A DNA stretch of 62,136 bases from a virus. Its lineage: Duplodnaviria > Caudoviricetes. Below the pieces are notes generated by a model. The model saw only the letters and a list, made by a program, of their open reading frames with translations. It had not been told where the DNA came from and made no database searches. This document shows positions 1 to 62,136 of the stretch, piece by piece. The position numbers were made by a program, and so were the translations under genes. How positions within the stretch are numbered: the stretch's first letter is position 1; every line of letters starts with the position of its first letter. The stretch is taken from positions 1 through 62,136 of the IMG/VR virus record IMGVR_UViG_3300036985_002914; one strand, 5' to 3'.

Positions 1-127
1 AGTTATACTAATTATCAAATTATTGCTGCTAATGTTGTATCAAGCGTTTCTAATACAATATTACAATGCCAATTTTCTACAGACAATGGTGTTAGTTTTG
101 ATTCTACAGCGGGAAATTATCATTGGG
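1..127. repeat. Terminal 127-bp overlap identical to 62010-62136 (circular assembly overlap)
   Basis: agttatacta...cattggg is identical at both ends; an ORF reads through the join in frame; 127 is a common assembler k-mer. Confidence 0.95.
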
Positions 128-459
128 AATATTCAACAATGCTTGGCGCTGCCACCCCATCAGTAAGCTATCAAGGGGGTATAACAAGTCAAACAGAAAT
201 GCGGCTTTTAGGAATGGGTATAAACACAGCAAATGCAGGTGGAACAAATTTTGTTTCTAATATCCCAAATCCATTAAATGCGTCATTTACAAGCGTATAT
301 TTAATTGGAAACTCTACAAGAACAGGCGCAACACAACAACAATTTTATAACGCACTAGGTACAAGAATTGTTACTACGGGCGTAGTAAATGCTATTAGAT
401 TTTTTCCAAATAGCGGGACTTTTACATCCGGCAGTTTTAAACTTTATGGGATCAGCTAA
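1..459 (+). CDS. 3' part of a tail fibre/adhesin-like protein starting at 61791 (225 aa across the origin)
   Basis: Frame continues from ATG 61791 through the overlap; C-terminus FTSGSFKLYGIS resembles the end of 60871-61620 (GTVALYGMAKS). Confidence 0.8.
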   Translation, partial: SYTNYQIIAANVVSSVSNTILQCQFSTDNGVSFDSTAGNYHWEYSTMLGAATPSVSYQGGITSQTEMRLLGMGINTANAGGTNFVSNIPNPLNASFTSVYLIGNSTRTGATQQQFYNALGTRIVTTGVVNAIRFFPNSGTFTSGSFKLYGIS

Positions 460-461
460 TC

Positions 462-638
462 ATGCACACACACAAATTAGTTGACGGCATTCGTGTTGAA
501 TTAACTCAACAAGAAATTGCAGAGCTTGAGGCTAGAGATGCTGCCTACGCTCCTCCTACCCCAGCACCCGCCCCGACAAAAGAACAACTGATGGCGCAAC
601 TAGCTGCGTTATCTGCACAAATACAAGCACTGGAGTAA
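462..638 (+). CDS. Small tail-fibre-associated (chaperone-like) protein, 58 aa
   Basis: Not in ORF track; MHTHKLVDGIRVELTQQE...PPTPAPAPTKEQLMAQLAALSAQIQALE; paralog of 61617-61787. Confidence 0.8.
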   Translation: MHTHKLVDGIRVELTQQEIAELEARDAAYAPPTPAPAPTKEQLMAQLAALSAQIQALE

Positions 639-641
639 GAC

Positions 642-1391
642 ATGGCTACGATTATTAATGCGGATACAGCTACTGGCGGCGCGATCATTACAGGCGACGG
701 GTCTGGGGTTTTGGCGTTGCAAGCAGCGGGGGTTACTAAACTTACCGTAGCTGCTGCCGGGGTAACCATACCTACGTTGATAGGGGCAAACGTCAACCTT
801 ACTTCTAACGTCACAGGCACCCTTCCTGTTGCTAATGGCGGTACTGGCGCAACAACCTTAACAGGCGTAATCAAAGGTACGGGCACATCGGCTATTACTG
901 CGGCGACAGCCGGTACTGACTATGTTGCTCCGGGAACTGCGACTACGTTTACTGCACCACAAACTTTTAGTGGAACAGCAAGTAACTTGGCAATGGTAAT
1001 TAGCGATGCCGCAGAAGTAACAACTGTTTCGGCTACGGCAGCTACAGGCATTATTAATTATGATGTAACTACGCAAAGTGTTTTGTATTACACCACTAAT
1101 GCCTCGGGGAACTTTACAGTAAATGTTAGAGGGTCTTCTGGAACAACTTTTAACACGCTTACTGCCGTTGGCCAGTCCGTTACTATTGCATTTTTAGTTA
1201 CGCAAGGCGCGACTGCTTATTATGCTTCTGCTTTTACTGTAGACAGCGTAGCGGTTACGCCAAAATGGCAAGGTGGAACGGCTCCTGCTGCCGGTAATGC
1301 CAGCAGTATTGACGTATATTCATATACGATTGTAAAGACCGCAGCGACTCCGACATATACAGTTTTTGCCTCGCAAACTAAATTTGCGTAA
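642..1391 (+). CDS. Tail fibre-related structural protein
   Basis: Thr/Ala/Gly-rich; GTLPVANGGTGATT fibre repeat; located in tail cluster. Confidence 0.7.
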   Translation: MATIINADTATGGAIITGDGSGVLALQAAGVTKLTVAAAGVTIPTLIGANVNLTSNVTGTLPVANGGTGATTLTGVIKGTGTSAITAATAGTDYVAPGTATTFTAPQTFSGTASNLAMVISDAAEVTTVSATAATGIINYDVTTQSVLYYTTNASGNFTVNVRGSSGTTFNTLTAVGQSVTIAFLVTQGATAYYASAFTVDSVAVTPKWQGGTAPAAGNASSIDVYSYTIVKTAATPTYTVFASQTKFA

Positions 1392-1403
1392 GGAAGAAAT
1401 ACA

Positions 1404-2735
1404 ATGCCATTAATAGGAACAAGGGGCGCAGCTTCTGCAAAAGGATTTGGTTTCTTAGCATCCGTCGGCAGCAAAGGCTGGATTGGCATACTCGGGTCAA
1501 CTAATCTTGGGTTAAATGATTTTGGACAAGGAATAGCAGTTGATTCCAATGGGAACATGTATTTTGTTGGAACAATTAGAAGCTTGGCGGCAAATCAAGA
1601 AATTGGATTAGTAAAATATAATTCGTCTGGCGTTATTCAATGGCAGCGTAGCCTTGGTTCAACAAGCAATGATTACGGGTACGGCATACAAGTAGACTCT
1701 TCTGGGAATGTGTATATAGGGGGCTATTACTTTCAAAGCAGCAATGAATTTTTAATCGCTAAATACAATACGTCAGGCGTTATCCAGTGGCAAGTAAACT
1801 TTGGATTAGGTTCATATTCTGATTATTGTTATGGGCTGGCTATTGACGCTTCTGCCAATGTATATGTTGTTGGTTCCAGTGATGCCTCTGGGGTTTCTAC
1901 GGACATACAACTTGCAAAATTTAGTACCAATGGTGTTTTGCAGTGGCAAAGAAATTTAGGACAATCGGGGACTATTACTATTGGCTACAGCATTGCGGTA
2001 GATTCTTCGGCTAATGTTTATGTTGCTGGAAAAAGTAATGCTTCGGGGAATGCCTTCCAATTTGCAAAATACAACACTTCCGGCACTATTCAATGGCAAC
2101 GACGTTTAGGTAGCGCGGGGGCAAGTACCGCTTACGGGGTAGCAGTAGATTCCTCTGCTAACGTATACATAGTTGGCGCAGATAATAACGGCGGAGCAAA
2201 TGAGGATTTTTTAATCGCCAAATACAACACTTCTGGCACTATCCAATGGCAGCGTAGGTTGGGTAGCGCGTCAATTGATATTGCTTACGGGGTAGCGGTA
2301 GATTCGGCAGCTAATGTATATGTAGTTGGCACTAGCAATGTTGGTGGAACCTACGATATGCAAATAGCTAAATACGACACTTCCGGCACTATTCAATGGC
2401 AACGAAGGCTTTACAGCACCAGTATTGATAAGGGGTTTGGAATTGCTGTGGATGCCACAAGCATATACGTAATAGGGCAAACTGAAATTAGGAGTCCTGC
2501 GTCTAATGTTTATGATTTTCTCTTTGCTAAATTGCCTACAGACGGCTCGGCTACCGGAACATATTCTGTTGGCGGGAATTCCATTACATACGCAACCACA
2601 ACATTAACAGCGGCCACATCAACTTTAACGGCGGCAACATCGTCACTAAGTGCAGGCAGTTCTTCTTTGGGAACATCAGCAAGTGGGTTAACAGGCGCGG
2701 CAACATCACTGACTTCAACTGTTACGCAGCTATAG
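1404..2735 (+). CDS. Beta-propeller (SBBP-like repeat) protein, putative receptor-binding/tail protein
   Basis: About 6-7 repeats of YGxAVDSSANVYVVG...IAKYNTSGTIQWQRRLG. Confidence 0.75.
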   Translation: MPLIGTRGAASAKGFGFLASVGSKGWIGILGSTNLGLNDFGQGIAVDSNGNMYFVGTIRSLAANQEIGLVKYNSSGVIQWQRSLGSTSNDYGYGIQVDSSGNVYIGGYYFQSSNEFLIAKYNTSGVIQWQVNFGLGSYSDYCYGLAIDASANVYVVGSSDASGVSTDIQLAKFSTNGVLQWQRNLGQSGTITIGYSIAVDSSANVYVAGKSNASGNAFQFAKYNTSGTIQWQRRLGSAGASTAYGVAVDSSANVYIVGADNNGGANEDFLIAKYNTSGTIQWQRRLGSASIDIAYGVAVDSAANVYVVGTSNVGGTYDMQIAKYDTSGTIQWQRRLYSTSIDKGFGIAVDATSIYVIGQTEIRSPASNVYDFLFAKLPTDGSATGTYSVGGNSITYATTTLTAATSTLTAATSSLSAGSSSLGTSASGLTGAATSLTSTVTQL

Positions 2736-2756
2736 TTTTATTTGGAATAAAAATGT

Positions 2757-3290
2757 ATGGACCCAATAACAATCGGTGCGGCATTTGCAGTAGCCAAAGC
2801 GGCAGTTGCTGGCGTAAAAGAGGCAATCGCCCTCGGAAAAGAAGTGCAGGAGTGCTACCACGACATTAGTGCGTTCTTTGTAGCGCAGGGTGAGATTCAG
2901 GCTGCTGTAGTCCAGCAAGAGCATGACAAGAAGTTAGGCAAGACGGTACAGAAAGACGCTACTGCCGAGGCGCTCGATGCGATGTTTGCGTCGCGCCAGA
3001 TGTTTAAGATGGAAGTAGAACTACGTGAAGCTCTGATCTACGGCTCGGGTAACGAATCGGGCTTGTACGAAGAGATGTGCCAGCGCCGCGACCAGATTAT
3101 CCAAGAACGGCGGGACGCGATTGAAGAAGAAGCTAGGCTGGAGCGTATGCGCCTGCGCGAGATTGAGCGCAAGAAGGAGCAGCGGATTCAGGATATCCAA
3201 GAGTGGCTGGCGGTAGTTTTTGGGGTGGCGATCAGTAGTTTTATCATGTACGCAATATGGTGGATGTTTAAACACGGGAACGACGAATAA
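2757..3290 (+). CDS. Membrane-anchored coiled-coil protein in lysis cluster
   Basis: C-terminal hydrophobic helix WLAVVFGVAISSFIMYAIWW; directly upstream of holin and endolysin. Confidence 0.6.
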   Translation: MDPITIGAAFAVAKAAVAGVKEAIALGKEVQECYHDISAFFVAQGEIQAAVVQQEHDKKLGKTVQKDATAEALDAMFASRQMFKMEVELREALIYGSGNESGLYEEMCQRRDQIIQERRDAIEEEARLERMRLREIERKKEQRIQDIQEWLAVVFGVAISSFIMYAIWWMFKHGNDE

Positions 3291-3805
3291 TGCTGACATT
3301 ACTTTCTACGCTGATAAGTTTCCTGATGGGCGGCTTGCCTAAGATTCTGGACTTTTTTCAAGATCGGGCAGATAAGGGCCATGAGCTAAAGTTAGCAGCC
3401 ATGCAAACTGAGCGTGAGCTACAACTGGCTGCGGCAGGCTATGCAGGGCAGGCAAAAGTAGAAGAAATCAAGCTCGATGAGATCAAAACCCAATCTTCTG
3501 CGGACACGCAGCAGGCACTAATCGGTGCCCAGCAGGCTGAAATGCAGGCAATTTATGCGCATGATGCGAGCCTAAATGAGGGAACAAGCGTCTGGATGAA
3601 GAACCTTCGCGCAGGCGTGCGACCCATTATTACCTTCGGTTTCTTCTTCCTGCTTGTGGCCATTGACGTAGGCCTGTATATCCACGGAATTAACAATAAT
3701 GTATCGTTTAACATCCTTGCTGATCAGCTTTGGGATGACGAGACACAAGCCCTGTTTGCCTCAATAATTGCATTCCATTTCGGTGGACGGGCCTTTGGAA
3801 AATGA
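3290..3805 (+). CDS. Putative holin
   Basis: Several TM segments; C-terminal VRPIIT...IIAFHFGGR pattern of 3TM-type holins; precedes lysozyme. Confidence 0.65.
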   Translation: MLTLLSTLISFLMGGLPKILDFFQDRADKGHELKLAAMQTERELQLAAAGYAGQAKVEEIKLDEIKTQSSADTQQALIGAQQAEMQAIYAHDASLNEGTSVWMKNLRAGVRPIITFGFFFLLVAIDVGLYIHGINNNVSFNILADQLWDDETQALFASIIAFHFGGRAFGK

Positions 3806-4281
3806 TCGTCAGCCCACAATGCTTGAAAATGATTCAGCACCACGAGGGAATCAGGCTTCGTCCTTATCGTTGCCCCGCACTTTTGTGGACATGCCTTGTT
3901 GGGCATGTGTGCGATCCGAACCACGCCAGAGTTCCGTTGGAGCAGAGAAAGTCCCTGCCGATACCGGAAGGTTGGAATAGACAATTTACAATACAAGAAG
4001 CAGATGCCATACTTGCTAAAGATCTTGAGCGTTTTATCCGAGGCGTATCCAAGTATTGTCCTATTATTACTTCTCAAGGGCAGCTTGATGCATTGGTTAG
4101 CTTCAGTTTCAACCTAGGATTAGGTACGTTACAACGAAGCACGCTTAGACAGAAGCACAATCGCGGGGACTATCAAGGTGCCGCGCAAGAATTCTTAAAG
4201 TACACCAAAGCTGGTGGAAAAGTTCTAAAAGGTCTGGTCAATCGACGGAACGACGAACGCGCACTGTACCTAAGTAGGTGA
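3802..4281 (+). CDS. Endolysin, GH24 phage lysozyme
   Basis: HEGIRLRPYRCPALLWT catalytic E-x8-C/D-x5-T; QLDALVSFSFNLG; GLVNRRNDER. Confidence 0.92.
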   Translation: MIVSPQCLKMIQHHEGIRLRPYRCPALLWTCLVGHVCDPNHARVPLEQRKSLPIPEGWNRQFTIQEADAILAKDLERFIRGVSKYCPIITSQGQLDALVSFSFNLGLGTLQRSTLRQKHNRGDYQGAAQEFLKYTKAGGKVLKGLVNRRNDERALYLSR

Positions 4282-4284
4282 AAA

Positions 4285-6381
4285 ATGCCATTATCGAAAA
4301 TAGTATTTAAGCCCGGGGTTAACCGCGAGAACACGCGGTACACCACGGAAGGCGGTTGGTATGAGTGTGACAAGGTACGTTTTCGCCAAGGTAATCCTGA
4401 AAAGATTGGTGGTTGGACTCCCTATAGCTCAGATACTTTCCTTGGAATTTGCCGTGCGCTATGGAATTGGTTTACGTTGGCGGGGGAAAACCTTGTTGGT
4501 ACTGGAACCAATTTAAAGTACTACATCAATCAAGGCAGTACGTTCTACGACATCACCCCTATTCGCAAGACAGTCGTGCTGACCGATCCGTTTATCGCGT
4601 TTGACGGCTCAGATGTTTTGGTGGTGTACGAAGTAAATCACGGTTGCGTAACCGGAGATTTTGTCACGTACAGCGGTGCGGGGATCGTGGGCCTTGGTGG
4701 GAATATCACGGCGGGCGTTCTGACAGGCACCTTCCAAGTGGATGTAATTGATGACGATAACTATCGTATTACTGTCTCTGCTTTAGCCAATGCGACTGAT
4801 GTGTCCGGTTCTCCCGGCGGCGGTTCAGTAGTCACGCAATATGAAACCAATACAGGACCCTCTTATCAAGTACCGTTAACAGGTTGGGGCTCTGGTGCGT
4901 GGGGGTTAGGCACATGGGGAATTGGTCAACCTGTTTCTGGCTCTATGCAGTTATGGAGCAATTACAACTTCGGTGAAGATTTGGTTTACGGCCCTCGCGG
5001 CGCGGGTATTTATTACTGGAATGCCAGTGTGGGTTTAAATCCCATTCAGATGACAATCAGTATTGCTTCTCCGGGCGTTATTACTCTTCCTATTGATTTT
5101 ACTATTGTCGATGGTACGGCTATTTCATTGACATCAACAGGCGCATTGCCTACGGGATTGACGGTGGGGACAACGTACTTTGTTGTCAATTCCACGGGTA
5201 ATACATTTGAGTTGTCCGCCACGTTGGGCGGGGCATCTATCACTACATCTGGCACACAGTCTGGGCTGCAGTATGTATCGCAGCGCGGTATTAATTTGGC
5301 CAGTGTAGGCGACGCTAGTACCCCGATTTATCAGAATGCATTAATCGTTTCTGACGCTTCGCGGTTCATTATTATATTTGGTACTAACGACTATGGCTCC
5401 ACGATTCTTGATCCGATGTTGATTCGTTGGTCAGACCAAGAAAACCCCTACGTGTGGGCTCCTGCTGCTACGAATCAGGCAGGTAGTATTCGTTTATCCC
5501 ATGGGTCTGAGATTGTAACGGCCATACAAACTCGCCAAGAGATTGTAGTTTTTACTGACCAATCAGTCTATTCCATGCAGTATTTAGGACCTCCGTATGT
5601 ATGGCGGACGGAACTGCTTGGTGATAACACTTCCATCATGGGGCCCAATGCTGTTGCTTTGGCCTCTGGTGTGCTGTTCTGGATGGGGGTGGATAAGTTC
5701 TACTTATACGATGGTCGCGTGCAGACATTGAGTTGCGATTTGCGCCGCTATGTCTTCCAAGATTTGAATATTCTTCAACGCCAGCAGGTATATGCAGGCA
5801 CTAACGAAGGGTTTAATGAAATCTGGTGGTTCTATTGTTCTAAAGATAGCTTGGTAAGTGACCGCTACGTGGTCTATAACTATCTTGAAAAATCATGGTA
5901 CTACGGCACAATGGGTCGTACTGCATGGTTGGATTCAGGCTTGTTATCCTATCCTATTGCGGCTACGTACAACAATCTGTTAGTGAACCACGAAGATGGC
6001 ATCGATGACCTCGAAACGGGGTCCGCGACACCTATTAATGCGTACATCAGTTCTTCAGAGTTTGATATCGGTGAAGGCCATAATTTTGGCTTTGTGTGGC
6101 GCGTACTTCCTGACCTTACCTTCTCTGGCTCTACAGCAGATGCAGCACAGGTTACGATGACTTTGTATCCTTTACAGAACTCTGGTTCGGGCGCGGGAAC
6201 CTCGGCCAGCGGTGCGGTAACCAAGTCCACTAGCTACAACATCACGGAAGAGTTTACTGGCCAGATATACACGCGGGTGCGTGGTCGTCAGATGATCTTC
6301 AAGATTGAGTCCGTGGACCTCGGTACGACATGGCAGATTGGCGCACCGCGGATCGATATCAGAGCGGATGGGCGTAGATGA
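4285..6381 (+). CDS. Tail stabilisation / tail tubular protein B-like (P22 gp10-like)
   Basis: IRWSDQEN, FNEIWWFY, RVRGRQ motifs; size and position before internal virion proteins. Confidence 0.7.
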   Translation: MPLSKIVFKPGVNRENTRYTTEGGWYECDKVRFRQGNPEKIGGWTPYSSDTFLGICRALWNWFTLAGENLVGTGTNLKYYINQGSTFYDITPIRKTVVLTDPFIAFDGSDVLVVYEVNHGCVTGDFVTYSGAGIVGLGGNITAGVLTGTFQVDVIDDDNYRITVSALANATDVSGSPGGGSVVTQYETNTGPSYQVPLTGWGSGAWGLGTWGIGQPVSGSMQLWSNYNFGEDLVYGPRGAGIYYWNASVGLNPIQMTISIASPGVITLPIDFTIVDGTAISLTSTGALPTGLTVGTTYFVVNSTGNTFELSATLGGASITTSGTQSGLQYVSQRGINLASVGDASTPIYQNALIVSDASRFIIIFGTNDYGSTILDPMLIRWSDQENPYVWAPAATNQAGSIRLSHGSEIVTAIQTRQEIVVFTDQSVYSMQYLGPPYVWRTELLGDNTSIMGPNAVALASGVLFWMGVDKFYLYDGRVQTLSCDLRRYVFQDLNILQRQQVYAGTNEGFNEIWWFYCSKDSLVSDRYVVYNYLEKSWYYGTMGRTAWLDSGLLSYPIAATYNNLLVNHEDGIDDLETGSATPINAYISSSEFDIGEGHNFGFVWRVLPDLTFSGSTADAAQVTMTLYPLQNSGSGAGTSASGAVTKSTSYNITEEFTGQIYTRVRGRQMIFKIESVDLGTTWQIGAPRIDIRADGRR

Positions 6382-7766
6382 CAACTCAGATCATTACAAC
6401 GGAATCGCTGGAGCTTACGCGCACGCGTGCTCCGGCTTTGCCTTTTGCACCTACTGACTATGATCGGGAATATCACAATCAGTACAACAGCATTCTACGG
6501 CTGTACTTTAACCAGATTGATAATCTAATAGGTCAACTTATGGCGAGCACTTCTTCTTTGCCTATTACATTTCCAGACAATGCATTAGACGCATTTGGTC
6601 GGCTAGTTACAGTTACGCCGTATACCTTGTTTGATAGCCAGAACCGGTTTGCTGCGGATAATCAGTTTGATACGGCTGTAACAGGAGGGGGATCGACCAC
6701 CTACCTGTCTAATGAATCTACAGTTAGGCTGGATGTTGGCACAGCTAGTGGTGACGAAGTAGTACGGCAGACGTTTCGTAACTTCCCGTATCAGCCGGGT
6801 AAAGGTTTATCCTTTTTTGCTACGTTTGTCATGAATGCGGCCAAGGCTAACCTACGTCAACGCGTCGGTTATTTTAATGTTAGTAATGGCGTATTTTTAC
6901 AGCAAAATAACTCTACTGTATCTTTTGTTCTGCGGTCTAATTCGTTACCTACCCCCGGAACACCTAGCGATATCCGCACAGTAGACCAAGCCGATTGGAA
7001 TGTAGATCCCTTGGACGGTACGGGACCTAGTGGGCGGGTATTAGATGTAACTAAGAGCCAAATTCTGTATATGGATTTTGAGTGGCTAGGCGTAGGGGAT
7101 GTCCGTTGCGGGTTTGTAATAGATGGGCAAGTTCAGATATGCCATATTTTTCATAACGACAATATACAGACGGCTGTGTACATGACCACAGCTATCCTTC
7201 CTGTCCGATATGAAATCACCAATACGGCGGGGACGGCAACTGCTTCTAACCTAAAACAGGTATGTTCTTCTGTCCTGAGCATGGGCGGATATGAGCAAAC
7301 ATCCAGCGAGCACGTAGCGCGGCGCACGACAAAACTTACTGGCTTTAGTACGACATTTGTTCCGCTTATCTCCGTGCGCCTTGCCTCAGGCAGAGAAGGG
7401 GCAGTTGCACTGGTAAATCGTGGCCAAGTTATGCCCACTGTTACGCAGTACTACGAGGTGGTGTTATTTAAGAATGCTACGCTAACCGGTGCTTCGTGGA
7501 CGGCGCTCCCTTCTGATTCTAATATGGAGTACGACCAGACAGCAACAGCCGTAACAGGCGGGGAAATTATGACGCAGGATTACACGTCTTCCACTAGCCA
7601 AAGTCGAAGCACGGCAGACGTATCTACTGGATATAACTGGGATCTGCAATTAGGGGCCAGCATTGCAGGCGTTAGTGATGTGTTTACTTTGGCTATTCGG
7701 ACCTTGGATGCCACTCCTACAGGCGACGCATGGGGTTCAATAAGCTTGTATGACTTGACGCAATAA
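6378..7766 (+). CDS. Virion structural protein (short N-terminal adaptor fused to a DAFGRL-type beta domain)
   Basis: LRLYFNQID N-terminus; DAFGRL...YQPGKG...EWLGVG phage module. Confidence 0.6.
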   Translation: MTTQIITTESLELTRTRAPALPFAPTDYDREYHNQYNSILRLYFNQIDNLIGQLMASTSSLPITFPDNALDAFGRLVTVTPYTLFDSQNRFAADNQFDTAVTGGGSTTYLSNESTVRLDVGTASGDEVVRQTFRNFPYQPGKGLSFFATFVMNAAKANLRQRVGYFNVSNGVFLQQNNSTVSFVLRSNSLPTPGTPSDIRTVDQADWNVDPLDGTGPSGRVLDVTKSQILYMDFEWLGVGDVRCGFVIDGQVQICHIFHNDNIQTAVYMTTAILPVRYEITNTAGTATASNLKQVCSSVLSMGGYEQTSSEHVARRTTKLTGFSTTFVPLISVRLASGREGAVALVNRGQVMPTVTQYYEVVLFKNATLTGASWTALPSDSNMEYDQTATAVTGGEIMTQDYTSSTSQSRSTADVSTGYNWDLQLGASIAGVSDVFTLAIRTLDATPTGDAWGSISLYDLTQ

Positions 7767-7833
7767 GCTGGAAAAATAAGCCCCAAACTGATACGATTTG
7801 TCAATTATTTAGGCTGATTAGCCGGAGAACAAA

Positions 7834-10800
7834 ATGGCACAACCACCCGAAGGCATTATGGCTCTCCCTAACGAGCCGCAAGCCGCTGAAAGACCTCCAT
7901 TAACGCTGACTGATTCGTACGACGTTGCGCGGACCTCGCTGCAAAATGCCCAGCCGGAAGCCGCAGCACAGTTGCAGCAAATCATGGCGCAGTTGATGCC
8001 AATGCTAGATCAGTTATCTGATACGCAATTAGACCAACTTCTCCAGCTTGTTCAGTACCTACAGGACAACGAAGAGCAATATCCTGAAATCCGTAAAAAG
8101 CTTATTGCAGAAGGCATGGGCGAAGAAGATCTTCCCCCTGAATATGATCCTGAATACTTTGCAGCTATTGGTACCGTTGTTCTTGAAGCAATTCGTGTAC
8201 GCAGCGCGGCTGCTGGTACGCCTCCCCAGCAGTTTGCCCGTGGCGGTATTGCGCAAGCTGCGCATATGCTGGCATCTAAAGGTCGTGGACAAGATACCCA
8301 ATTAGCGCACATTACTCCTGCCGAAGCGCGCATGCTCCGCAAAAAAGGCGGTGTAGGAACGATTAATCCAGATACTGGCCTTCCTGAGTTTGGTCTTTGG
8401 GGATCAATTGTAGGTGCCGTTAAAAGTACGTGGAAGGCAGTAACGGGGGCAGTTAAAAGCATATTGAAAAGTCCAGTTGGCCGATTCCTGAGTACGGTTG
8501 CCCTGTCCACTTTTATTGGTTACCCCGCAGCTTCTGCGGTGATTTCTTTGGCTTCAGGGGAGAACCTAAAAACGGCATTGATTAGTGCAGGCACCGCATG
8601 GTTGGCTGGTCCTACTAGTCCGTTGTCAGGTGTGGCGACTAAAGCAGCATCCGCTATTCTTCCACAAGCTGCAAATGCGGCAGTACGCCAAGGCTTGGCC
8701 TCCACAATTGTAGGCACCGGCATAGGTTTAGCTACAGGCAAGAGTTTGTCTGATTCGGTTAAATCAGGATTGACTACCGCCGCGTTGAGCTACGGCGCAC
8801 AGCAAGCGCAAAATGCTTTCCCTAGCCCAATGAAATCGCTAGGCCTGAAAACAGATGTCACGGGTAGAGAGATGCGCGGAGAAGGTCCGGTACCTATTGA
8901 GGATCGACTCCCTCCTCCTAAGGTATTTGGCCAACCAGATATGGCGGCCCTTAGTGGCACGCCTCCCACACGCCCTACCTTCACCGGTATGGCTGGGACT
9001 CCCCCTCCTGCATCCTTGCCCGGAGTGACTGCACAAGCTCCTGCCTTTGCCACACAAGGTCCGTCAACCGCGGCTGGCGGACCAATGGCCGATACCATTC
9101 CCCGTATTGGCGAGACAAGTTACCAAACAGCCGGTGCCGGTGCAGGGATCAGGGCGATTGAAACGCCTGCTATTTCTGGCACTAGTACGGGTGCTGGATT
9201 ACGTCCCCCGGCTAACGCCCTTGGAGTTTCAGATTTAAGCGCAGGAACGTCAGCCTTTCCGCGGATTCAGCAAATAAGTGCAGCTACTCCTACCCCTTCT
9301 GGCGGTATTCCTGATATCCGCACCGCGGCAGGTGAGATGTATCAAGGGATGAAAGATTTAGATTACGAGAAATTCAGCAAAGGTGCGGGCGATTTGTTTA
9401 TGCCGGGTACACCTAGTTCTTCTTCTATTACAGGATCTCAACAATTTAAAGATTTGACATCTCAGGGTATTTCTGCGGACAAAGCCTATACGATGGTTGA
9501 AAAGAGCATGACTCCGGGCATGCTGCGCACTTACGGCCCCGGCGTAGCTGCTGGCCTTGGTGTTATGGGCCTAACGGGTGGCTTTAACCAAGACAACCCT
9601 CAAGTGGATTTAGACAAGTTCTGGGGGCCGTCGTCCGCGGACCTGATGAAAGCTAATCCTAGAAAATATTACATCCAGAACATCCCCGGCGTAACCTACA
9701 GCCAACAAGGTGCGGTTGTTCCTCGGGGCTATGAGGATGGTGGTACGGTTACCCCTGATCCGCTTGATCCAAAGAATTTTATGGTGGGCACAGAGTACGC
9801 TTCCCCTCAATTTACGATGGATGATATCCGTGTAGCTACACCTACTCTTGAGCAAAGAGAAGCGGAGATGGCTAACTACACCCCTGTCACGTCTACGATG
9901 ACAGCCACTACCGAGCCGGGAATCAATAACCCTGCTTATCAAAACATCTCCAAGATGTACCAAGACGTGTTGGGTCGCGCCCCCGACGCAGAAGGCATGA
10001 AATATTGGATGAGCACCATTGGCGCAGATCGGTCCATCTCTCCTGAAGATAAAGCGGCGTGGATGAACGCCGCGCAGCCCGAAGTAATGAAGGACCCTAA
10101 TCGTTGGTTAAAACAATCTTACCAAGATATATTAGGTAGGGCCCCTGACGAAGCAGGTTTAAAGTATTGGATGGATACCATTGGCGCAGACAAGTCTATT
10201 TCCCCAGAGGAAAGAGATCAATGGCTGGCTGAAGCGTATAAAGAAAAACCTCCTGTTTCTGTAGCAGATAAAGGATACGAGCCTTCTGAAAGCTATGATG
10301 AATACATGGCTCGCATTAGTGCAGAGAAGGAAAGGCAGCGTTTATTAAAGCTCAAGTATCCAGATCTATCTCTCCCTCGGGAATCTTCTGAAACCGAGGA
10401 TGAGTACATGGCCCGCATTAATGCAAAAGGGACGGGAACTGCTCCTTTTGCGGTGGCTGAAAAAGATTTAGCTGGGCTAAATATGGGCCCGCAGGGCATT
10501 GGAAAACTGGCACCTCCTGTTGGTTTTGATCCATCAAGAACCAAATCTACTGTAACTGGCGGTATTGCAGATATTCCTACAGGCCAACAAATCGGATTAA
10601 CGGACGCTCCGGGATACATGGGAAGAGGTACGCAGCCCATTCCTACTTCGGCAGGCATGGGGGGATTTAATGCCGCTAATTACACAAGCACTACAGGGGA
10701 ACCCATTCCTTGGTACTCTCAAGCAGCTAACGTAGCTCTTCCTGATGCAGGGAAAGCACGGGCCGCGGCAGGAGTAACTAGCGCAGCGGCTATTCCTTCC

Positions 10801-11178
10801 ATTGCTTCGGTTGCTCCTGCGGAAAGTTCCGGTGGATTTAGTGCCATGAACTTTTCCCAGCCTTGGTATATGCAACCAGCTAACTACAATATGCCTGATG
10901 CAGTGAAGGCTCGTGCTGTTGCAGGATTAGCGGCAGGCGGTATTGCAGATATGGCTCCGGCGTACCCAATGAACACGGGCGGTTACCCGCGGCGCACGGG
11001 CCAAATTGCAGGCCCCGGAACAGAGAAGTCTGATTCCATCCCGGCCATGCTGTCTGATGGTGAGTTTGTCATGACCGCACGCGCAGTGCGTGGAATGGGC
11101 AAAGGAAGCCGCCGCGACGGTGCGAAAAAAATGTATGCTCTGATGCATCAACTCGAAAAAAACGCCTCTAGGGGATAA
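7834..11178 (+). CDS. Large internal virion/ejection protein with two DUF4214-like repeats
   Basis: 1114 aa; YQDVLGRAPDAEGMKYW twice; C-terminal GPGTEKSDSIPAMLSDGEFV motif. Confidence 0.65.
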   Translation: MAQPPEGIMALPNEPQAAERPPLTLTDSYDVARTSLQNAQPEAAAQLQQIMAQLMPMLDQLSDTQLDQLLQLVQYLQDNEEQYPEIRKKLIAEGMGEEDLPPEYDPEYFAAIGTVVLEAIRVRSAAAGTPPQQFARGGIAQAAHMLASKGRGQDTQLAHITPAEARMLRKKGGVGTINPDTGLPEFGLWGSIVGAVKSTWKAVTGAVKSILKSPVGRFLSTVALSTFIGYPAASAVISLASGENLKTALISAGTAWLAGPTSPLSGVATKAASAILPQAANAAVRQGLASTIVGTGIGLATGKSLSDSVKSGLTTAALSYGAQQAQNAFPSPMKSLGLKTDVTGREMRGEGPVPIEDRLPPPKVFGQPDMAALSGTPPTRPTFTGMAGTPPPASLPGVTAQAPAFATQGPSTAAGGPMADTIPRIGETSYQTAGAGAGIRAIETPAISGTSTGAGLRPPANALGVSDLSAGTSAFPRIQQISAATPTPSGGIPDIRTAAGEMYQGMKDLDYEKFSKGAGDLFMPGTPSSSSITGSQQFKDLTSQGISADKAYTMVEKSMTPGMLRTYGPGVAAGLGVMGLTGGFNQDNPQVDLDKFWGPSSADLMKANPRKYYIQNIPGVTYSQQGAVVPRGYEDGGTVTPDPLDPKNFMVGTEYASPQFTMDDIRVATPTLEQREAEMANYTPVTSTMTATTEPGINNPAYQNISKMYQDVLGRAPDAEGMKYWMSTIGADRSISPEDKAAWMNAAQPEVMKDPNRWLKQSYQDILGRAPDEAGLKYWMDTIGADKSISPEERDQWLAEAYKEKPPVSVADKGYEPSESYDEYMARISAEKERQRLLKLKYPDLSLPRESSETEDEYMARINAKGTGTAPFAVAEKDLAGLNMGPQGIGKLAPPVGFDPSRTKSTVTGGIADIPTGQQIGLTDAPGYMGRGTQPIPTSAGMGGFNAANYTSTTGEPIPWYSQAANVALPDAGKARAAAGVTSAAAIPSIASVAPAESSGGFSAMNFSQPWYMQPANYNMPDAVKARAVAGLAAGGIADMAPAYPMNTGGYPRRTGQIAGPGTEKSDSIPAMLSDGEFVMTARAVRGMGKGSRRDGAKKMYALMHQLEKNASRG

Positions 11179-11180
11179 GC

Positions 11181-12539
11181 ATGGCTAATGAAACAACCAC
11201 ACAAGTAGTCAAAGAATCGCCGGAGATCGAAGCCCGTAAGTTGGGCTTGATGGACACGGCGGCAGGCATGAAGATGCCTAAGTTGCCTGCTTATCAGGTA
11301 GCTGGATTCTCTGCTGACCAAATGGCCGCGATGAAGCTCGGCAAACAAGGTATCGGCGCATACAAGCCATACCTTGAAAAAGGTTCTGGAATGATGGATA
11401 CCGCAGGTACAACTGCGGCACAGATGGGTACCTACACCGGTCAGATGGGCGCTCCTGCTGAACAGATTGGTCAGATTGGTGGTCAAGTCGGTCAATATGC
11501 GGGGCAGATGGGTAACTACCTGCAAGCTGATCTGGGTCAAGCACAGAACATGATGACCGGGTCCGTGGGTCAAGTACAGCAAGCCGCGCAACAACCCGGC
11601 TTTGCTACGGCACAAGGTGCGTTGACTCAAGGGATTGGCGCATTGAGTAGCGCGGCCCAAGGCTACGATCCATCGCGGGCGCAGGCTTTCATGAATCCGT
11701 ATCAGCAGCAAGTTATCGATGAATCCATGCGTCAAATTAGCCGTCAAGGCGACATTGCTAGAACGCAGCAAGGTGCGCGGGCCGCGATGTCTGGTGCTTT
11801 TGGCGGAGGCCGTCAGGCGGTAGAATCAGCAGAATTAGAGCGTGCATTAGCCGAACAGAAGAATGCTGCCATTACTGGTGCGCTGTCGCAAGGTTATCAA
11901 ACCTCCCAAGCGCAGGCTATGCAAGCGTTTGAGCAAGAGAAGCAACGCCAATTGGCGCAAGCACAGGGTTACCAAGGTGCTGCAGGGGTTGGTGGAAATC
12001 TGGCAGGCACACAGGCTAACATAGGTATGCAAGCAGGCCAGTACCAAGGTCAGATGGGTCAAGCTTTGGGTGCGCAGCAAATGCAACAGGCTCAGTTAGG
12101 TCAAGCGGGAACCGCGCAACAGGCTAATATTCTGGGCCAACAGGCCGGTATTTATGGCCAGCAAGCAGGTATTTATGGCCAGCAAGCAAGTTTGGCAGGC
12201 CAACAGGCGGCTACACAGGCTAATATTGGTCAAGGTATTGCTGGACTAGGTGCACAGGCACAGGCTTTGGGTCAGAATGATGTGAATTTCCTGTACAACA
12301 TCGGTTCTCAGCAGCAGGGGCAGACGCAAAGAGAAGTGGAAGCACTGCGTCAGACTCAGTACCAGACAGCTACACAGCCTTACCAACATCTTGGCTTTGT
12401 TTCGGACATCTACAAAGGTGCTCCTTCTTCGCAGATGGCGGTTACACAGAATCAGGCACCTTCTCCAAGCATGGCGCAACAGATCGGTGGATTGGCTACG
12501 GGTGCAATTGCAACAGGCAAAGCTCTTGGCGGCATTTAA
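11181..12539 (+). CDS. Gln/Gly/Ala-rich internal virion (DNA ejection/pilot-like) protein
   Basis: FMNPYQQQVID and GAFGGGRQAV motifs; GQQAGIY repeats. Confidence 0.65.
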   Translation: MANETTTQVVKESPEIEARKLGLMDTAAGMKMPKLPAYQVAGFSADQMAAMKLGKQGIGAYKPYLEKGSGMMDTAGTTAAQMGTYTGQMGAPAEQIGQIGGQVGQYAGQMGNYLQADLGQAQNMMTGSVGQVQQAAQQPGFATAQGALTQGIGALSSAAQGYDPSRAQAFMNPYQQQVIDESMRQISRQGDIARTQQGARAAMSGAFGGGRQAVESAELERALAEQKNAAITGALSQGYQTSQAQAMQAFEQEKQRQLAQAQGYQGAAGVGGNLAGTQANIGMQAGQYQGQMGQALGAQQMQQAQLGQAGTAQQANILGQQAGIYGQQAGIYGQQASLAGQQAATQANIGQGIAGLGAQAQALGQNDVNFLYNIGSQQQGQTQREVEALRQTQYQTATQPYQHLGFVSDIYKGAPSSQMAVTQNQAPSPSMAQQIGGLATGAIATGKALGGI

Positions 12540-12548
12540 GGAAAAATC

Positions 12549-14939
12549 ATGAAACAAGAAATTCTAAAACGCGCTATGTTCGCCAAACCTCTGTCAAAAG
12601 CTGCTAAAAATAGCGGCATTATGGCGGGCTTTGAGGACGAAATGGAGATGGAAGGCGAAGAGGACGAGATGCTGCCTATGGCGCGTACTCCTCAGAATCC
12701 TGAAATCCTGATGAATAACCTCCGGGGCGATATGCGCTCGGTGGATGCCCGCTATCAGGAACTAGCGGACATGGTCGGTGAGCAGGCAGCGCAGGATACT
12801 CCTCCGCAAGTGCTGGCTCTCCTGCAAGAACACATGGCCATGATGCAGCAACCGCAAGGCGGTATTGGCGGTCTGCCACAAGGTCAGCAAATGGCTCCTC
12901 CGGGAATGCCGCCACCGGGCGGCCCACAAGGAATGCCACCGGGTATGCCCCCACAAGGAATGCCACCTGCGATGCCTCCCGGCATGGAGGGTGCTCCCCC
13001 TTTTCCGCAGGGCGGGGCTGAACAAGCTCCGCCTACGCCTGATGGATTGCCTCCAGTACGCGCAGCGGCGGGTAAGTTTATTACCAAGGCTGCACAGTAT
13101 GCAGGGGAAGGTGCCGACGCTTTTCGTGCAGGCTTGAACCGCGTAGACGAATATCTAGGCAATATCGTTGCTCGTCCGCAGTTTGAGACTACCCCTATGT
13201 TGGGGGCAGATGGCCGTCCAATTACTATCCAAGGCCGTGAGAATATCCGCATGGATTCAGCAGGTCGCCCAATTGAAGGACAGGGCACAAAGCTGGAGCG
13301 GGGAGCTACGCTAGACTTGCGCCAACCTACGTTGACCGAAGCTATTAGTCAGACAGCACGACGTGCCGAGGCGGACTATCCGCGGTCCGCGGAACTCCTT
13401 CGCCAAATGAAGAACGTCCCATCTTCTGTAAAAGGGATTAGTTTTGGTGCAGGGGCAGGTACAGCTTTAATGAGTCGTCCGGGGGAAGTAACGCCGGATC
13501 AAGAAAGTGCAATTGATCGGGTGAATCAGATTCCGGGCCAAGGTCCTGTTACTCGAGATGCAAAAGGTAATCTGCTTTATCAAAACTTCCCTCCATTTGA
13601 GTCAAACTTTGTAGGGACAGGGGAACCTCCTGTTGTTTCTGCCGCGCCTAAAGGAGAAGCCCCTCCTGAGTCGGTAATAGAGACAAAGCCTGAGGAAGAT
13701 CAAGCGGGTGCTGAGACTAATGAATTTATTAAACGTGCTACGGAAGCTGCGCCAAAGACTCGCGCTCAACGGATCAAGGCTGAGTATGAGGACATAGCGC
13801 CTACGTTTAGAGAACTTCTTGGCGATAATAAGGACGATATTCGTACGAACGCATTGCTGTTGTTGGCGGATGCGGGCTTTAAGTTTGCCTCAGAGTACAA
13901 GCCTACGATGGCCATGGCTTTGGGTAGCGCGTTGTCTGGTCTGCCTAGAGGTTTGGCGGCTCTTGCTGCACAGGCTAAAGAGCGCGGCATCAAAGTTAAT
14001 ACGGCAGCATTGCAGCAGGCTGTGGATAATGTCACTCTGCAAGATAAGTACTCACACGAGCAGAAACAAACCATCCTCAAAGGCGATTACGAGCTTATGA
14101 AGAAGAAATATGACAATGCGGGCTATATCCTTAAAGACGGGGGCGCTGGGCTAATTAAGGTAGAAACACGCAAAGGAAGCTTTGTTGAAAGCCGTCTTAA
14201 TCCTAATGATCCCGCAGTAAAGGCGGCTGTAACTAGTCGTTATAATCTTACGGATAGCAATCCTTACGTGACCCTTATTGGACCCTCTCCATCTGTTCAA
14301 GAGACGAATGAGGGAGAACGTATAAAACTTTTAGGTTCAATGCGAGACACAGAAGGTGCCTTGCGTCAGATTGAACGCGCAAAGAATATTGTGCAAAATG
14401 CTTATAGCCCCGGCACATGGTTTACGAGCAAATATAACCAATTTGTTCCTGTTATCCCCGGTGCCCAGCCTAATGTAAAAGCGGCAGATGTTGCTATTCA
14501 ATTGAAGTCTGTTTTTAACAATGTATCTAAGAATGCGGCGGCTATTAATAATAGTGGCCGAGTAGCTGTGCAACAACAAGAATGGGAACGGGATAATTTA
14601 AGTCTATTGGACAATCCAGAAGGATTCTTTAAAGACCCGGAATTGGCAGCAAAGACGTTAAACTCTTTGGAATCAATGTATCGTAATGCCCGCCAGCAAA
14701 CAATGGAGCAATTAGGTTGGGAAGACCGTGAATTTACTATGCGTACCCCTGAGACAGGAACGCAAAATGACCCATTCGTTATCCCTGCCGACCCGGATAT
14801 GAAAAAGCGTATGTATTCCTTCTTAGGTACTACCATTGGTACTGTGCAGAACCCAAATGCAGTGGTGTATTTAAAAGGGCCTGACGGAGTTGTAAAAAGG
14901 GTTAACCCATCCACATTTAAAAATTACCCACTCCAATGA
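12549..14939 (+). CDS. Internal virion protein (Pro-rich N-terminal region)
   Basis: 796-aa ORF with SD; in ejection-protein cluster. Confidence 0.6.
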   Translation: MKQEILKRAMFAKPLSKAAKNSGIMAGFEDEMEMEGEEDEMLPMARTPQNPEILMNNLRGDMRSVDARYQELADMVGEQAAQDTPPQVLALLQEHMAMMQQPQGGIGGLPQGQQMAPPGMPPPGGPQGMPPGMPPQGMPPAMPPGMEGAPPFPQGGAEQAPPTPDGLPPVRAAAGKFITKAAQYAGEGADAFRAGLNRVDEYLGNIVARPQFETTPMLGADGRPITIQGRENIRMDSAGRPIEGQGTKLERGATLDLRQPTLTEAISQTARRAEADYPRSAELLRQMKNVPSSVKGISFGAGAGTALMSRPGEVTPDQESAIDRVNQIPGQGPVTRDAKGNLLYQNFPPFESNFVGTGEPPVVSAAPKGEAPPESVIETKPEEDQAGAETNEFIKRATEAAPKTRAQRIKAEYEDIAPTFRELLGDNKDDIRTNALLLLADAGFKFASEYKPTMAMALGSALSGLPRGLAALAAQAKERGIKVNTAALQQAVDNVTLQDKYSHEQKQTILKGDYELMKKKYDNAGYILKDGGAGLIKVETRKGSFVESRLNPNDPAVKAAVTSRYNLTDSNPYVTLIGPSPSVQETNEGERIKLLGSMRDTEGALRQIERAKNIVQNAYSPGTWFTSKYNQFVPVIPGAQPNVKAADVAIQLKSVFNNVSKNAAAINNSGRVAVQQQEWERDNLSLLDNPEGFFKDPELAAKTLNSLESMYRNARQQTMEQLGWEDREFTMRTPETGTQNDPFVIPADPDMKKRMYSFLGTTIGTVQNPNAVVYLKGPDGVVKRVNPSTFKNYPLQ

Positions 14940-17900
14940 TTATTCCAACTGCTGATGGTGAACTCCTTGACCTTGATACATGGAAGGTTGTGGGCCGTGT
15001 GGAAGGTGCGCCGACTACATCTCCTGTTCGTTCGGCCGCCTTGGGGGAAGCCCCGGTGCCGGAAGGAGATCGTGTAAATGGTCTGCTAAAGAATCTGTCT
15101 TGGGGATTTAACTCCATGCTGTTCGCGGCCCCTGATCTTGCAACCGAGGGTATTGGCAAAGCAATGGGCATGAAGCCGGAGGAAGTATTTACTCTGGGTA
15201 AGTTCTTTAACCAAGGTCAAGTAGCGCCTCGTAATGCAGAAGAGCGCTACTCCCGTGCTGTCGGCGAAGGTGTCGGTGGCACATTACCTATCACAGGTAT
15301 TTTGGCGTATGCAGCACGCGTTAAACCTATGGTCGCGGCAGCAGAAACAGGTGCCGGTGTATTAAAAGGAATTGCTAACGATGCTATTAAATTTGCTCAA
15401 CAAAGTCCTAGATTGGCAGCAGGCCTTGACATCGCGTTTGGTGCAGGCTTTGAAACGCTTCGGCAAGCGGTAACAGAGAACGTCTCTGACGATAACCCTA
15501 ACAAAGCACTGTACGAATCTCTGCTGCCTACTGCGGCATTTGTTGGTCTGCCGTTAGCTCTTAATGTCATGCCTTCTATAGTGGGAGGCAAAGCAGTAGC
15601 CAATAAGATTAAGAGTGCTACCGCAGGCTTGGGGGACACGGAAAGTGAAATCCTTGCTGGCTTACCTAAGGCTTATCGCCTTCCGGGAGTCAAGATCGTC
15701 CCGCAGTTGCTGATGAAAAACGCAGAGCGAAAACTGACGCAAGTGTTTGGTCCGATATCCGAGAGCCCCGAAGCACAGCAAGCGCTCAAACAATTAGAGA
15801 TCGCCATGCAAGACCCGCGGTTCGCGGAAGCCGGTTTTATGTTCGATGCGGCCGAGAAAACAATGTACAGCCCACTGCTTGAACGCAAAGCAGAGTTGCT
15901 GGATCAGTTAGGCCCTGCAGAGTTAGAAGCCACTAAAAAACGTATCAATGAGAATCAGCAGAAGTTAGCTGCCTTGTTTGATACGCTAGCGCCAGAAGCC
16001 CGTCAGCCGGTAATTGAGGCATTCCAAGCAGCGCAGGCTGATCGTCAATCATTCTTTGAAGGCTTGTTAAAGTCGCAGAAAGATCTGACAGAAGCGGAAG
16101 TGTTGTCGGTATCCGAGCGCCTCGGCCCGCAGAATATGGACATGATCAACAATGAATTGCGTGGTGCGCTTTTGGGTGCCATGGAGTTCGATGCGAGCAT
16201 GCGTACTAACACGCTAAATCGTATGGGTCTGCGTCAAGCTGTATCGCCAGAAGGTCTGCCTATGCCTACGCGGCAGGAGGGCAAATCTCTGTTCCCTGCG
16301 CAGAACATGGAGGAGATGGCCACTAGCCTTATCAACAAGTACACCCCAGAGCGCCCTTCTCTACGCAATCCTATTCCAGAGCCTATTGCCCTGTTGCGTA
16401 ACTTTGTGCAAAGCCAACAATTTGCGCGGGATCAGTTAGAGAAGAAGATGGTCAAGCAGCTTACTGGTCAGGCTATTGATACACAAATTACTGGCCTAGG
16501 TTTGCCGCAAGATATTGAGGAAGCGGTGCGCTCTTCTGTCTTGGCTTTGGTAGAAGGTAGGGCAGCAAAAGGCGGGAAAAAACGTGCCACTGCCACGGAT
16601 ATTGCAAAGACCGATGCACAAGGATTTACCAATGTACCTACTGGTATTCCTAACAAGTTTATCCGCATCAACTCGAATCAAATCAAACAAGATGCTTCGC
16701 GGATCGCGGGGGATAACACGAGCATCGATATCAATGCGCCTGAGGCTTTGGATTACTTGGCCGCGGCTGCACGCTATCGTAATGATTCCTTGGCTCGCTA
16801 TAACTCTGCCATGTCCCGCGGCACGTCACGCCTGACAGATGCCCAGCGTATTCTGGATACAGGCAATGCGGTGTACAAGGATGTAGAGAAGCTGATCTTG
16901 GACCACGTACCAAAGATCAAGACAGAGTACGAAGGCATGAAGAATGTCTTGTCTGACTATCGTGCCGGGTTTGAGAAGAATCTTCCTTTACTGATGTCGC
17001 AAACGCGTGCAGGTGGCGAAGAATTCTTGCTAGGTAACGAGCAATTAATGCAGCGTGCATTCCAAAACGCAGGCAACCTCCGTCAGCTACAGGTGTCCCT
17101 CGGTGGCACTCCTCAGTTCGATACCTTGCTTGTCAAAGGTACGATGGATTGGTTGCGCAACAAGAATGTTATTACGCCTGATGGTATTGTTGATCCGAAG
17201 AAGATTCGTGCAGTATTGGATAAGAATCGCAATATTGTAGAAGCGCTTCCTCCAAGCATTCAAGGTGCGCTGAAGGACGAAGTTGCTCTGGCAGATGAGT
17301 ATGTAACGCGCTTGGGGGAACTAGATCAACGTCGCGTATCTGCTAAGAATGATGAGCTTGATCAATTGCTGCGTAAGGCAGGCCGTCCTGATGCTGACCC
17401 TCGGCAAACACTCGCCAAGGCTATTCAAGACCCGTCCATCATGCGCGTCTTGGTGGATGAGTTTGGCAAAGACCCAGAGAGATTAGCAGCACTGCGCCGT
17501 AGCGTGTTTGAAGTAGCCGCACAAGGTTCGCAAAAAGGCGGCGCACTACAGACCTTCTTGCAGAACAACGAGAAGTCTTTAAGCATCTTGTTTAAAGACA
17601 CTAAGCATTTAAATGACCTGAAGACACTGGCTGATTTGCAGGCTCGAGTAAATGCTTTTGCTGATGTAACTGGCCAGATTCCTGCGTTTGATTCATTGGA
17701 TCAAACACTGAAGAACACCTTTGGTGCAGGTATCCAGTTCCTTACCACCACGGCGCGCGAAGCGGCAGTAGGCAGGATCAACCCATCTACCGGCGCACTT
17801 GCTGTTCTGGTCCGCTTCTTCGGTAGATTGGAAAACGATCTGTATAACCGTATCTTTACCAAGGCATTGGAAGATCCTAAGTTTGCAGAAAGTATTACGC

Positions 17901-18292
17901 ACGTAGCTACGCCAGCAGATGCCAAACGCTTGACAGGGCAGTTGCAGGCAATTGGTATTCCTGTCGCTAAGTATCTTCCTTTCCCTGTTAAAGGTGCGGC
18001 ATTGGAAGCCGGTCAATTAGCGCGGGGCGAAGAGCAAGCACCTATTGAAGGTATGGCAGAAAAGCCTGTCATGCCACGCGAAACTGCGCGTCAGATGATG
18101 CGGAAAATGCCTCCTGCTCCGCCAACCACGGGCACTAACTTCGGCATGCCGACTATCAACCCTAGTCAACAACAGCAGCCAAATATCCCGTTGATGTACC
18201 CAACGCTATTCCCGAACGATCCGATTAGCGCCATGTTGCTGCAGCGTCAGCAACAACTCCAGCAAGGTCAACCAATTACTCCGGGACAATAA
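14936..18292 (+). CDS. Large internal virion/ejection protein
   Basis: 1118 aa, helical; ATGA overlap with upstream gene. Confidence 0.6.
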   Translation: MIIPTADGELLDLDTWKVVGRVEGAPTTSPVRSAALGEAPVPEGDRVNGLLKNLSWGFNSMLFAAPDLATEGIGKAMGMKPEEVFTLGKFFNQGQVAPRNAEERYSRAVGEGVGGTLPITGILAYAARVKPMVAAAETGAGVLKGIANDAIKFAQQSPRLAAGLDIAFGAGFETLRQAVTENVSDDNPNKALYESLLPTAAFVGLPLALNVMPSIVGGKAVANKIKSATAGLGDTESEILAGLPKAYRLPGVKIVPQLLMKNAERKLTQVFGPISESPEAQQALKQLEIAMQDPRFAEAGFMFDAAEKTMYSPLLERKAELLDQLGPAELEATKKRINENQQKLAALFDTLAPEARQPVIEAFQAAQADRQSFFEGLLKSQKDLTEAEVLSVSERLGPQNMDMINNELRGALLGAMEFDASMRTNTLNRMGLRQAVSPEGLPMPTRQEGKSLFPAQNMEEMATSLINKYTPERPSLRNPIPEPIALLRNFVQSQQFARDQLEKKMVKQLTGQAIDTQITGLGLPQDIEEAVRSSVLALVEGRAAKGGKKRATATDIAKTDAQGFTNVPTGIPNKFIRINSNQIKQDASRIAGDNTSIDINAPEALDYLAAAARYRNDSLARYNSAMSRGTSRLTDAQRILDTGNAVYKDVEKLILDHVPKIKTEYEGMKNVLSDYRAGFEKNLPLLMSQTRAGGEEFLLGNEQLMQRAFQNAGNLRQLQVSLGGTPQFDTLLVKGTMDWLRNKNVITPDGIVDPKKIRAVLDKNRNIVEALPPSIQGALKDEVALADEYVTRLGELDQRRVSAKNDELDQLLRKAGRPDADPRQTLAKAIQDPSIMRVLVDEFGKDPERLAALRRSVFEVAAQGSQKGGALQTFLQNNEKSLSILFKDTKHLNDLKTLADLQARVNAFADVTGQIPAFDSLDQTLKNTFGAGIQFLTTTAREAAVGRINPSTGALAVLVRFFGRLENDLYNRIFTKALEDPKFAESITHVATPADAKRLTGQLQAIGIPVAKYLPFPVKGAALEAGQLARGEEQAPIEGMAEKPVMPRETARQMMRKMPPAPPTTGTNFGMPTINPSQQQQPNIPLMYPTLFPNDPISAMLLQRQQQLQQGQPITPGQ

Positions 18293-18294
18293 TC

Positions 18295-18459
18295 ATGGCA
18301 ACTAAACCAGTATGGGATAAACCACGTCCAGCAGGATTAGGTAAATCTAAGAAACTATCTCCACAGAAGAAGAGTATGGCAAAGGCTATGGCCAAGAAAG
18401 CTGGTCGGCCATACCCTAATCTGGTGGATAACATGCGTGCGGCAAAGAAGGCTAAATAG
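18295..18459 (+). CDS. Small basic protein, 54 aa
   Basis: Not in ORF track; MATKPVWDKPRPAGLGKSKKLSP...AGRPYPNLVDNMRAAKKAK. Confidence 0.7.
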   Translation: MATKPVWDKPRPAGLGKSKKLSPQKKSMAKAMAKKAGRPYPNLVDNMRAAKKAK

Positions 18460-18471
18460 TTCGCTGGGCCT

Positions 18472-19209
18472 CTACATCTCCTTGTCATCGTGTAGAGGCC
18501 TTTGAGAGTCTGATGTGTCTACCCCGTCAGGCTCTCTTTTTTCAAACTGCTCTACCCTACGCATCCACTCATCCTGATAGCCGTCAAACTCACGGCCGCA
18601 GGTGATGAATTCTTGCACCTGCCCATCCTGCGCCACCATCATGATGACCCCTTGACGGATATCTGTGCCATGCACCTTGTTATGTGCTTTGGCATAGGCG
18701 GCTAGTTGGATGAAATAGTCATCAATCCACTCGCGCTTCTTCATCCGATTGGTCTGCTTAAAGTCCAGAATACTGGCTTCACCCTTGTAGATACCAACGC
18801 AATCCGTGGTCCCCGCATAGCGGCCCGGGTAATACAAAGGTACCTCCGCGCCCCACACTTCTTGCACATGCGGGAAGAAGTACTCGATCAGCGCATAGCC
18901 CATGCGATAGCCTTTGATCTGGAGCCATGACCGCGGAACAGGGAGCGGTCGATTCAACAGGAGGCGCTCTACTACGTTATGCATATGGGTGCCGACGGTA
19001 GCAGCATCATTGCGGATGCGCTCTGCTTCGTCTTTCCCTACGCGCTCTTCCCACTCCTTCAGGAAGCTCTGATCCTTGGTGGCCGATAGAATGGTCGTTA
19101 CGCTAGGGACAGGTTCTAATTCGTCACTTTTGTATACACGTCCTGCTGACGTGTCCATTCTTTCCAGTTTTTTGTACACATACTTCTTACGGATGGGGAT
19201 TAATTGCAT
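18472..19209 (-). CDS. PD-(D/E)XK exonuclease (Cas4/MGME1-like)
   Basis: PSVTTIL, GTHMH, YAGTTD...ILDFKQ, QLAAY; start at TAATG overlap with SNF2 gene. Confidence 0.85.
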   Translation of the reverse strand: MQLIPIRKKYVYKKLERMDTSAGRVYKSDELEPVPSVTTILSATKDQSFLKEWEERVGKDEAERIRNDAATVGTHMHNVVERLLLNRPLPVPRSWLQIKGYRMGYALIEYFFPHVQEVWGAEVPLYYPGRYAGTTDCVGIYKGEASILDFKQTNRMKKREWIDDYFIQLAAYAKAHNKVHGTDIRQGVIMMVAQDGQVQEFITCGREFDGYQDEWMRRVEQFEKREPDGVDTSDSQRPLHDDKEM

Positions 19210-20660
19210 TATACGAGCCACTCCTTTAGCTTTTCGCCCAGCACTGCGCCTGCAATATCAATCTTGCTGCGTAGTGCTTTGACGATATGTTCATCAATGG
19301 TTTTTGTAGCGATCAAGTCTACGTAGGTTACCTTGCTAGTTTGCCCGATCCGGTGAGCGCGGTCCTCGGATTGCAGGCGCTTTTCCAAGTCAAAGCTATT
19401 GCTGTAATACACCACCAAGTTGGCAGCAGTGAGCGTCAAGCCATAGCCGCCAGTGCTGGGGTTGCCTACAAAGAAGCGTAGGTCATCCTCTGGGTCTTGG
19501 AAGCGCGTAACAATTTCTTGTCGCTCGTCAGCAGGCGTGTCACCAAAATAGGTGGCTACGCTGGTCATGCCGTATTCCTTCTGCAAAGCGAGCTTGATCT
19601 TCTCAATATCCCTGCGGTAGGTAGCCCAGATAATGACCTTGCTTGACGCTTCGCGGAGCGCGGCCAACAGTTCGTCCATGCGGTTGCTAGGCAGGTCAAT
19701 CTCTTCTCCGCTATCCAACTTCATGTGGCCACAAACAATCTGATGCAGGCGCATTAGCTGGGTTAGGGCGTTGTTGGTAGTGACCATGCCTTCCTCTACC
19801 AGAGCCAGCGCCATCATCTTCATCTGCTCATAGGCAGACTTCTGCTCTGGGGTAAGCTCGACTTCCCTGCGCGTGTAGATTTTGTCAGGCAAATCCAAGC
19901 ATTCCTTCTTGGTGACGCGGAAGGCAAAGTTATTGATCTTCTCCTGCAATTCATCCAATCGTCGGTAGCCTACGATCTGCTTAAACGTATGGGTAGGCAT
20001 CTTGCGTTCTATGAGGACCGCGTACCGCGCTTGGAAGGTATAGAAGCTCGTTGCATCCAAACAGTCAGGGGACAGGAAATCGCATTGGGAATACAAATCC
20101 AATGGACTCTTGGTGACAGGAGAGCCTGTCGCGATCCTCCGGTAACGGGCTTCTCTGCCTATCTTGATGATGCTCTTAGTGCGCTTCGCGGCAGGGGTTT
20201 TGATGGTGGTAGATTCATCAATAGCCATGAAGGATTTAGTCACTCTGAGGAAGATTTTGGCGAAATTTTGGCCTTTTTCCGTGCTAAAAGCCTCAATATT
20301 CATGATTAGAATGCGTAAATCATCTACTGCATTCATCATTACATCCATCTCTTCTCTCTCTGCTTTCTTTGGGGTAGGTGACCAGCAGGCCATCCTGTAC
20401 CGAATATGATCCGGCATGTGCTTCGGTATCTCTGATTTATACCAGTTTCGGTATACCCCCTTAGGTGCCACAATCAGCATGGAATCGATACGGCCTTTGT
20501 CATACAGCATAGCTGCATTATTTATTAGCATAAAACTTTTGCCTGTTCCCATCTCTGCAAAGAGCGCAGCAACGGGTTGTTCCCAGAACCGCTGCATATA
20601 GGCGGCTTGGTGTAGGAACGGCGTATTTTTAAACGGGTACTTATCAACGAAGTAGTTCAT
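19209..20660 (-). CDS. SNF2-family (SF2) helicase
   Basis: EMGTGKS, IDES, TGSP, GGYGLTL, QSEDRAHRIGQ. Confidence 0.92.
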   Translation of the reverse strand: MNYFVDKYPFKNTPFLHQAAYMQRFWEQPVAALFAEMGTGKSFMLINNAAMLYDKGRIDSMLIVAPKGVYRNWYKSEIPKHMPDHIRYRMACWSPTPKKAEREEMDVMMNAVDDLRILIMNIEAFSTEKGQNFAKIFLRVTKSFMAIDESTTIKTPAAKRTKSIIKIGREARYRRIATGSPVTKSPLDLYSQCDFLSPDCLDATSFYTFQARYAVLIERKMPTHTFKQIVGYRRLDELQEKINNFAFRVTKKECLDLPDKIYTRREVELTPEQKSAYEQMKMMALALVEEGMVTTNNALTQLMRLHQIVCGHMKLDSGEEIDLPSNRMDELLAALREASSKVIIWATYRRDIEKIKLALQKEYGMTSVATYFGDTPADERQEIVTRFQDPEDDLRFFVGNPSTGGYGLTLTAANLVVYYSNSFDLEKRLQSEDRAHRIGQTSKVTYVDLIATKTIDEHIVKALRSKIDIAGAVLGEKLKEWLV

Positions 20661-20686
20661 CTTTCTTCCTTTCTTGTGCAGGCCTA

Positions 20687-20714
20687 TTGACAGCCTGTGT
20701 TTTTATTGTACACT
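20687..20714 (+). promoter_or_regulatory. Sigma70-like promoter for the rightward replication operon
   Basis: TTGACA (20687) - 16 bp - TACACT (20709) in a divergent intergenic gap. Confidence 0.55.
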
Positions 20715-20745
20715 GTGTGTTCGTTTACAGAAAGGAGAAAGAAAC

Positions 20746-21084
20746 GTGAAAAGAGTTTTTGTTGTGCAGGAGATGCCTAACCATGACATTTCTAGTGCTA
20801 TGAAGTATGGAGAGGTAGAAATACTGCTTGCTTCCAATACCCAAATTGCTTTTTCTACCGCACCTACCATCCGGCGCTTACGCCGTAAGTTGCGAGATTA
20901 TAAAGACGGGGACTATCTTTTATTAACGGGGGACCCAGTTGCTATCGGATTAGCTTGTGCGATAGCATCTTTCAATAACGGAGGACGTTATACCGCGCTA
21001 AAATGGGATCGTCGGGAACGCATGTATATTCCGATTGAGATTGATGTTACAGAGAATGGAGAGAGAGATGAAGACGGATATTAA
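20746..21084 (+). CDS. Hypothetical phage protein (small alpha/beta)
   Basis: GTG start after AAGGAG; DYLLLTGDP motif. Confidence 0.7.
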   Translation: MKRVFVVQEMPNHDISSAMKYGEVEILLASNTQIAFSTAPTIRRLRRKLRDYKDGDYLLLTGDPVAIGLACAIASFNNGGRYTALKWDRRERMYIPIEIDVTENGERDEDGY

Positions 21085-21628
21085 TACCCTCTTTGAAGAG
21101 GACGCAGGCGCATTGCAGGTCAAGAATGAGGACCTGACCAGTGTAGGCGCTTTGGCCAAGCGGGCAAAGCTGTTGGAGAAAGAAATCGAGGAGATGGAAA
21201 CTGTTCTGAAGGAGCGCAAGGATCAACAGCGCAAACTCTTAGAAGAGTCTATTCCAGCAATGCTGCAAGAGTTAGGCATGAAGAAGTTCACCATGGCTGA
21301 CGGCAGCACCATTGATGTCAAAGCTTTTTACTCTGCCAGCATCAAGGAAGAGAATCGTGCTGTGGCCTTTGAATGGCTACGTGCAAATGGCTACGACGAC
21401 ATTATCAAGAATACAGTGTCAGTACGCTTTGGTCGCAATGAGGACGAATTGTGTGCTGTGTTGTTAGATTATCTGCGTGAGCAAAACTATCCGGTTGAGC
21501 AAGCACAGAAGATCGAGCCCCAAACGCTGAAGGCATGGGTGAAAGATATGGTGGAGCGCGGCGTTGAGTTCCCCAATGAAACTTTTGGTCTGTATGTCGG
21601 CCAAAAGGCAACGATAAAATCCACTTGA
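21068..21628 (+). CDS. Phage replication-region protein (coiled coil)
   Basis: ATG 21068 after GGAGAG; AFEWLRANGYDDIIKN and QTLKAWVK motifs. Confidence 0.7.
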   Translation: MKTDINTLFEEDAGALQVKNEDLTSVGALAKRAKLLEKEIEEMETVLKERKDQQRKLLEESIPAMLQELGMKKFTMADGSTIDVKAFYSASIKEENRAVAFEWLRANGYDDIIKNTVSVRFGRNEDELCAVLLDYLREQNYPVEQAQKIEPQTLKAWVKDMVERGVEFPNETFGLYVGQKATIKST

Positions 21629-21645
21629 ACCAAGGAGCATTAATC

Positions 21646-22416
21646 ATGGCAAAGAACGAAGTAATCGAGAAAAAATCTACCGAATTAGCATTGACAGCAT
21701 CTTTTGAAGATGACGCGTCAGGTGGCTTTGACAACATGAATCAGGATGACTTTGCATTACCCTTCCTGCGTCTGTTGACCAACGTCAGCCCAGAGATTGG
21801 CGAAGTAGAGGGTGCAATGCCCGGTATGATTTACAACACAGTAACAGGGCAGCTTTATGATGGGAAAAAAGGGATTACAGTCATCCCCTGCGCGTACGTA
21901 CGGCAATATATTGAATGGTCCCCCCGTGGCTCCGGTTCCGGGGCTCCGGCAGCTATATATCCCGCAACGAGCGATATCCTTAGTAGAACCCATCGTGAGC
22001 CGGGCGATAATAAAGATTATCTCGACAACGGCAACTACATTGAGAACACTGCCAATCATTATGTGATGATTGTTGGTGACAGCGGCTTCGGTGAGCCAGC
22101 GCTGATCACAATGGAGTCCACGCAGTTGAAGAAGTCCCGCAAGTGGAACAGTATGATGATGTCTGCCAAGATGATGGGCAAGAACGGACCATACACGCCA
22201 CCTATGTTCTCTCAGTTGTATCGTCTATCTACACAGGCTGAATCCAACGACAAGGGTAAATGGTTTGGTTGGGAAGTCGAGCGTATTGGTGCTATTGAAG
22301 ACTCATCGCTTTATCTCTCCGCAAAATCATTCGCTCAAAGCATTGGTTCGGGTGACGTAAAAGTCAAACATGCCAGTGATGAGTTGATGGAAGGCTCGGC
22401 TAACGTGCCGTTTTAA
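21646..22416 (+). CDS. Putative ssDNA-binding/annealing protein
   Basis: SD AAGGAG; acidic tail ending in PF; upstream of primase. Confidence 0.55.
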   Translation: MAKNEVIEKKSTELALTASFEDDASGGFDNMNQDDFALPFLRLLTNVSPEIGEVEGAMPGMIYNTVTGQLYDGKKGITVIPCAYVRQYIEWSPRGSGSGAPAAIYPATSDILSRTHREPGDNKDYLDNGNYIENTANHYVMIVGDSGFGEPALITMESTQLKKSRKWNSMMMSAKMMGKNGPYTPPMFSQLYRLSTQAESNDKGKWFGWEVERIGAIEDSSLYLSAKSFAQSIGSGDVKVKHASDELMEGSANVPF

Positions 22417-22420
22417 GTTC

Positions 22421-22524
22421 ACGGGGGAAAGCGGATGCTGTAATGCCGACTGCTGGCATGTCGCACGGGACTCCACAAGAGCGGTGAGCATGTAACAGAC
22501 AATACAGACGCAGCGAGTACCCCA
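22421..22524 (+). ncRNA. Candidate structured RNA upstream of primase
   Basis: GGGG/CCCC closing stem next to GAA/AGUA (loop-E-like); CUGUA/UACAG stem; AUGCC/GGCAU hairpin. Confidence 0.5.
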
Positions 22525-22540
22525 CCTTCTGAGATAGAGC

Positions 22541-24073
22541 ATGGTCGATATAACAAAATTAAAAGCGATATTTAGCGGGCTGGATATCGCCTACGGAACA
22601 TACGTAATTAAAGGAGCGCGTGGCGATGGAAAACAAAGCGGACAAGCGACCGTGGTTAGAAAACCTCCTACCGACGACCTTTGGGAGAGGCACCTCACTG
22701 GTGTTGAACCTAGTCTGGGTATTATTCCTATCAGGGCTGATAACACTTGTATATGGGGGTGCATTGATATTGATCAGTACCCTATTGATCATCGAGGCCT
22801 TGTGGAGAAGATTGATGGCTTGGGTCTTCCGCTAGTCGTTTGTCGTAGTAAGTCCGGTGGCGCGCATTGCTTTCTATTTACACGCGAACCAATTGCAGCA
22901 CGCAGCATGATCGAATACTTGAAAGCCTGTGCCGCATTGCTGGGCGAGGCTGGGCGTGAAATATTCCCCAAACAATCTGAAATACTCGTGGACCGCGGTG
23001 ACACGGGTAACTTCCTCAATCTTCCTTATTTTGGTGGAGATAATGGCACGCGCTATGCATTTAACAGTGACGGTACTGCCGCCACATTGGAAGAATTCTT
23101 CGCGCTCTACGAAGCGAAGGTTCAGGATGGACCCGTTGCGGTCCCCGAGCCACCAAAAGTCGCGGAAGCGCCTGTCAAGGATGGGCCTCCGTGTCTACAG
23201 GCTCTCTGTACGCAAGGTTTTCCTGAAGGTACGCGGAACAACGGAATTTTTAATGTTGGTATCTACCTTAAAAAAGCTGCTCCATCGGCTTGGGAAGACA
23301 AAGTAGTCGAGCACAATCTCAAATACTTCTCGCCACCATTACCGAACAACGAAGTACAACTTGTTATCAAGCAATTGAACAAGAAAGAGTATCGCTACAA
23401 GTGTAAGGATGCGCCACTCAATTCCTTCTGCAACTCCGGCCTGTGCCGTACAAGAAAGCATGGCATTGGTGGTAGTGGGCCAGATAGTCCTACGCTCTCC
23501 TCGCTCTCTAAGTACGCCAGTGAGCCCCCTCTGTGGTTCCTTGATGTCAATGGCCGTAGAGTCGAGTTGGAGACAGATAGCTTGTTCAACCAAGCTGCCT
23601 TTCAGAAGGCTTGCTTAGAGCGATTAAATACGCTTCCCCCTACCTTGAAGAAGATGGATTGGGAGCAGTTGCTCAATGGCTTGCTTAAAGAGATGGTGGA
23701 GACAGAACAAATATCTGAGGCCAGCGAAGATACGTCCGTAACAGGTAAGTTCATGGACCTCTTGGAAGAGTTCACCGCCCACATGCAGCAAGCCATGGAC
23801 CGCGATGAAATACTCATGGGCCGACCGTGGTTTGATGCAGAGGACGGGAAGTGCTACTTCCGGATCAAGGACCTCGAATCGCACTTGAAGCGTAATAATT
23901 TTATTGGCCTAACTGCCCCCAAGATGGCACAGCGCTTACGTGACATGGGCGGTGAGCCTATCTCTCTGTTCCTAAAGGGTCGTACCATTCGATGCTGGCG
24001 TATTCCGCCATTCGCTAACCAAGATGCACCCTTCGCTACTGAGACGGTGCGCCAACAAGGGAGTCCCTTCTGA
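22541..24073 (+). CDS. AEP-superfamily primase with PriCT-like domain
   Basis: WGCIDID (DxD), RSKSGGAH, GNFLNLPY, GTRNNGIF. Confidence 0.8.
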   Translation: MVDITKLKAIFSGLDIAYGTYVIKGARGDGKQSGQATVVRKPPTDDLWERHLTGVEPSLGIIPIRADNTCIWGCIDIDQYPIDHRGLVEKIDGLGLPLVVCRSKSGGAHCFLFTREPIAARSMIEYLKACAALLGEAGREIFPKQSEILVDRGDTGNFLNLPYFGGDNGTRYAFNSDGTAATLEEFFALYEAKVQDGPVAVPEPPKVAEAPVKDGPPCLQALCTQGFPEGTRNNGIFNVGIYLKKAAPSAWEDKVVEHNLKYFSPPLPNNEVQLVIKQLNKKEYRYKCKDAPLNSFCNSGLCRTRKHGIGGSGPDSPTLSSLSKYASEPPLWFLDVNGRRVELETDSLFNQAAFQKACLERLNTLPPTLKKMDWEQLLNGLLKEMVETEQISEASEDTSVTGKFMDLLEEFTAHMQQAMDRDEILMGRPWFDAEDGKCYFRIKDLESHLKRNNFIGLTAPKMAQRLRDMGGEPISLFLKGRTIRCWRIPPFANQDAPFATETVRQQGSPF

Positions 24074-24315
24074 TGCTAAGAGCTAACGGCTACGATGACG
24101 CAATTATTGGTTCTGCTTTCATTTGGCAAGACGGCACGCAAGTGCAAGTGCTTGTCTACGACGCAGAAGATATATGAGATATCTTGATGTCGCAGGATAA
24201 TATGACTACCGAAGAAGCCCGCGATTTTATTGAGTTTAATCTAGAGGGCGTTTACTTAGGCCCCGAGACACCTATCTTTGTATGGCCAGAGGATCAGTAT
24301 GAAATCGGGGATTAG
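24073..24315 (+). pseudogene. Small phage gene interrupted by in-frame TGA at 24175-24177
   Basis: MLRANGYDDAIIG...LVYDAEDI*DILMSQDNMTTEEARDFIEFNLEGVYLGPETPIFVW; reads as one coherent protein on both sides of the stop. Confidence 0.7.
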
Positions 24316-25999
24316 GCGACCTGCCGGTCCTAAGAGAATCCAGCCGCTTAAACAGATAGCTGGGATCGGCAAACGCGTTGCCCCGAAGAGGGCAGTCACA
24401 AAGCTTCCTGTTCTCAAGCCAGTGGTCAAGAAGGTGCCGGTGAAGTCACGCCTGACGCACTTTGAGCATGCAGAGGATCACCTGATCAATGCAGGCTTTG
24501 AAGGCTATACGTATGCAGTAACTGTACTAAAGGCAGTGCATGCCACCATGACGGGAGAGCCTTCCGCTATCATTACCGAGAAGTACGACGGTAGCCCCAG
24601 CATTGTCTTTGGCATTTTCCCAGCTACAGGTAAGTTCTTTGTAGCTACAAAGTCCTTCTTCAACAAGGTACCCAAGATCAATTACACGCACGAAGATATT
24701 GTGCGTAACCATGGCTATTCAGAAGAGCTTGTGACCAAGCTGGGTAAGGCCCTAGAGCATCTGCCTAAGATCACCCCAGAGCAGGGCATCTTCCAAGGCG
24801 ATTTGATGCACATAGCTGGGATGAATATTGAAGAGACTGAGGATCAGGTACGCTTCAATGCCAATACCATTACCTATTCCATCTCCTCGCGCTCTGAAGA
24901 AGGTAAGCGCCTGCTTGCTTCGCAACTAAGCATTGCCATACACACTGAGCATACTAACGGAGCGCGCTACGCGGACCACTTCCCTACTCTCCTGACACAC
25001 CCAGATGTCTGTGTCATCAGCGTTAAGGTAGACCTAGCCAAGATTTACTACCCTGCAGAAGCGCAGACTGCTTTTAAATGGTACATGGACCGCGCAGCGG
25101 ACTTAATGCACACCATCCCTACTGCTTACCCACAGGCGGAGAAGATAAAGAAGTACATCAATCGGAAGATCAAGGAGCGCTCTTCGCCGTCCGCGGAAGA
25201 CTTCTCTGACTTAGATCAGATGTTCCACATCCACGACTACCTGCAAAAGGCCAAGGATGCATTGAACTATGCCCTGTCCTTTACCCGTAGATTTGATACT
25301 TCTATTGATGGTGTAGCTACAAAAGGCGAGGGATTCGTCGCTGTTCTTTACAATAATCCTACAAAACTTGTCAATCGGGCTGAATTTAGTTTACAAAACT
25401 TCTTACGCCAGAAGGTCAAAGATGCTGCTGCGGATAAGGCTTACCTGAAACCTATTGTTATGGCCGTAGCGCGGATGAATCCTCCTACCATCGGCCATAA
25501 GCGGTTAGTGGATAAGGTCAAGCAGATAGCGGATGCCTGCTCCTCAAAACACATTATCTTTCTCAGCAACAGCCACGATGGTATGCGCAATCCGTTATCC
25601 CCTGAGTCAAGACTAGCGCATGTCCAGCGCTTATTCCCTGACACTAACTTCAGGATAGCGGGGAAGGATTTCCCGGGCTTCTTATCCCACGCCACCTCTG
25701 CCTACAGAGAAGGTGCAGAGTATTTAATATTGGTCGCTGGATCAGATAGGGCGGAGAACTATGAAGAGATGATGGACCAGTACAACGGTCCACTTGGCCC
25801 TTTCAATTTCAAGAAGATTGCCGTTATCTCCGCCGGAGATAGGCGCGAAGGGGATGGCATAGAGGGAATGTCTGCTACGCGCATGCGGTGGTATGCAGAG
25901 ATGGGTAATTACTCTGCATTTTTAGCTGGGCTACCTCCGACAACCGAGGACCATGCCCGCCAGATTTATGACGAGGTACGCAAAGGATTGGGGCTATGA
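24299..25999 (+). CDS. Fusion of ATP-dependent ligase-fold (DUF6267-like) domain and HIGH-family nucleotidyltransferase (cytidylyltransferase-like)
   Basis: EKYDG, FQGD, EGFV, KLVNR in the N-half; RMNPPTIGH, VAGSDR, MSATRMR in the C-half; ATG 24299 after GAGGA. Confidence 0.7.
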   Translation: MKSGIRRPAGPKRIQPLKQIAGIGKRVAPKRAVTKLPVLKPVVKKVPVKSRLTHFEHAEDHLINAGFEGYTYAVTVLKAVHATMTGEPSAIITEKYDGSPSIVFGIFPATGKFFVATKSFFNKVPKINYTHEDIVRNHGYSEELVTKLGKALEHLPKITPEQGIFQGDLMHIAGMNIEETEDQVRFNANTITYSISSRSEEGKRLLASQLSIAIHTEHTNGARYADHFPTLLTHPDVCVISVKVDLAKIYYPAEAQTAFKWYMDRAADLMHTIPTAYPQAEKIKKYINRKIKERSSPSAEDFSDLDQMFHIHDYLQKAKDALNYALSFTRRFDTSIDGVATKGEGFVAVLYNNPTKLVNRAEFSLQNFLRQKVKDAAADKAYLKPIVMAVARMNPPTIGHKRLVDKVKQIADACSSKHIIFLSNSHDGMRNPLSPESRLAHVQRLFPDTNFRIAGKDFPGFLSHATSAYREGAEYLILVAGSDRAENYEEMMDQYNGPLGPFNFKKIAVISAGDRREGDGIEGMSATRMRWYAEMGNYSAFLAGLPPTTEDHARQIYDEVRKGLGL

Positions 26000-27498
26000 C
26001 CGCTATCAGAAAAGTCTTCGGTCCCCCCGGATCAGGCAAAACCACCTACTTGCTTAACGTCGTAGAGCAGGAGTTAGAGAGCGGTATCTCTGCTGCGGGC
26101 ATTGGCTACTTCTCCTTTACACGCAAGGCGGCTAACGAAGCGCGGGACAGGGCTATCCTGAAGTTCCCTGACCTCAATGCACGCACCGACTTCCCTTACT
26201 TCCGCACGCTGCATAGCTTGGCATTCCATTGCCTCTCTACCCGCGCCGACGATATGATGCAGCCTGCTCATTACCTTGAGTTTGCCAAGCAGTCCGGTAT
26301 CCAATTAGATGTCAGCAGAGACGACGACGAAGGCTATGCGAAAGCGGACAATCCAATCCTTAATGAGATCAACCTTGCCAGAATACGAGGTGTGGACTTA
26401 CGAGCACACTACAATGCTTCCTCCCTCGACATCGAATGGCACCACTTCGAGTTCGTCGAGCGAAGCTATCGGCACTACAAAGCCTCCCGCAACCTCTTGG
26501 ACTTCACCGACCTGCTCGAGCTCGTTGTTCTGGATCCCCATCGACTACCCAAGCTACAAGCACTGATCATCGACGAAGCACAGGACCTGTCTCGCCTACA
26601 GTGGCAACTGGTCTTCGCTCTCGTTGCGCGGTCCGAGCGTGTCTACATTGCAGGCGATGACGACCAAGCGGTGTTCACTTGGGCCGGGGCAGACGTAAAA
26701 TCTTTCTTAGAGTTTGAAGGTGATATCCATGTCCTCCAGCAGTCTTACCGAATCCCTTCCACGGTCCACAAACTTGCTACTAACATTGTGCAACGGATAC
26801 GAGATAGGCAAAGTAAAGATTGGAAGCCAAGAGACTATATTGGCTCCGTCAAACAGTACTACCGCTTCGAAGATGTGCCAATTGACGATGGCCAATGGCT
26901 CATCCTTGCCAGTACTAATTACATGCTCAATCCAATACATGAATGGCTCAGAGGGCATGGGATTCTCTTTGAACGTAACAGCGTCCCCAGCCTGCCTCCC
27001 CAACTCCTAAAAGCCGTTGTGGATTGGGAGCGCCTACGCAAGGGCATTGCCTTAGGCCTTGTAGATGTACAAAACATATACAAGTACCTTGGCGCGCCAT
27101 TCGCGGCCCGCGGCTACAAGAACTTCAAAGGTAGCATCGATGTGCTCGAGTACGATATTCCCACCCTACGTCAGCACTACGGCTTACTTACCGATGCGGT
27201 GTGGCACGAAGCATTACTCCGCATTCCTGAGGACAAAAGGGAATACCTACGCGCTGTATTGCGTAGAGGGTTTAAGTTCTCCAGCTCTGACCGCATCAAA
27301 CTCTCCACGATCCACGGCGCAAAAGGCGGGGAATCAGACAATGTGGTCCTGTTGATGGACTTGTCTCCCAAGACCACGAAGGATTACAGCATCAATTCAG
27401 ACAACGTCAACCGCCTGTTCTATGTTGGCGTTACGCGGACAAAGAAGGCATTGCACTTAGTGCTGCCAAAACACCACGATAAAGGATTCCGCTTGTGA
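25996..27498 (+). CDS. UvrD/Rep-like SF1 helicase
   Basis: GPPGSGKT, IIDEAQD, GDDDQ, QSYR, STIHGAKGGE, YVGVTR. Confidence 0.92.
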   Translation: MTAIRKVFGPPGSGKTTYLLNVVEQELESGISAAGIGYFSFTRKAANEARDRAILKFPDLNARTDFPYFRTLHSLAFHCLSTRADDMMQPAHYLEFAKQSGIQLDVSRDDDEGYAKADNPILNEINLARIRGVDLRAHYNASSLDIEWHHFEFVERSYRHYKASRNLLDFTDLLELVVLDPHRLPKLQALIIDEAQDLSRLQWQLVFALVARSERVYIAGDDDQAVFTWAGADVKSFLEFEGDIHVLQQSYRIPSTVHKLATNIVQRIRDRQSKDWKPRDYIGSVKQYYRFEDVPIDDGQWLILASTNYMLNPIHEWLRGHGILFERNSVPSLPPQLLKAVVDWERLRKGIALGLVDVQNIYKYLGAPFAARGYKNFKGSIDVLEYDIPTLRQHYGLLTDAVWHEALLRIPEDKREYLRAVLRRGFKFSSSDRIKLSTIHGAKGGESDNVVLLMDLSPKTTKDYSINSDNVNRLFYVGVTRTKKALHLVLPKHHDKGFRL

Positions 27499-29360
27499 AA
27501 AGCTTACCGCTGTTCCCCATCCAATCTGATTGGGTGGCCCCTGACATATTCCCTAATTTATCTAACGCAAAGGAGATTGCAATTGACCTCGAAACATGTG
27601 ATCCAAATATGGAAACAATGGGCCCCGGCTGGCCTCGCGGCGACGGGTATGTTGTTGGCTACGCTATTGCTGTCGAAGGTTGGAGTGGATATTTTCCTAT
27701 CGCTCACGCTGGTGGCGGTAATCTGGATAAACGGTTGGTCAACCGCTGGATTGCAGATGTTGTTGGAGGACCTGCCGACAAAATCATGCACAACGCCGCC
27801 TACGACCTCGGCTGGCTCAAAGCGAGCGGCTTTAAAGTCAATGGCCGCATCTGCGACACAATGCTCGCCGCCCCGATCCTCGACGAAAACAGATTCTCCT
27901 TCTCCCTAAACTCCTTAGGCTATGACTACCTAAAGGAAACCAAGAGCGAAGCAGGATTAAAGCAAGCCGCCGCAGAGTTTGGTGTCCACCCTAAAAAAGA
28001 ACTCTGGAAGCTGCCCGCTATGTACGTGGGTAACTACGCAGAGCAAGATGCAGCACTAACATTAAAGCTTTGGCAGGACTTCAAAGTCAAAATGCGCATA
28101 GAGAATGTCGAATCCATCTTCGACCTCGAAACACGGCTCTTCCCCGTCCTCTTCGGCATTACCGAGCGCGGTGTCCGTTTCGACAGGGATAAGTGTTCGC
28201 GGCTCATCGACCAACTCGTCAAGCAGGAGAAAACGCTGTTAACGGACCTGCGTAAGCTATCCGGCACCCCTGTGGATATCTGGGCCGCTGCCTCTATTGC
28301 CAAGGCTTTTGATGCGCTATCCCTGCCCTATCCGCGTTCCGAGACAGGCTTACCAAGTTTCAACAAAGTATTCTTAGAGGAATGCCCTCACCCCATCGGT
28401 AAAATGATCGTAGAGGCGCGGGAAACGAATAAAACACACAGCACCTTCCTCGCCCCCTATCTGGACTTCTCCGCGAAAGACGGCCGCATCCATCCGCACA
28501 TCAACCAACTGCGCTCCGATGAAGGGGGAACCGTGTCAGGACGCTTGTCCATGGCCAACCCCAACCTCCAGCAAGTGCCCGCGCGGCATGAAATCATCGG
28601 CCCTATGGTCCGCGGCTTATTCTTACCAGAGGAAGGACAGCTCTGGGCATCCAATGACTTCTCTTCCCAAGAACCGCGCCTGCTCGTGCATTACGCCTCC
28701 CTTTTAGGTTTAGACGGGGCCGACACGATGGTTTCTGCTTACAAGAACAATCCGGACACAGATTTCCACCAAATGGTCGCAGATATGGCCAAAATTAAGC
28801 GAAAACAGGCAAAAACCATCGGTTTAGGCCTCATGTATGGCATGGGAAAGGCAAAATTAGCTGCACAACTGGATGTAACCGTGGAAGAAGCTGCGCGGCT
28901 CATGGATCAGTTCCATCAGAATGTGCCCTTCCTCAAAGGAACGGTGAACGCGGTCATGCGTCGCATCGATCATCCCGCCGCGGCAGGCGCTATCCGTACC
29001 CTACTAGGCAGGAAATGCCGCTTCCCACTCTGGGAACCTATGACGTGGGGGGTGAACAAGGCGCTCCCTTACGAGCAGGCAGTCATTGAATACGGCCCGC
29101 GGGTCAAGCGTGCCGGTACGTACAAGGGATTAAACAGGTTGATTCAAGGGTCTGCCGCGGATCAAACTAAGATGGCGATGATCGCGCTTCACGAAGCGGG
29201 GGAAACGCTCCTGCTACAGCTACATGATGAGGTGGTACTGTCAGTAGAGAGCAGGGAGCAAGCACAACGGGCCGCGGCCATCATGATGGACTGCGTACAG
29301 ATGGAAATACCTACCAAGGTAGACGTTGAAGTAGGTCCTAATTGGGGCGAGGCTAAGTAA
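27495..29360 (+). CDS. polA: Family A DNA polymerase with 3'-5' exonuclease (Leu762 type)
   Basis: Exo motifs DLET, HNAAYD, YAEQD; motif A DFSSQEPR; motif B AKTIGLGLMYG; motif C LHDE. Confidence 0.95.
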   Translation: MKSLPLFPIQSDWVAPDIFPNLSNAKEIAIDLETCDPNMETMGPGWPRGDGYVVGYAIAVEGWSGYFPIAHAGGGNLDKRLVNRWIADVVGGPADKIMHNAAYDLGWLKASGFKVNGRICDTMLAAPILDENRFSFSLNSLGYDYLKETKSEAGLKQAAAEFGVHPKKELWKLPAMYVGNYAEQDAALTLKLWQDFKVKMRIENVESIFDLETRLFPVLFGITERGVRFDRDKCSRLIDQLVKQEKTLLTDLRKLSGTPVDIWAAASIAKAFDALSLPYPRSETGLPSFNKVFLEECPHPIGKMIVEARETNKTHSTFLAPYLDFSAKDGRIHPHINQLRSDEGGTVSGRLSMANPNLQQVPARHEIIGPMVRGLFLPEEGQLWASNDFSSQEPRLLVHYASLLGLDGADTMVSAYKNNPDTDFHQMVADMAKIKRKQAKTIGLGLMYGMGKAKLAAQLDVTVEEAARLMDQFHQNVPFLKGTVNAVMRRIDHPAAAGAIRTLLGRKCRFPLWEPMTWGVNKALPYEQAVIEYGPRVKRAGTYKGLNRLIQGSAADQTKMAMIALHEAGETLLLQLHDEVVLSVESREQAQRAAAIMMDCVQMEIPTKVDVEVGPNWGEAK

Positions 29361-29460
29361 GGTCATACAGCAGGCATAACAATAGGACGATAACCGCTAT
29401 TGTTATGCCACAACCCATCAGAAACCCAGATAGCCAGATGACGAATGTGTAGGTATCCAT
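29353..29460 (-). CDS. Small membrane peptide, 35 aa
   Basis: MDTYTFVIWLSGFLMGCGITIAVIVLLLCLLYDLT; start overlaps upstream stop. Confidence 0.5.
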   Translation of the reverse strand: MDTYTFVIWLSGFLMGCGITIAVIVLLLCLLYDLT

Positions 29461-29792
29461 TACACCGACCCATGCAGCACGTTAGTCAACGCTAACATCT
29501 TCTTCTTATTGCGATACCGCTGTGTACGCTCGGCATCGCTCATGCGGGAGCGTGGCTTGTCCTTACCGTTGCCAAACTTATATACCTGCGTACAGTCCCT
29601 CCCCTTCACGTCTTTTTCCCACGCGCATACGTGCACCAATCGGTACCGCTTAAAGCATCGCATCAATCGCTGCGCGGTGCCTAGATGGATGCCCGTTTCT
29701 TCCACTAAGTCGTGCGTGGTACACGGCTCACGGGTCAGCATTACGAAGATGCGTGCGTACATGTTCTGGTTTAGTTTTCGTTGTTCGGCCAT
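29460..29792 (-). CDS. Putative HTH DNA-binding protein
   Basis: TTHDLVEETGIHLGTAQRLM HTH-like segment; basic tail. Confidence 0.55.
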   Translation of the reverse strand: MAEQRKLNQNMYARIFVMLTREPCTTHDLVEETGIHLGTAQRLMRCFKRYRLVHVCAWEKDVKGRDCTQVYKFGNGKDKPRSRMSDAERTQRYRNKKKMLALTNVLHGSV

Positions 29793-29835
29793 CGTTTTTC
29801 CTTACAATTAATTTATTATGCTTTACAATAAAAAG

Positions 29836-29899
29836 GCTAGGTTGTCCCTTGGTCTGGCGACCTAGCGGTCACAAGGGAAACCGGCCTGACGCTAGGCCG
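29836..29899. promoter_or_regulatory. Structured intergenic element (pseudoknot / alternative hairpins)
   Basis: gctaggttg/cgacctagc, tcccttg/caaggga and cggcct/aggccg pairings. Confidence 0.5.
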
Positions 29900-30226
29900 T
29901 TAGTACCCGTTCTTATCCTTTAGCTTGGCTTCGATAGCGCGGCATGTTCCCTGAATACTCATTTCTAAGCAGTCTTCAATATCTTTATCCGTCAGCCCAA
30001 CCCATTCGCGTTCTGGAACCATTCGCTTACCGTCAAACACGCGCCGCACTTTGCCTTCGTTCCAATGTTTTATAAACTCGGCTTCGTAATCCGGTTTTGG
30101 CTGCGCTAGTCTGGCGCGTAGTGCTTCTATTGCACGAAAACGCTTGAAATTCTCTGGTGTTTCCGGCCATGCTTGTAAACTTTCTAACGCATCCAGCGCC
30201 TGCTGCAATAGTTCTCTGTCAGTCAT
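29900..30226 (-). CDS. Modular-array protein (MTDREL / RARLAQP / EWVGLT / AIEAKL)
   Basis: Contains all four shared modules; ATGA overlap. Confidence 0.8.
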   Translation of the reverse strand: MTDRELLQQALDALESLQAWPETPENFKRFRAIEALRARLAQPKPDYEAEFIKHWNEGKVRRVFDGKRMVPEREWVGLTDKDIEDCLEMSIQGTCRAIEAKLKDKNGY

Positions 30227-30546
30227 CCGTTCTTCTCCTTTAGCTTGGCTTCTATGGCGCGGGCAAACTTCTTAATGTCCAAAGGCACAGTCCAGTCTAC
30301 TAAGTGCCGTAGCTTATTCATCTCCTCATCCGTCAGCCCAACCCATTCTTTGGGTTTCGGCCACTGCCCATTAAATTTGTATAGTTCTTCAAACTCGCCG
30401 CTCCAATCTACAAATGCGCGAACAGAATCATTCATCGCCCATTCCCTTTCACATCGAGTGCATCCAACCTTGCGCGACGTGGGACTAAACCTCAATTGCG
30501 TTATGTACTTATGACCGAACAGTGCACACATTAATCTTTCTATCAT
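30223..30546 (-). CDS. Modular-array protein with Cys/His N-terminus
   Basis: CALFGH...CTRC; ends EWVGLT...AIEAKLKEKNG. Confidence 0.8.
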   Translation of the reverse strand: MIERLMCALFGHKYITQLRFSPTSRKVGCTRCEREWAMNDSVRAFVDWSGEFEELYKFNGQWPKPKEWVGLTDEEMNKLRHLVDWTVPLDIKKFARAIEAKLKEKNG

Positions 30547-30812
30547 CCGTTCTTCTCCTTTAGCTTGGCTTCTATGGCTTTGCCGTATTTTGTATGGCTA
30601 CTTCCTGCTTCTAAATATGTTTTTAGCCTTTCCTCATCAGTCAGCCCAACCCATTCTTTCTGAACCACACTTAAAAGATATTCAATGCACTCCGCCGCAT
30701 GTTCTGCTCGGTTTGCGCGTGTCTTATCTCTAAGTTGCTCGGCATATGATTTGCAGTATTCAACACCCCAGTTCGGGTACATACCAAACGTGGTCATTTC
30801 TGGATCGCTCAT
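30543..30812 (-). CDS. Modular-array protein
   Basis: Ends EWVGLTDEE...AIEAKLKEKNG. Confidence 0.8.
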   Translation of the reverse strand: MSDPEMTTFGMYPNWGVEYCKSYAEQLRDKTRANRAEHAAECIEYLLSVVQKEWVGLTDEERLKTYLEAGSSHTKYGKAIEAKLKEKNG

Positions 30813-31009
30813 GTCGGCTTCCTTTCCCCTGTTTCAAACGCCTCTCTATTGTCTGCGCTGTTGTGCGTAACTAAGTTCAACTCCTCGTCAACTCGCGGGT
30901 TACACCAGCACGTTGCGTCTTCCACATGCTCTCGAAGATCATTCAATGGCACTACATGAGTCGAAGCCCCGTTCTTCTGCATTATGTTTGTCCATACTTG
31001 CCATGTCAT
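30809..31009 (-). CDS. Small His/Cys protein (PLNDLREH...CWC family), copy 1
   Basis: Start MTWQV at ATGA overlap; paralog of 31597-31758. Confidence 0.75.
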   Translation of the reverse strand: MTWQVWTNIMQKNGASTHVVPLNDLREHVEDATCWCNPRVDEELNLVTHNSADNREAFETGERKPT

Positions 31010-31329
31010 GTGTTCTTCTCCTTTAGCTTTGCTTCTGCTTGAATAATTGCCCACCGAATATCCGGTGATGTGTCCTCGATCTCCATTGCCTCAGCGTCAG
31101 TCAGTCCTACCCATTCTTTCTCAGGCTGCGCTAGTCGGGCGCGAATGGCTTCATATGTTGGAATTGCCATTCCTGTGTAAGCATTAAAGGCAGAATCCCA
31201 TAACTTTTGTTTGTGGGGAGTTTCTGGCCTTGCTCCTCTTTCCGCCAACTCATCCCTACAAGCAATAAGTTCCTTAGTTAATGTATTCAACGCGTCCAGC
31301 GCCATCTGCATCACTTCTTTGTCAGTCAT
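31006..31329 (-). CDS. Modular-array protein
   Basis: MTDKEVMQMALDAL...RARLAQPEKEWVGLT...AEAKLKEKNT. Confidence 0.8.
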   Translation of the reverse strand: MTDKEVMQMALDALNTLTKELIACRDELAERGARPETPHKQKLWDSAFNAYTGMAIPTYEAIRARLAQPEKEWVGLTDAEAMEIEDTSPDIRWAIIQAEAKLKEKNT

Positions 31330-31354
31330 GTGTTCTTCTCCTTTAGCTTGGTTT

Positions 31355-31600
31355 CTATGGCTCGGGTATATCTCCAACTTCAAAATGTTCAGCAATAAAT
31401 TTTCTAACAGTAATTGCACCCGATGCCTCAACATCACAATCATGAGTCACAAAACTCATCTCCGTAACCTCACACATACGCATACATTCCAGCACAATCA
31501 ACTCGGCGAACCGTTCAATAAACTTTGTCTGCTCTTCCCAAGAATCACCTCGAGTTGTTTCAGCAGCTTGCGCCCAAAGTTCTTTAATTCGTTCATTCAT
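31355..31600 (-). CDS. Small hypothetical protein (ERFAELIV family)
   Basis: MNERIKEL...IERFAELIVLEC; ATGA overlap. Confidence 0.75.
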   Translation of the reverse strand: MNERIKELWAQAAETTRGDSWEEQTKFIERFAELIVLECMRMCEVTEMSFVTHDCDVEASGAITVRKFIAEHFEVGDIPEP

Positions 31601-31758
31601 GTCGGCTTCCTTCCTTCTTCGTATTCTTCGCGCCCATCCATGCTTCTATGTACGTACAAGTCATACTCCTCGTCGTACTCCGGTCTGCACCAGCAAAATG
31701 CACCTTTATCAGTTTCATGTTCGCGCAAATCGTTTAGCGGGTAAGTGTGCATTGTCAT
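31597..31758 (-). CDS. Small His/Cys protein (PLNDLREH...CWC family), copy 2, 53 aa
   Basis: Not in ORF track; MTMHTYPLNDLREHETDKGAFCWCRPEY...GRKPT. Confidence 0.75.
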   Translation of the reverse strand: MTMHTYPLNDLREHETDKGAFCWCRPEYDEEYDLYVHRSMDGREEYEEGRKPT

Positions 31759-32276
31759 GTGTTCTTCTCCTTTAGCTTGGCTTCGATGTCGTCATAAAAT
31801 TCTCTTGCAGATAACGCGCCGTGAAAATGAAACTCTGCTATCTCTGCAAGTTCTTCACGCGTCAGCCCAACCCATTCGCGCTGCGGTGGAACGGTGTAGA
31901 GACTTCTAACTTGATATTCCCAATCGTGCAACACAGGGGTTTTTATATAGTCATTTGCTACAGGCTCAGTGCAAAATTTCCATTCCCCCCACTTTGGCTC
32001 TGTATCCCAATTAGGTCTGCCCCTTACTTGATATAACACCGGCTTTATCTCCCCGAAAGCGGTTTCGGGAACATCAGGCTGCGTCTTAGGACACTGCTTA
32101 CAATACCCGCCAATACCACACTGCCCACCGTCACATTGCGCTGGTTCTGGCTGCGCTAGTCTGGCGCGTAGTGCTTTAATAAGCGGGACTTGCCATCTCA
32201 TCCCATGATTGCCTTTATCAAAGTTATTAAGCGCATCCAGCGCATCTTGCATTAGTTCTCTGTCGTTATTCATCAA
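31755..32276 (-). CDS. Modular-array protein (longest member)
   Basis: All four shared modules plus Cys-rich and Trp-rich inserts. Confidence 0.8.
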   Translation of the reverse strand: MMNNDRELMQDALDALNNFDKGNHGMRWQVPLIKALRARLAQPEPAQCDGGQCGIGGYCKQCPKTQPDVPETAFGEIKPVLYQVRGRPNWDTEPKWGEWKFCTEPVANDYIKTPVLHDWEYQVRSLYTVPPQREWVGLTREELAEIAEFHFHGALSAREFYDDIEAKLKEKNT

Positions 32277-32407
32277 TGCACCTCAAACCATTTAGTAGGT
32301 TTGTTTTCCACCCAAAACGGGTTTACGCGAAACGTAACCCACGGACGATCAGGCCCAATTTGTAAATGCCGCGCACCAAAGCGCCAATTAATCCACAGGT
32401 TGCTCAT
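32273..32407 (-). CDS. Small Trp-rich protein, 44 aa
   Basis: MSNLWINWRFGARHLQIGPDRPWVTFRVNPFWVENKPTKWFEVH; SD GGAGG. Confidence 0.6.
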   Translation of the reverse strand: MSNLWINWRFGARHLQIGPDRPWVTFRVNPFWVENKPTKWFEVH

Positions 32408-32432
32408 TCTTTCCCCTCCGATTGGTTGTTAT

Positions 32433-32669
32433 TCATACCTGCCCCCTTGCGCGGATGGCTCTTGCGCATGCTCTGCTATATACAGCTTCCGGTGAAAAGT
32501 CATGCAGGAACGTCCCATTTTCACAAACCTTCGCACACGCCTCACGCTCTAAACCCGATATTAATGTCGCAAATATCTCAAGTCCTCGCCATTGGTTTTC
32601 AGTTGCGCCGCCGTTAGGCATTACCAGACCAGCTAAATGCGCCATCTGTACTATGTCATCTCGTGTCAT
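32433..32669 (-). CDS. Small hypothetical protein (EREACAKVCE family)
   Basis: MTRDDI...EREACAKVCE...CARAIRARG. Confidence 0.75.
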   Translation of the reverse strand: MTRDDIVQMAHLAGLVMPNGGATENQWRGLEIFATLISGLEREACAKVCENGTFLHDFSPEAVYSRACARAIRARGQV

Positions 32670-32860
32670 TTCTTCACCCTCACTAACGTCGCAGCCATCA
32701 GCCAGCCTTCTTCAGATAACATCTTGGCGCTGTGCTCACGGGTGGCCTCCGCTACTAACTCGGCAAAGCGTTCAAGTTCTTTGACTGTTTCATCCAATTC
32801 TGCTGGACTCCACCCATTCGCCTTTTTGTACATACTAATAATGTCTTCTTGTGTCATCAC
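32666..32860 (-). CDS. Small hypothetical protein
   Basis: MTQEDII...LERFAELV; related to neighbouring genes. Confidence 0.7.
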   Translation of the reverse strand: MMTQEDIISMYKKANGWSPAELDETVKELERFAELVAEATREHSAKMLSEEGWLMAATLVRVKK

Positions 32861-33084
32861 TTACCTCCACACATGTGCTTCTTCGCGGCCTTCAAATCGG
32901 CGTTAAAGAACCACGCCACGCATTTATTCTCCATCTCCGTTACAGAGATTGGGATAGGCTTCGGTACCTCCAAGCGCACCTCATTGCGCCCCTGCTCCTC
33001 ACCTACAAAGAAACCAAACGCACAGCCAAAGAAAATACCCATCAGCAATACCAACTCCCGTAACCCATGCATGCGATTCGTCAT
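32857..33084 (-). CDS. Small membrane protein
   Basis: N-terminal TM segment; overlap chain. Confidence 0.65.
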   Translation of the reverse strand: MTNRMHGLRELVLLMGIFFGCAFGFFVGEEQGRNEVRLEVPKPIPISVTEMENKCVAWFFNADLKAAKKHMCGGK

Positions 33085-33329
33085 TTGGCTAACTCCCTTA
33101 TCTTGGCAACCGGTATGTTGGTCTGTTCATGGATCGCTAAAATCAAAGCAGGGGTGATCCGCATCGCCCCATTACGCACCCGACTAATCAACGGGGTCCG
33201 CGCACCGAGGATATGGGCTAACTCCGCATCCGTCTTTAAGCTGTACATCTCCCGCAGGTAATCAAAAAGCTTGTACGGTGTCTGCACCGCCCACCTACCG
33301 TTTTGGTCTTTTAACTGTTTTGCTTGCAT
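33081..33329 (-). CDS. XRE-like HTH DNA-binding protein
   Basis: LKTDAELAHILG...ISRVRNG...ILAIHE. Confidence 0.65.
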   Translation of the reverse strand: MQAKQLKDQNGRWAVQTPYKLFDYLREMYSLKTDAELAHILGARTPLISRVRNGAMRITPALILAIHEQTNIPVAKIRELAK

Positions 33330-33477
33330 TATTTCTCTCCTCTCTAATTTGCATCATCACCTCCGCCCGCCAGTACGCCTCATGCGCTAACGTCTCAGCA
33401 GGAACACCCGACGGACTACGCGCCACCAATCCTGATAACGCCATGCCCGCAAAGAAATCTAATAACGACTCATCCAT
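33295..33477 (-). CDS. Small hypothetical protein
   Basis: LLDFFAGMALSGL...AHEAYWRAEVMM. Confidence 0.65.
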   Translation of the reverse strand: MDESLLDFFAGMALSGLVARSPSGVPAETLAHEAYWRAEVMMQIREERNNASKTVKRPKR

Positions 33478-33646
33478 TCTTATTCCCCAGCCGGTATACA
33501 CTGTCCGCGGCCCGACAAGCAGGGCACACGGTCACCGGATCAAGGAATACCATCGGATCACAACCCATCTCCACCTCGTCAGAATCTCCCACCCAACCGC
33601 AATCAGAACATTGCGATAACTCAATCTCTTCCGTCTCTATACTCAT
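33470..33646 (-). CDS. Small zinc-ribbon protein, 58 aa
   Basis: Not in ORF track; CSDCGW...CPAC. Confidence 0.65.
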   Translation of the reverse strand: MSIETEEIELSQCSDCGWVGDSDEVEMGCDPMVFLDPVTVCPACRAADSVYRLGNKNG

Positions 33647-33912
33647 GACTTCTTCCCCTTGTTTGTCTGCCCTAGGCCCGCTATCAGGAACTCAATACGA
33701 GATATCTCCCACCCCGTAAAATGATGCACCTTCAAAATAACGTCCCCACTGATCATGCTGCGCCGATTGCGCGTCTTGGATATCGAAGAAGGCATCATCC
33801 CCAACGCCTTGGCTAACTCCCTATCATTTCGGATAACCTCAGGAAGGGTCAGCAAAACCGAATCCCACAAGGGATGCGGTACCACTACCTTCTTGCCCTG
33901 ACCTTTTTTCAT
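33643..33912 (-). CDS. XRE-like HTH protein (paralog of 33081-33329)
   Basis: RNDRELAKALG...ISKTRN...ILKVHHFTG. Confidence 0.6.
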   Translation of the reverse strand: MKKGQGKKVVVPHPLWDSVLLTLPEVIRNDRELAKALGMMPSSISKTRNRRSMISGDVILKVHHFTGWEISRIEFLIAGLGQTNKGKKS

Positions 33913-34022
33913 AACCGCCCCATTACCGTTTCTACTACAAAGAAAATAGCCAGAAAGATACTGACCACGCCAATCACCGCCCATGCTATGGCAGCTAAGA
34001 AATCATCCATCATCACAGCCCC

Positions 34023-34205
34023 CTAAATCCGCAACATTAGTCCAAACACCTTAGACAGGAACGAATCCTTCTCCACCCTATGGCCAAGGTGAATGTCCTG
34101 TACCCACTTCTCCTCAGGCGTGGTCCGCGGCACGCGGTACTGCGGGAGATAAAACACACCAATCTTTGGCGGCTCTTCCTTCACGAACTTACCATTTATC
34201 AACAT
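34023..34205 (-). CDS. Small hypothetical protein
   Basis: SD AAGGA upstream; 60 aa. Confidence 0.6.
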   Translation of the reverse strand: MLINGKFVKEEPPKIGVFYLPQYRVPRTTPEEKWVQDIHLGHRVEKDSFLSKVFGLMLRI

Positions 34206-34241
34206 AGCAATCCTTTCTTAAAAAAAGTGAGTTAACGAGCG

Positions 34242-34505
34242 TTAATGTATCTCGTCACCCTCGTTTGGCAAAAAGTCCTCAATCGCCAACGCATGATCCA
34301 CCAAATGCTCCAGAAACTGCTGGAACGGAATACCCATCGCACATACCAGCCCCAGCAACACAGAAGTCAAGATAGGCAGATTACTGTCAGGAGAATGCCC
34401 CTCCTTCTCCAAAAAGTTGATCAAAGCCACACAACGCGCTTCCATCGCCTCCAACTCAGCTTCCTCCATGTCAGCAAGCCGAAAACCCTTTAAACCTTTA
34501 GCCAT
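34242..34505 (-). CDS. Hypothetical protein
   Basis: 87-aa ORF overlapping upstream gene. Confidence 0.6.
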   Translation of the reverse strand: MAKGLKGFRLADMEEAELEAMEARCVALINFLEKEGHSPDSNLPILTSVLLGLVCAMGIPFQQFLEHLVDHALAIEDFLPNEGDEIH

Positions 34506-34764
34506 TACGCATCCTCTCGATCAATACATCCTCCAATAAACCCATCTCGTCAGCACTTACCTTCTTCATTAACCACGAAGCAGGGTTCCCACGACGATCC
34601 AATAACTCCCACTCTACCTCCACAAAGCCGCGGTAATCCATGTCCGAGTCTCGCGAGGAATAGTCAGGAGAACGCTCGAAGTAATGGGTGACACCGAGTA
34701 AACAAGGGAGGCCCGCGGCCCGGGCTTCGATTTCGGCAAGATATGCCTTCTTTATTTGCCCCAT
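34498..34764 (-). CDS. Hypothetical protein
   Basis: SD GGAG; EWELLDRRGNPASWL motif. Confidence 0.65.
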   Translation of the reverse strand: MGQIKKAYLAEIEARAAGLPCLLGVTHYFERSPDYSSRDSDMDYRGFVEVEWELLDRRGNPASWLMKKVSADEMGLLEDVLIERMRNG

Positions 34765-34983
34765 AAGTTACTCCAATGTGGCTGTAATGTGTAGACTGTG
34801 ATCATTGATTTTTCTCGCTTTCGTCGTCGTTAGTTGGTCTTGTTTGCTTATGTGTATAGCGAAATACCTGTGAAACAGTTAAAGGATAGGGTGCCGCAAG
34901 GAAAAAGTCAAGAAATGAGGGGAGGGTCGGCTTATACAGAAAAGTTATAGAAAGCTGAGATGTTATGCAAAATAGGGGTTTTG

Positions 34984-35205
34984 TATAGGATATTTTGGGG
35001 TCATGTATGAAAAAATATTTTTTTTTGTGAAAATAGACGTAATGAACGTAATGCCGTAATAAGCAAGAGCTGGTGCGGGTTTTGAGGCTTACGGGAGCAT
35101 CACGTATCTAAAATGGAAACGTAAGAAAATGAAATACTCTGGGAGGTCCCAGCACTTACTTTTTTCTTTTTTAGAAACATATGATGACCCCCCCCCCTAT
35201 ATAGG
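34984..35205. other. Candidate replication origin / control region
   Basis: Non-coding divergent gap with CGTAA repeats in both orientations, A/T tracts and flanking ggggtcat/atgacccc inverted repeat. Confidence 0.45.
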
Positions 35206-35254
35206 ATTGGGCCTTTCTGTTTTGGCAATTGTTGGAAAAGGGGGTGCTGTTCTC

Positions 35255-35283
35255 TTGACATACGGGTTAACGCTATGTAAAGT
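35255..35283 (+). promoter_or_regulatory. Sigma70-like promoter
   Basis: TTGACA - 17 bp - TAAAGT. Confidence 0.5.
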
Positions 35284-35321
35284 CCAGTATCGATAGATTA
35301 TCTGTTATAGGGGTTTTAATT

Positions 35322-35534
35322 GTGCAAATAGACCGGAATATTGAGGTTCCTGAAAGCCGCGCTCGTTATCCATTTGCGGAGATGGAAGAAGGCGATAGCA
35401 TCCTGTTCGAGAGCCAGCGCAGAGCTTTGTCCGCTCGCGTTGCTGCTGTTCGGTTTTGCCAGCGGTATCACCCGCAGTGGACGTTCTCTGTTCGGAAGGT
35501 GCAGAACGGCTGGCGGCTTTGGAGAATCAAGTAA
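35322..35534 (+). CDS. Small putative DNA-binding protein
   Basis: IDRNIEVP...YPFAEMEEGDS...WRLWRI. Confidence 0.65.
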   Translation: MQIDRNIEVPESRARYPFAEMEEGDSILFESQRRALSARVAAVRFCQRYHPQWTFSVRKVQNGWRLWRIK

Positions 35535-36193
35535 TGGCTAAGAAGGATGTCTGGAACGTCCCTCCTGTTATTCAACAAAAGTCTGCCAACCGCATGGCGG
35601 GCAAAGTCAACTCGTTGAAGTCCCAAAAGACCGTAAATCCCAAACAATGGCGCTTTGTTCAGGAGTACGTAGCAGGCGACGGTAGGGTAACCCTCAAGGA
35701 AGCCGCTATAAGGGCTGGATACACCCCTACAAGCGCGTCAGTGATGGCGTGGCAGCTAACCAACCCAGATATCAATCCGCACGTCGTAGCGGCCATTCAG
35801 GAGTACCGCGCAGAGCTTGCATCGAAGTACAACACGTCCTACGAGCGGCACATGAAAGATTTGCAGCTAATTCGGGATAAAGCGCTCGAGGCTGGAGCGT
35901 TTGCTGCCGCTGTGCAAGCGGAGTATCGCCGCGGGCAGGCTTTGGGCACGATCTACGTAGAACGCAAGGAAATCAGGCATGGCACTATCGACTCCATGAG
36001 CAAAGAGGAAGTTCAACGCAAGCTTGACGAGTTAAAGCGGTTATATGGGGGCCCTCCGCCTACTGCGATTATTGATATCACGCCAAAAACCATAAATGAG
36101 AGCGTAGAGCGGGAAAAAGACCCTGCTTTTGTTTCCCCTGTAGAAGAGCCTGCCCTCGACATGTTCGAGATTGACCCTGACGATGGCGCGTAA
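35534..36193 (+). CDS. terS: Terminase small subunit
   Basis: KQWRFVQEY...KEAAIRAGY HTH typical of TerS; ATG at TAATG overlap. Confidence 0.8.
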   Translation: MAKKDVWNVPPVIQQKSANRMAGKVNSLKSQKTVNPKQWRFVQEYVAGDGRVTLKEAAIRAGYTPTSASVMAWQLTNPDINPHVVAAIQEYRAELASKYNTSYERHMKDLQLIRDKALEAGAFAAAVQAEYRRGQALGTIYVERKEIRHGTIDSMSKEEVQRKLDELKRLYGGPPPTAIIDITPKTINESVEREKDPAFVSPVEEPALDMFEIDPDDGA

Positions 36194-36605
36194 GCCGGAA
36201 GCGGTTTTCTCTGACTATATCCGTCAGCACTTGCCGGACGTGGATATATCTCGCGTTGAATCGGTCGCTAATCTTGGTTTCCCTGATATGGTCATCGCGG
36301 ACAAGCTTACAGGGCATATTAGCTTTTTGGAAAACAAGGTCGTGCAGCGTGGTCTAAAAGTAGGCATTCGCCCGCATCAAGTTTCTTTTTTGTTTCGCCA
36401 TTGGTTTTATGGTTGCCCTGCTTATATTTTGGTTAAGCATTCCCCTATAGGTAAGCGTGTCGGAATAGTCCATCTCTATCATGGCGGGCAGGCAATGGCT
36501 TTGCTTGCGGATGGCTTGAGGGTTCCGCCCGTTGTTAGCTGGCCGAGTAATGCAGTAGATTGGCCATTGTTAAAAAGTTATCTATCGGGAATAGTCAAGC
36601 CATAG
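36183..36605 (+). CDS. VRR-NUC / Holliday-junction-resolvase-like nuclease
   Basis: PE...GFPD...FLENK...IRPHQ PD-(D/E)XK pattern. Confidence 0.75.
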   Translation: MARKPEAVFSDYIRQHLPDVDISRVESVANLGFPDMVIADKLTGHISFLENKVVQRGLKVGIRPHQVSFLFRHWFYGCPAYILVKHSPIGKRVGIVHLYHGGQAMALLADGLRVPPVVSWPSNAVDWPLLKSYLSGIVKP

Positions 36606-36648
36606 AAAAAAACAATTAGAATTTCCTGCAGTAATGTATAGAATGAGT

Positions 36649-36682
36649 GTTCCTAATAACGGAACCATAGAGGATAGAGATC
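36649..36682 (+). promoter_or_regulatory. Early leader module 1 (hairpin + AGAGGATAGAGA)
   Basis: gttcc/ggaac stem; motif at 36669-36680. Confidence 0.7.
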
Positions 36683-37396
36683 ATGAAATTCAAACAGTTA
36701 TTCAGTATTGACACCAACGCGAAAACCGTTAAGGGGCAGCAATACGGTTTTATGACGGGCATTTTGTATCTTGCCCCCTATAAACTGAGCGGTTATCAGG
36801 TTTGTTCAATGGCCGACATGGCGCAGTGTCATGAGCCCTGCCTAAACATGGCCGGACGTGGTGCGTTTAGTTCAGTGCAAAAGGCACGCATCGCGAAGAC
36901 AAAGCGATTTTTTGAAGATAGGGACGCGTTCATGTTTGACACTTTTGAATCAGTGCGGGCATTAGTACGTAAAGCGGCACGAGAAAATCTCACGCCATTG
37001 GTGCGGTTGAACGGCACGTCCGATATCCGTTGGGAAGATATTCTGTTTCAGGGCAAAACCTTGTTTGATTGGTTTCCTGATGTTCAATTCTACGATTACA
37101 CAAAAATCCCGAACCGTAAAAACATTCCTGCCAATTATGACTTGACGTTTTCCTATTCCGGCGTGGTGCAGTTTCAGCCGTACGTCAAAAAAGCACTGCA
37201 GAATAAAGAGCGAATCGCAGTAGTGTTTAGAGATCGCAAGACAATCCCGAAGACATTCGCAGGGTTAAACTGTGTTGACGGTGACGATTCTGATTTGCGA
37301 CACCTCGACGCTAAAAACGTGATTGTTGCGTTATATGCAAAGGGGCGGGCAAAAAAAGACAAAAGCGGCTTTGTTGTTGATTCGGTGGGGGCGTGA
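36683..37396 (+). CDS. GP88-like (radical-SAM-related Fe-S) protein
   Basis: CSMADMAQCHEPCLN, RLNGTSD, FYDYTK, GDDSDLR, LYAKG. Confidence 0.65.
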   Translation: MKFKQLFSIDTNAKTVKGQQYGFMTGILYLAPYKLSGYQVCSMADMAQCHEPCLNMAGRGAFSSVQKARIAKTKRFFEDRDAFMFDTFESVRALVRKAARENLTPLVRLNGTSDIRWEDILFQGKTLFDWFPDVQFYDYTKIPNRKNIPANYDLTFSYSGVVQFQPYVKKALQNKERIAVVFRDRKTIPKTFAGLNCVDGDDSDLRHLDAKNVIVALYAKGRAKKDKSGFVVDSVGA

Positions 37397-37490
37397 CATG
37401 TTCCTATTTGCTTTGGCATTGATTTTTATTCTGTGGTGGCTTTGCGACGTGTTCGATCGACGTTGACAATCGTTGATCAGATATTGATTG

Positions 37491-37577
37491 AAACAATCAA
37501 TTGGCTATTGTGCTGAACAATGCGGTATTGTTTAGTCATTCGCTGATTGGCAGCGAACACTAGAGAGGATAGAGAGC
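37491..37577 (+). promoter_or_regulatory. Early leader module 2
   Basis: aaacaatcaattggc; ttcgctg/cagcgaa stem; motif at 37564-37575. Confidence 0.7.
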
Positions 37578-37775
37578 ATGAAAAAATTCAAGGTCAATCA
37601 CATTGTGACGTGTAGGGTTAACGTGTGGCGCACTATTGAAGCGCATAGCTTTGATGATGCTTTGCGTAAAGTGGCAACTATTGAGTGCATCACAGATACA
37701 AGCAATGGTGCAGATCTCGAGGTTATCTCAGATGAAACGGTTAATAAAATCACAATTTCGGAGGTGTTGCCATGA
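37578..37775 (+). CDS. Small early protein
   Basis: Follows conserved leader; IEAHSFDDA. Confidence 0.7.
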   Translation: MKKFKVNHIVTCRVNVWRTIEAHSFDDALRKVATIECITDTSNGADLEVISDETVNKITISEVLP

Positions 37776-38038
37776 AAACGAAAGAGGAAATAAAACAATA
37801 TGCGCTTGAAGTAGCGCTAGGACATTTTTTTGTTAATGTAGGCGAGGATGAATTTCCCGACGATCCGATGGCGTTATTGGCCACCGATGATACGTCGGAC
37901 GAAAGCGGGAAAGAGAAAATGTTCCCATGGGAACCATTCGAGTATTATCCCGCGAGGCGGCTATATGACGAAGTCGAAGCATTAGCCAGCGTTATTGAAC
38001 GTGCCATGCTTTGGGCGCAGGAAGGAATGCTGACATGA
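37772..38038 (+). CDS. Small acidic early protein
   Basis: SD GGAGGT; ATGA overlap. Confidence 0.7.
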   Translation: MKTKEEIKQYALEVALGHFFVNVGEDEFPDDPMALLATDDTSDESGKEKMFPWEPFEYYPARRLYDEVEALASVIERAMLWAQEGMLT

Positions 38039-38355
38039 AAACGACATTCGACGTGTATTCCGATTCCGGCCATGGTTGGATTAAGGTTCCGTTTTCGGTA
38101 TTGATTGAATTGGACATATACGAAAAAATAAGTTGTTTTTCGTATATCCGCAACAATTGCGCTTTTTTAGAGGAGGATTGCGACGCGTCAACATTGATTG
38201 GTGCGTTAAAGTCTCGCGGCATTATTCCGAAATTTAAAGAGCACACAGCGATGGAGCGCAGGAGCAAAATAAGGAATTATTTTTGTTTTCATCCGGCGGT
38301 AGTGCGAAACTATATAAGCGGGCAAGGCGATAAAAACAATCAATTGGCGGCATGA
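38035..38355 (+). CDS. Early protein (GHGW...LEEDCD family)
   Basis: DSGHGWIKV, ISCFSY, FLEEDCD. Confidence 0.7.
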   Translation: MKTTFDVYSDSGHGWIKVPFSVLIELDIYEKISCFSYIRNNCAFLEEDCDASTLIGALKSRGIIPKFKEHTAMERRSKIRNYFCFHPAVVRNYISGQGDKNNQLAA

Positions 38356-38419
38356 CTTACATTAGACTATTATTCAGTTATCCGCTGACGGCAGCGGAAT
38401 TTCAGAGAGGATAGAGAGC
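38334..38419 (+). promoter_or_regulatory. Early leader module 3
   Basis: aaacaatcaattggc; TATTAT; tccgctg/cagcgga stem; motif at 38406-38417. Confidence 0.7.
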
Positions 38420-39427
38420 ATGGCACACATGATAGACACCACCACCGGAACTGCTGCAATGGCTTTTGCAGGCAAAACCCCATGGCATGGTTTAGGTCAG
38501 GCACTGACACCGGACGCAACAATCGAGCAATGGACAGCGGAAGCGGGATTGTCTTATACCGTTTTGGAATCGGCCGTCGAATACACTACGCCCGCGGTAA
38601 CAGGGTATCAGGTATGGCCAGCGCGGAAAGTATTGCACCGCTCAGATACTGGCGCGCCTTTGGCGGTAGTGTCAAAAGACTATAACGTAGTCCAGCCGCA
38701 GCAGGTGATGGACTTTTTTCGCAAGCTTGCAAATATTGGTGGCTTTCAGATGGAAACCGCGGGAGCTTTATCGCATGGCCGCAGGGTGTGGGCATTGGCC
38801 AGCGTAGGCACTGGCGCGCCAGTGGTAGATGGTGACATTGTTAAACCGTATCTTTTGCTGGGCACGTCCTATGATGGAACCATGGCAACCATTGCAAAAT
38901 TCACAGCTATCCGCGTGGTATGCAATAACACCATAACCGCGGCAGTCGGCGGCTACAGTAATGGCCGCGTGATTAAGGGTGAAACGGAAAACGACAAGGG
39001 TTATATAAAATCGGCCGTTCGTGTATTGCATAGCGAACGGTTCGATGCGGACGAAGTCCGTCTACAATTGGGCATTGTTGCAAATCAATTCGAGGCTTTC
39101 ATGGTGCAGTCGCGCCAGCTTGCAGGCGTGCCAATGAGCGGCTTTGAGGCGGATGCATTCATCACTGAATTGTTGAAACCGTATCACACGGGCAAGCTTG
39201 ATATATCCGACTCACGCGCTTATAAACGCGTGTTCGCACTGTTCAATGGCGCGGCCATTGGTTCTGATATAGCGGGCGTAATTGGCACGCGTTGGGGCAT
39301 GCTCAATGCTGTCACTGAATTGGTCGATCATGAGCGCGGCCGCTCTGATAATACGCGTTTAGAGTCGGCATGGTTTGGCACTGGTGCTGCGATTAAAAAC
39401 CGCGCTTTGGAATTATTGTCCGCTTAA
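38420..39427 (+). CDS. DUF932/DUF945 (TIGR03299-like) phage/plasmid protein
   Basis: TPWHGLG, METAGAL, SYDGT, IRVVCNNT, WGMLNAVTE, WFG. Confidence 0.85.
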   Translation: MAHMIDTTTGTAAMAFAGKTPWHGLGQALTPDATIEQWTAEAGLSYTVLESAVEYTTPAVTGYQVWPARKVLHRSDTGAPLAVVSKDYNVVQPQQVMDFFRKLANIGGFQMETAGALSHGRRVWALASVGTGAPVVDGDIVKPYLLLGTSYDGTMATIAKFTAIRVVCNNTITAAVGGYSNGRVIKGETENDKGYIKSAVRVLHSERFDADEVRLQLGIVANQFEAFMVQSRQLAGVPMSGFEADAFITELLKPYHTGKLDISDSRAYKRVFALFNGAAIGSDIAGVIGTRWGMLNAVTELVDHERGRSDNTRLESAWFGTGAAIKNRALELLSA

Positions 39428-39452
39428 ATCATAATAATACTTAAGTGACCAT

Positions 39453-39493
39453 AAAAAAACCGGTTCTTCATTCTGTGACTGACCGGTTTTTTT
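39453..39493. terminator. Probable bidirectional intrinsic terminator
   Basis: aaaaaaaccggt...accggttttttt after the DUF932 gene. Confidence 0.6.
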
Positions 39494-39593
39494 CTATACT
39501 GACGATTAATTTTAGTAAGCTAAACCAGCCCCGCGGTGCGTGGCGCGTGTCTCGCTGGACGTGGCGCGTGGTGCGCGGCGCGTGGTTTGTGCT

Positions 39594-39707
39594 GCATTGT
39601 TCGCGGTTCGCGGCACATTGTGCGGTTTTTCCGCACAATGGCGGCATAAAGCATTGTTCGCGATTCGCGCGCCATTATTCGGTTTTACCGAATAATGGAA
39701 AACAATA
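39594..39707. repeat. Two ~57-bp imperfect tandem units, each with a covarying hairpin
   Basis: gcattgttcgcg at 39594 and 39651; stems cattgtgcgg/ccgcacaatg and cattattcgg/ccgaataatg. Confidence 0.75.
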
Positions 39708-39715
39708 AACTATTG

Positions 39716-39790
39716 TTGACTCGCAGCATTTATGCTGCGATAATGTATTCAAGGTGATCGGCCGATCGCCCTTTATAGAGGATAGAGAAG
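39716..39790 (+). promoter_or_regulatory. Early leader module 4
   Basis: TTGACT-17-GATAAT with palindromic spacer; ggtgatcg/cgatcgcc stem; motif at 39777-39788. Confidence 0.75.
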
Positions 39791-40207
39791 ATGAGACCTT
39801 CAACATTAGCAGCAACCCTTCGCGTTAGCTTGTTCGCGGATCGCGGATCGGATATCACTGCAGCATGGCAGTTTGCAGATGACATGCTGACAGGCATGCC
39901 GGACGCTGGATCACGTGCGGCGGCGCGCACCGCACTGCACGTTCTAGTCAATACGATTGCAAACGCGATCAATGATCTTGAACCGGCGACCATTGCCCCC
40001 GCTGACCAGCCTGATGTCGGAATCGATGAATCGCGCATCGCGCATATGGTTGACGTGCACATGGCGCGCTGGCTGGAGGATAACTTCGACATCGATCATT
40101 TGGCGCAAGAGGCGATCGGACAAGTGATCGACGATATCGACATGGAAGATATGATCGGCGACGCAATCAAAAACATGAATTTTAAAGTTGACATCCGAGC
40201 GGACTAA
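39791..40207 (+). CDS. Early protein with acidic C-terminus
   Basis: Follows conserved leader; Asp-rich tail. Confidence 0.7.
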   Translation: MRPSTLAATLRVSLFADRGSDITAAWQFADDMLTGMPDAGSRAAARTALHVLVNTIANAINDLEPATIAPADQPDVGIDESRIAHMVDVHMARWLEDNFDIDHLAQEAIGQVIDDIDMEDMIGDAIKNMNFKVDIRAD

Positions 40208-40266
40208 TAGTATTATTTCTCCATGGCATCAACCGATGCCATGGAAACTTATAGAGGATAGAGAAA
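40188..40266 (+). promoter_or_regulatory. Early leader module 5
   Basis: TTGACA-17-TATTAT; tccatggcatc/gatgccatgga stem; motif at 40253-40264. Confidence 0.8.
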
Positions 40267-40557
40267 ATGACAACAAACACTAAGCCAGTCCGCACCGTCA
40301 CCCTAGGCTGGGAAGAATACATCCTGCCAGCATCGATGACCGACAAGCAAATCATTGAGCTGGTCGGCACACTGGCACTGCTGGACAAGGTGACCAGCAA
40401 GGGTACTAAGGATTACAAGGTCAGTCATTACTACGTCAGCAACAAGCAAAACGTGATGATCCAGACGCGCAACGTGCATACCAGCGAGGCTGCAGCAACT
40501 GCGGCCTGCGATGCATACAACGCAGCGCTTGTTACTGACGAAGCTGTCACAGCATAG
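40267..40557 (+). CDS. Small early protein
   Basis: Follows conserved leader. Confidence 0.7.
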   Translation: MTTNTKPVRTVTLGWEEYILPASMTDKQIIELVGTLALLDKVTSKGTKDYKVSHYYVSNKQNVMIQTRNVHTSEAAATAACDAYNAALVTDEAVTA

Positions 40558-40571
40558 TCAAGACAATTATT

Positions 40572-40597
40572 CCTATCGGGTCGCATGACCCGATAGG
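40572..40597 (+). terminator. 11-bp hairpin after last early gene
   Basis: cctatcgggtc-gcat-gacccgatagg; no U-tract. Confidence 0.4.
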
Positions 40598-40613
40598 CGC
40601 CGACTATGCTCAC

Positions 40614-40629
40614 TGTTTCACGTGAAACA
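40614..40629. promoter_or_regulatory. parS: parS site (perfect consensus)
   Basis: TGTTTCACGTGAAACA, intergenic. Confidence 0.85.
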
Positions 40630-40817
40630 GTCAGGCAATAGCTGAGACCTATCAGAGGGGGGAGGGCCATAGCTGGCCCCTATGGAAAAAAAACGTGCTA
40701 CGCTCTATTTAACACGAACAGAAACCATCCTAGAAGATGGACCCCCTCCCCCTCCCTGCCCCATAAACACCCCCTATCATTTGTAAAATGCACACAGGGG
40801 GTATATATTATTAAATT

Positions 40818-42278
40818 ATGAAACCTGAAGAACTTGAATCCGAACGCCTGCGCCTCGAGCTGCGCCTCTCGCTCCTCGAAGCGCGAGACAAGGCCACCTC
40901 TTCTTTCCTAGATTTCTGCCGATACGTCTGGCCAGAAATGCTGGTAGGCGAGCACCACAAGATCATAGCCGCGGCCCTCGATCGTGTAGTCGCGGGCAAA
41001 TGCAAACGCTTGATGATCGCGATGCCCCCGCGCCACGGTAAGTCACAGATGGGCAGTTATTTATTTCCTGCCTACCTGATGGGCAAGTTATCACAAAGCA
41101 AACTCATTGTCGGTTCGCACACCGCGGAACTCGCACAGCGCTTCGGCCGGATGATTAGAAATCTTGTTGAGGATGACAAGTACGGCGAGTTATTTCCTGA
41201 CACGAAGTTATCTGCTGACTCAAAGGCTGCGGGCCGTTGGAATACCAGCGCGGGCGGCGAAGCGTTCTTCATTGGTAAGGGCGGTGCAATGACGGGCCGC
41301 GGCGGGGATATCATTATTCTTGACGATATCTTGGACGAGCAGGATGCTATTTCTGACACAGCGATGGAGAACACGTGGGAGTGGTACACCTCCGGTCCGC
41401 GGCAGCGATTGCAGCCTAACGGTGCGATCATTATTATTAATACAAGATGGAAGATGGATGATCTGTCTGGACGGTTGTTGCGTCAGCAGGGTCAGTTAAA
41501 GACGGACCAGTGGGAGTTACTGGAGTTCCCGGCCATCCTACCTTCTGGCAATCCGTTGTGGCCAGAGTATTGGGTGATAGAGGAGCTAGAAAAAGTCAAG
41601 ATGTCCATTGGCTTGAAGAAGTGGAATGCCCAGTGGCAGCAGCAGCCGACTAATGACGACGGGGCGATATTGAAGCGGGATTGGTGGCGGCGCTGGAAGT
41701 ACGATGATCCTCCGGCTTGCGAGTATGTAATTCAGACTTACGATACGGCGTACAGTAAAAAGGAGACGGCCGACTTCTCTGTCATCGCGACGTGGGGCGT
41801 GTTCCATCCTTCTGCTGACTCTGGCCCTAATTTGATTCTGTTGTCGGTCAAGAAGGGGCGTTGGGACTTTCCTGAATTGAAGCGTATTGCCAAGGATGAG
41901 TATAAGTATTGGGAGCCGGACAATGTCTTGATTGAGGCGAAGGCCACAGGTACGCCGTTACAGCATGAGCTACGGAAGATGGGTATACCGGTGACGATGT
42001 ACAGCCCCGGTGGGCGGAGAACGGGGCAGGATAAGGTAAGCCGGGCTAACGCGGTGGCTCCTTTGTTGGAATCTGGCATGGTGTGGTATCCAGAGCAGGA
42101 GGAGTTTGCGCAGGAATTGGTGGAGGAGTGTGCAGCTTTTCCGAATGGGGCGCATGATGACCAAGTGGATGCCACGATTATGGCGTTAATGCGCTTTAGG
42201 CAAGGTAATTTTATTTCCTTGGACGACGATGACGACGAAGAGCGGGACGTGGACCAGAGGGTGGTTGAGTATTATTAG
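40818..42278 (+). CDS. terL: Terminase large subunit
   Basis: PPRHGKS Walker A, IIILDD Walker B, YDTA...DFS and FPNGAHDDQVD nuclease motifs. Confidence 0.95.
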   Translation: MKPEELESERLRLELRLSLLEARDKATSSFLDFCRYVWPEMLVGEHHKIIAAALDRVVAGKCKRLMIAMPPRHGKSQMGSYLFPAYLMGKLSQSKLIVGSHTAELAQRFGRMIRNLVEDDKYGELFPDTKLSADSKAAGRWNTSAGGEAFFIGKGGAMTGRGGDIIILDDILDEQDAISDTAMENTWEWYTSGPRQRLQPNGAIIIINTRWKMDDLSGRLLRQQGQLKTDQWELLEFPAILPSGNPLWPEYWVIEELEKVKMSIGLKKWNAQWQQQPTNDDGAILKRDWWRRWKYDDPPACEYVIQTYDTAYSKKETADFSVIATWGVFHPSADSGPNLILLSVKKGRWDFPELKRIAKDEYKYWEPDNVLIEAKATGTPLQHELRKMGIPVTMYSPGGRRTGQDKVSRANAVAPLLESGMVWYPEQEEFAQELVEECAAFPNGAHDDQVDATIMALMRFRQGNFISLDDDDDEERDVDQRVVEYY

Positions 42279-42324
42279 ATAAAATGGTAGCGTAGCGACA
42301 ATTCCCCCTTTTGCGCGACCTACT

Positions 42325-45300
42325 ATGGCCACCACTCCTGACGATATTCTTATTAACGCAGTGATGCAGGCCGAGAGCCGCGGTAAGCGGTTCGATAAGG
42401 CCGGTAAGTTACTCACTTCTGTTAAGGGTGCGGAGGGTGAAATGCAGGTCATGCCCACCACGCAGACCAAGCCGGGCTTTGGTGTCACTCCGGCGCAAGA
42501 TAGCAGTGCGGAGGAGAAGGCGCGGGTAGGTCGGGACTACTTGAAGGCCATGATAAGTAAGTATGGCGATACGACGACTGCCTTGGCTGCGTACAATTGG
42601 GGGCCGGGCAAGGTTAATAAGTGGTTAGAGAAGGGTGGCGACTTTAATAAGTTGCCCGAAGAGACGAAGAAATACATCAAGACCATTCAGGCGAGTTTGC
42701 CTAAGGGTTCGCAGTTAGCTTCTGCCCCACCGGTCAAGGTCAAACCTCCTGTTAAAGCGTCTACCAACAGGGTAGCTCCAGCCGCACCGGCAAAACCTCC
42801 TGTATCTATTACCAAAGAGATGGTGGCGGACTTGGGTCCTAACTATCAGGCGGCGTTGGCTGCAATGGCGTTGGGCGATACGCGGGAAGATGACGACGAT
42901 GAGGAGTCTATTGCCGAGCGGTACGCTGCAAAGCAGGAGAAGTTAGCGGAAGAGGCGGCATCTGTCCCCCCGCCGCGGATCGCGGGCATGGAAATGACGT
43001 ATCAGTCACCGTTCCCCGAGGAGCAGATAGCACAGGCACCGGAAGGTTTAGCGCATGGTGGCGTGCCGCGAAGAGGTAACTCTGCCCGCGATGCATTGCG
43101 TATGTTAAAAGAAGCCCAGCAGCAGCAGCAGCCGGTCCAACGTGCCGAAGGCTCTCCTGAAGAAGGCGAGAAAGCAGCAGCTACTGCCCGTGATTTATAC
43201 GCACAGATTAAACGCAGCGGTGAGTCTATTGACGAGGGTGGGTTGAAGTATTGGACGGAGCGTGCGCAGAGTAATCAGCAGTCTCCTGAAGAATTGCAAA
43301 AAGCCTTCATGGCGGCGGCAGATGTTGCTGACGATCCGTACTACGAAGTCAACCGGATGTATCAGCGCATAAATCAAACGCCGGATACCGAAGGCTTTAA
43401 TTACTGGGTCAACCGCGCACAGCAGGAAAAGCTCACACCACAACAGCTAGGGTCGCAATTCATTGGCGGTATGCCTGCTATTACGCAAGCGGAAAATCGT
43501 CCGGGCTTCGGTGTAGGTGGTCAGTACGGTACCTACAATGGCTTGCCGATGCTGTACGCGCCGGAAGTAGATCGGGTCATGGACCGCGAACAGCGGGTAA
43601 CGGGCGATTTAGTCAATGCTGACAACGCTATTGGTTGGGACCCTGCTTCTATGTCAGGCGAGTTGTCCCGTGGTGCGGCAGCAGCAGGCGTGTACCGCGC
43701 ACCTTTGGGTGGTGGGATACAAGGTGGGAGTCAGTTTGCAGGCGATTTGCTGGGAACGGCAAAGCAGTATGGCTTGGACCCTGAACAGTACATGAAAACC
43801 AGCACTGGCCAGTATGGCCAACAGACTAGTGCGTTGGATGAGAATGCTTTGTACGGTGCGCTGGATGAGAAGATGAAGGATTACTATGCGGTGCAGGGTT
43901 ATGTTCCCCCTGCCGGTACAGCCAATTCTGCCTTCAATCGACCTGACATTGGTGGCGATCATGCGCGGGTAATGTATCAGCGCGTGGGCGATAGGTTGGT
44001 GCCGATGGAAAACACCTTGCAGTATTCTAATATGCAGCGTGCGCCGAAGTATAGCTGGACGGATTACATTGCTCCAGCCGCTATTGTTGCCGCCCCATGG
44101 GCACTGCCTTATATGTCTACCATAGCTTCCGCAGTAAATTGGGGGCCGATTGGTGCAGAGGTAGGTAAAGGCGCGTTGATCGGTGCGGGTAAGAGCATCA
44201 TTCAAGGTCAGAACCCCATTACTGGCGCAATACAAGGAGGGGCAAGCGGTCTTATCCCTTCCCCATTCGCTAAAGGTGGGGAGGCGGTCAACGAATACGC
44301 CCCGGATATTCCACAAGAAAGAGAACCATCCTTTGGTACAAGGGCAGGGGGATGGCTGTCAGATAAGATTGTAGAAGGCGGGATGAAGTTATATTCCGCT
44401 ACTTCGGATAACGAGAACCTTCCTGCCTCCCATCGCATTTTCTTGGATACTTTCAATAAAGATCAGCGCGGCCCGATTACCGCCAAGGACTTTAATGCAA
44501 AGGAATTAGCGGAACTGCAGAATATTATTGCGTTAAATGAAAAAGCAAAAAACGGTAAGGGCGTAGGTTCTATTGCCTATGCGGATTACAACACGTTGCC
44601 TGACACAGAGAAGAGAACAGTAGAGGGCGATATCCTTAAAGGTAAGGGATCGGCTAGATCTTCTTTGTCTAATTCATTGGGCCAGTTCAATTACCGCTTG
44701 AACCCCAAGACCCAGCAGTATGAAATTATTGATGAGTATGATTTCAATCCTATACAGGCAAAGGTGGCGGGAAAAATGCGTGATGTTCCGCCTGCCTTGT
44801 ATGGCGACTACATAACGCACTCCTTGTCCCCTGAAAAAGGATTGCGCGATCTCGCTCGTATGTACGGTGGGCGGCACATGCCCCCGGGTAAAGGTAGGCC
44901 GATACAACTTTCTGTTCCCGTCAAACGTGCAGGCGGTTCTCCTGAAGAAGGGGAGTACTATCAAGATCCAATGGGTATGGACACCGGCCCGGTGACCGCG
45001 GACACCGTCAAGGCAATGACTCTGCCCCAAGGCTTGAGCGCCAAGGAAGCGATGGGCGCATTAAAGGGTATTGCCAAAGAAGGTGTGTCTAATGCGGAGT
45101 CTTTAGGTAGAGGTTCTGCTGCATCGTTTCCCGGAATGGTAGGGGATGTGGAATCTGTTTTCCGTGACGAGAAGAAGCGTAAGTTTAAAACCACGGATGA
45201 GATATTAAAGACGGAAATGCCAAAACGCATGACCACACCTACTAAGGAAGCGGCAGGCTTTGAAGAAGTGGGAACTTATATTGATCCTACTACTGGACTT

Positions 45301-45990
45301 CCTTTTGCTAAAGGTGCGGCAAAGGCGGCATTGGCTGGATTAAAATCTTCTGGCCCACAGGTGGAAAAGGCCTTGATGAAAATGGCCCCGGGAGCAGAGC
45401 CTTCGTATATCATACCGAGGGAAGCAAGTGCAGGCGCAACGCTGAAGAATGTAGATAGCTTGGTTAACGATTATAAGATTGGCGTGGACAACATCCTTCC
45501 TGCATATGCCCCGAACCGCGGACCGCTATTGAGTATGCTGGATAAGAAAGCCTCTGATTACTTCTACAATGTTTATGGGTCGAAGAACGATCCGATCCGC
45601 CAAGCTATTTTGGATGGAAAACTTCCTGCGTATCTGCTTAAAGATATCAAGGAATATGCAAAAGATCCTACTGTATTAAACGCTGCGCGTAAGGGCGATA
45701 AGAAAGCCTTGACTAAATTTGATGCGATCTATGATCAGCTAACCGGATTGACTAAGGCAGGAGAAAGAGCCGGTCAACCAGTTTATGATCTGTATGGTTC
45801 AACCGCTTCTCGTTTACCTTTCTTTAGCCGTAATGTATTAATAGAATCGTTGTCCACCATTCCTTTTAATCGCTTAGATAAAATGACTTTCCCAGAAGCG
45901 GTGATAGAGGGAACGAATAACTACGTCAAAAAAATATACGGCACAGAGAAGAAGAATCTTACCTTCATGCCAGAAACCAGTTTGAAATAA
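42325..45990 (+). CDS. Large virion protein with N-terminal lytic transglycosylase (SLT) domain and DUF4214-like repeats
   Basis: AESRG, GAEGEMQVMP, ALAAYNWGPG; EGGLKYW and PDTEGFNYW. Confidence 0.8.
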   Translation: MATTPDDILINAVMQAESRGKRFDKAGKLLTSVKGAEGEMQVMPTTQTKPGFGVTPAQDSSAEEKARVGRDYLKAMISKYGDTTTALAAYNWGPGKVNKWLEKGGDFNKLPEETKKYIKTIQASLPKGSQLASAPPVKVKPPVKASTNRVAPAAPAKPPVSITKEMVADLGPNYQAALAAMALGDTREDDDDEESIAERYAAKQEKLAEEAASVPPPRIAGMEMTYQSPFPEEQIAQAPEGLAHGGVPRRGNSARDALRMLKEAQQQQQPVQRAEGSPEEGEKAAATARDLYAQIKRSGESIDEGGLKYWTERAQSNQQSPEELQKAFMAAADVADDPYYEVNRMYQRINQTPDTEGFNYWVNRAQQEKLTPQQLGSQFIGGMPAITQAENRPGFGVGGQYGTYNGLPMLYAPEVDRVMDREQRVTGDLVNADNAIGWDPASMSGELSRGAAAAGVYRAPLGGGIQGGSQFAGDLLGTAKQYGLDPEQYMKTSTGQYGQQTSALDENALYGALDEKMKDYYAVQGYVPPAGTANSAFNRPDIGGDHARVMYQRVGDRLVPMENTLQYSNMQRAPKYSWTDYIAPAAIVAAPWALPYMSTIASAVNWGPIGAEVGKGALIGAGKSIIQGQNPITGAIQGGASGLIPSPFAKGGEAVNEYAPDIPQEREPSFGTRAGGWLSDKIVEGGMKLYSATSDNENLPASHRIFLDTFNKDQRGPITAKDFNAKELAELQNIIALNEKAKNGKGVGSIAYADYNTLPDTEKRTVEGDILKGKGSARSSLSNSLGQFNYRLNPKTQQYEIIDEYDFNPIQAKVAGKMRDVPPALYGDYITHSLSPEKGLRDLARMYGGRHMPPGKGRPIQLSVPVKRAGGSPEEGEYYQDPMGMDTGPVTADTVKAMTLPQGLSAKEAMGALKGIAKEGVSNAESLGRGSAASFPGMVGDVESVFRDEKKRKFKTTDEILKTEMPKRMTTPTKEAAGFEEVGTYIDPTTGLPFAKGAAKAALAGLKSSGPQVEKALMKMAPGAEPSYIIPREASAGATLKNVDSLVNDYKIGVDNILPAYAPNRGPLLSMLDKKASDYFYNVYGSKNDPIRQAILDGKLPAYLLKDIKEYAKDPTVLNAARKGDKKALTKFDAIYDQLTGLTKAGERAGQPVYDLYGSTASRLPFFSRNVLIESLSTIPFNRLDKMTFPEAVIEGTNNYVKKIYGTEKKNLTFMPETSLK

Positions 45991-45999
45991 GGACACGCC

Positions 46000-48369
46000 A
46001 TGCCAGTAGAAAAACTAAACAGCCTACCTAACGGCTTGAACGTCGATGTCGAAATTGAGCAAGAAGACTTGCCTGATATCGAGATTGAATTTGACGAAGA
46101 AGGTGGCGTTACCGTCAATCTGGACAAAGAAGAAGATGACGTAGAGTTTGACGCAAACCTTGCCGAAGTTCTTCCTGAAGACGTGCGGACCGCGATCTCC
46201 GACGACTTGATGCTGCTGTTTGAAGCAGATAAAGCTTCGCGCGATCAGTGGGAGCAACAGTACAGCAAAGGTATGGATCTACTGGGCTTGTCATTCGAGG
46301 AGCGCACTAAGCCGTTCCGCGGAGCGAGCGGCGTGTACCACCCTATGCTAACCGAGGCTATCGTTCAGTTCCAAGCACAGGCGTTGAAAGAAATGATGCC
46401 AGCCGGCGGCCCTGTTAAGACACAAGTCTTGGGCAAAGAGACGCGTGAGCGTTTGATGCAGGCGCAGCGCGTCAAAGAATTCATGAACTACCAGATCACC
46501 ACAAAAATGCCGGAGTACACACCGGACTTTGACCAGATGCTGTTCTATATTGGTTACGGCGGTTCGGCGTTTAAGAAGATTTACTACGACCACGACAAGA
46601 GTCGCATGGTCAGCGAGATGATCCCCGCGGATAACTTATACATCCCGTACTACGGATCCTCCGTCATGAGCAAGTGCGAGCGGATCACGTACCGCGTGCC
46701 GATGTCCATGAATTCCTACAAAAAAGCCGTGGTCCGCGGTCAGTACTTAGATTTAGCGGAAGGTTCTCTTGACGCAGCATCCACGCAGATTGAAGAAGCG
46801 ATTGACAAAGCTACGGGCTTATCGCCCAACGGTGAGGAAGAAGAAATCTATCTGCTGGAATTTCAGGTGGATTATGACTTACCGGGCTTCGAGGACATGG
46901 ATGAGGATGACCAGCCTACTGGCATCAAGCTGCCTTATGTCATTACCGTTGACGAGACAAGCCAAAAGGTTGTGGGTGTTCGCCGCAATTGGGAAGAGAA
47001 AAGCGAAGAGAAAGAGCGTAAAGAGTACTACGTACATTACCTCTTGGTTCAAGGCCCGGGGGCCTATGGCCTTGGCTTCTTGCATTTGATTGGTGGCTTG
47101 ACTAAGACGGCTAGTGCAGCGTTGCGTCAGTTGACCGATGCCGGTACGTTGGCGAATCTGCCAGCGGGCTTTAAGGCTAAAGGTGCGCGGATCGAGAATG
47201 ATGACGTGCCTATCGCGCCGGGAGAGTGGCGAGATATGGATGCGGGCGGTATGGACTTGACGCAGTCTCTGTTGCCACTGCCATACAAAGAGCCAAGCCA
47301 GACCTTGTTCTCCTTGCTGGGCTTCTGTGTAGAGGCTGGACGGCGTTTAGCGTCCATCACTGATCTGCAGGTAGGTGATAGCAATCAGAACGCTGCTGTG
47401 GGTACGACAATCGCGCTGCTGGAGAAGGGTTCCAGCGTCATGTCGGCCATCCATAAGCGCTTGCATTACAGCCAGAAGCTGGAGTTTCAATTACTGGCAG
47501 AAGGCTTTGCTAGGTATTTACCGCCTGACTATCCATACGATGTGCCGGGGGAGAGCCGCTCGATCAAGGCAAAAGACTTCGATGACCGCATTGATGTCTT
47601 GCCAGTATCCGATCCAAACATCTTCTCTGTAGCCCAGCGCATTACGTTGGCGCAGACACAGTTGCAGTTAGCGCAGAGCGCGCCACAGATGCATAACATG
47701 TACGAAGCTTATCGTCGCATGTATGAGGCTATTGGTGTGCGGGACGTGGACGCTATCTTGAATTCGCAGGATGTGGACAAGCCGAAAGATCCGTTGAGCG
47801 AGAACTCCCAAGCGTTGGATGGCTCACCACTGAAAGCGTATGCAGGCCAACAGCATGACTCGCATATCATGTCGCACTTGATGTTTGCGATGTCGCCTAT
47901 TGTTGGAACGATGCCTAACGTGGTGGTCAATATCCAGAAACATATCTTCGAGCATGTGACGTTAAAGGCGGAAGAGTTTGTAGAAGCAGAATTGTTCCGT
48001 CAATACGGCACTGACCCTGAAGGAATGGTGTCTGCACTGCAGCGCGAGGCGATGATTTCCTTAAAGGCAACAGAATTCTACAAGCAAGCTAAAGATATGG
48101 CGGATCAATTGTCTGGTGCAGGCAAGGAACAGCCCGATCCTCTGATTGAATTGAAGAAGCAGGAGTTAGCGCAGGTCGCGCAGCGCGATCAGCAGCGTGC
48201 GCAGGGTGAGCAGCAACGATTGGCCTTTGATCAAAAGCGTGAAAACAACGATATGCAGATTGATCAACAGCGTTTGCAGCAGCAAGACCAGATCGCCACG
48301 GAGCGTAATGCCGTAACCTTGGCTAAGATGAATCAATCCGGAGGACAAAATGCGCCAAGGACCCAGTAA
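46000..48369 (+). CDS. Portal protein
   Basis: 789 aa; HPMLTEAIVQFQAQA and LRQLTDAGTLAN; between terminase and head genes. Confidence 0.85.
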   Translation: MPVEKLNSLPNGLNVDVEIEQEDLPDIEIEFDEEGGVTVNLDKEEDDVEFDANLAEVLPEDVRTAISDDLMLLFEADKASRDQWEQQYSKGMDLLGLSFEERTKPFRGASGVYHPMLTEAIVQFQAQALKEMMPAGGPVKTQVLGKETRERLMQAQRVKEFMNYQITTKMPEYTPDFDQMLFYIGYGGSAFKKIYYDHDKSRMVSEMIPADNLYIPYYGSSVMSKCERITYRVPMSMNSYKKAVVRGQYLDLAEGSLDAASTQIEEAIDKATGLSPNGEEEEIYLLEFQVDYDLPGFEDMDEDDQPTGIKLPYVITVDETSQKVVGVRRNWEEKSEEKERKEYYVHYLLVQGPGAYGLGFLHLIGGLTKTASAALRQLTDAGTLANLPAGFKAKGARIENDDVPIAPGEWRDMDAGGMDLTQSLLPLPYKEPSQTLFSLLGFCVEAGRRLASITDLQVGDSNQNAAVGTTIALLEKGSSVMSAIHKRLHYSQKLEFQLLAEGFARYLPPDYPYDVPGESRSIKAKDFDDRIDVLPVSDPNIFSVAQRITLAQTQLQLAQSAPQMHNMYEAYRRMYEAIGVRDVDAILNSQDVDKPKDPLSENSQALDGSPLKAYAGQQHDSHIMSHLMFAMSPIVGTMPNVVVNIQKHIFEHVTLKAEEFVEAELFRQYGTDPEGMVSALQREAMISLKATEFYKQAKDMADQLSGAGKEQPDPLIELKKQELAQVAQRDQQRAQGEQQRLAFDQKRENNDMQIDQQRLQQQDQIATERNAVTLAKMNQSGGQNAPRTQ

Positions 48370-48493
48370 GATGAAAAAATCACCTAAACCAATCGTTAAA
48401 AAGGTTAAAACTGTTCCACGTGAAACAATTTCTGACCCTCGTCCGACCTACGTTTACCGGAAGGACGCGTTTAAAAAGGTAAAAATTACCTAA
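48350..48493 (+). CDS. Small basic protein, 47 aa, containing parS
   Basis: Not in ORF track; SD GGAGG; MRQGPSKMKKSPKPIVKKVKTVPRET...KKVKIT. Confidence 0.6.
   Translation: MRQGPSKMKKSPKPIVKKVKTVPRETISDPRPTYVYRKDAFKKVKIT
48412..48427. promoter_or_regulatory. parS: parS site
   Basis: TGTTCCACGTGAAACA. Confidence 0.8.
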
Positions 48494-48566
48494 ATGAGTA
48501 ATTTATACATGTGACCATGTATAAAAGTAGTGTTTTTATATAAATATTTGTGCATAATATGCACGT

Positions 48567-48596
48567 AGCCTTCAGATAGGGCTCAAAAACTGTCTG
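48567..48596 (+). promoter_or_regulatory. Candidate H-type pseudoknot in the head-operon leader
   Basis: agcct/gggct and cagata/tgtctg stems with A-rich loop, just before SD GGAG. Confidence 0.45.
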
Positions 48597-48612
48597 CTTC
48601 TTGGAGAACTCC

Positions 48613-48798
48613 ATGCTTGGATTTACTGAACGCGTGTTGGCAGAGGTACGTAAACTTCGGAGGAACTCCGAGGATCTCGTTATCAATGGATCAATACGTG
48701 ATATGGAGCAGTATCGGTTTTTGATGGGTCGTATTGAGGGTTACAAATTCGTGGAAGTGGCTATTGCAGAACTTCTGAAGAAAAACCCTGAAGATTAA
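48613..48798 (+). CDS. Small protein upstream of groES
   Basis: SD GGAG; DMEQYRFLMGRIEG. Confidence 0.7.
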   Translation: MLGFTERVLAEVRKLRRNSEDLVINGSIRDMEQYRFLMGRIEGYKFVEVAIAELLKKNPED

Positions 48799-48808
48799 GG
48801 ACCCATCT

Positions 48809-49261
48809 ATGACAATGACAGCGCTCGAAGAAAAATGGGCACAAGATGCGGCTGAAAAGGAGCCTACACTTGACGATGCCTACGCCGATGACGGCAGTCT
48901 TACTGTTGAAAACATCGACCAATCCGTTCTGGACCGAATCCCGAAGCCAACAGGCTGGCGGGTTGTCATTCTCCCCTACAAAGGCACGGCAAAAACAAAA
49001 GGCGGCATTATTCTTGCCGACCAGACCCGTGAACGCCAGCAAATAACGACAGTTTGTGGCTACGTATTGGCTGTGGGCGATTTAGCCTACCGCGATACCA
49101 CCAAGTTCCCTGACGGAGCGTGGTGCAAGCAAGGGGATTGGGTAATTTTTGGCCGGTATGCGGGTGCGCGTATCGGTTTGGACGAAGGGGAGATCAGGAT
49201 TCTCAATGATGATGAGATTCTTGCTCGTATCAACAATCCAGAAGACATTCTGCACATGTAA
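48809..49261 (+). CDS. groES: GroES-like co-chaperonin
   Basis: PTGWRVVI, KTKGGIIL, VLAVG, GDWVIFGRYAG, ILNDDEILA. Confidence 0.9.
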   Translation: MTMTALEEKWAQDAAEKEPTLDDAYADDGSLTVENIDQSVLDRIPKPTGWRVVILPYKGTAKTKGGIILADQTRERQQITTVCGYVLAVGDLAYRDTTKFPDGAWCKQGDWVIFGRYAGARIGLDEGEIRILNDDEILARINNPEDILHM

Positions 49262-49269
49262 GGATCGAT

Positions 49270-50202
49270 ATGGCCAACGTAATGTCAGATAATCAGCTTG
49301 AATTTAACCTCGGGGAAGATGAGGTAACGACAGACGTAGAAGTTACGGAATCCCCTGAAATAAATGCATCAGAAAACAATGCGCCAGAAGCACCACAAGA
49401 AGAAAAGCCTGCTGTTTCGGCTCAACGCAATGAGTTAGATCAGGTTAGCGAGAACGTACAGCGTCGCATTGCTAAACTGACTGCCAAGATGCGTGAAGCG
49501 GAGCGGCGTGAGCAAGCAGCCTTGGAATATGCGAAGAATGTTCAGTCGCAGGCACAGGTTCTTCAGCATCAATTGGTGCAGACAGACCAAAGCCGCATGT
49601 CTGAGACAAAATCCCGTATGGATACGCAGCAAGCTACTCTACGCTCGATTATTCGACGCGCTAGAGAAGAAGGCGATATCGAAACGGAAACAGAAGCCCA
49701 AGAAAAGTTGTCTGAACTTACGTATGAGCAGCGCAAGTTGCATGATACGGTTCAGGCACAGCAATATCAGGCGCAACAGCAGCAATATCAGGCGCAACAG
49801 CAGCAATATGCGGCTCAACAGCAACAACCAGCACGCCCTACTCCTAGCCCGCGGGCGGAAGAGTGGGCAGAGCAGAATCCATGGTTTGGCAAAGATCGAA
49901 CCATGACTTATGCTGCATGGGGCTTACATCAGACACTCGTTGACGAAGAAGGGATTGACCCAAATTCTGACGAGTACTATACTGAATTAGATAACAGGCT
50001 TAGAACTGACTTTCCAACGAAGTTTGCGCCTGCTCCAAATACACAGAGACAACGGTCGAACGTGCCAGCCGTTGCTCCTGCATCTCGTAGTTCTGGGGTG
50101 AATAGTGCACGCCGTTCTGTCCGGCTATCGCCGAGTCAGGTTGCTATTGCAAAGAAACTGGGCGTTCCTCTCGAGGAATATGCCAAATACGTGAAGGAGT
50201 AA
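49270..50202 (+). CDS. Putative scaffold protein
   Basis: Acidic coiled coil with QYQAQQQ repeats; C-terminal LSPSQVAIAKKLGV. Confidence 0.7.
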   Translation: MANVMSDNQLEFNLGEDEVTTDVEVTESPEINASENNAPEAPQEEKPAVSAQRNELDQVSENVQRRIAKLTAKMREAERREQAALEYAKNVQSQAQVLQHQLVQTDQSRMSETKSRMDTQQATLRSIIRRAREEGDIETETEAQEKLSELTYEQRKLHDTVQAQQYQAQQQQYQAQQQQYAAQQQQPARPTPSPRAEEWAEQNPWFGKDRTMTYAAWGLHQTLVDEEGIDPNSDEYYTELDNRLRTDFPTKFAPAPNTQRQRSNVPAVAPASRSSGVNSARRSVRLSPSQVAIAKKLGVPLEEYAKYVKE

Positions 50203-50205
50203 CAA

Positions 50206-50676
50206 ATGAGCCAAGAAAAACTTACTATCGACCGCGCAACCCGTACTACTCGGGAAAAAGAAGCGCGCCGCAAGCCTTGGGCTCCTCCTTCGCGTTTGGA
50301 CGCGCCCCCTGCCCCTGAAGGTTTTCAGCATCGCTGGATTCGTGCCGAGATCAATGGGTTTAGCGACAAACAACACGTCTACGGTAGGATGCGAGAGGGT
50401 TATGAGCTTGTTCGCGACGAAGAACTACCGGAAGAATACCGCAACACACTGCCTACTATCGAAGATGGTAAGCATGCTGGCGTTGTTGGTGTTGGCGGTC
50501 TGTTGCTTGCTCGTATTCCTAATGAAACTCTGGCCGAACGCAATGCTCACTACAACCGCAAGGCACAGGATCAGATTCATTCAGTAGACAATGAGATGAT
50601 GCGCGAAAACGCTCATTCAACCATGCGTATTGAGAAGGCTCAACGCTCTTCTCGCACTACTTTCGGAGGTCGTTAA
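50206..50676 (+). CDS. Head-module protein
   Basis: WAPPSRLDAP, HRWIR, GGLLLARIP; SD AAGGAG. Confidence 0.7.
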   Translation: MSQEKLTIDRATRTTREKEARRKPWAPPSRLDAPPAPEGFQHRWIRAEINGFSDKQHVYGRMREGYELVRDEELPEEYRNTLPTIEDGKHAGVVGVGGLLLARIPNETLAERNAHYNRKAQDQIHSVDNEMMRENAHSTMRIEKAQRSSRTTFGGR

Positions 50677-50703
50677 GACCTCACAACCTTTTAGGAGCTT
50701 CAA

Positions 50704-51291
50704 ATGGCAAATACAAATAAGCCTTTTGGTCTGCGCCCGATGGGTAACCTTTCTGCTACTGGTGCACAGAAGCAGTACGGCTACCTGATCGCGGACAATC
50801 AATCCGGCGCTATTTATCAAGGTGACTTGGTCACCATCAAGAACGGTTATGTCGTCAAGTTTGATGCTACTTTGCACACCGTCGCAGTTGGCGTGTTCAA
50901 TGGCTGTAACTATGTCGATCCAACCTCGGGCAAGCCAACTTGGTCGAACTACTATCCCGGTTCTGTCAACATCACTACTGGCCAGATCACGGCTGAAGTG
51001 CTTGACGATCCAAACCAGTTGTTCCTGATCCAAGCAGACGCGGACGTAGTCCAAGCTGACTTTGGTAATCAAGCAAGCATTGCATATGCTGCAGGTAGCA
51101 CCATCAATGGTAATTCAGGTACAACTCTGTCTTCTTCTAGCATCACGGCTAATGCCGCGCTGGTTCTGACCCTTGTTGGCCTCTATACCAAACCGGACAA
51201 TGCTTTGGGTTCGAATTACACCCAAGTCATTGTGAAGATCAATGCTCACCTGTACGGCAGCGCTGGCGTTGCTAATACAGTTCCAGCCTAA
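50704..51291 (+). CDS. Capsid-associated (decoration/cement-like) protein
   Basis: MANTNKPFGLRP; immediately upstream of MCP. Confidence 0.65.
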   Translation: MANTNKPFGLRPMGNLSATGAQKQYGYLIADNQSGAIYQGDLVTIKNGYVVKFDATLHTVAVGVFNGCNYVDPTSGKPTWSNYYPGSVNITTGQITAEVLDDPNQLFLIQADADVVQADFGNQASIAYAAGSTINGNSGTTLSSSSITANAALVLTLVGLYTKPDNALGSNYTQVIVKINAHLYGSAGVANTVPA

Positions 51292-51304
51292 TAGGAGCTA
51301 AACC

Positions 51305-52228
51305 ATGGCTATTTCTCGTTCACAACTCGTAAAAGAGCTGGAGCCGGGCCTAAACGCTCTGTTCGGCATGGAATACAAACGCTATGAAAATGAGCACACC
51401 GCCATTTTCTCCGTCGAACAATCTGATCGTGCATTTGAAGAAGAGGTCATGTTGACCGGCTTTGACGAAGCGCCGACCAAGAATGAAGGCGCTGGCGTTT
51501 CGTATGACAACGCGCAGGAATCGTTTACTGCTCGCTACACCCACGAAACCATCGCTCTGGCGTTCGCGCTGACCGAAGAGGCAATCGAAGACAATCTCTA
51601 CGACCGTCTCTCAGGCCGCTACACCAAAGCATTGGCTCGTTCGATGCAATACACCAAGCAAGTTAAAGCGGCTTCTGTGCTGAACAATGCGTTCAACACA
51701 ACTGGCCCTTACAACGGTGGTGACGGCGTGTCGTTGTGTAACAGCGCCCACCCAACCGCTCTTGGCCCTAACTTCAGCAACGTCCCAGCGACTGCTGCCG
51801 ACCTGAATGAAACCTCGCTTGAGCAAGGTATTATTGATGTCGCCGGTTTCACTGACGAACGTGGTTTGAAGGTTGCTCTGTCGGTCCGTCGCATGATCAT
51901 TCCTAAGGAACTGCAATTTACCGCAGAGCGCCTGATGAAATCGACCCTGCGTACCGAATCCGCAGACAACGACATCAACGCCATCAAATCGATGGGCATG
52001 GTGCCAGAAGGCTACTTCGTTAACCACTTCCTGACGGACCCAGATGCATGGTTCCTGATGACTGATGCGCCTAACGGCATGAAGATGTTCCAGCGTACCG
52101 CGATCAAGACCGCTTTTGAAGGCGACTTTGATACGGGTAACGTCCGCTATAAGGCTCGTGAGCGTTATAGCTTTGGCTGGTCCGATCCTCGCGCAATTTG
52201 GGGTTCAGAAGGTTACACCCCGGCTTAA
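51305..52228 (+). CDS. Major capsid protein
   Basis: MAISRSQLVKELEPGLNALFG...RERYSFGWSDPR; strong SD; followed by terminator. Confidence 0.9.
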   Translation: MAISRSQLVKELEPGLNALFGMEYKRYENEHTAIFSVEQSDRAFEEEVMLTGFDEAPTKNEGAGVSYDNAQESFTARYTHETIALAFALTEEAIEDNLYDRLSGRYTKALARSMQYTKQVKAASVLNNAFNTTGPYNGGDGVSLCNSAHPTALGPNFSNVPATAADLNETSLEQGIIDVAGFTDERGLKVALSVRRMIIPKELQFTAERLMKSTLRTESADNDINAIKSMGMVPEGYFVNHFLTDPDAWFLMTDAPNGMKMFQRTAIKTAFEGDFDTGNVRYKARERYSFGWSDPRAIWGSEGYTPA

Positions 52229-52240
52229 TGGGGCGTTAAA

Positions 52241-52268
52241 AAAGGGGGCTTCGGCCCCCTTTTCTTTT
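52241..52268 (+). terminator. Intrinsic terminator after MCP
   Basis: gggggc-ttcg-gccccc followed by T-tract. Confidence 0.9.
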
Positions 52269-52296
52269 ATTGGCAATAGTGTATATTGGCGGTATC

Positions 52297-52371
52297 CCGG
52301 GATTTTCCGGTGTATCTGACAGCCCCGGCTGACGACATGCAGACAGATACGCCTAAACTTGCATGTGAGGA
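52297..52371 (+). ncRNA. Candidate double-pseudoknot leader RNA
   Basis: Three interleaved helices: ccggg/cccgg, ggtgtatctg/cagatacgcc, acatgca/tgcatgt. Confidence 0.55.
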
Positions 52372-52378
52372 CATCTTC

Positions 52379-52816
52379 ATGGCTAATACTACCTTCACGG
52401 GTCCAGTAATCTCTAACAATGGATTTCTGGGACCAATCGCAGTTTCTACTTCTACCGCTGCCAGCACTTTGACTGCTGCAGATAGCGGCAAAACTATTTT
52501 CTTAGACTCTGCTACAGAGTTTGCAACGACTCTTCCTACTCCAGTAAGTGGTCTGCGCTTTACGTTCATCGTAAAAACTGCTCCAGTAGGTACGGCTTAC
52601 ACCGTGGTTACTTCTGGTGGTGCAAACATCATCAAAGGTCAACAATACAATGCCGCAGGAGCAGCCGGTGATACGGGTACTGCTGACGACACTATTACGT
52701 TTGTTGCGAGCTCTTCGGTTGCAGGCGACCGCGTTGAATTGGTCAGTGATGGCACAAGCTGGTTTGCGTATGCTTTCTGTACCTTGGCCGCTTCGATTCT
52801 CTTTTCTGCCACCTAA
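52379..52816 (+). CDS. Virion structural protein (head fibre/decoration-like)
   Basis: MANTTFTGPVIS start after GAGGA; TLTAADSGK...TLP...GLRFTF beta module. Confidence 0.7.
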   Translation: MANTTFTGPVISNNGFLGPIAVSTSTAASTLTAADSGKTIFLDSATEFATTLPTPVSGLRFTFIVKTAPVGTAYTVVTSGGANIIKGQQYNAAGAAGDTGTADDTITFVASSSVAGDRVELVSDGTSWFAYAFCTLAASILFSAT

Positions 52817-52829
52817 TTAGGAGTTCGCC

Positions 52830-53108
52830 ATGGCATACATGAGCGATTTACAGAGTACATACCGCACTACGGATGGGGCCATTTTCACTGGCCGCACCCG
52901 TATTAAGGCGATATATGTCTCTCCTGACGCTGGGGTAGGTTCGGTATCCATTACCGACGGCAATGGCGGCACGGTTCTTTACAGAATAGATGTTCCTTTG
53001 GGAAGTAGTGCCATTTACATGTCACTACCCGAGGACGGTATTTTGTTTAAAAACGGGGCTTACGCGGACCTTACTACTGTTATTTCTGCCACATTCTTCT
53101 GGGCATAA
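52830..53108 (+). CDS. Small structural protein
   Basis: SD AGGAG; LPEDGILF. Confidence 0.7.
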   Translation: MAYMSDLQSTYRTTDGAIFTGRTRIKAIYVSPDAGVGSVSITDGNGGTVLYRIDVPLGSSAIYMSLPEDGILFKNGAYADLTTVISATFFWA

Positions 53109-53118
53109 GGAGCTAAAA

Positions 53119-53406
53119 ATGATGATGAAGATGAACAAAAAGCGTAAAAAGTCGGGCATGTCGATGGATAAAGGCATGAAACTAGTCAAATCTACCAAAA
53201 AAGGTATGGCTGGCGACGATATGTTGAGTATGGACACTGTTCCTATGATGAAAAAGAACGGTGGAGCCATTAATCAGCATAAGAAAATGGCTATGGGCAA
53301 GAGCATTGGCATGAAAAAAGGCGGCGCAGCTTGTTACGCGGACGGTGGCAGTGTCACTGGCCGTGGTTATGGCGCAGCCCGTACGCAGAAAACCAAAATC
53401 TGCTAA
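53119..53406 (+). CDS. Small Lys/Met-rich basic protein with GG motifs
   Basis: SD AAGGAG; ends YADGGSVTGRGYGAARTQKTKIC. Confidence 0.7.
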   Translation: MMMKMNKKRKKSGMSMDKGMKLVKSTKKGMAGDDMLSMDTVPMMKKNGGAINQHKKMAMGKSIGMKKGGAACYADGGSVTGRGYGAARTQKTKIC

Positions 53407-53408
53407 TC

Positions 53409-53696
53409 ATGCCCCGCAAGAAAGAAGTCCCCATTAAAACCTCTGTTAAGTCGGGCAACTTTCGCCCGACAAAGACAGGGGCGGGGATGACTGAAAAAGG
53501 CGTAAAGGCCTACCGGAAAGCTAATCCGGGAAGCAAATTGAGTACTGCAGTGACAGAGGATAAGCCTTCTGATGCTCGCGCTGCGCGTAGAAAGTCTTAT
53601 TGCGCACGCAGTGAGGGCCAGATGGATAAGTTCCCTAAGGCTGCAGCAGACCCAAATAGCCGGTTACGACAGGCCCGTAAAAGATGGAAGTGCTGA
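53409..53696 (+). CDS. Small basic protein (DUF6321-like)
   Basis: RRKSYCARS...DPNSRLRQARKRWKC. Confidence 0.7.
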   Translation: MPRKKEVPIKTSVKSGNFRPTKTGAGMTEKGVKAYRKANPGSKLSTAVTEDKPSDARAARRKSYCARSEGQMDKFPKAAADPNSRLRQARKRWKC

Positions 53697-53697
53697 C

Positions 53698-53940
53698 ATG
53701 GAAATGGTATTGTGGAATGCGCTGCTATCCTTTTTGCTGGCGATTATTGGTTGGATAATGCGGGAAAAGTCCGAGGAATTGCATCGTATTCAGATACTGT
53801 TGAATAAGACTCGGGAAGAAGTAGCAAAAGAATACCTCACGCGGGTGGAAGTACATGCTGACATCACGCGAGTATTAGACAGGTTGGATCGGCTGGATGC
53901 AAAGATAGATCGATTAATGGAGAGCAAACATGCCAGCTAA
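53698..53940 (+). CDS. Small TM/coiled-coil protein
   Basis: LWNALLSFLLAIIGW; LDRLDRLDAKID. Confidence 0.7.
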   Translation: MEMVLWNALLSFLLAIIGWIMREKSEELHRIQILLNKTREEVAKEYLTRVEVHADITRVLDRLDRLDAKIDRLMESKHAS

Positions 53941-54304
53941 GAGTGCCAAACAAAAGAAGTTGATGGATGCGGCAGCGCATAATCCTGCTTTTGCTAAGAA
54001 GGTAGGCATTCCTGTCTCTGTTGCAAAGAAATTCAGTAAGGCTAGTAAGGGGCAAGAATTTGCTAAAGGCGGCACGTTGAGCCGTATTGGTAGAGCAGTT
54101 ACCCCTAGCCGTAGAGATCCGGACATTGGGAAAATGATTGGTCCCGGTGAGGCTCCAAAAAGCCATCACACAAAAGAAAATGGCCCATTAATGAAACATA
54201 CCGCGGGCAGTAAAAAACACAAGATGATGGAATATGCCAGTGGGGGCGAGATTCAAGTAAGAGGCATAGGGAAAGCGCGCCCACAAAAAGCAAGGATTTG
54301 CTAA
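53930..54304 (+). CDS. Small basic protein with GG motifs
   Basis: MPAKSAKQ...FAKKVGIP; ends YASGGEIQVRGIGKARPQKARIC. Confidence 0.7.
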   Translation: MPAKSAKQKKLMDAAAHNPAFAKKVGIPVSVAKKFSKASKGQEFAKGGTLSRIGRAVTPSRRDPDIGKMIGPGEAPKSHHTKENGPLMKHTAGSKKHKMMEYASGGEIQVRGIGKARPQKARIC

Positions 54305-54976
54305 ATGACTACCTCCGGCACCGCTACCTTTAATCTTGAGTTCGATGACCTGATCAACGAGGCATACGAGCGTTGCGGGCTGGAGACGAGAGAAGGTTTT
54401 GACATGCGCACTGCGCGGGTGTCGTTGAACCTGTTGTTTGCAGAGTGGGCTAACCGTGGATTGAATCTTTGGACGATTGAACAGCGGTCCGTGACAATGG
54501 TATCAGGGCAGGCGGAGTACACGCTACCTTCTGATACCGTAAATGTCTTGTCGGCGGTTATTCGTACTGGATCAGGGCAGACTCAGCAGGACATTACGAT
54601 AGATCGAATTGGCCAGAACGAGTATTTACACTTGCCTGACAAGAACACGATGTCGCGTCCTTCTCAGTTTTATGTGCAACGTACAATCTCGCCTAAATTG
54701 TTCGTTTATCCTGCTCCAGATAGCTCAGAACCCTACATATTTCGGTACTATGGCGTTAGGCGCATTGAAGATACGGGGGGATTTACCAATACGGCGGACA
54801 TTGTCTTTCGTTTCCTGCCTTGTTTGGTTGCCGGTCTTGCATACTATCTTGCAATGAAGAAGTCCCCGGACAGAATTGCAATCTTGAAGCAGATATACGA
54901 TGAGGAATTCATACGCGCTGCGCAGGAAGATCGTGATATTGCTAGTGTGTATCTAACCCCGGATTTTAGTTTGTAA
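54305..54976 (+). CDS. Head-tail adaptor / tail tubular protein A-like
   Basis: WANRGLNLW, RFLPCLVAGLAYYL. Confidence 0.7.
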   Translation: MTTSGTATFNLEFDDLINEAYERCGLETREGFDMRTARVSLNLLFAEWANRGLNLWTIEQRSVTMVSGQAEYTLPSDTVNVLSAVIRTGSGQTQQDITIDRIGQNEYLHLPDKNTMSRPSQFYVQRTISPKLFVYPAPDSSEPYIFRYYGVRRIEDTGGFTNTADIVFRFLPCLVAGLAYYLAMKKSPDRIAILKQIYDEEFIRAAQEDRDIASVYLTPDFSL

Positions 54977-54977
54977 G

Positions 54978-55307
54978 ATGTCCTATACAGCCGGTAAATA
55001 TGCGCTTGGAATATGCGACCAGTGTGGTCAGCAGTTCAAGCTGAACGAGTTGAAAAAGGAATGGACGGGATTTAAGGTATGTCAGGAATGCTATGAGCCC
55101 AAGCATCCTCAGTTAAATACGCAACGAGCAATTAATGAGCCTATTGCACTACAGCAGCCTAGGCCCGATGGAATACAGACAGTTAGGGTATCGCTTATTT
55201 ACGGCGGCGACTCTACTTTTTCTAGTGTAGGTATGCAGCCAGCCCCTGCAGCGCGTCCACTGACGGCAGCAGGCGTATTGGGAACGGTTACGGTGAGTAT
55301 TACATGA
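54978..55307 (+). CDS. Zinc-binding phage protein
   Basis: CDQCG...CQECYEPKHPQ. Confidence 0.7.
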   Translation: MSYTAGKYALGICDQCGQQFKLNELKKEWTGFKVCQECYEPKHPQLNTQRAINEPIALQQPRPDGIQTVRVSLIYGGDSTFSSVGMQPAPAARPLTAAGVLGTVTVSIT

Positions 55308-55963
55308 ACTATGCAGAGCTTACTGCCGCGATACAAGACTATGTGCAAAATGAGTTCACTAGCACAGAGTTAGCTACGTTCGTCCAACAGGCCGAACAAC
55401 GTATCTACAATAACGTCCAGTTCGCTTATTTGCGAAAGAATGTTACTGGCTCACTTACCTCAGGCAATAAGTACTTATCTGCCCCCACTGACTTCTTATC
55501 CGCCTATTCACTGGCGGTGATTGATGACGAAGGGGACTACACGTACCTTCTCAACAAGGACGTAAACTATATTCGTCAGGTATATCCTTCTGGGACAACG
55601 ACAAGTTTTCCAAAATATTACGCTATATTTGGTCCCACTGTTACCGCGGGGCAGGACACACCAGAATTGAGTCTTATTTTAGGTCCTACTCCTGACCAAA
55701 GCTATGCCGTTGAATTGCACTATTACTTTTACCCTCAATCCATTGTTACTGCTGGCACGACGTGGCTGGGCGACAACTTTGACTCTGCACTACTTTACGG
55801 CTCCTTGGTGGAGGCTTATACCTTCATGAAGGGTGAGCAAGATATGATGATTCTGTACGATACAAAGTACAAGGAAGCATTAGCATTGTTGAAGAATCTG
55901 GGTGATGGTAAGCAGCGTGGCGATGCGTATCGCGATGGCCAACTTAAATTACCGGTTAGTTGA
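55304..55963 (+). CDS. Second adaptor-like protein
   Basis: MNYAELTAAIQDY; LGPTPD; LLYGSLVEAY. Confidence 0.7.
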   Translation: MNYAELTAAIQDYVQNEFTSTELATFVQQAEQRIYNNVQFAYLRKNVTGSLTSGNKYLSAPTDFLSAYSLAVIDDEGDYTYLLNKDVNYIRQVYPSGTTTSFPKYYAIFGPTVTAGQDTPELSLILGPTPDQSYAVELHYYFYPQSIVTAGTTWLGDNFDSALLYGSLVEAYTFMKGEQDMMILYDTKYKEALALLKNLGDGKQRGDAYRDGQLKLPVS

Positions 55964-55965
55964 TT

Positions 55966-56385
55966 ATGGCTATTACGCAAACATGGACGACTAGCTTTAA
56001 GTACCAGATCCTGCTCGGCGAGCATGATCTGGATACGGATGTATTGAAGATGGCTCTTTACACAAGCTCTGCCTCATTAGGTGCGGATACTACGGTGTAT
56101 ACGACGACGGGGGAGACTTCCGGTACGGGTTATACCGCAGGCGGCATTGTCTTGACGAATGTCACAGTAAGCTCTGGCAATGGCATTGCCTATGTAGGGT
56201 TTGATAATCCTACGTGGTCTGGAACATCGTTCACTACAATTGGTGCATTGATCTATAACTCCAGCAAAAGCAATAAGTCTATTGCAGTGTTAAATTTCGG
56301 GCAGAATCAAAGTACGACAAACGAAAACTTTGTGTTGCAAATGCCTTCCAATAACCCAACTTTCGCGTTAATACGGTTGGTGTAA
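55966..56385 (+). CDS. Tail structural protein, paralog A
   Basis: TSFK...KMALYTS...GYTAGG...GALIYN...AVLNFG. Confidence 0.7.
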   Translation: MAITQTWTTSFKYQILLGEHDLDTDVLKMALYTSSASLGADTTVYTTTGETSGTGYTAGGIVLTNVTVSSGNGIAYVGFDNPTWSGTSFTTIGALIYNSSKSNKSIAVLNFGQNQSTTNENFVLQMPSNNPTFALIRLV

Positions 56386-56389
56386 GACC

Positions 56390-56836
56390 ATGAGTATTTC
56401 TCAAACAGCGACCACAAGCTTTAAAGTTCAGCTATTGCAGTCCCAACATAATTTCGGGCCTACTTCCCCTGATACTTTTAAAGTAGCGCTGTATACGAGC
56501 GCTGCTAACATTGGTGAAACTACTACAGTTTATGTAAGTACTAATGAGGTAGTAGGTACTGGATACACTGCAGGGGGCAAGGTATTAGCCATTAATTTGT
56601 CTCCTACTTCTGCTGATAATTCATCAGGGGTACCGACTGCTTATTTTTCATTTTCTAATATATCGTGGACAAATGCTTCGTTCACTGCGCGTGGAGCCTT
56701 AATCTATAACGCGACTAATGGGAATAAATCAGTTGCTGTATTGGATTTTGGTGTAGATAAACTGGTTAATAACGACACTTTTCAAATTATTTTTCCAACA
56801 ACAGACGCAAACAACGCCATTGTGCGTATTTCGTAA
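56390..56836 (+). CDS. Tail structural protein, paralog B
   Basis: Same motif series as 55966-56385. Confidence 0.7.
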   Translation: MSISQTATTSFKVQLLQSQHNFGPTSPDTFKVALYTSAANIGETTTVYVSTNEVVGTGYTAGGKVLAINLSPTSADNSSGVPTAYFSFSNISWTNASFTARGALIYNATNGNKSVAVLDFGVDKLVNNDTFQIIFPTTDANNAIVRIS

Positions 56837-56845
56837 GGAACCATC

Positions 56846-57418
56846 ATGCCCATCGAATCGAGCAAAACTCAAGACATCGTAACTGCCTCCTCGGTTATGC
56901 GCCCAAACAACACGGATAGCGCAACAGGCGGTGGTATTTTTACTGTTACGTGCACAGGCGCTGATGGTCAGGTGAAATGGGAAGATACCTTTCACAATTT
57001 AGTGGTGAACGAAGGCTTGCAGTACATGAACCAATCGTTCTTCGCGGGCGTAGGCTACACGGCAGCTTGGTATTTAGGCCTGATTACTGGCCCCGGAGCG
57101 GGCAATACCTACCTAGCGGGTAATACACTTGCTTCGCATGTTTGGACGGAGAATACTAACTACACGGGAAACCGTAAGGCTATTACATTCGGCACGGCAA
57201 CAACTGCCGACCCGTCTGTTATCAGCAACTCTGCTTCGCCATCGACGTTTACCATAAATGCAAATGCGCAAGTTATCGCCGGGGCGTTGGTAGCAAGTGT
57301 AGATACAGGTACATCCGGGGTACTGTTCTCCGCGGGTAACTTTACTGGCGGCGATAAAACAGTAGATAGTGGGGATACGCTAAGTGTTACGTATTCATTC
57401 TCGCTTGACGCAGCGTAA
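56846..57418 (+). CDS. Tail structural protein
   Basis: NLVVNEGL, WYLGLI, GDTLSVTY. Confidence 0.7.
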   Translation: MPIESSKTQDIVTASSVMRPNNTDSATGGGIFTVTCTGADGQVKWEDTFHNLVVNEGLQYMNQSFFAGVGYTAAWYLGLITGPGAGNTYLAGNTLASHVWTENTNYTGNRKAITFGTATTADPSVISNSASPSTFTINANAQVIAGALVASVDTGTSGVLFSAGNFTGGDKTVDSGDTLSVTYSFSLDAA

Positions 57419-57430
57419 ATAGGAGCCGCC

Positions 57431-58144
57431 GTGTTTGGTGATGTCGCTTTCGCGCAGTCGCCTTTCGCGGCGTTAGGGGGTAATACTTTTAATGTATCTG
57501 CAGCAGCTTCAGCAGCAGCCGCATCAGCACTAACGGCTGAAAGCGCATTTGGTGGTTTTATAAGCGATTCGGCTACGGGAACGGAAGTAGTATCTAGTAA
57601 CAATAATGCGTTATTGGCATCCATTGTAGAAACGGCGCTTTCCGCGGAATCTTCAACAGTGTCAGCCAGTGTTAAAGCGGCTTTGTTAGAACAAGCGGTA
57701 GGGTCTGCAAGTCAAGTTAATACTGCAGCTATGCTGGCTGCAATAAATGAATCCGTAACGGGTAGTGAGGAATATTTTAAATATGCTGGGTATTTTAGTT
57801 CCATGGCAGAAGCTGCCGTAGCACTAGATAGCTTAGAGGCAGTAAGAGGATTTACCGCAGTAATTTCGGAAACCGCAGCAGGAAGTGAAACACAGAATGT
57901 GTCCGTAGCCTTTATTGGCACGGTGGAAGAATTTATAATTGCCTCTTCCACGCAAAGTGCAATAAAGACTACAAATGCAAATGTGGCTGGGGTACAGCTT
58001 TTTGTAGCTGTTGGGAATGCCTTGGTATGGGGGTCAGTGAATGACAATCAGACCCAAAACTGGCAGACTATTAATACCTCAAATGGGACATGGGTAAAGA
58101 TAGAAGATACACAAACTCCCGGTTGGACGCAGATTCCGTCGTAA
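57431..58144 (+). CDS. Ala/Ser-rich tail protein
   Basis: MFGDVAFAQSPFAAL start; Trp-repeat C-terminus. Confidence 0.65.
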   Translation: MFGDVAFAQSPFAALGGNTFNVSAAASAAAASALTAESAFGGFISDSATGTEVVSSNNNALLASIVETALSAESSTVSASVKAALLEQAVGSASQVNTAAMLAAINESVTGSEEYFKYAGYFSSMAEAAVALDSLEAVRGFTAVISETAAGSETQNVSVAFIGTVEEFIIASSTQSAIKTTNANVAGVQLFVAVGNALVWGSVNDNQTQNWQTINTSNGTWVKIEDTQTPGWTQIPS

Positions 58145-58153
58145 GGATACAAA

Positions 58154-60073
58154 ATGGCTTTAGTATTAGCAGATCGGGTAAAAGAGACTTCCACTACTGC
58201 GGGTACAGGCACGCTTACGCTTGGCGGAGCATCTACAGGATTTCAGTCTTTTGCCGCCGTTGGTAACGGAAATACTACTTACTATGCTATTTCCGATGCT
58301 GCGACAGGGGATTGGGAAGTAGGAATTGGTACCTACACGTCTTCTGGAACGACACTCTCCCGCGATACCGTTCTATCTTCCAGCGCCAGTGGCGCGTTAG
58401 TTACGTTTGGTGCTGGATCTAAGGATGTGTTTGTTACATATCCTTCTGAAAAGGGCGTATGGCTTGATGCTGCGGGCAAGTTTGTACAAACTACGTTCAC
58501 TAATCTAAGCGCAACGGGCACGGCTACTATAGGCACTGCTACGTTAACCGCCGGTACGGTTTCTACTACGCCTGCAAGTAATACCGACATTGCTAATAAG
58601 CAGTACGTAGACGGTCTGGTTACGCAAGGAATTTCGTACCATGAGCCTGTTTACGTTGAGTCTCCAAATACCGCAGGAAATTTAACTGCTTTGTATAACC
58701 AGCCCGGCGGGGTAGGGAATGGTGTAGGGGCTACGCTTACCAATAATGGTACTAAAGCAGCGTTGACCATTGACAATGTTCTGATGACGACCACTAAGCG
58801 GGTTCTCGTCTATAACCAGACAAACGCCTTTGAAAACGGTATTTATACAGTCACCACGGTAGGCACTCCCGATCCCGGAGGCACAAATTGGGTACTTACT
58901 CGTGCAACGGATGCCGATACATACGGTCTTCGCGATCCAGACGCTCTTGGCTTTAACGATGCTTTTTTCGTTACTAATGGGGACACGGGAGCGGGAGAAA
59001 CGTATGTATGTACAACTTCTGGAACTATTGTATTTGGCACGACGAACATTACGTTTGCCCAGATTAGTTCTGCGCAGGTTTACAGCGCCGGTACTGGGCT
59101 AAATCTTTTCCCTGCCACGACGTTTAATATTGCTAATACGACCGTATCGGCTAATACGTATGGCTCGGCGTCAGTGGTGCCGGTGTTTACGGTCAACGCA
59201 CAAGGGCAACTTACAGGGGTTACTGATACCACGATTGCTATTACTGGATCGCAAGTATCAGGCAACATTACTGGCCAAGCAGGATCGGTAGCTAATGCCC
59301 TAACTGCGGGTACGTACCTTACTAGCGGCGGCACATTCGACGGCTCTGTAGCGCGTACCTTTACAGTAGATGCCACATCGGCCAATACGGCCAGCAAAGT
59401 TGTGGCGCGGGATGCGTCTGGTAACTTCTCTGCTGGGACGGTTACAGCGGCCTTAACAGGTAATGCTACGACAGCAACAACGTCTACAAATGTGGCAGGC
59501 GGTGCGGCTAATCGGATTGTCTACAATACTGCGGCTAGTACCACTGGATATGCGGTAGCTCCTACAGTAGCCAGCACCCTGCTTAATTGGAACGGATCGG
59601 CGTTTACTTGGGTATCTGCTACAACTGCGCTAGGGTTTACGCCGGTACAACAGGGTGGTGGAACGGGGCAAGGAGCCAATAAGCTATATATTGGTTGGTT
59701 AGGCTCTGCTCTTGGCCTTACAGTTGATTCCACTAACTTTTCGTCAACGTGGCCTATTTCAGTTACAGGTAGCGCGGTAAACGTAGCGGGCGGCGCGGCC
59801 AGCCAGTTGCACTACCAAACCGGCGTTGGTACTACGGGATTTATTGCTAACGGCACATCCGGGCAATTCCTTCAGTCTAATGGCGCGTCAGTTCCTACAT
59901 GGGTCGCGGCTCCCGGTGCGCAAGCAGGTGGCGTAATATATGAAAACAGCTTGGTAATTAGCTCCAATTACACGCTGACAACGGCAAAAAATGGTATGTC
60001 TGTTGGGCCAATTACGATTAATTCAGGGGTTTCAGTTACAGTGCCGAGCGGTCAACGCTGGCTTGTTTTCTAA
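58154..60073 (+). CDS. Tail fibre protein
   Basis: MALVLADRVKETST, WVLTRATDAD, FTPVQQGGG fibre modules. Confidence 0.8.
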   Translation: MALVLADRVKETSTTAGTGTLTLGGASTGFQSFAAVGNGNTTYYAISDAATGDWEVGIGTYTSSGTTLSRDTVLSSSASGALVTFGAGSKDVFVTYPSEKGVWLDAAGKFVQTTFTNLSATGTATIGTATLTAGTVSTTPASNTDIANKQYVDGLVTQGISYHEPVYVESPNTAGNLTALYNQPGGVGNGVGATLTNNGTKAALTIDNVLMTTTKRVLVYNQTNAFENGIYTVTTVGTPDPGGTNWVLTRATDADTYGLRDPDALGFNDAFFVTNGDTGAGETYVCTTSGTIVFGTTNITFAQISSAQVYSAGTGLNLFPATTFNIANTTVSANTYGSASVVPVFTVNAQGQLTGVTDTTIAITGSQVSGNITGQAGSVANALTAGTYLTSGGTFDGSVARTFTVDATSANTASKVVARDASGNFSAGTVTAALTGNATTATTSTNVAGGAANRIVYNTAASTTGYAVAPTVASTLLNWNGSAFTWVSATTALGFTPVQQGGGTGQGANKLYIGWLGSALGLTVDSTNFSSTWPISVTGSAVNVAGGAASQLHYQTGVGTTGFIANGTSGQFLQSNGASVPTWVAAPGAQAGGVIYENSLVISSNYTLTTAKNGMSVGPITINSGVSVTVPSGQRWLVF

Positions 60074-60082
60074 GGAAATAAA

Positions 60083-60859
60083 ATGGCAGTCACAAATTTC
60101 TCACCCTTGCTTGGTCTGGCGCTACCGACTACCGGCGACTTGTCTGGCATTTGGGGCACTACAGTCAATACGTCTATTACCAACCTGCTTGATTCAGCGG
60201 TTGCGGGAACCACGACACTTAGCGCGGATGCTGATGTCACGCTAACAACCACTAACGGATCAGCTAACCAAGCCCGTAACGCGGTTATTCTTTGGACTGC
60301 TAGTAACGGCGCAACTACTCGATACATCACTGCTCCGGCGCAAAGTAAGGCGTACATCGTCATCAATGCCGGTACAGGGTCAATCGTTATTCGCGGCTCT
60401 GGCCCGACGACAGGTGTGACGGTTGCGGCAGGTCTAAAAGTATTAGTGGCGTGGAACGGTTCCGACTTTGTTAATGTATCGTCCAGCGTATTTATCGGCA
60501 CGGTTGTAGTTGAAGGAACGTCTTCGGCGGGCGCTCAGATTCAGCTTTATGAAGATACAGATAACGGCACAAATTATATTGGCTTGAAGGCTGCTGATGC
60601 GATGGCGGCAAGCGTAACTTATACTTTGCCCAATGCGGACGGAACGGCTAATCAGGCGCTGCTAACTAATGGTTCTGGCACGCTATCTTGGGGTACCGCA
60701 GGCGCATCGGCAGCAGGTAGTATTTACGTTAACAACGATGTAGTATCTACCAATTACACAATTGCGGCTGGCACGAACGGTTTCTCGGTGGGTCCTATGA
60801 CCATTAATACTGGAGTTTCAGTTACTGTATCTTCCGGCCAGCGCTGGGTTGTTTTATAA
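60083..60859 (+). CDS. Tail fibre-related protein
   Basis: WGTTVN N-terminus; C-terminus duplicated from 58154-60073. Confidence 0.7.
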   Translation: MAVTNFSPLLGLALPTTGDLSGIWGTTVNTSITNLLDSAVAGTTTLSADADVTLTTTNGSANQARNAVILWTASNGATTRYITAPAQSKAYIVINAGTGSIVIRGSGPTTGVTVAAGLKVLVAWNGSDFVNVSSSVFIGTVVVEGTSSAGAQIQLYEDTDNGTNYIGLKAADAMAASVTYTLPNADGTANQALLTNGSGTLSWGTAGASAAGSIYVNNDVVSTNYTIAAGTNGFSVGPMTINTGVSVTVSSGQRWVVL

Positions 60860-60870
60860 GAGGATAAGAG

Positions 60871-61620
60871 ATGAGTTCAATTTCAGCAGGTACATCAACA
60901 GGCACTGCGCTAGTTAGCACTGGCGATACTACGGGTGCGTTGCAACTACAAGTAAACGGCACAACGCCTTCTGTTACTTTAGCCGCAAACGGCTCTATTG
61001 GTGTTGGTTCTACGCCGGGCTACGGCACTAGCGGGCAGGTTCTGACAAGTGCGGGTTCTGCGGCGGCACCTACTTGGACTACTCCTACAACTAGCGGTTT
61101 GGTTTTTATTTCAAGCCAAACAGTTACCACTGCTTACCCCGGCGTTGCGTCTGTTGACTTTACAAGTGGCATTAGCTCAACGTATGACAACTACCAAATT
61201 GTTTTTTCAAACTTCAGAGTAAGCACGGGTGCAGCAAGAATTAGAATGAGATTGTATTCTGCTGGGGCATGGGCGACATCGTATACAAGTCTAGGCGCTT
61301 GGGGGCAAAGTGGTAGTGTGGTTGGTGCAGATATAAATGCTAGTCAAGCTTTTTTAGGGAATAACAATGGTGGCACGCCCACCTCAGACACAGTATGGAG
61401 TGGCACACTTACTTTAGGTGGGGTTAATACAAGTACAAGCTATGCGTCTACCGTTAATGGCGTTGTTGTCGGGGCGGGTAATACTAGCGCCTCTAGCACA
61501 ATAACAACAATGGGCGGAACAATGTCTGTTTCAGGCACTGTTACTGGGTTCCAACTTTATTTCTCTACTGGTAGCGTTTGGTTTGGTACAGTGGCTCTTT
61601 ACGGGATGGCAAAATCATGA
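60871..61620 (+). CDS. Tail fibre/adhesin-like protein
   Basis: GTSGQVLTSAG...PTW hinge followed by a beta-sandwich tip. Confidence 0.7.
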   Translation: MSSISAGTSTGTALVSTGDTTGALQLQVNGTTPSVTLAANGSIGVGSTPGYGTSGQVLTSAGSAAAPTWTTPTTSGLVFISSQTVTTAYPGVASVDFTSGISSTYDNYQIVFSNFRVSTGAARIRMRLYSAGAWATSYTSLGAWGQSGSVVGADINASQAFLGNNNGGTPTSDTVWSGTLTLGGVNTSTSYASTVNGVVVGAGNTSASSTITTMGGTMSVSGTVTGFQLYFSTGSVWFGTVALYGMAKS

Positions 61621-61787
61621 AAATTCTTGAGAATGGTATTGAGCGCGATGCTACGCCGCAAGAGGTTGCTGATTTTAATGAACGTCAAGCGGCCTACGTT
61701 CCTCCTACCCCAGCACCCGCCCCAACCAAAGAACAACTGCTTGCAGAGCTACAGGCTCTGACGGCTAAAATTCAAGCACTGGAGTAA
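61617..61787 (+). CDS. Small tail-fibre-associated protein, 56 aa
   Basis: MKILENGIERDAT...PAPTKEQLLAELQALTAKIQALE; paralog of 462-638. Confidence 0.8.
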   Translation: MKILENGIERDATPQEVADFNERQAAYVPPTPAPAPTKEQLLAELQALTAKIQALE

Positions 61788-61790
61788 ACG

Positions 61791-62136
61791 ATGGCAATCA
61801 TAATTGATGGCACAAACACCCCGACACTAGGCGGCGTAGGCTACGGAGATGGGTCTGAGCTTGCATTCACAGGTGCGGGGACTAGCGGGCAGGTATTGAC
61901 TTCGGCTGGTGGCGCTGCGCCTACGTGGGCTACCCCAACGCAGACATTTTCACTAATTTCTACAGCTACAGCAAGTGCTAGTTCAGTAATAGATTTTATA
62001 TTTTCTGGAAGTTATACTAATTATCAAATTATTGCTGCTAATGTTGTATCAAGCGTTTCTAATACAATATTACAATGCCAATTTTCTACAGACAATGGTG
62101 TTAGTTTTGATTCTACAGCGGGAAATTATCATTGGG
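61791..62136 (+). CDS. 5' part of tail fibre/adhesin-like protein continuing to 459
   Basis: MAIIIDGTNTP...GTSGQVLTSAGGAAPTW; open through window end. Confidence 0.8.
   Translation, partial: MAIIIDGTNTPTLGGVGYGDGSELAFTGAGTSGQVLTSAGGAAPTWATPTQTFSLISTATASASSVIDFIFSGSYTNYQIIAANVVSSVSNTILQCQFSTDNGVSFDSTAGNYHW

Follow-up and report, generated by a model that had tools for sequence, protein, structure and literature searches.

The window, by which we mean the whole 62,136-nucleotide stretch of DNA analysed here, comes from an HTVC023P/DSL-LC04-like phage lineage (62 kb, family A DNA polymerase, virulent-type podophage). The locus of interest contains the following features.

40558..40817, no strand assigned: hairpin-rich intergenic region that holds site 1, defined from the sequence and a promoter/terminator scan
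40614-40629, no strand assigned: parS site 1, TGTTTCACGTGAAACA, a perfect palindrome that matches the chromosomal parS consensus at 16 of 16 positions
40818..42278, plus strand: terL, large terminase subunit (Pfam, PHROGs), the anchor gene for finding relatives
42325..45990, plus strand: 1221-aa virion protein with an N-terminal SLT transglycosylase domain (Pfam, PHROGs)
46000..48369, plus strand: portal protein (phrog_1216)
48350..48493, plus strand: small conserved lysine-rich ORF of 47 aa after the portal gene, whose variable N-terminal part hosts site 2 (TVPRET)
48412-48427, no strand assigned: parS site 2, TGTTCCACGTGAAACA, a 16 of 16 match to the N-consensus and the variant seen four times in phi29

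The initial annotation had reported two parS 16-mers, one intergenic before terL and one within a 47-aa ORF in which it encodes VPRET, and both the sites and their placements are borne out. Site 1 is the core of the longest palindrome in the window (20 bp, 40612-40631) and lies inside a 260-bp gap that separates ORF 40267-40557 from terL (40818-42278), some 190 bp ahead of the terL start. Site 2 is found about 40 bp past the portal stop codon, within ORF 48350-48493, where it is read T-V-P-R-E-T. Together the two sites bracket a 7.8-kb block composed of terL, the SLT gene, and the portal gene. Both match TGTTNCACGTGAAACA over 16 bp with two inverted half-sites, as is characteristic of chromosomal-type parS. 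The window has 4 strand matches to parS with at most two mismatches, where 100 dinucleotide shuffles average 0.17 and none of them reaches 4, and a control pattern (parS read backwards) had no match in the window. There is no general excess of palindromes of 16 bp or more in the window (3 found, where simulations average 1.2 and reach at most 5), and the unusual feature is therefore the parS match rather than palindromy. The parS half-site seen at 34868-34879 is no more than chance would produce. Ahead of terL there is a weak promoter-like site (TTGTAA-17-TATATT, 40781-40809); promoter-like matches in the scanned region number 21 for 19.4 expected, and neither the promoter nor the terminator scan rises above chance. 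Judged by its C-terminal motif YVYRKDAF.KV.I, which recurs in 46 of the 48 relatives covering the place, the 47-aa ORF is a real, conserved gene, and it matches no Pfam or PHROG family.

No ParA, ParB, or integrase was detected with Pfam (78 ORFs) or PHROGs (75 ORFs), and six-frame searches for ParB_N, HTH_ParB, AAA_31, and Phage_integrase returned nothing at E values up to 10. The claim that the phage has no parA/parB or integrase thus holds, and the HMM search of all ORFs for ParB and ParA that had been suggested yields no match. With no ParB_N, HTH_ParB, or AAA_31 domain on the replicon, the sites are orphans, separate from any cognate parA/parB. The sole repressor-like match in the window, PF07022, scores 21.0 bits, under the Pfam cut-off of 22. 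Other host-type signals are not enriched: LexA-type CTGT-N8-ACAG is found 0 times, DnaA boxes 17 times for 12.9 expected, and CtrA-type TTAA-N7-TTAA once for 1.35 expected. A search for tRNA genes, sought as a clue to the host, found none.

A megablast of positions 40000-49000 against the phage collection gave no match, and relatives were instead reached via the TerL protein. We compared 81 related sequences, as loci that span only 10 kb either side of terL, together with a quickly built TerL tree with SH-aLRT support. The scan of related phages for parS enrichment that had been proposed is strongly positive, with 62 sites at most one mismatch from TGTTYCACGTGRAACA over 1.12 Mb, where 20 simulations average 0.05, although such raw counts overstate the number of independent events because the relatives share ancestry. 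The reversed motif has 0 matches in the same 1.12 Mb. Good parS sites occur in 46 of the 81 related sequences, and five of the five complete relatives searched carry one or two. The number of sites per relative ranges from 0 to 3 and their place changes between clades, nearly all of them falling in an interval that opens 2.1 kb upstream of terL and closes shortly after the portal gene. The places are not homologous and have unrelated flanks; they include at least three alignment columns of the SLT-protein linker, the small ORF after the portal gene, and three upstream intergenic places. These different places and unrelated flanks suggest that sites were gained repeatedly within the lineage. 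The low-complexity linker after the SLT domain has one to three sites in many relatives and none in the window's copy. At the place of site 1 (U-204) the window is alone among the 81 sequences in having a site exactly there, and at the place homologous to site 2 (P+46) the site is kept in L004, L009, L011, L020, L021, and L023, with variants in L015 and L017. The clustering around terL and portal is a feature that partition would not require, and it sits awkwardly with a purely partition-related role.

Absence of the sites from close relatives had been named in advance as grounds for rejecting a role for them, and in part such absences are indeed seen. No site is found in 15 of the 48 relatives that cover the main positions, in the complete relative DSL-LC04, in 023Pt_psg01, or in four of five partial relatives, and HTVC023P has only a doubtful match with two mismatches. 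The absences from the 15 well-covered relatives and DSL-LC04 indicate that the sites are dispensable for the lineage. None of the 34 window ORFs within 10 kb of terL follows the presence of sites across 12 site-bearing and 9 site-less loci, a weak test given that several of the site-less ones have little downstream coverage. DSL-LC04 is predicted to be virulent (PMC10611076, Table 1); given this and the sub-threshold PF07022 match, there is no clear sign of dormancy, an observation that runs against a partition reading. The cultured relatives infect Pelagibacter, and mis-binned contigs of relatives fall into five bins from five different Gram-negative groups (Burkholderiaceae, Rhodoferax, Verrucomicrobia, Armatimonadetes, and Crocinitomicaceae), which do not point to one host.

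Several lines of evidence indicate that the sites are under selection at the level of the DNA. Coding copies of the site are always read V-S/P-R-E/G-T. In the SLT gene of relatives the homologous site exists in 18 distinct versions, with 0 synonymous changes in the five codons, and most codon columns in the flanks use two to four synonymous codons. The sole variable base in this site is position 5 (Ser to Pro), which is the N of the parS consensus. The lack of synonymous change, the free flanks, and the restriction of variation to the consensus N argue that selection acts on the DNA and not on the protein. The mismatch spectrum is all-or-nothing, with 60, 2, 3, 8, and 144 sites at 0, 1, 2, 3, and 4 mismatches. 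The variation tolerated in phage sites (T or C at position 5, A or G at position 12) is that of bacterial genomes; 21 of 60 sites are asymmetric (C5 with A12, or T5 with G12), and the central ACGT never varies. Intergenic copies sit within longer palindromes.

On balance we favor the hypothesis that the 16-mers are functional orphan parS, that is, binding sites for host chromosomal ParB that have been selected in a virulent-type podophage without partition genes. Exact parS copies on a genome devoid of partition genes suggest that host ParB is borrowed, and this phage and many of its relatives probably do so, as phi29 is known to do. From the sequence of the sites we infer that ParB would bind them. 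The initial annotation had likewise proposed that the phage uses parS through host ParB as it lacks ParA and ParB; recurrence across the family, selection on the DNA, and the phi29 precedent speak for this proposal, and the sites missing from 15 of 48 relatives speak against it. After injection, host ParB dimers would load at the phage sites as CTP-dependent clamps, giving rise to a partition complex on the phage DNA, and the host ParA/ParB machinery would then handle the phage genome like a chromosome origin. The phage genome could thereby be positioned and passed to daughter cells when lysis is delayed, for instance in slowly growing or starved cells or in a carrier state.

The evidence that points to ParB binding would serve equally well if the sites were decoys. 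Multiplying phage parS would draw ParB away from the host origin and upset segregation, ParA/DnaA control, or division-site placement, leaving the cell as one large factory. Such a role would suit a virulent phage that encodes replication genes of its own and lacks an integrase and a clear repressor, and the sites found are of the perfect, high-affinity kind, weak ones being absent. We nevertheless regard it as unlikely, given that a genome holds only one to three sites where more would profit a decoy, and that phi29, the one studied precedent, employs its sites for segregation.

The position of the sites raises another possibility, namely that host ParB spreads across the block of terL, SLT, and portal genes, where it would dampen late expression or packaging, or set its timing, until replication dilutes ParB. 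The sites at 40614 and 48412 bracket this block, those of relatives keep nearly to the same interval, and phi29 too has a site after its packaging ATPase gene and another at the end of its connector gene. Furthermore, a TerL domain was found in 13 of 31 unrelated parS-bearing contigs, and in 8 of these 13 the site lies no more than 16% of the contig away, a weak trend from a small number of contigs, many of them fragments (p of about 0.03, rough binomial). The clustering in relatives is, however, partly built in, since no locus extends beyond 10 kb on either side of terL, and in one complete relative a second site is some 34 kb away from that gene. Low-complexity linkers, the lysine-rich small ORF, and intergenic stretches may also simply be places where a fixed 16-mer is tolerated. 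We consider such local regulation improbable.

We are similarly doubtful that ParB is not involved at all and that the palindrome instead serves as target for a protein of the phage or a different one of the host, or forms a cruciform or RNA hairpin, with its likeness to parS due to convergence. The many small phage ORFs without a known family and the longer palindromes around intergenic copies leave room for this. Yet the sites match parS at 16 of 16 positions and tolerate the same variation, at positions 5 and 12, as those of bacterial genomes. The 21 asymmetric sites would break a hairpin pair, and the ACGT centre, which would be the hairpin loop, is invariant. Moreover, no ParB-like HTH is encoded, and among the ORFs within 10 kb of terL none tracks the sites. 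A phage pac or replication-origin site is very improbable despite the proximity to terL, as an essential site is expected once, in one place, and in every member, and what is observed is 0 to 3 sites whose place shifts between clades and which 15 of 48 well-covered relatives and the complete DSL-LC04 lack. The single fixed place that would mark a pac or cos site is likewise not seen. Chance, or a recent scrap of host DNA, can be set aside, for although the window itself has only a small number of sites, 0 of 100 shuffles reach its count, the relatives hold 62 sites for 0.05 expected, and the flanks are phage coding sequence that differs between copies with only the 16-mer constant.

Returning to orphan parS as putative host-ParB sites, we find that the motif extends beyond this lineage. 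In IMG/VR a perfect parS occurs in at least 137 stretches, against 2, 8, and 35 for three control palindromes of the same composition, which suggests that the device may be widespread. Eight of the at least 137 stretches listed are from this lineage; among the matches listed, 27 of 31 large parS-bearing contigs lack a ParB domain, and genes for polymerase, portal, protease, primase, and tail fibre carry the site in the VSRET frame. It is conceivable, and we propose it tentatively, that orphan host-type parS has evolved repeatedly and is a widespread device among virulent phages of numerous unrelated lineages and habitats, as opposed to an oddity of phi29 sporulation. If this is true, hitch-hiking on or jamming host ParABS would be a general route by which non-integrating phages persist through divisions, and pseudolysogeny would gain a molecular basis. 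The use of host Spo0J by phi29 has so far been treated as a special trick tied to sporulation; the same 16-mer is maintained by strict selection on the DNA in a pelagiphage-related lineage that is abundant in freshwater, and it occurs in many other uncultured phages as well, which suggests that non-integrating phages commonly borrow the centromere system of their hosts. The site offers a mutable 16-bp handle on the persistence and inheritance of phage genomes in slow-growing or starved aquatic bacteria, including the carrier state and pseudolysogeny. Because it would be useful only where the host has ParABS, parS may also help to predict hosts, and parS matches in metagenomic contigs are not always markers of a chromosome origin.

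Centromere-like sites on a phage genome recall the plasmid-prophages P1 (parABS) and N15 (sopABC) and actinobacteriophage parABS, which have their own ParA, ParB, and site sequences; in N15 the centromere sites are dispersed over the phage genes. The present phage differs in that it encodes neither a ParA ATPase nor a ParB adaptor, and its sites do not form a partition cassette of this type. Chromosomal parS, with consensus TGTTTCACGTGAAACA, is present near the origin in 1 to about 20 copies per genome (PMC10197239). In Rhodoferax-family genomes, which serve only as an example of a parS-bearing candidate host group, 35 of 41 carry the same two variants as one to four sites clustered within a few kb. 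The phage sites share the identical sequence and the same tolerated variants, but bacterial sites cluster near parAB and the origin on the replicon that encodes ParB, whereas those of the phage are orphans. The density is also about 60 times higher, at 2 per 62 kb compared with about 0.5 per Mb in Rhodoferax-family genomes. Virulent phages are described as co-opting sites for host transcription factors, as in "lytic deferment" via CtrA boxes and in the Spo0A boxes of phi29 (PMC9437464). In these phages too a short site for a host protein lets a virulent phage read or use the host cell-cycle system, although ParB is a segregation clamp and not a transcription factor, and CtrA-type boxes are not enriched here.

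The closest parallel is phi29 itself. We found no report in the literature of host-type parS in phages beyond the phi29 family, and the terms "parS" and "ParB" occur 0 times in the HTVC023P paper. The earlier treatment of the case as unprecedented does not survive, since five parS sites for host Spo0J, involved in movement of the genome into the prespore, have been described in phi29 (Meijer et al. 2005 as cited in PMC2731898). The phi29 record holds TGTTCCACGTGAAACA four times, along with one site with three mismatches. Its sites either lie within genes, where they read NVSRGT or DVPRET, or come immediately after a gene, as does one behind the packaging ATPase gene; another is found where the connector gene ends. 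Both phages are virulent podophages that lack parA/parB and carry several copies of host chromosomal parS, site 2 being the identical 16-mer, and in both, as in relatives of the window, exact host-type 16-mers lie in genes or gene ends in the same frame, V-S/P-R-E/G-T. They differ in that phi29 is a 19-kb, protein-primed phage of an unrelated lineage, whereas the present phage has 62 kb, a family A DNA polymerase, and an origin in freshwater metagenomes. Given this different setting (lineage, freshwater, and relatives that infect Pelagibacter), spore entrapment of the phi29 type is unlikely here. Host parS on a phage is thus not a new kind of element, as phi29 provides the precedent.

The phage carries two parS-type sites that recur among its relatives, are constrained as DNA and come without a phage-encoded partner. 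Both 16-mers lie where the initial annotation had placed them, and they bracket the block of terL, SLT-domain and portal genes as follows.

40614-40629: site 1, a perfect palindrome, intergenic, about 190 bp upstream of terL
40818-42278 (+): terL, large terminase gene
42325-45990 (+): gene of the virion protein with the SLT domain
46000-48369 (+): portal gene
48412-48427: site 2, within a 47-aa ORF, about 40 bp past the portal stop codon, read as TVPRET

Site 1 forms the core of the longest palindrome of the window (20 bp), and there is no excess of long palindromes as a class in the window. The earlier contention that the pair is not due to chance holds, since the observed count was reached in none of 100 dinucleotide shuffles; a control motif read backwards has no match in the window. 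The lysine-rich 47-aa ORF (48350-48493) overlaps the portal stop codon, finds no known family in Pfam or PHROGs, and keeps its C-terminus, YVYRKDAF.KV.I, strictly in 46 of 48 relatives. A parS half-site, CTGTGAAACAGT, is present at 34868-34879 in a divergent early intergenic region, with about two such 8-mer half-sites expected by chance; its 10-mer GTGAAACAGT also spans the right arm of site 1 and the adjoining flank.

A TerL relative is encoded on 236 IMG/VR contigs, the best 80 of which (80-91% identity) were compared with the window, taking in as much as 10 kb of flanking sequence per side. Of the resulting 81 sequences, 46 contain one or more good sites. Across the 1.12 Mb, 62 sites lie within one mismatch of TGTTYCACGTGRAACA, against a mean of 0.05 in 20 first-order simulations, and the reversed motif has no match. 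The mismatch spectrum is all-or-nothing, with 60, 2, 3, 8 and 144 sites at zero, one, two, three and four mismatches, respectively. Each of the five complete relatives examined (about 61 kb) contains one or two sites, and four of five partial ones lack them. Not every relative has a site: of the 48 sequences spanning both main positions, 15 are without one. In a quick TerL tree, site types track clades, and clades without sites are scattered between them. Among related phages, HTVC027P has one site (15/16, intergenic, near the small terminase gene), HTVC023P a single doubtful match with two mismatches, and DSL-LC04 and 023Pt_psg01 no site.

The sites are found at several non-homologous places; their flanks differ and the 16-mer alone is constant. 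Only the clade to which the window belongs has sites in the small ORF past the portal gene. The low-complexity linker that follows the SLT domain holds sites at three or more alignment columns, sometimes two or three per gene. Upstream intergenic sites fall about 30 bp, 204 bp (the window alone) or 1.8-2.1 kb before terL, often within longer GC-rich palindromes. Several relatives (L057, L061, L066, L069 and L072) have a symmetric variant, TGTTCCACGTGGAACA, as the second site of their SLT gene; this variant also makes up a clustered parS pair in a Verrucomicrobia MAG (G013, at C49:344 and C49:1142).

In-gene sites always share one frame, V-S/P-R-E/G-T, and the initial annotation had suggested looking there for constraint at synonymous positions. 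Comparison of the homologous site in the SLT gene across 18 distinct DNA versions gives a clear answer: the codons GTT, xCA, CGT, GAA and ACA never differ synonymously, and most flanking codon columns contain two to four synonymous codons. The sole variable base, position 5 (T/C), swaps Ser and Pro and is the degenerate position of the parS consensus. In one post-portal site position 12 has changed as well, which replaces Glu with Gly and restores perfect symmetry. This codon pattern is the opposite of that expected from protein-level selection and indicates that selection acts on the DNA.

The record represents a complete uncultured virus of 62,136 bp. An exact 127-bp terminal repeat (1-127 = 62010-62136) lies inside an ORF, so the ends reflect a circular or permuted assembly and not a mapped genome end. 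Pfam and PHROGs scans give the layout of a tailed phage, with a family A DNA polymerase, an AEP-type primase, UvrD- and SNF2-type helicases, Pam3 gp32-34-like proteins, a small-terminase-like protein and the large terminase, a virion protein of 1221 aa with the SLT domain at its N-terminus, and portal, GroES-like, capsid and SU10-type adaptor genes. No tRNA genes were found in the window. By TerL identity the nearest named phages are DSL-LC04 from a lake metagenome (63%) and the Pelagibacter phages HTVC027P (56%) and HTVC023P (52%). Between the primase and UvrD-type helicase genes, a 573-aa protein (24278-25999) combines DUF6267 with a cytidylyltransferase-like region at its C-terminus, and a strong terminator-like hairpin (52240-52263, 10 pairs and then a T-run) stands directly 3' of the capsid gene. 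That the phage has no parA, parB or integrase gene, as previously noted, is borne out: ParB_N, the ParB HTH, ParA-type ATPases and tyrosine integrases are absent from all six frames at E values up to 10, and likewise no ParB, ParA or integrase appears among 78 ORFs searched with Pfam and 75 with PHROGs. Additionally, none of the window's ORFs within 10 kb of terL is restricted to site-bearing relatives, which is a weak test.

Perfect parS sites extend beyond this lineage, and the figures that follow are samples among the matches listed and no census. At least 137 IMG/VR stretches contain one, compared with 2, 35 and 8 for three control palindromes of the same composition; this phage group accounts for 8 of the 137 among the matches listed. 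Of the parS-bearing contigs of at least 30 kb among those matches, 4 of 31 encode a ParB_N domain and 13 of 31 a TerL domain, to which the site weakly tends to be close. In the 30 cases among the matches listed in which a long ORF spans the site, the frame reads VSRET in 26 and FHVK in 4, and PHROGs matches for 26 such ORF fragments include DNA polymerase, primase, portal, head protease, tail fibre and replication initiator. The control found in 35 stretches, TCTTGTCATGACAAGA, is present in one 35-kb contig (L243, L244, L259 and L260) and some 30 others, mostly from one sample set and with six copies in one contig; it probably represents a functional repeat that belongs to a different group of phages. 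Phage-like contigs of 12-18 kb that encode a phrog_1907 DNA polymerase (L094/L095, L164-L166, L208-L210 and L156/L157) each contain three or four perfect parS sites, and several of these fall within the polymerase gene itself. Their nearest records are unannotated human-faecal 'Bacteriophage sp.' entries and phages of about 11 kb from Pectobacterium, Salmonella and Acinetobacter, and they look like a second lineage with a phi29-like device at even higher parS density.

The phage sites tolerate the variants that bacterial genomes also show. One mis-binned relative sits in a MAG whose family was surveyed: exact sites, one to four per genome and clustered within a few kb, occur in 35 of 41 genomes and use the window's two variants. 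The five MAG bins with relatives each represent a different group. Candidate hosts are freshwater Burkholderiales, for example Rhodoferax, Limnohabitans or Polynucleobacter, and, for HTVC027P, Pelagibacter HTCC1062. We propose that host ParB would load on the phage sites and that the loaded genome may then be treated like a chromosome origin. If so, the sites would be expected to be enriched in phages of ParABS-bearing hosts and not in those of Enterobacterales, which are not known to have a chromosomal ParABS system. By analogy with phi29, the sites would most likely serve to position the phage genome and to have it inherited while lysis is delayed. A decoy role, in which ParB is titrated and the host thereby disturbed, ranks second. 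Local control of the terL-SLT-portal block, ranked third, could be favored by the clustering of sites around terL; however, the relatives' loci extend just 10 kb to either side of terL, the places used are those able to tolerate a fixed 16-mer, and in one complete relative another site lies some 34 kb from terL. It is unlikely that the palindrome serves as a hairpin, given that 21 of 60 sites (about one third) are asymmetric and that the central ACGT is invariant. A role as packaging site is likewise unlikely, since the sites differ in number and position between members and are missing from some.

The positioning of phage DNA through host ParB would have a precedent in the phi29 family, the sole lead in the literature searched for host parS in phages. 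Passages in PMC2731898 and PMC9437464 state that phi29, which is virulent, has five parS sites for host Spo0J, and that Spo0J is involved in segregation of the phi29 genome into the prespore (PMC2731898, citing Meijer et al. 2005; PMC9437464). In the phi29 record we find four exact copies of the site 2 16-mer and one copy with three mismatches (0.88 strand matches expected). They fall at the end of the connector gene, in the endolysin gene, at the first base past the packaging ATPase stop codon and in gene 17, and those within genes read NVSRGT or DVPRET. Unlike those of phi29, the hosts of the window's lineage are probably not spore-formers. The two phages belong to unrelated lineages, but phi29 carries the same 16-mer, and the feature described here therefore belongs to an already known kind.
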